Below, in pieces: positions 1 to 35,888 of a stretch of 35,888 nt of DNA (its first letter is position 1; each line of letters opens with the position of its first letter). Under the pieces are notes generated by a model. The model made no database searches, had not been told where the DNA came from, and was given only the letters and a program-made list of their open reading frames with translations. The position numbers and the translations under genes are program-made. The DNA comes from Sphaeroforma arctica JP610. Taxonomy: Eukaryota. The stretch is taken from contig NW_014040542.1 in assembly GCF_001186125.1 (NCBI RefSeq), positions 200,099 through 235,986 on the forward strand, read 5' to 3'.

Positions 1-29
1 GTTAGTATAGTATATATATATAGTATAGT

Positions 30-38
30 NTGTGTGTG

Positions 39-128
<90 letters not shown>
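30..128. repeat. (TG)n microsatellite
   Basis: Near-perfect TG run with occasional extra T. It explains the VC-repeat ORFs at 32-316. Confidence 0.95.
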
Positions 129-130
<2 letters not shown>

Positions 131-346
131 TGTGGGATGAAGACTATACACCTAAGCATGCATTGGCAAATCTTAATAGCAGAGAGGCAAGTTTTTCTGC
201 ATGCAGCGCACTGGGTGTACACAGTATTATCAGGCGACACGTGCATCTCACGAACAGGCAGGTATGTAGGCGTCGGCAAACACCAAGTGAATATCAATTT
301 CTCTCATGATTCATAGAGTAAGCTGTGTTCGTCAGTCACTGTTCGT

Positions 347-347
<1 letters not shown>

Positions 348-374
<27 letters not shown>
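348..374. repeat. (CA)n microsatellite
   Basis: Perfect CA dinucleotide run. Confidence 0.9.
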
Positions 375-378
<4 letters not shown>

Positions 379-1219
379 ACTTACAAGGGCATCAGCCAGG
401 GTCGCATTGACGGGTTGATGTGTATCCTCATAAGTAATATGGTTTGTTCTAAATACGACGAGGCTATTTAGATTGTATTTTGTAAGCAGGGTCTAGATGC
501 GGATTGTGCTCAACGCTGTATATCATCCACGAGCAAATTGACTCTACCAAACCAGTGACACGTACATCGCAAATCAAATCCCGAGTATCTTTACATGTTC
601 ATAGCCTTTGTTTATAGATGCTCTATTCGAGAGGATTTCACACTAATATTGATATATTGTTGTTGTAGTACACCTCCCACACATTTTGTTTTTGTTTTTT
701 ATGTTTTGTCCAAAAACGGGAAACGACTTTCGCGCCAGATGGGGGACAATCAATCAAATTGAAACTCTACTCGAATATAAGCTTTTCTATATATATTCTA
801 AAAACCATAGCCTGTACAACCTAAATAAATAAAGAAGGCTATGATATAAAAACTCGATTTTTAATGTTCGTGTCTTTCTGGCCAACAAGCGTTTGATCTC
901 GTTCATTTCTACCAGCAAAGGTCAGCAAAGGTAAGGACAAGCATTCGCTGAGCGTGCTAAATTTTCCTGGATCTCGAGTGGGACGACCATGGTGGTTTTG
1001 TAACTCTCCACAAATTGCGCTCGCTGGTTGGGTTCGGTTCCACATGGTATGTAATTCAACCCGTTGTTTTTTTTTAATCCATTCTATATCATCACTAACG
1101 TTCTACTTAGTAATGCGGTTAGGGTACTCAGCCAAGTATTCAGCTTGTCACTGATCCAATCCTGCATTTTCAATAGGCACCGTATTCCCGGAGAAACACC
1201 CGGAGAAACACCAACCTAG

Positions 1220-7957
<6,738 letters not shown>

Positions 7958-8044
7958 CTTGCAAAGCTAGTATAGTAATAAGTATGGCTATTTATCTCGT
8001 CTATCTCATAAAGCCATTTAATCGAGAGCACGGATTTAAATGTA

Positions 8045-8075
<31 letters not shown>

Positions 8076-8320
8076 AAACTAAATACTACTGAGTGACAGC
8101 AGCGAGCGGTGGACCAGGGCACATTTGCGATTTGTGCTTTTGGGTTTTTGGCTTTTTCGCCACTGATCTATTTATATATTCACGTCTTTGTAGGCTTTGA
8201 TTGGTCGAAAAACTACTTTTCATTTTCTGCTCGATTTTCGATCTTTTCCATTTTTTTAAAATAAAGCCAAACTTGAAACTGGACCCTCTGAGGCTCTGAG
8301 TCTTTGTTTGTACTGTATTC

Positions 8321-8428
8321 CTCTACTCTACTCTACAGTCTACAGTCTACAGTCTACACTCACTCTACAGTCTACACTCACTCTACAGTCTACACTCACA
8401 CTACAGTCTACACTCACTCTACAGTCTA
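8321..8428. repeat. Short tandem repeat (CTACAGT and 18-bp CTCTACAGTCTACACTCA units)
   Basis: Directly visible tandem copies in the intergenic region between METAP2 and TSG101. Confidence 0.85.
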
Positions 8429-9648
8429 TTCTCTTTCTCTCTCTCCTGTTGTGTTGTGAGAGAGAGAAGAAATAAAATAATATGCCTGATCGAGTGATCG
8501 GACTGTTGGAAGCATTTGTGTTTATGTATATTTGATACTCTCTACTTCCTGCTCAACTATGTATGTTATACTTCTTTTTTTATTAATCGTTTGTAAATAT
8601 TGCGATCGTACAAAGGGCGTTTCTTGTTTATGGTCGTCGATATGGTATTGTAGCGTTGCTATTATATTACTGAAGTATACTCGCGCAAAATCTTATAACG
8701 CTGTTGATAAATTTGATGGACACAAGGTGTCGAATATTCACGTGCATAAAACGTACATATATTGAATATGCGTCAACCCTGGCCTCAATGGAAATAAAAT
8801 TCATAAACGCAACTACGGAGGATGGTATCCCTATCGTAATGAATTTAAGATTTGTGGGCTAATGATAAGCAGTCCCTCAGTCTGGAAAGTATGAATGAAT
8901 TGCTATGATCAATAATAGGTCACAATACTGGAATCTGGCGGTTATAAATCGGACCGAGGGAGGGATCCATATCATATATTATAAAGCATCGATCTCCATA
9001 TAAAGTTTCCCAATTCCCTTATAAGCTTCTTCAGCTCCTTATAATTTTATCATGTATGTCAAATATATTGCGACCCGTATTGAACTAAAGATCTCATCCG
9101 TGCCTTTTGCAGACCACTGACACCTGTGTTCAATACTTGAATTGAGAACTGTGCTTAAGAACGTAGCATGAAATGTTCTACTTTCTAGGTGTTCTGTAGC
9201 GTGAAGACGTGATATTGCAAGCTGGCTTAAGCGAATCTAGAGTCTGTGACCTGAGCGTCCACTCTATTGACGCAGGAATAAATGGGTTTCTTTTTATTCC
9301 AGCGTGCTTGTATAGAACACTAGTAGGGGCAGATATACGAGACACATGCTTGTATGCTGAAAGCGCACATCAGGTAACATAGGCTTTATAGCTTTGTTTT
9401 CAAAAAAAAAAACACTACACCCAAATCATGATATTTCATGTCATATCATGATATTTCACGATGAGAGGCCATAATATTTCAATTTTGTCAATAATATTAT
9501 GAAAAAGCGACGCTGAAATGCTCAATATGATTCCAGCAGAATTGAAGTTTATCTAAGCAATCAATCGATGAAATAGGCCATTTGAAGCCCACAGAGCGAA
9601 TGTTACAACGACTGTACACTACAGGAGCCCTTCTTTAGTGTGAGCATT

Positions 9649-10148
9649 ATGTTGAACCCACAGGATGCACAGTACGTGAACAGTCAGCTCCAGATGCTCG
9701 GGGTATGGGTTGTTATGCGATCATTTATATGAAGTATATGTGGCGTATGGGGTAAAATTTGATTAGCGATTGTCGCTATGAAGTACATATATGTTGTATA
9801 TGCCCAAATTAGTATAGTGCCAACACAATATTCACATGCAATTTTCCTCTTTTGAGTCGTCCGTGCGAGTATTGGATTTCTCTCATATGTACCTGGTTAA
9901 TACAAACATAGGTACAAGATCTGAGGAATGAATAATGTGCACGAGTGCTTACGTTTTTCTTGGGCAATTTGTTGTTCGAGCATTTACTTACTGCACAATA
10001 AGTGAATATAGATATCGGATTGTGCACCCTTTTAGCCCCGAACCTTCATCTGCATTAACGAAATAGGGAATGTTGACAAAAACATTGACGCATGCTTACA
10101 GACATACATCACGGACAGAGATGTCCAGCAGTATATACATATATGCGC

Positions 10149-10180
<32 letters not shown>

Positions 10181-10243
10181 CTGTGTCTGTGTCTGTGTGT
10201 CTGTGTCTGTATGTCTGTCTGTCTGTGTGTCTGTCCGTCTGTC

Positions 10244-10276
<33 letters not shown>

Positions 10277-10302
10277 CTATATATGTACTATATGTAAATG
10301 TA

Positions 10303-10353
<51 letters not shown>

Positions 10354-10377
10354 GTACACACATACAACACATGCATA

Positions 10378-10424
<47 letters not shown>

Positions 10425-10466
10425 ACACACATACAACACATGCATATATATATTTATCTCTATCTA

Positions 10467-10507
<41 letters not shown>

Positions 10508-10513
10508 TTATAC

Positions 10514-10558
<45 letters not shown>

Positions 10559-10697
10559 TAAATACATACACACATATATACATACAGTTATATATTTGTA
10601 GGAATGAATTTACCATTGTGTATATGTATTTATATGTGTGTGTGGGTTGTGTGTGTGTGTGTTGTATGTATGTACGTATATTTTGATGTATGTATGT

Positions 10698-10741
<44 letters not shown>

Positions 10742-13700
10742 TTATATAAGTGTGTGTGTCTGTGTCTGTGCGTGTTTCTGTTTGAATTTTTTTTATGTAT
10801 GGTTGAGGGTGTGGGGCATGTATATGCGTATGTGTATGTGTGGAATATATGTATCTACGTATGTATGTATGTAAATGTATATTTGTATGTGTGTGTGTAT
10901 ATACGTTTATGTTTCTGTTAATGTGTAGTTGGAGGTGTATGTGTGTATACGTTTATGTTTCTATTAATGTGTAGTTGGAGGTGTATGTGTGTATGAGTAC
11001 ATGTCTGTTGCTCGCGCATCGCTGCTCAAATATGTATCTGCTGTCTGAGCGAACTACGTCCTGTGTAATACAATCCTCTATCTGCTGTCATCACTAATTG
11101 ATTCTTTTGTCTCTTCTACAGTATAAAAACCATCGAGATGTAAGTGATGATGTTTGCCGCACACTGACTGAATACCCGAGTCTCAAACCGAAGACAGAAC
11201 TTTACACCACAAACGATGGCCGAAGTAGACAACTGCTAAACTTATCAGGTAGGTTTGGACAAGTCTGTTGTGTCCAGGCACTACATACTGAAAGCTTGAA
11301 TTGTTCCTGTGTTGTACATAGACTATATATTTATACTTGCTCTGCTTTGATTGGTGTTTTTGGCATTACAGCCTTGTGCTAAATGCTGCTGTATTTTTTT
11401 TCTAGTCAAACTTAAGAACCCTCCATAGGCGGAAACAACAATAGTATGTTACTAGAAATCCCTATAGTCGTCGGACATATAGTGCATGATAATATGTTTT
11501 ACATTAAGTGCATCTTGTGTAGTATCACAATCTAATAAAAATTATCTAATCCGCTCGAACGCACCCAACAGGTACTCTGCCCATCGACTATAGGGGGTCC
11601 AGGTATAATATCCCCGTGGTTGTCTGGTTATTAGATGTACATCCCGAGATCCCTCCGGTCGTATTTGTAGTACCTACAGCAAATATGTTGGTCAAAGCGG
11701 GTCAGCACGTGGACAACGACGGACTTGTATACCACCCATACCTGTCGTCCTGGGCGCGAGGGGTATGTCTATGAGCTGTGTGATTGTGCTTCAAATATCT
11801 GCAACGCCCCGGTTATGAGTCAAGCTTCATGAAAGCGATAAGTCTTAGCTATGATTGGCTTTTTTTATGTATCAAATAGATATCTTTACATAGATGTGTG
11901 GACATAATTAAACTTCGATATTAATTCAGATGCTTTGCTGGCAATATTCCCAGATCGCCAACATTGTTGCTTAGTTACTACGTCGAGTACTCTCAATACA
12001 AAACTTATCACCTCTTGTGAACCGCTAGTGCTCAATACCAATTGCTTTATTGCTGCTTGTTTATTTGGCTATTGCGAGCAGACGCTTGTTATTTTCGTTT
12101 TCTGTACAGTTGCATGATATATTCCGACTTTGCTCACTGCTATAGCCAGTTGCTTCTAACACCTGAAACTACACTATACTCTCATTGCCTGCAGAGTACG
12201 TTATCCGGACTGATGTACTACTGCCGAGAAGTTTTCAGCTTATCTCCGCCAGTTTACGCCCGGCCACAGAATCAACCCTCAGTACAAAGAAACCAATCAA
12301 TGCCCCCGAATCATGGTGGGTACGGAGGGGCAAGTAGCTACGCTGGTAAGAACGCAAAAGAAAATTTGTATCGCTTGCAAGTGTAGTATCTCGTACACTT
12401 GTCCTCGCGTACACCTGGGGGGGGGGCGGGCACAAATCAAGCTGCTGTTTGCACTCGAAAAAATGCTACTAGAAGCAGCATATCCATTCGATGTGTTTGT
12501 GGCCTTGAATAAGGCTAGTATTATAACACACATATTTTGTCAATTTCCGTTGAAGCTGGCCCTTGATGATTAGATTTTTTAACCTTCACCAGCAGCACAG
12601 CCTCCCGCCGGGTTTGCGGCACAACCACCTGGTGGCTTCGGGGGGTATGGCCCTCCCTCTAATTTCGGACCTCCAGCAAACTTTGGTAGAACGTTGTCGA
12701 CCAGCGAGATGGCTACCGGGTTTAAACCTCCCGGTATGTATGCATATTTCTCAACGAATCGTTTCCATGTCAAGGGAATAATTGATTCAGGATGTGGACT
12801 GTATTGAGTCTTGTGTAGCTACATGAGATTTAGTAGCACCCATTGCTTTCTAAAATGCATTCTGTTAGTCAACCGCCGTATAAGTTATTAACAGGGTATG
12901 CAGTGTTAGTGTGTATGGCGTGTGCGTTGTTAGTATAGTATGGCGAAGTGTGAGGAAGTACGTCGCTCAATCTCCTTCTCTAATTGTGTGTGAGGATGCA
13001 CGATCTCTCTGAAATGCTGATATCTTCCACTACGGGTGAAAATAATGGTAGGTAAGGAGTATATGGCTAGCGATGTGTTGTTGGGACACATCTTTTTTCA
13101 GTGGCCGTTTAGAAAAAAAATGACCTTTGATGAAAAAGTGCACTGTCGTCGCGATTCGGAACTAGGCGTTGATAACATGACATATGACGCTGGGGAGGCA
13201 TCCTATCTGTTTAAATGGCACTACTCGTTGGTACTCCCGCCGTACCTTTCAAATTGAATCATGTAGTGTATTACTTTTTATTAGGCACATTAAATTCTTA
13301 CACTTCACTGTAGCATCCATCACACCTCCAGCGATGCCGGTAAGACCTCCTGATATATACAGTGCAACGCAGCAACAACAGTCGGCACAACACAAGCAAC
13401 AGCCAAACGAGCAGAATGAGGTTGACAATGCGATACACGACGATGTCTTACTGATGTCTCTCAGGAGTGCCGTAGCTGATGTATGTGGTCAAGATATTTT
13501 TATCAGCAAGCTGCTATTATTATACATACATCGGCGCGTGAGAGAGAGTGAGTGAGAGTGAGAGGAAATTCGAGCATGACATCCTGATTATTTGTGCTTT
13601 GTTCTAATTTAGTTTATAAAATTTAACGAGTTCAGGAGTTTTGTAGCCCGTGTTTTTATTCAAAGAAAAATCCCTAATATTTCATGTGCTCAAACATCGT

Positions 13701-15300
13701 GCGCTCTGATTTACAGAGACTTTCGAGAGAAGTGCCGCTGATAGATTCGGAGAATAGTACAGTGATGAACCACGAACTGGAGAGTTCGTCTACTCTCTCG
13801 AGCAGTAGCAGAAAATTAGAGTCCATGCTTGAATATATTACGAGTGAAGAGGTATGACCAGTCATTTATTTATTTTAAATTGTCATTACCCATTGCTGTA
13901 GTGAATCCACTCGAAATCTCAAATCTCAAATCGCGTCTCCGTTCATGTGATTAGCATGTGATCCGCACTTGACATATCTTATATGCTTCAATTTTCGTGA
14001 TAATTTTTCAGTTTTTTGTTTGTGAGTCATATACCTATTTCACGCTTCTCAGCACATAATCTATCCCCGCAGAATCGATGATTGATCTCATAGCGCGTCC
14101 TTGAAATGAGACGACCTCTGTTTCTGCATTATATAACATGATATTGCTTTTATCTAAGCCTTTTCGTCCCCAATTCTGTACTGTCGTAGTATCGCATTGA
14201 CACACAGCTGAAAGAATACACGAGGAAAACTGCTGAAATAAAAAAGTCTCTAGTAACTATGAAAGAATCGGAGGGTGAGGAACAAGATCTCGAGTCAATG
14301 ACGAGACCCAAATATGCATTGTATAAGTAAGTGCATAACGCCAACGATGATTTACATGCTTAGATAGAAGTGATATTTGTTCAAGGTAGTGTCTGCGTAT
14401 CATCTGCGTTGCGCGTAGTTTACAGCTGGGCATGCACCAACCTTTAGAATTTATGAATGATTCGAATGACTTATTGGGAAGGGTGCTGTCTCCCTCATTT
14501 GCGAAGGTTAGGCACCATCGTTGAATGTTTTGCGCACGTTGACATAGTATTTATTACTCTCGTCTCGTCGCTCATGACCTTCATTGCGATGTTCCTCAGT
14601 CAATTAATAGATGCGGTGGCCAAGCATCACGCCGTTGAAGATGTGGTGTACTATCTCGGTAAGCGTTTGTACCGAAAAGATGCCGACGACGACATATTCA
14701 CACTGGACAAATATATGAAAGTAAGTTTATGAGTTAATTTGGTGTACGCTCAATCTTTCTGCGATACAGTAGTGTCTCATAGAAGTGTTCGTCATGTCGA
14801 CGTCGGTTCAATACGTCCAGTAAAATTCGATTCTGGCTATCCAGCTGTCGAGCGGTGTGCTTTCGTAGTCACTTAGGCGTGAACAAAACTACTGTATCTT
14901 TTATTGTGTTGCTATAGTTAAAAAGATAAAAATATATCTCAAACTTAAGTCTGCTACATGGCTGCACGGGGATATTATCGTCTTCTCTGTATCGGGTCTG
15001 TCCTGTTGCTTTAGTGTTGTCAGTTTCATCGACTGAGTGGTCGACGTAAATGTCGCTTGCTGTGTGATGTACGTCTCGAGTTGAGCTAGCGACTCATCGG
15101 GCGAAGTGATAAAAACGATGTGTGTTCTCCATCGTCTCTGTTACCATACTTTTCGAGCATTCGCCATTTGTACTAATAATATGTTGTTTTTACTCTATAT
15201 ACGAGTGTAGTACATTCGGCAGCTATTTCGCGAGGAATTCCATCACCGCTCCACGATTAAAGTGGCTAGGAAAGAGGCTGGCCTGCCAGAGTATATATAG
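9649..15300 (+). CDS. TSG101: ESCRT-I subunit TSG101/Vps23 (UEV domain, Pro-rich region, coiled coil, steadiness box), 10 exons, ~437 aa
   Basis: Phase-consistent GT-AG exons 9649-9702, 11122-11248, 11572-11762, 12195-12345, 12593-12733, 13314-13480, 13717-13851, 14190-14326, 14600-14720, 15211-15300 (1314 nt). UEV motifs YPSLKP...NDG...[25 protein letters not shown]...[12 protein letters not shown]...[16 protein letters not shown] and [10 protein letters not shown]. Also SLRSAVAD, and Vps23 core [22 protein letters not shown]...[16 protein letters not shown]...ARKEAGL. Confidence 0.93.
10135..10995. repeat. Compound (TA)n/(TG)n/(TGTC)n low-complexity tract in TSG101 intron 1
   Basis: Long dinucleotide runs plus a ~45-bp tandem duplication near 10900-10995. 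It explains the YI/CV ORFs. Confidence 0.95.
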
Positions 15301-16699
15301 TTGAGCTCAATCCATCCGTATGGCGCGGTTCTGTGGTTGCGGCTATAAATAACTACGAAAAGTAGCCATTCAGTTCAGGTTCACATGGAGCTCTAGCAAG
15401 AAACAATTTCAATGCGATTCGTAAGTCGTAACATGAAAATATATTCGGAGTTGCATTCATATACACCTTTTACCCTTAAAGGCAATCAGTTTCACATTTT
15501 TTAAATCCTTCATTTAATAAATAATGGATTAGTACACGCCACAATGAACCGATACAGGTAATTTGCAATGCCTCCGAAGAAATCCGACAAATCTATGGTT
15601 GTTGTATTTTTGGCTCACTATTCGTACGCTATATATCATGTACTGCAAACTTTTCGAGAATAAACAATATCTCTGCAACCGGGTTTTTGTATGACGTCCG
15701 CGCGGCATCGCTCTCTTTGATATATTTAAATTCATGTGATACCACTCGCCGCACAGTCGATAATTAGGTGCGATGTCTCGAAACCCACGTGCAGTTCAAT
15801 GGCAAATACCACGATCTCGATGTTGAAGTTACGTTGGTGGAACTGATCCTTTTGAGTAGACAGTCCGACATGATGCCGCTCCTGTCGCCTAAAGGAAGAG
15901 AATGAGCTATGTACATGATGCCGGAATACAATACAAGTGGTCTACACTACAGAACTTGCTGTATTCGCCTAGTATCCAATCGATCACAGTTTCTTTTAAA
16001 TTTTGAGAAGGACCAATTCAAATGGTCAGTTTGTCGTACACCATTTATAGATTGCTGCCCGTCGACAAAAGTATCTATCCTCAGACCCTTCAATCTCTAT
16101 TTTCGTAAGTCCATTTCAATCCTTTCTGTAGTTTAACATCTATAGGTTGCTGCGCTACTCAAATTTAGACACAAAACTACTTGCCCATAAATATAACTTG
16201 GTGTCACTGCTGACCATTTAGGGCGTAACCGCTGCGTGTATGTGTATCTCGACCACCGTCGCTTCTCATCAAGTGTTCGCGATACAAAATGAAAGCTCAC
16301 ACGCGACGCCTTTGGGTGATGACATTCGAGATAACTCTGGTAGCTGCGTCTGGGGCAAATGATTTAGACTGCTCAATTACATCAGGACTTTCCAGATGGT
16401 AGTCTCATCATCGCTTTTTTGGTGTCTTGAAACCGGAAAACTGCTATGCATATGAAGGTCACCGATGTAGTATATGCCGCGAAGGTGTAGCGTGAAAGTT
16501 TGACTGTCGATGACAACTTCCGAACAGTCAAAAAATATTGTGGCCTCTCACTCACTTTTAAATTGAATCGCCTATTCTCATATCATCGATGGTAAAACTT
16601 TCATGTCCACTCCAACACTGCATGGGGTAGAAAAATTGTCGCAATTCTTACAACTTACTCACGACGAATATCTCCGTCGTATATGTTCTGGGAGATCTT

Positions 16700-17300
16700 C
16701 TATTATTTATGTACAGGTCGGTCATATGGGACCGTCTTGTGCCTTAAAGAGCACTTGCTGCTGTGTCATTATTATATGACACTTGACACCAAAGAGCTGC
16801 AGTACTTTCTTATAGTCGACGTCTATTATAGTTTGTTAGGAGTTCTAGTGAGGGTTATTCTCCGAAATATATCATTTTGTTTTCCCTTACTAGCAAGTGA
16901 GATACTCATGTTAAAGAATATGTATCTTCCTCGTACTAACTGATTACCCACAGTTACACACTAGAGGACTGTCAGCTTGATTCAAGCATGACGTCCTTGA
17001 GGTTATAAGCATTGGATAAAATGGTGAAACTCGAGATACTCTCGAGTTATGACCATCAAAAGCCAATAAGGTTTAAAGTCACTTTTCTTTTTAAACGGAT
17101 TTTAGCTTATAGGCAAATACCGAATATTAGGCACAATATCTGTATGTAGCTAAAGTGCATAGTAAATAGGACAAAAGCTTTAATATATAGTGGAACAATG
17201 ACCTAAAGGGTCAGTTGTTTACAATTTAGTCTAAACATACTTGTAAGTATTTATTTATTACTTTACTTCTCGTATAAAATCGCACCTCTATGGTGTACCA
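16700..17300 (-). pseudogene. Possible degenerate pogo/Tigger-type (DDE_1) transposase fragment
   Basis: Minus-strand translation near 17072-16960 gives TLLAFDGHNSR...TSRTSCLNQAD, resembling the LLxxDGHxSH...LPxHTSHxLQPLD motifs. Many stops; boundaries are approximate. Confidence 0.35.
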
Positions 17301-19639
17301 GTCACGTTCGCTGCATCTGAAGAATCATATTCTATACTAAACTCGCTTGTGCATCAGACAACCTGGAATAGCTCCGTCTGTTGTGATTTAAATATGTTTG
17401 TACGTTAGTTTGAGTTGTCCGTTGTCTACTTTCATCTAGTTGTTCTCCCGAACGCTTGCACGTGGTTAAGATCCCTATCAATGATAGACACTTTTAGGTT
17501 GTTCCAAATTATAATACAGTTTCTTATCATCAAATAACTCGTCACGAAATTTATGAAAATATCTCACGTATGCTGCTGTTTAGATTCAACCGGAAAACTG
17601 GATTCCAAAGTGGATTGATATACTTGCTACTCCGATCTGTAGATGAGGGTATTTCAGAATTAACACTATTAAAAGTTGGTGCTAATATTTCTGGTTTTAC
17701 CTGCGAAGGTCATCCGATCTGAACCAGAACTCCAAAAATGCCCAAAGCGCAATATAATGTATGCATCACTCTAGAATCATAATGTGTGTTGGCGATGGCG
17801 AGCATAGGTGCGTCTAGTATAACGCAATTGCACCGAATCTCAAGGCCTGAAGAGATATCAGCACGATGGATGATCGCAGAGATAGTTTTTCATCGCAGTG
17901 TATGATAGCGATATTGCGGCCATACATTTTGCGACTTGCTAAAAGAAAATCAACACAATCGATTGATCTTCGCCCGTTTCACAAAGATCAGCCGGATGTC
18001 TCTGATGTGGCTCGTTCTATCCAAACATTGCCGATGAGGTAGATTTTGAAAAACTACATTAAGTTCTGAACTCAAAGTTGGCACGAACCCGGAGACTGTC
18101 GAACGGTTGCCGAACGGTTTCCTCGCTTACATTACTTGTATATTTGTAGTTTACTATGCTCCAGGAACTAAATCGATTTCGCCTTCACCTTGGTGGCAAA
18201 GCTGTAACGTATGTCACCCTAGGCTGCGAACGGTTATGGTCTATGATGGAATACGTCGTATACGTACAAAAATACTCGACGATGGTTGTTGATGACGTCG
18301 AAAAATTCTGATGGCCAAACATATCTGAGGTAGCACTTTTTTTCTCTTCTCATTCCATTTCATCAATTTATATACCCAGAACGAATCAAATATCAATTCG
18401 TAGAGAAGCCAAACTTGGTGTACCACCGACATACGATGTTGGTATGGGTCAATACTCACAACAACACAACCAGGTGTCCATGTCTGGTGATGGTTTGGGT
18501 TTGATGATGTTGTATGCGCCGCGAAAAGTCAATGGCAGTACCTGTAATAATTAGTGGACACAATTACATCAGAAACTGACAAGTATTATATTACGACTAA
18601 TAAATACTGTCATTTTTTAGACATAGCTTATTGCTTATTCTTGGGGGATGTATGAATATCAGCGCTTTAAGACGGTTCTATGATAGTGTTGTTTATTGAT
18701 TAATAGTCAGGCGGCCATAGTATATCTTCGCAGAGTCCCGAATGGATACAGAGTGGTATTTAGAGGGCTTGTCAGCACCATTATCCACGTAAAGCATTTA
18801 GTTGAGGCTATATCATCACGCCTAATTTAGTCTTGATATTCCTACTCTGTAGGTTACGGATAAGATCCGCATCGACATTGCTATTCAATTGACTTTATAG
18901 TTCGGTTCTTTCCGTACTGTTTCGCCTCGCATTATGGTTTGCCTGGCCTTATGATACCACATTATGTAAGTCACGCATCTCTTGCCGTTTTGTAGGTTGA
19001 GGATTAATGAGTTTATATATGATGCGACATAGTTGGGTATCAAGCTTGATAAGGGTCTTTAGCTCCAAAACATGAATGTAACTGAGGCATTTTCTGTCAA
19101 AATGATTCTACATACACGAAGACATTCGTAAACACAAACACATGGTGATAGAGGCGAATGGATACTTATTTGCCAATAGGTATTTATGAGTATTAATACC
19201 TGGGAGGAACATTTATGGAGGACATGAGTTGTTCGATCAATCTCATTCCGATTATTCTCATCCATGTCACCAGGTGCATCAATACACTTGCGATAAAATC
19301 CAAGAATAGGCACCTGGTCGACTAAAACTGGGACAATCAAGGCTCTGATAAATGGGTTTTGATATTCAGTGGGCAATGTAAAGGCAGTCGAGGTAAGAGT
19401 GGGCCGAGATGCTTTCGGCATAACTTACTGATACTGATGAACAATCCCATTAAGTGGTGAACAAGTTTTCACTTACGAAATAGAATCCAATGTCTAGCTC
19501 ATAATTCAAATAATCTCTAATGCTACACCTTTGTAGGAACATGCAAGAACAGTGTATCATAAATACATTTTCTGATTCTATCGTCCTGTTGAACACTCGT
19601 GGAAAAGTTGTGAACATAATTTCTCCAGATTAAGGACGA

Positions 19640-19990
19640 GATGGGATTTTTCTGCTAATACTCTTTTATAAGCACAAAGTAATACTCAACAGCTGAAGAT
19701 GTCCTTTTGAGTAATACAACCTGCTTTGAGGCTATATGTTGCAAGATACAGCTTCATACATCGTACAAGATATCGGGATTGTTCTTCAGTTCCAAAACAA
19801 TGACCTTAACATTTATTTTCTGCAATGTGACAATAATTAACTTCCAATGTGACCCTTTGATCCATCTCCCCGATTTGTAATAACCAGTTAACTCTTTTTA
19901 TTTCTAGGTCCATTTACCAATGTGGAAAAAAATTGACTCCGCCAGATTAGATACTTCTCTGCTTCAGATATGTCTTCTGCATCAATCAGC
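19640..19990 (-). pseudogene. Degenerate Ulp1/SENP-like (peptidase C48) protease domain
   Basis: Motifs in the correct order across frameshifts: SQFFSTL (~19938-19918), SHWKLIIV (His codon 19849-19847), TQKDIFSC*VLLCAY (Cys codon 19691-19689; the expected Gly is TGA). Confidence 0.55.
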
Positions 19991-20666
19991 CCTTTCCTCT
20001 TCTATTCTGTATATTCAATATCCTCTTGGCATCTTTAATATAGGTGGCGGAAACCGCTTTTTTGGCTTGGGGCGGTAAGGAAATTTGCTGGCCTTTGTTA
20101 CTTTCGACTTATTATTGCCTTAATCCGGCTTGATTTCGATCCGGCTAGTCATTCATCGCGGTTTGTGGCTAATTTTGCTCTTATTGGCGTACACGATGTA
20201 TGTATTTCAGCATGTTATACTCGGTGTTGTGGCGCTCCCGGCATTTCACTGCGGATTAGAAATTACGAAAAAATAATTGGACGCAGCAAGAGAAAAAGGG
20301 TTAAATTATAATTTTCAAGATTTATGAATGTATGACTCACTTAGCGGACGTTACCATTTTTCTGGCTATTGGTTTAGCATATGTATTATTAGAGAATGAG
20401 CTTGTGCACAATTGGTTTTACACTGTTTAGTAAAAACCTACCTGGAAGTATTTTGATGTCAAAGACACAATGATTAAATTCGCAAGAAACCCCAGATTCG
20501 TATTCTTTCTATATGATTTTAATGTCAATTCTAATTTTGATTATTGACTCATTTCTTTACCGGCAAAATCAATTGAGCGCTTGAAAATTAGACCATCTCT
20601 CTCTTTCTCATATTCCTCAATAGCTTGGCCTAGGTGTTATTAATGTATGCTACATCAAGGCTTCAT

Positions 20667-21067
20667 TTCTACATATTTCCTGTTCTCACTGCTTATTGTA
20701 CAAGGCAGCACGCTCTCTTACTCGACATCGTAGATCGATACAACGTATTTTTGCTAGCCGCTAACTCTTTAGACGTGCTAAGCAAGAATACTCCAGATAT
20801 TAACGATCATTTGATCCATCTCCTGGTTCGCAGCATTGTACTACAATATTTTTCTTGCAAGATCCAGTCGCCAATATAAAATGACTTCGACTCTGCCGCA
20901 GTACCTCTCACTATATTAGTTTATACGTTGATCGTCTCTTTTCGATTCTTTTCTAGATGTTCGTTGTTCTCACTGCTTGTTGTACAAGGTGGCACGCTCT
21001 CTTACTCAACATCGTAGATCGATACAACGTATTTTTGCTAGCCGTTAACGCTTTAGATGTGCTAAGC
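20667..21067. repeat. ~117-bp imperfect direct repeat (20667-20783 and 20951-21067)
   Basis: Two copies 284 bp apart share TGTTCTCACTGCTT...CATCGTAGATCGATACAACGTATTTTTGCTAGCCG...GTGCTAAGC, with scattered substitutions. Confidence 0.9.
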
Positions 21068-21764
21068 GTCTTACTTCGTTTGGCGAGGCGTGCATTGCGG
21101 TTTGCAGCCAGTTTTTATCTCATTGGTGCACCAAATGCATGGATTTCAGCATGATATGTTCCTGGGTGGCTTGCGGGTAAGAGTAAGATAGAATTACGGG
21201 ATGATGAATAGTGGATACTATCCTCGTCCTTATATACACAACAACGTTTTATAAAGACGCTGTGTATATACAATGACTTAGAGTAGGAATTGCCCCTGGT
21301 TAAAGTATTTTGTGCTGTGGCGTCATAACCACTACGCCGCGGCGCAATTTTTTTAAACAGTTGCTCTAATCTACTCCCTTTCCCATAGTACTATTGGAAG
21401 GTAAAAATTCTTCTACAATAGTATTTGTTCCTATCACTACTGGGAATCTTCACCGTTTTACGCCAAAGGCTCTACCTTCAAACACGAATTAAAACGTCGG
21501 TCGGCGTCAGTGGGAGTCTTGATAGAGCGATAAGGCTTGAGAGAGGCCTGCTCTATGTTCATGATGTCACTGATGATGTCGTCCGGCACTCGCATACTAA
21601 ACAGACTTTGTGGCGCGCCGAGCGCCTATGTGCCAGAATGTGGTCCAGAGAGCCCGCCAACGTACCTTCACATCTTTGGCCGGTAGGAGTTTTGTGTGAG
21701 GCACGGCCATGTCCAACTCATATGCCACTGGAGCTGGATAGTGGACTGCGCCTGCCTCGAGAAT

Positions 21765-22060
21765 TTATATCTCCTGGCCATTCCTGACTGTGTGAGGCCA
21801 CCACGAGGCCTTGGTCCACACTGGCACAATAATGACTGCCCGTTCGAGGCGTCGATCGAGTTGTTCCAGGATGGGGCCCAGCATGGTCTCTGGTGGGGCC
21901 AATAGTTCCAGGGACTTGTCCCATTTGTCGTGGAAGGGGTTCGCAAACGACACCTGCCCTGGTGGCTTTTCCCCAAGTAGTAGCTTTCTGGATAAGATCT
22001 CTCCGAGGGGTTCGGTTTGATCATCCACTTCCGGAACAGCCGCAGAATCGTCTCGTACCT
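21765..22060 (-). pseudogene. DIRS N6-adenine methyltransferase-like domain (partial)
   Basis: Directly follows RNase H and carries the F-x3-W, xAPP and VIIVPxWxxxxWWP pattern typical of DIRS MT domains. No DLFA motif is visible. Confidence 0.65.
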
Positions 22061-23595
22061 TGGTACTCGAGGAGCTTCCCTGATCTTGAGAGGTCGTCCG
22101 CGGCGAGCTTTAGCTCGCCGGGCATGTATCCCAAAGAGACTGGCCAGAGGCTGGAGCTGGACGTTCATGAGCTTGGATTGGCTTCTGCGCATCCGTAGTG
22201 CGTGCAGAGAAGTACTGCTGTCGGTGAGCTATAGCAGAGGGATCTGGTCGACGTTTTGAGTTCTGTGGAATTACTCGTACGCTAAAACGAAAGCCTTGAG
22301 TCCGAGAACTGCGATAGGCCATAGTCTTTCGGTGAGGCATCACGGACCTGCGAAGGTGGTCGGGTTTCCTGCCAGTAAAGCGTTGCCCCGAACCCTATCT
22401 TGAAGGGGTTCGAGGTGAGTGCTGCTCTGTGGTCGGGAAGCCAAATCGATTTCGATCTTTTTAAACGCTGCACCTGAGAGACAAATTATCTGGGCTCGTG
22501 TCCATGGTGTCGATTGTTGTAGATCGGCGATGAATGAATATAGTCCCAGTATTGATAACCCTGCCCACAGCAGGTATCCGCAGAAAGATTGTCACAGTTG
22601 CGTCGCAATCTGTGAGGGCTTCGTGAGAAGTTTGGCCGTGAAGGCCGGCGTCATCTCTATCGTGTTGCGCACTAGGTCGATTATCACGCCTAAGTGTTGC
22701 AACCTTGTCACGGGGAAGTCCCAATAGCCCTTCCCGGGAGCTAACTCCAATCCAAGTTCTGTGAGCAGGTGATCGATGTAACACTTCTGCCCCATTAAAG
22801 TGTGTGGACGACCCAGAAGCAGTAGGTCATCCACTTAGAGTATTATTCTGATCCCTAGGCTCCTTGTCATGCGACAGAAGACGTCCATCAACAGGAGAAC
22901 CACGCTGGTGAGAACGTGGCTCCCATGGGTAAGGCTAGGAAGCTCCACAGTGGGCCGTGGGGGTATCCAAATTACCAGAGTTTCGGGTCGGCCACAGTCA
23001 ACGCATAGAAGCCATCTTTGATGTCTGACGACATGGCTACATCCCCCCGGCGGGCAATTTGGGACAGTTTCTCCAGTCCTTCTGCTCAGTAGGTTTACTT
23101 CTCTGCTGCCTTGTTGATGTCCTTGGGGCTCAGTATCAGACGGGAGTGCTTTCCATCTGACTTCAGGATCATAAACGCAGAGTGGACCAGGTATTCCTCC
23201 CAGTCCTGACAGCGTCGGATAACTCCTGCCTCTCGGAGTCTTTCGAGCTCCGTGTTCGTCATCGCTTCGGTCACATCCGCATTGTTGATCCATCGACCTT
23301 TGCTGGAGGGCTTCGGAGGACCTTGGGGACCCCATGCTGGACGTACCCCATACTTGAAGGCTTAGAGAACTTCCTGGGACGCCTCATAGGCCCACCATGT
23401 TGGTAGCGCTTTTTTTTACTCTGAGGTATAAGGGAGTCTTGGAAGATTTATTCTTCCTTGACATTGAACTTTCCCTTGGTAAGGACCAATTCGTGTTGCT
23501 TCTTCTTCGTTGCCTTAACGTACTTGAAGATGGTAGCAGAGCTATTGTAAGTAGGGCAGACTTGCTGTTCCACGAGGGCAGCTAATGCAGAGCCC

Positions 23596-24188
23596 TGTAA
23601 ACTTCGATGGATATTCCTACGTTTTAAACTATGTTGTATAAACTAAGATACAATTTAAGTCAGTTAGGATTTAGTGTGGTAGCTTGTGTAAGAATGATCG
23701 GGACTGCCTCTTGGTAAGAGTCTTAATATCCTCCATCACACAGGACGTACCTCTAGCTGTTCTTTATTGAATAATTTTCACTAGAAGTACTAAGTGTTCA
23801 TGACCACATGTCTAATTTGTAGATAGACATAAGAACGTAAGTCAAGTTAATACATTAGCTAATATAATTAAAGTCCCATCTGAAGAAAAGTTATAAAAAA
23901 GAAAAATACTTATTGGATTTTGGAGATTGCCGGGAAGACCAAAACCTGTAAGTAGTAGTTCAGGGATTATAAAATTTAGGTTATAATATCCTACATCTAC
24001 TATCATTTCAAATAGGTACAAGTAAATGAGTCATACCAAGGTTATTGGAGCAATCAAAGTGAATTTAGAACACTGAGGAAATATTGGAAAAAGAACTTGT
24101 ATTAAATTATTTTAAATACAAATAAAAACCAATGTGTTATCTCATTTGATCTTGATATTTTAGAATGACCGGAAGCCGTATTTCTACA
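23596..24188. mobile_element. Probable solo LTR (593 bp) inserted in the DIRS gag
   Basis: AT-rich segment with TGTA...TACA termini, flanked by a 4-bp direct repeat GCCC (23592-23595 and 24189-24192). Removing it joins the flanks into one frame (LHTVELKQLSVN*GSALAALVEQQ). Confidence 0.7.
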
Positions 24189-25468
24189 GCCCTAATTGAC
24201 ACTCAGCTGTTTGAGTTCAACTGTGTGCAGATTACTTCTCGGTAGGCTTGCTTCCGGTGGTGAGCGGGAAGTCCACCGAGATCGATTTGCTTTAGAGAGA
24301 AGGCTAAGAAATTTAGCCAGGTAAATATCTTAGTAAGTTCCTTGATGACTACAGGATTCTGGGTGCTGTACCACGAAGGGCAGCTGACCGGTGAGCGAGA
24401 TAGTCCCTCAGAGAACTCAACGTCCTGTATCCTCATGAGATTCGCAATTTCTCGTGTTTGTCCAGTGCTCCAACCAAGATGGCTTCGGTGACGCACGGTT
24501 GCACTGTGGCGAGGTGTTGAGCAGTAGAGACTCCGGTGATGTGAGACCGGAGCCCGTACAAGGAATACTTTCCGGTACCGAATGAAGTGTTTCCGCTATT
24601 CCTAATTTCTGTCCGGATACGATCGGCGTCGACCTCTTGTAGTTCCTGTTGTTCTACTTGTAGTTTGGCATTCATCGCGAGGGCAATGATAGACGGTAGT
24701 GAGATGGATGGTGTTTGAGAGCCTTCGCTTAGACCTAGGCTGAAGAAAACATTTCTGTCAGTAAGATAGAAATATAGAAATAAAGGATGACTGCTAAATA
24801 ATAGGTTGGGAAATTGGGGATCAGTCAAACCTTTACCGAGCTTCACCTTACAGAAAATTGACAATCATTCTCAAATATGTAAAACACACCTTGATGCATA
24901 GTCAGTGCCATTGTTGTTGCCAGCTGTTGTTCTCATTTGACTGGATGTGCATTCCTTTTCTGTACTGATGGAACAAACTTTCGTCAACATGTGAATATAG
25001 TCTTTAAAATAACTCAAATATAGTCTTTACATTAACTCAATTATCAGATTTATGCAGCCTGAAGAATATATTTTCACTGGTTTCCGTGTCACATCTCACT
25101 AGCATGATAGGATGAATTTAAACTATGAAAGTCAGACTTTGTGTCAATTCATTTTGTGAGGATACATGTTAAAAAAAATTATTATATCAATTCGATGCGG
25201 CCACTGAAATGGTTTAACTCCATACATATCGGCAGCTAATGTATATATGTTTGTTTAACTCGCATGCCTCCTTCATTGTATCAATGTAGCATTACCTAAT
25301 ATTGGCTGTGATAAATAACAGTGTGTGTAATCTGTGCCTCTTCCTTGTACAGGACCGACTTCCTTGTCTGGTTTCAGTTTGCGAAGGCACAGGATCCACA
25401 TCTGTATGTAAGCAAATATGTAGACCAGGTGACGGGAACTCTGATGTATATTCTACAGCAATTACACT

Positions 25469-27710
25469 ATGAGACAATCTTACGCCAAATACGAAAGTAT
25501 TGAGTGTCTGAATACGCGACACAAGGGCAACAATTATTGGGGCTGGCAATTAGCCATTATTGTAGGACCGGGAATTGGTGGTATGATCAAACACTTTGGT
25601 GTTACGTTGTTCTACATGGAGACCAAAGCCATCTATAACTTTGCTCTGGACAGTTTACAGAAATCAATAGGCCCAGGGCCAAAAGCACCACTGAATACGA
25701 GACTCGTGTTTGCTGAAGGGTTCCTGACTCAGGCCGATGTAAATCCAGGGCAGTTCTTTTTCTCAGACAGATATCATATCAAGATAAACTTCTACAAGAA
25801 CTTGAGGGGTCTTTATAGTGGCAAACTCCAGGTAATGATTCTAGATGTCCTACATCCAGGAACGCGAAGAAGTTCTGATGCGCACTTTATAGTTGTAATC
25901 CAGATACTGCAGACGAGAGACGCGGACTCGACTGCAAGTTACATTCCTAACCTCGTGAACACGAACATGTCCAGATACCTTGCTAATTAGGTGCTTACGA
26001 TTAGCGACTTTGGAACTCAAAGGTTCCCAGATGAGCGTGTCGACGCATGCGCAAGTCGGAAGTTGGTTCAAGAATTTGAGACTGGATCCGCCCACCCTCA
26101 TCAATCGCATCGCAGATATTTGCAGCTAGGTTTTAGTAGCATGCAGAGCTGACAAGGTGAAATATGCAATGGAATACGGTTTGGGGTGTTATGGCAAGGG
26201 AGGTACTCCATCCATATCAGAATTTCATAACTGCTCAATGTCGACAATAGGGATCTCGGAAGTGCACAGAGATGTTTATCGAAGTGGTCATCAAATCTGT
26301 AGGATCCTAAAACCCTAAAACCCGTTATTCAAGGAGTCGGATTTTCATAAACTTTGGAAGTTCAACATCGAGCAACGACCTGAAAAAGCTTGCCCGCATA
26401 TCAACGCGGAAGGCTCCGATAGTTCTACGTTAGAAGGAGTACAGGCTGACGAGGTGACTTTGGCAAAGATCCGGGACTGGATTATGACGCTCCACCTGGC
26501 TCGAATGATGAAGGTCCAATGGATATGCACAGATCGGAGGTGCCTAAAAGTACGAAGGACAAGGGGAAGAAGCAGCCGAGTAGTAGCAAGTATAGTACAT
26601 ACACCGACCAGAATTTCACCGAGTATCAGAAACTGTGTTCTGGTGTATACAGTGGGTGCATATAAGAATGGACATGTGGATATCCTTAAATAACTTACAG
26701 ATGTATTGGGCCTGATGTTTCAAAAGCTCAACGATATAGATCATGGCCAGAATAAGTTGGCCGCGATAGGTAACGGATTGTTGAAATACTCTGCGTTACA
26801 AAGAGGCGAAGAACGACTCCTTAACAGTCTTTTCGAGGGCCCAAAGACTATACCGCGTCAGCCTGGAGGACAACAAATCAAATGTAAGCATGGAGTGGAG
26901 CTAAAGCAGCAGCCGACGAAGCGGAAAGTGGAATCAACCGACGAACCTAATGCTCCGGATAGGCCAGCTGTCGAACCTAATACTACGGATAAGCCAGCCG
27001 CCGAACCTGATGCTCCGGATAAGCCAGTCGCCGAACTTAATGCTCCGGATAAGCCAGCCACCGAGCCTAATGCTTCGGATAAGCCAGCCGCCGAACCTAA
27101 TGCTCTGGATAAGCCAGCCGCCGAACCTAATGCTCTGGATAAGTCAGCTGCCGATACAAGTGCGGATTGCAGTGTATTAATGGAGCTGTGGATAGTAAAG
27201 AACTCCAGGAGACCCGACACTATTACATGCACGTCCAGGAGAAACCTTCAGATGGCAAAAAAAAAATGCTAAAGGAGAGTCATCTGCAGGTCACTCCATC
27301 AGTGACAAATCCGCTCCGCGTAACACCAACACCAACAACTCATCAAGGTCCTCCAGTGACGTACCACGACCAACTATGTGATAGACCTTACGAATACACC
27401 AACCCAGGACATCCTGACCCAGGACACCGACCTGACCCGGACTAAAGTGATACCACAGACTCCAGTAAAATGAAAGTCAACGACACGTTTCAGGATGTCA
27501 CTCAGCAACACAAGGTTCACTATCGATACAAGTACGTGGTAACAAACCGGCCAAAGCCACGTGTTTGTGGGACTTGCAGAGAGCAATGTCATCATGGTGG
27601 TAAATCGTACATATATATACAGAGAAGGGGAATTCTTCTAACACTAGAACAACGCAGACATTGGCCGGATGAAGTCCATGGTTCCCCCCAAAACTTTCAA
27701 TTACTATAAG
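25469..27710 (+). mobile_element. Degenerate Mutator-like (MULE) transposase region
   Basis: CLNTRHKGNNYWGWQLAIIVG...FGVTLFYMETKAIYNFALDSL and SDRYHIKIN resemble the MULE DDE domain (DxTxxxNxY...ETxxxYxxxL; CxxH). Downstream are a decayed SWIM-like segment TYTDQNFTEYQKLCSGV (~26597-26650) and a zinc-knuckle-like RVCGTCREQCHH (~27560-27595). Catalytic residues are decayed, frames are broken, and no TIRs were found. Confidence 0.7.
26941..27150 (+). repeat. 30-bp tandem repeat, 7 copies, encoding EPNAPDKPAA-like units
   Basis: Seven in-frame copies of CCGAACCTAATGCTCCGGATAAGCCAGCCG variants within ORF 26706-27272. Confidence 0.95.
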
Positions 27711-28880
27711 TAGACATTACAGACGGCCCTATTTTGAAACCAAAAGGGAGCAAGTGTATCGTTATAGTGGGTCATGATACCACAGAACAGATCAAAGCTA
27801 ACACTCCTATTATGTATTTGATAGAGCTCATCTACAACCTTGATGAATTTAAGCACGAAGGTCACCGGTATTGGGCCAGTCAAGAAGAGATCGATGCTTG
27901 ATTTATTACAGCATAAGACTAAGAATAGAATGGCCATCCAGCTTTAGTTAGTTCTTCATGTATAATAGCTGCTACTAATAATAAAGTAAAGTCTTTATAA
28001 TAATAAATTGCACGTATGAGAAGCATGCTGAAGACGCAGGTATCAGACGCAAGTATAAGACGCAAGTATAAGACGGCAGGTATAAAATACATGTAATAGA
28101 TGCATGCATACAACGCATGTATAAGACGCATGCGGCACACGCATGTATAAGATGCATGCGGCAGACGCATGTATAAGATGCATGTATAAGACGCATGCGT
28201 AAGATGTATGCATAAGACACATGCAGCAGACATATGTATAAGAAGTGTGTATAGGATGTATGTACAAGACGCATATATAAGATGTATGCATAATATGCAT
28301 GTATAAGACGCAGACGGCTGACGCATGTAAAAGACGCATGTGTATCATGCATATATAAGACGCATGCAGCACACGCATGGATATGACAGATGTGGCAGAC
28401 ACATGTATAAGACGTATGTTTAAGGCGCATGCGTAAGATGCATGTATATTGTATACGGTGAAGTTTTGCTTAACAGCCTTTATTTTTTGTTTGCATTCAT
28501 GTAAGTTTATGCTATCTTACGTAACTTCCGGTGGAAATCATCTGTGTCATTCGCTTCCGAAGACTCCTCATCAAATTTCGGTTCTGACTCTGATTCCGAG
28601 TCCGTCACCGGTCGCGCGCGACACACTTATCAGTGTAGGTCCCGCTGAACCACGCTGTGAAGTCTTTTTCTGTGGCGTTTTCTTGACGTCCTTAGAACTG
28701 CTTCCGCTTCCATGAGCGGCTTTGGCCGCCGCTATTTCCCCCCCAGCTGATAGCTCCAATGCGACGAACTTATCAATCGCTGCGTCTGCCTCGGGGTTTG
28801 GGGTCAAAGAGCATTTGGGGCCCTTGAACTTACGTGTAAATAGTCTTGGACGCTTTCGATTTTCTTCTACGTTGCGTCAT
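27704..28880 (-). pseudogene. Degenerate spliced gene of unknown function, convergent on the MULE transposase
   Basis: ATG at 28880 opens a K/R-rich then acidic exon ending DDFHRKL at 28521, followed by a GTAAGA donor. The acceptor TAGCAG lies before 27968 and is phase-compatible (LPIIHEELTKAGWPF). Stops and frameshifts are present. Confidence 0.4.
28020..28445. repeat. Degenerate minisatellite (GCATGTATAAGAC-like units)
   Basis: Many imperfect 10-14-bp tandem units; they lie within the putative intron 27969-28520. Confidence 0.85.
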
Positions 28881-29549
28881 GGTGTTGATTGCGTTAATGA
28901 ACTTAAAAATATGTAAAATTCGGACTAACCAGGCTGACTATACAATACTAATAAGTTAACGTAAAAGAAAATACGTCTTAAAATTGCTCAAAGTAATTTA
29001 AGTTTAGCTTCAGCCCTAGGTTATGACCGAAAGGTTATGGAATTTAAGACTAAATTATTATCTTTATAGTTCCGTTCTAATCGGTCACTACTTCGGTCTA
29101 GATTTATTTGGTGTATCTAAAATCAGATTTCATTTCATTGGATGCATGATACATCATTCCCTTGTCATTTCATGCTTCGAAACACTCCTCCAATCGTAAT
29201 CACACTTCTTCTCATCGATCTTCACCGAGCCACTACAACGGCTTTGGGAACCATACCATACGTACATACATTGTAATTTATCTGCTTTGAAATAAATAAT
29301 ATCATTGTTCCTACTAAAATAACTCTAAGTCTAACTTAAAAAGTATAAAAGAAATCAAAACACCATACAGGTGCAGTTAAATGTCTGCACATATACCTCA
29401 TCACATGGTGTCTAGCTCTCCATCCCATTGAATGCTTAGACGTGTCAGGCAAAAACAAATCATCATATGCGAATATCAAGAATACAATAGCAGTTCGGTA
29501 CACCGGGCTGTCAGTGTCAACAAAAATGACACCCTGCCAAAAGAGTTCA

Positions 29550-30122
29550 TGTTAATATAGGCGGATAAATAGTGATGCGTATAAGCCCTCAGAAGAGGTG
29601 TAAGTTATTGTTCTCAGATATTAAAGTATCTTAAAAGTGTTTTAAGTTTTAAGTGAATAGTTGTGATTTATTTGATTCGAGACCCTGCTTTTATATGCGT
29701 TGGTCACGTAATCCTTGAGCCATTAAAAAACACCTCTTAAGGTGAAAAAGGTTCTCACTTAATCTATGATCCAATCCAAAGGCAGCGTCGCCACGTCTTT
29801 AACTGATCTTGGCTTCCATTGTAATCTTTGGCCTTATACGTTTAGATTGTACTCCTCCGATATTTATGGATGCCCTTATGCCCCCATCAGAGATTTTTTA
29901 AATTGATGATTCCGTACTCCCGGCACTTCGGCTCCGAGATTATTTTCCATCTGTAATATTTCTGTGTCCCTCTCTGAGTTTAGATTCTCTCCTTGGTTGA
30001 TGCTGGGATAAACCTTGTTGAGCCTCCGGTGTTTGACCGTAGTTTTATGCTTGGTAAACAATCCTGGTTTACTGTGATCAATACAAATAAACTCACATAT
30101 TACACGTTTATTTTGTCTAACA
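29550..30122 (+). repeat. Candidate 5' LTR of the Copia element (3' end firm, 5' end uncertain)
   Basis: Ends ...CTAACA at 30122 directly before the PBS; AATAAA at 30086-30091. The start may be TGTTA at 29550 or TGTTG at 30016. The second LTR is outside the window. Confidence 0.45.
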
Positions 30123-30133
30123 GGTTATGGGCC
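30123..30133 (+). promoter_or_regulatory. Primer binding site GGTTATGGGCC (internal initiator tRNA-Met type)
   Basis: Abuts the LTR-terminal CA and matches the PBS type of Drosophila copia, which is complementary to the anticodon region of tRNA-iMet. Confidence 0.85.
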
Positions 30134-30287
30134 TATAAATTTAGCCATACACGTAAGGTCACAATAAGTACTAAAATACTACTTACAACATAACCTCAAG
30201 CCCCTTCCATCTCTTTAACTGTGCAACACAATACCGCATAGTCCCAAAAAGTCTACACTCAAACAGACATTATACACGTAACCCACA

Positions 30288-31730
30288 ATGTCCAACAGCA
30301 AAGCACACGTTTTGCCCAACGCGTTTAGAACCGTCGAACAGGGCAATGACTTCCGCGAACGATTCTGGCCTCAATGTCCACCATATGTCACTGTTGAGCA
30401 AGCCAACAATCATTTGCAAAACATTCGAAAGTGCAAAGCTGATCTTGACATCACTGAGGTTAACACTCACGCTGCAACTGCTCTCGCACATCTATCACTA
30501 TTAGAAAGCGAACTCCAACACAGTCGCACTGAAGCAGCAGAGCTTGAACTAGAGGTGGAAAATTACAAACGGCAAAACACCAACTTAGGTGACGATCACA
30601 AACAATTACTTGCCAGATACAACACTCTTCGCGACGAACACCTCACGCTCACCGACCGTCTCAACGATACCCAGACTCGGCTATACGAACAAACTGAAAA
30701 ATCCACTCAAAATTTGGAAACACTGGAAGGCGAACTTCAAACCACACGCACTCAGCTCGCAGAAACTATCGACAAACTCAACCGAGCCAAACAGCAACAC
30801 AAGAAGCCTACCACCTTCGCCGAAAAGTATGGCATTAGCCTCCAAGCACCACCTATCCCACTCAGTGATTGCCCTAAGTACAAAGACGTGTACAAACGCA
30901 CACAACTAACAGGCTCTAACAGCTTTGGTGCTTGGCTAATTGACACCAAAATGGAGATGTCCTACTATGGCACTTTTCACCGTTTACACCCTGATTGCAA
31001 CAAACTCAAAACGGAGGATTCAACGTCCATACTGATGCTAAGTGTAATCGCATATTGGTAGATTCCATCAGTGAGGGACTAATAACGACAGTCTACAAAC
31101 AATACGTAAACAACCCCCCAGCCGAGTTCTTCAAACACATCTGCACAGTACACAACACAGGCAGGTTTGGCAGATTCTGGGACACCAAGCAACGCCTTAC
31201 ATCGTTCAAATCGACTGATAGTACAGAAACCACAATGCAGGCACCTGAAGCTCTCCGTCAAAACCTATTAGATGTTGGCGAAGTCATACCCGACAAGTGT
31301 CCTATTTGAGCCCTTCTATACAGTCTAGGTGACAGTTACACGCTCCTACGCTCCACTATCTTCGACATGGATGAAGAAAAACTCACGATTGATGACGCAT
31401 ACCATATGACCATGAAATTTGAAGGTGGCCATCAACTTCATAAAAGCGACAACACTGCTTCTGGCATCAATGCTATCAACACTAAACTATACACCAGTAG
31501 TGGCGATCACGGTAAAGACACCGCTGCTGGTCAACGGGAACGTCGCAACATTATCTGCCTCTTATGCAACGAGAAGGGCCATGGCATCCACGGCTGCCCA
31601 TCATCTATCTGCCGCAAATGTGGTTCGAACAACCACAAATGAAAGAAATGTCCTGTCGATCGCTCTACACTCCACTGCTCTAAATGCGACAAACCAGGTC
31701 ATACCGATGCTGCATGTCTACAAAAATGAA
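30288..31730 (+). pseudogene. Copia gag: N-terminal coiled coil, UBN2-like domain, three CCHC zinc knuckles
   Basis: ORFs 30288-31061, 30995-31309 and 31367-31642 join across one frameshift and in-frame stops. Knuckles: CLLCNEKGHGIHGC, CRKCGSNNHK*KKC, CSKCDKPGHTDAAC. Confidence 0.85.
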
Positions 31731-32339
31731 GGCACGGAGCCCAGTCCGATCAGATACGTCATTATCAAATATCCGATATCTTACACGATAGTACACATCA
31801 CCAGCCCACCATAGATAATCCAGCTATCGTACATATCTATAAGTTTAATAGTCTCCAATATCAGACATCTGGACCCAACAACGAGCCTCAATATAGGGCA
31901 TCCCATATTGATTCCGGCGCAATGGTACACATACGTACTACAAGCGATGGTCTCAAGAATATAGAATATGGGCAATTTATTGTAGAGTTTCCAGATAAGC
32001 CACAAATAACCGTACATGAACGTGGCAAAATTCCCGGTCTCGGTCCAGTATTAGTTATGCCCCAGGCCACTCAAAATATCCTCTCAGTCCACCATATGCA
32101 ACAACATGGACTCGGGGTCTATTTCCCTCCTGCCTCTACTGACAATTCGACACCAGAATGTCACATTATACAGAACGACCAAATCGTCCAACGCATCTCA
32201 CTCAGCGACGGACAATACAAAATCAATACTTTCACCACTCATACTGCCACTGAATGGCATGACATCCTTGGTCACACACATCCATATAAAGCCCAAACAA
32301 TGCTTCATGATAACGACATTGTTATCAAGCAACCCTTTA

Positions 32340-32740
32340 GTCTACAAAGATCGAGTCAAAACAATCTTCGGCAATGTCGATATCGACCTCTTTGCCAACA
32401 AACAGAATGCTCAAGTCTCCGTCTATTGTAGCTTGGAACCGGATGCACCCTTACACGATGCATATACACAATCTTGGAACCAGCCTCATAAACACTCATA
32501 CGGCAACATCCCATTCACCAAGGACGATTGGCGCAAAACACTTCGTAAACTAAACAACGACAACGGTCTAGTCACGGTGGTATTTAGTCTCAAACCACAC
32601 ACCAAAAACTACAATCAAATCAAACTACAACTTCATTCACACGTCGAGATTATCAAAACCGACGAGAACACCTTCCTGCGCAACGGCAACGAAAGTGTTG
32701 GTCCCCCTCCCTGGCGATAAATCTGTATGGCTAGGTTAGG
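32340..32740 (+). pseudogene. DNA N6-adenine methyltransferase-like domain embedded in Copia pol
   Basis: IFGNVDIDLFANKQNAQVSVYCSLEPDAPLHDAYTQSW...SYGNIPF...RKTLRKL...VTVV...FLRNGNESVGPPPW. It has a SAM-binding-type DLFA motif (32385-32396), DAxxxxW and a catalytic-type N-I-P-F motif, in the layout of DIRS/phage Dam-like domains. Confidence 0.8.
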
Positions 32741-32820
32741 CAATGAACAGTATGCCGTGCCTCCAACAGCTGAACTTCTCTCCGCTGATACAAGCGGAAG
32801 TCATCGCACATCCTCAGCCA

Positions 32821-33600
32821 CTCAAATTCTGTCCTCCATGCGCACGCGGTAAGATGCGACGCCATCCTATCTCCAAAGCAGCTAAGGCTAGTGAGACGTT
32901 ACCCCCTCTCGCCACAATACTTCACGTCAATTTGAAAACAGAATATCCCACCAGTCCAGGTGGATATACCTGTAACACAAAATATGTCGACGCCAACTCT
33001 GGGGCATCCTTTGTCTACCCTCTTAAGACAAACGACGAGGCATCCAGCACCCTTGACCGCTTCTACACAGATATTGGTAAGGACTATCTAGCCAATCTAC
33101 GGGAAGTCAAATGTGATAGAGGAGGTGAGTTTGTATCTAGCGAGTTCAACAGAATCAACACTGTTCAGCACGTCAAGGTCACTTACATACCTACAAACTC
33201 TCGAGCATTACGCGGTCTCGTAGAACGTACTAATGGTTTCATCAAAAACATCACACTTGAACTTCTCAAACACTCGCGCCAACCTGACGTTATGTGGGCA
33301 GAAGCACTACGCCACGCTACACTTATCAAGTTCGTCCAACATAACAAACACAACGTCTGACAAAAGTCATCCTGGGAAGTCTTCTGGGGTTCCAAACTTA
33401 CACAGCGCATCAAACACATGCATATCTACGAATGCCAAGTAGCTTTCATCAATCAAGACCGACAAGACAAATTAGATGACCATGCAACTCTAGGTGTCTA
33501 TCTCGACCACGACACGCAGTCTAAATACTTCGATGAATGCCGTATTCTCAGTGTGAAAACCGGAAAAAATTGTCACTCTCGCGACGTCCAGGTTAATCAT
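32821..33600 (+). pseudogene. Copia integrase (CxxC, rve core, SH3-like region)
   Basis: CPPCARGKMRR; first catalytic Asp appears as Asn (HVNL); CDRGGEF; VERTN; KLDDHATLGVYL; SRDV. Confidence 0.92.
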
Positions 33601-34812
33601 CAAGTATTCCCAACGTGGACAATGGTCGGCACTACATCAGTCGCAAGTTTCCCAGATACCACACCTGACAATGTACCTACTATCAGAGAGATCACACTCG
33701 CCAACATCAACTCTACCAATGTCTCCGACTCGCCCACCCTCTTCATTCCAGGGGAGACAATGACTACCACAACATCCTGCTCCACCAATGTCCCCGACCC
33801 GCCCACCCTCGTCATTCCAGGGGAGCAACTACCTACAACTCCCACCTCAAACATTCCAGGGTAGCCTCTGACTACCATATCTCCAAATAGCCACGCTCTA
33901 CTTATTCCAGAGGAGCACCTACCATTCATCATTCAACAACAAAGTAACCACACCAGGACAGATACTACACACACATCAGTACACAACCAACCCACTGCTA
34001 CTGCAACTCAACCGCGGACTACCCTACAACCACTCCTCCCCACACTAAATAACACCGATCGACATGGTGCCACCGCGCTACTCCCCACGCATACTACACC
34101 ACCCTCACGCCCACCTGCACTTCTCGACCAGCCAACCATAACTGTCGAGGACACGGTTAACAGAGAACTACAAAGTCACATTGCGAAACAACCCATTTCG
34201 CGTACATTAAGAGGTCTCCTCTTACCGGATCGCAACAATAGCGGCAGTCTCAATGAATCCGCTTTACCCAATCAGATGCGTATGGCTCGTCAGCGTGATA
34301 GACAAAAGACACATCATAACGCTACTAATCAACATAATGCTGAATATATTAACACCACAGCCACTATCACAACATCACCACGTTCCATGTCCCCTCCTTC
34401 TAGACACGATCATTGGAGCCCAGATATCGAAAACACTGGCAACTTTTCCAATCACGATCACATCTCTCCTATCATGTCTACACAAGAGTTCAATTTCAAT
34501 GACAAATTCAGACGCACAGTCGCACATCTGAAGCATACATCCAAAACTAACAAAGCTCACCGTCAGTTTCGCCGTGCCGTACTCCAACTGGCTCGTTCCA
34601 GCACCAATAAAGTACTTACGACTATATCTCATACACCTCCACGACTATCCGCCACAGTTGACTACGACAAAGATGACATACCCATCAAAATCAACACTGT
34701 TATACCCGACGACTCCACTGACCTACATGAACGTACACGACAACAGGTTATGTATAATGATACAGTACATAAACTGTACACAGCATGCACCAAACTTCAA
34801 TCGCATCCACTT

Positions 34813-35888
34813 ACCCCTGCTACCATTCGCCAAGCGCTCAAAGGCAAAGATGCCGACATTTGGCGCGCGTCCATCCAACGCGAACTCGACAGCCTACAGC
34901 AGGCTGGTACGTACGATCTCCTACGTCCGGACGAAGTACCAGACGACGCCTTTACCGTCTCTAGCAAATGGATTTTTAAAATCAAGATGATAGATAGTAT
35001 GGTGGATAAGTATAAGTCTAGACTTCGTGCTCGAGGATAAAGACGTACGCGACCACATGCAGTCACGACACCCTCCGCACGCTTCTTGCCGTCGCCGCCT
35101 CTAACAAATGGCACGTTGAACAAATGAACGTGGACACAGCATACCTGTACGCTGACCTGGATGAGCCAATCTACATGCGTCCACCACCAGGGTCTGCCAC
35201 CGTCGGTCTCCCATCTGATCACATCATGAAACTCAATAAGAGTCTATATAGGCGGGCTTAAACAATCAGGTCGCCTATGGCATGCTCTTCTAAAGTCCAA
35301 ACTCTTCAACATGGGCTTCCACCAAGCAGCCTCGGATTCTGCCTTTTCATCATTGACTCCGATAGTTTTTTCTGCGTTGTTCTCATATATGTCGATGACC
35401 TCATAGTTTGTGGCAAATCTGCCGCCGACATCTCACATTTCATAGAACTGATCCAAGCAGACTTTAGCTGCAAAGAAATGGGTAAACCGCAATGGCTCTT
35501 AGGCGTACGCGTTCTCTCGACAAACGACTCCCTCAGCTTAGTTCAAGATAACTACATCCGCGAGGCCTTAGAGACCTTTGACCTCACCGACAGTCCCTCG
35601 GCACCGACACCGTCCCACACACATATGTGAATATCGTAATTGATAGGCACATTACAATATCTGTCGGTTTTAACTCGCATCGACATCACCTACGCCCTAA
35701 ACACACTAGCTCGGTATATGAACAACCCATCTGCCCAACACTGGATAGCAGCTCAACGTATCCTACGATACCTCAAAGATACATCACAATTAGGTCTCGC
35801 TTACTCTTTCCACGAGGGACCACTAGTTGCCGATGCTGTCTACGATGCTGACTACACTGCCTGTCCTGACACACGACGTTCTACTACC
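34813..35888 (+). pseudogene. Copia reverse transcriptase (RVT_2) and start of RNase H
   Basis: PATIRQAL...W...ELDSL, KWIFKIK, YKSRL, QMNVDTAYL, LIYVDDLIV, WLLGVRV, DADY...TRRSTT. Contains internal deletions and frameshifts. Confidence 0.93.

What the first reader, a model, noticed from the sequence alone, without database searches (positions are those of the whole stretch)
32255..32850. Copia retrotransposon with an adenine methyltransferase-like domain inside the integrase HHCC zinc finger
Seen: WHDILGH (32255-32275) and CPPCARGK (from 32830) are ~185 codons apart. The gap holds DIDLFANKQNAQ...YCS...DAYTQSW...YGNIPF...LRKL...GPPPW. The insert is on the pol strand, has the same A/C-rich composition as its flanks, and shows no TSD or terminal repeats. 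Known: in Copia integrases the HH and CC halves are normally about 25-30 aa apart. DLFA plus (D/N)-(P/I)-P-(F/Y) are the SAM-binding and catalytic motifs of amino-methyltransferases, and this compact Dam-like domain is a recognised part of DIRS elements, not of canonical Copia. Inference: a Copia family captured a 6mA writer as a loop in integrase. That would tether it to the cDNA or integration site, where it could mark new copies or shield them from silencing. I know of no description of this architecture but could not search. Caveat: this copy is decayed, with frameshifts on both sides of the domain.
Basis: partly seen in the sequence, partly recalled or inferred. Interest (0 to 1): 0.92.

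Follow-up and report, generated by a model that had tools for sequence, protein, structure and literature searches.

The report
Copia integrase with built-in adenine methyltransferase
A broken Copia-type jumping gene, likely from a single-celled relative of animals, carries an adenine-methyltransferase-like domain in the middle of its integrase zinc finger, as do several diverged relatives, so the enzyme that inserts new copies likely also put a methyl mark on them; such domains are known from other retrotransposon groups, but I found none described in Copia.

Summary
Confirmed. A decayed Ty1/Copia element (gag, protease, integrase, RVT_2-type RT, RNase H start) has its integrase HH and CxxC 185 codons apart, with a Dam-family (PF05869-like) adenine-methyltransferase domain between them. 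It is not a one-off. A second genomic copy (87% identical) has it at the same place. Six Sphaeroforma arctica gene models (44-68% identical in the domain) carry it; three place it 25-26 residues after the HH, and one runs on into CxxC. A model of one relative (pLDDT 75) best matches PCIF1 (Z 10.1) and T4 Dam (Z 8.0). Adenine methyltransferases in LTR retrotransposons, including in S. arctica, were described in a May 2026 preprint. Its LTR lineages are Gypsy-like, and its main text never mentions Copia. So the idea is known, but the Copia capture and the position inside the zinc finger appear new. Activity is untested: the motif is N-I-P-F rather than N-P-P-F, related domains were inactive in E. 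coli, and every copy seen is broken or partial. The scan earlier noted a Gypsy DAM-LTR and Copia elements with cytosine methyltransferases on other DNA, but not this architecture.

The parts
30085..30122 (+). Likely remnant of the 5' LTR, ending in CA; cut off upstream by a high-copy repeat
   Evidence: Sequence; the high-copy repeat ends at 30083/30084 with many different flanks. The LTR reading is inferred from its place before the PBS.
30123..30133 (+). Primer-binding-site-like GGTTATGGGCC
   Evidence: Position; likeness to the Drosophila copia PBS is recalled, not tested.
30288..31720 (+). Broken gag region: coiled-coil ORF, then three CCHC-type zinc knuckles at about 31556-31720
   Evidence: Translations; weak zf-CCHC_3 match, E=0.72.
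31898..32155 (+). Aspartic protease (D-S-G at 31910)
   Evidence: Pfam Pol_BBD E=0.0034; 34/81 identical to P0008.
32255..32275 (+). HH half of the integrase zinc finger (WHDILGH)
   Evidence: the same motif is in the second copy and in P0003 and P0008.
32331..32735 (+). Dam-like amino-methyltransferase domain (DLFA 32385, NIPF 32505, GPPPW 32700); broken by a frameshift near 32334 and a stop at 32718
   Evidence: fold of the relative P0001.
32736..32829 (+). Linker of about 35 residues, helical in the P0001 model; frameshift at about 32785-32794
   Evidence: tblastn of P0001 and P0004; helix 151-162 of the model.
32830..32841 (+). CxxC half of the integrase zinc finger (CPPC)
   Evidence: shared by the second copy; CNPC in P0004.
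32902..33360 (+). Integrase core. The first catalytic Asp is Asn in this copy (32929); D 33115 and E 33223 are spaced D(35)E
   Evidence: Pfam rve E=0.012; motif positions; relatives have H-V-D-L.
33406..33612 (+). Integrase SH3-like C-terminal domain
   Evidence: Pfam SH3_retrovirus 29.8 bits, above the cut-off of 27.
34933..35888 (+). Broken Copia-type reverse transcriptase and the start of RNase H; the element runs off the window
   Evidence: Pfam RVT_2 58.9 and 45.2 bits against a cut-off of 31.6; the RNase H start is read from the translation.

Best explanation
This is a dead copy of a Copia retrotransposon lineage, likely of the ichthyosporean Sphaeroforma, whose integrase carries a Dam-family methyltransferase domain between the HH and CxxC halves of its zinc finger; in active elements this domain likely methylated adenines on the element's own new cDNA. 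Shown: the architecture, its presence in several diverged lineages at a fixed position, homology to Dam, and (for one relative, by prediction) the methyltransferase fold. Inferred: one capture from another retroelement, more likely a Gypsy DAM-LTR than a DIRS; retention by selection; and closure of the zinc finger with the domain looped out. Because it sits inside integrase, the domain would stay with integrase after protease cleavage and would be held on the cDNA or RNA:DNA intermediate in the particle and the pre-integration complex. By the preprint's model, a 6mA seed on the new copy would then be maintained by host AMT1 and keep the insertion transcriptionally open.
For: Second copy: one 596-nt contig in each of 2 of 2 runs spans HH to CxxC including the domain, with 58 differences in 440 nt; its breaks lie at other places than this copy's. 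Relatives: 5 of 12 hits among 1.84 billion proteins, plus P0020, are S. arctica gene models. P0008 and P0003 run protease-HH-domain and P0004 runs domain-CxxC. The second His lies 25, 26 and 26 residues before the D-[WY]-x-L start of the domain in P0003, P0008 and P0020. Five Copia rows form one clade, 100/98-99. Conservation: against P0003 the domain is 40/60 identical, the integrase core 83/111 and protease-to-HH 33/73; against P0008 the domain is 29/63 and protease-to-HH 49/141. Between the two genomic copies 15 of 28 differences fall on third codon positions (p=0.02). Fold: the P0001 model (pLDDT 75) matches PCIF1 (Z 10.1, rmsd 3.2, 135 aligned) and T4 Dam (Z 8.0, rmsd 2.8, 110 aligned) among 48,161 chains; PCIF1 is also first in Foldseek. 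N-I-P-Y lines the active site of Erm adenine methyltransferases (PMC9386465, passage). Gypsy DAM-LTRs of S. arctica are 6mA-enriched and more expressed (preprint).
Against: No activity data. The catalytic motif is N-I-P-F or N-Q-P, not the N-P-P triplet that the preprint finds in almost all DAMs. The second copy has amino-acid-changing differences at both the N and the P of that motif (32506, 32512). Related DIRS and LTR DAMs gave no 6mA in E. coli. No single intact HH-domain-CxxC protein was found. The S. arctica relatives are automatic gene models of probably decayed copies, and I did not see their DNA. The Pfam score is below the cut-off, and Foldseek gave no match at E<=0.001. The third-position excess is modest and rests on 28 of 61 differences. 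The donor is unresolved: DIRS p-AU 0.068, phage p-AU 0.089. The host is inferred from relatives only.
Confidence: 0.55

Rival explanations
1. The domain is kept as a non-catalytic module of integrase that binds nucleic acid, SAM or chromatin, for example to steer integration towards or away from 6mA chromatin, and writes no mark.
For: N-P-P is replaced by N-I-P or N-Q-P across the clade; heterologous DAMs were inactive; the eukaryotic DAM lacks CD-1 and TR-1 of prokaryotic Dam (preprint); a place inside integrase suits a targeting role.
Against: DLFA, Y-C-S, D-A-[FY]-x-Q-x-W and the motif-IV Asn are kept across lineages 40-68% alike; N-I-P-Y is an active motif in Erm; intact-looking Gypsy polyproteins P0006 and P0015 have N-[IV]-P-F too.
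Confidence: 0.2
2. The domain is an active enzyme, but its substrate is the element's RNA (genomic RNA, cap or primer) or the RNA strand of the hybrid inside the particle, not DNA.
For: The best structural match is the RNA cap methyltransferase PCIF1, well above T4 Dam (Z 10.1 vs 8.0); no DNA 6mA arose in E. coli; the polyprotein is packaged with the RNA.
Against: The sequence family is phage DNA Dam; PCIF1 may simply be the only solved member of this subgroup; Gypsy DAM-LTR copies carry more DNA 6mA.
Confidence: 0.12
3. The zinc finger no longer closes: the insert split it, and the methyltransferase is released by the protease or hangs as a separate domain, so it is not tethered to the integration complex.
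For: The HH to CC distance is 185 codons against 30-35 residues in the Gypsy integrases P0006 and P0015; no model of the whole region was obtained.
Against: Both halves are retained: HH in this copy, the second copy, P0003 and P0008; CxxC in this copy, the second copy and P0004. The native-length spacer after HH is kept at 25-26 residues.
Confidence: 0.1
4. A one-off nested fragment of a DIRS or Gypsy element landed in this dead copy and has no role.
For: Frameshifts flank the domain; a DIRS element with its own methyltransferase lies 9 kb away.
Against: It is present at the same place in the second copy and in diverged relatives; the local DIRS domain is only 6/85 identical and differs in composition; no flanking repeats; the two copies break at different places.
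Confidence: 0.03

Closest known systems
DAM-LTR retrotransposons (Fernandez-Moreno et al., bioRxiv 10.64898/2026.05.21.726589; read: abstract, introduction, results, discussion, methods; supplements closed)
   Same: An LTR retrotransposon with a DIRS-type Dam domain in pol; an ichthyosporean lineage is reported from S. arctica, Abeoforma and Pirum; same proposed role (6mA seed maintained by AMT1).
   Different: Its five lineages were assigned with RVT_1 trees and are Ty3/Gypsy-like (the Euglena group mixed with DIRS); 'copia', 'Ty1' and 'zinc' occur 0 times in the main text. Here the RT is RVT_2, the order is PR-IN-RT-RH, and the domain is inside the integrase zinc finger rather than between domains.
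DIRS tyrosine-recombinase retrotransposons with MT domain (PMC3783388, passages read)
   Same: Homologous Dam/PF05869 domain with DLFA and N/F-P-P-F motifs.
   Different: DIRS elements lack protease and DDE integrase and carry the domain after RNase H; this element has both and carries the domain in integrase.
Gypsy chromovirus polyproteins P0006 and P0015 (unnamed public contigs)
   Same: Nearest non-Copia relatives of the domain (41/120 and 36/120 identical); share N-[IV]-P-F and the TFL...G-x-P-P-W tail.
   Different: The domain lies between RNase H and a normal, compact HHCC finger.
Retrotransposon-encoded cytosine DNMTs (de Mendoza et al. 2018, PMC5890265, passages read)
   Same: Capture of a DNA methyltransferase by a retroelement; self-marking of cDNA proposed.
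   Different: C5 cytosine enzymes in LINE, DIRS and Gypsy elements; the paper states that Symbiodinium Copia lack a DNMT.
PCIF1/CAPAM (PDB 6IRX) and T4 Dam (PDB 1Q0S)
   Same: Best structural matches of the P0001 model (Z 10.1 and 8.0); both are N6-adenine methyltransferases.
   Different: 11-13% sequence identity; the retroelement domain is a bare core of about 135 residues without their extra domains, so the substrate cannot be read from the match.

Membership tests
Ty1/Copia LTR retrotransposon | pol order protease-integrase-RT-RNase H | tested here: met
   Pol_BBD, rve, SH3_retrovirus and RVT_2 in this order; RNase H start in the translation.
Ty1/Copia LTR retrotransposon | RT of the RVT_2 type | tested here: met
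   58.9 and 45.2 bits against a cut-off of 31.6; no RVT_1 hit.
Ty1/Copia LTR retrotransposon | Paired LTRs, PBS and target-site duplication | tested here: inconclusive
   CA end plus PBS-like motif at 30122/30123; the 5' LTR is truncated and the 3' end lies outside the window.
Ty1/Copia LTR retrotransposon | DDE integrase with HHCC finger | tested here: met
   HH, CxxC and D(35)E present; the first Asp is Asn in this dead copy but Asp in P0003-P0005.
Ty1/Copia LTR retrotransposon | Compact HH-to-CC spacing of about 25-35 residues (typical, recalled; not used to define the superfamily) | tested here: not met
   185 codons; this is the peculiarity reported.
Dam family PF05869 (phage/DIRS N6-adenine methyltransferase) | Pfam score above the curated cut-off | tested here: not met
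   18.1 bits vs 28.1, E=0.0022; relatives 16.9-19.2 bits; the Gypsy relative P0006 passes with 31.
Dam family PF05869 (phage/DIRS N6-adenine methyltransferase) | Homology to family members by profile and tree | tested here: met
   E=7.7e-9 to P0006; E=3.5e-22 with a non-Copia profile; the retroelement profile hits phage Dam at about 1e-11; nested among retroelement DAMs.
Dam family PF05869 (phage/DIRS N6-adenine methyltransferase) | SAM-binding D-L-F-A and catalytic N-P-P-[FY] motifs | tested here: inconclusive
   DLFA kept; the catalytic motif reads N-I-P-F or N-Q-P; N-I-P-Y works in Erm.
Dam family PF05869 (phage/DIRS N6-adenine methyltransferase) | Rossmann-type amino-methyltransferase fold | tested here: met
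   Predicted for the relative P0001, 53% identical; the window's own domain gave no usable model.
Dam family PF05869 (phage/DIRS N6-adenine methyltransferase) | Adenine methylation activity | not testable with these tools
   Needs biochemistry or modification calls.
DAM-LTR (Fernandez-Moreno et al. 2026) | LTR retrotransposon with a DAM domain in pol | tested here: met
DAM-LTR (Fernandez-Moreno et al. 2026) | Ty3/Gypsy-like RVT_1 RT and organisation, as in the described lineages | tested here: not met
   RVT_2 RT and Copia order, so it is not one of the described lineages, though it may work like them.
DAM-LTR (Fernandez-Moreno et al. 2026) | Host with AMT1/6mA; copies enriched in 6mA | not testable with these tools
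   The preprint reports 6mA in S. arctica; the host here is inferred, and no modification data were available.
DIRS retrotransposon | Tyrosine recombinase, no protease or DDE integrase, MT after RNase H | tested here: not met
   Protease and DDE integrase are present and the domain lies inside integrase.

The most novel reading that the evidence does not exclude
A Copia lineage whose integrase is itself a DNA adenine methyltransferase: an active 6mA writer looped out of a still-closed HHCC zinc finger stamps the cDNA or the target site at integration, so that each new copy enters the host's AMT1-maintained active chromatin. It would be the first adenine-methyltransferase capture in Copia, independent of the Gypsy ones, and an enzyme domain inserted inside a retroviral-type integrase zinc finger.
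Probability: 0.4. Interest if true: 0.85.

Novelty: new variant of a known kind. Interest (0 to 1): 0.62.

Why it matters
What retroelement Dam domains do has been open since they were found in DIRS, and the 2026 preprint could show only a correlation with 6mA and a negative E. coli assay. A capture in the other big LTR superfamily, likely in one of the same hosts, is an independent repeat of the experiment. The position inside integrase is the strongest anatomical hint so far that the domain acts on the cDNA or integration complex rather than freely, which would also explain why the isolated domain was inactive. Existing S. arctica Nanopore data could test this directly, and Copia-DAM copies may have been counted among the 'non-DAM' controls. 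It also suggests that the integrase zinc finger tolerates an insert of about 165 residues, and that screens using the Pfam cut-off and RVT_1 miss such elements.

Tried and rejected
No whole genome is held for this window, so copy number and full-length elements could not be surveyed. Homologue search with the single domain among long proteins: 0 of 37 candidates. PDB sequence searches gave only chance hits. The first fold (window domain, 7 rows) failed at pLDDT 40 and was not used. No fold of a whole HH-domain-CxxC region was possible, because no natural unbroken sequence was found; closure of the finger is untested. No complex prediction was run. Relatives outside Sphaeroforma were not found: metagenome scans 0 of 354 and 1 of 48 (L001 is a chance match in a frame full of stops); viral scans 0 of 9 and 0 of 6. 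These scans need near-exact peptide words, so absence is weak. No RNA holder was listed with certainty, which says nothing on expression. P0002 and P0007 (2 of the 12 hits) are repeat-protein artefacts and were dropped. P0004, P0005 and the window's DIRS row were left out of the trees for too little overlap or alignment, and four of seven phage rows as near-duplicates. The DIRS element in the window was rejected as donor (6/85 identity). ApT, CpG and GATC content of the element is unremarkable. A second Atlas look-up did not complete. Literature: ten searches listed no paper on a Copia-borne adenine methyltransferase. Apart from the four papers cited, I saw only listings. Repbase, GyDB, subscription journals and the preprint's supplementary figures and tables, which show domain architectures and unassigned DAMs, were not visible and could contain these elements.

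Full report
Observation. The second His and the first Cys are 557 nt apart. HH, insert and CxxC lie in three frames, and a stop at 32718 cuts the last strand of the domain. The insert has the A/C-rich make-up of its flanks and no flanking direct repeat of 8 nt or inverted repeat of 6 nt.

The element. From 30123 on the + strand come a PBS-like motif after a CA end (the likeness to the copia PBS is recalled), a broken gag with zinc knuckles, protease (Pol_BBD), integrase core (rve), SH3 domain (above cut-off) and an RVT_2-type RT (58.9 and 45.2 bits, cut-off 31.6). An RNase H start follows at the window's end. This is Ty1/Copia by order and RT type. The copy is dead: there are several frameshifts and stops, and the first catalytic Asp of integrase is Asn.

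The insert. Pfam Dam gives E=0.0022, below the cut-off; PHROG 111 gives E=0.00066, and 14 of 18 alignment rows match it; the Atlas returns Dam clusters at 0.91-0.92. Of the 20 weak phage hits listed, those with an annotation are labelled Dam or methylase. phmmer over 1.84 billion proteins gave 12 hits: five S. arctica gene models, one Gypsy polyprotein with a Dam domain above cut-off (P0006, E=7.7e-9), four DIRS-like or orphan fragments and two repeat artefacts (ten of the twelve were looked up by name). A profile of ten non-Copia retroelement DAMs hits 2 of 917 six-frame pieces of the window, this insert at E=3.5e-22 (the rows were selected by likeness to the query, so this is partly circular). 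The window's own domain did not fold (pLDDT 40). The 53%-identical relative P0001 did (pLDDT 75, pTM 0.72). Its best matches are PCIF1 (Foldseek E=0.0019, TM 0.53; Z 10.1, rmsd 3.2, 135 aligned) and T4 Dam (Z 8.0, rmsd 2.8, 110 aligned), followed by other SAM-dependent methyltransferases.

One-off or family trait? Contigs of public runs show twice single-copy depth over the insert. In 2 of 2 runs a separate 596-nt contig spans HH to CxxC with 58 differences in 440 nt; four runs show raised depth along the whole element. This second copy is broken at other places (near 32586-32590 and 32773-32807). By my hand reading of the tables it has no break at the first junction, where it shows the D-W-x-L motif that opens the domain in all relatives. 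It also has amino-acid changes at the N and P of the catalytic motif, so it is dead too. Of the 28 differences listed between 32363 and 32565, 15 are at third codon positions (p=0.02); 12 listed rows outside that stretch and 21 unlisted rows were not used. Six S. arctica gene models carry the domain. P0008 runs protease-HH-domain, P0003 runs protease-HH-domain and later the integrase core, P0004 runs domain-linker-CxxC, P0001 domain-linker, and P0005 and P0020 are further fragments. The distance from the second His to the domain start is 25, 26 and 26 residues in P0003, P0008 and P0020: the native spacer is kept and the insertion point is fixed. Across these lineages the domain (44-68% identity) is conserved more than the protease-to-HH region (35-45%) and somewhat less than the integrase core (60-75%), as expected of a maintained domain. 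These models are automatic predictions whose DNA I could not see, and none covers the whole finger.

Origin. Five Copia rows form one clade (100/99; 100/98 with a phage outgroup). Their sister is a pair of Gypsy chromovirus DAMs (87/82 and 88/86, not firm) that share the N-[IV]-P-F motif, but grouping with DIRS is not rejected (p-AU 0.068). The DIRS element 9 kb upstream is not the donor (6/85). The host is probably Sphaeroforma, since every Copia-type relative is from S. arctica; this is inferred. I found none in other organisms, which is weak evidence given the word-based searches.

Mechanism. In Copia, integrase begins just before the HH motif after protease cleavage (general knowledge). 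A domain between HH and CxxC would therefore stay part of mature integrase if the finger closes, and retention of both halves suggests that it does (inferred, not modelled). It would then be held on the cDNA ends in the particle and the pre-integration complex. The most likely use is SAM-dependent N6 methylation of adenines on the new cDNA or hybrid, seeding a mark that host AMT1 maintains, the model the preprint gives for Gypsy DAM-LTRs. I put this at 0.55; the architecture and its family-level status are about 0.95. Against it: the motif departs from N-P-P (though N-I-P-Y lines the Erm active site, PMC9386465 passage), isolated retroelement DAMs did not methylate E. coli DNA, and the closest solved structure acts on RNA. 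The rivals are a non-catalytic targeting module (0.2), an RNA substrate (0.12), a split finger with an untethered enzyme (0.1) and a passenger insertion (0.03).

What is known. Dam domains in DIRS are established (PMC3783388 passages; PMC5890265 passages). An earlier scan note led to bioRxiv 10.64898/2026.05.21.726589, of which I read the abstract, introduction, results, discussion and methods. It reports five DAM-LTR lineages, one in S. arctica and its relatives, enriched in 6mA and expression. They were assigned through RVT_1 trees and are described as Ty3/Gypsy-like, the Euglena group mixed with DIRS; 'copia', 'Ty1' and 'zinc' do not occur in the main text. Its screen used a HMMER cut-off of 1e-5. 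The Copia domains score only 17-19 bits on Pfam Dam, so they were probably missed or left unassigned (inference; the supplements were closed). Ten literature searches listed nothing on a Copia-borne adenine methyltransferase. Earlier scan notes list Copia elements with cytosine-methyltransferase-like domains between protease and integrase in other genomes (unchecked), but none with this domain or position.

Verdict. The feature is real and family-level, and it is a new variant of a recently described kind. The concept of an LTR element carrying a 6mA writer is in print as a preprint; the Copia capture and the placement inside the integrase zinc finger are not, as far as I could search. Interest 0.62; 0.85 if the integrase-tethered writer proves active.

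Noticed in passing
window 21765-23383, minus strand: Decayed DIRS-like element (RT, RNase H and methyltransferase read from the translation). Its methyltransferase is of a divergent type without a clear DLFA; it is missed by Pfam but hit by a retroelement DAM profile at E=1.4e-7.
   Followed up: partly
window about 29500-30084: High-copy repeat (summed depth about 18-38 times single copy in run X10) that ends sharply at 30083/30084 with many different flanks and truncates the Copia 5' LTR; its class is unknown.
   Followed up: no
window 2733-5800, minus strand: Intron-rich methionine aminopeptidase 2-like host gene (Peptidase_M24 in two exons).
   Followed up: partly
window 33620-34800: Long Pro/Thr/His-rich spacer of about 1.2 kb between integrase SH3 and RT, mostly open in frame, with a 60-nt internal duplication; part of it is replaced by other sequence in a second copy.
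   Followed up: no
window 30288-31061: Coiled-coil ORF of 257 residues directly after the PBS, in place of a recognisable gag N-terminus.
   Followed up: no
proteins P0006, P0015, P0016: Gypsy chromovirus polyproteins from unnamed contigs: P0006 and P0015 read RT-RNase H-DAM-integrase-chromodomain, and P0016 has the DAM at the C-terminal end. Whether these layouts match the preprint's lineages was not checked.
   Followed up: partly
window 2038-2592, 26905-27184, 27997-28495: Tandem arrays with 23-, 30- and 13-nt units; the 30-nt array lies in an open frame.
   Followed up: no
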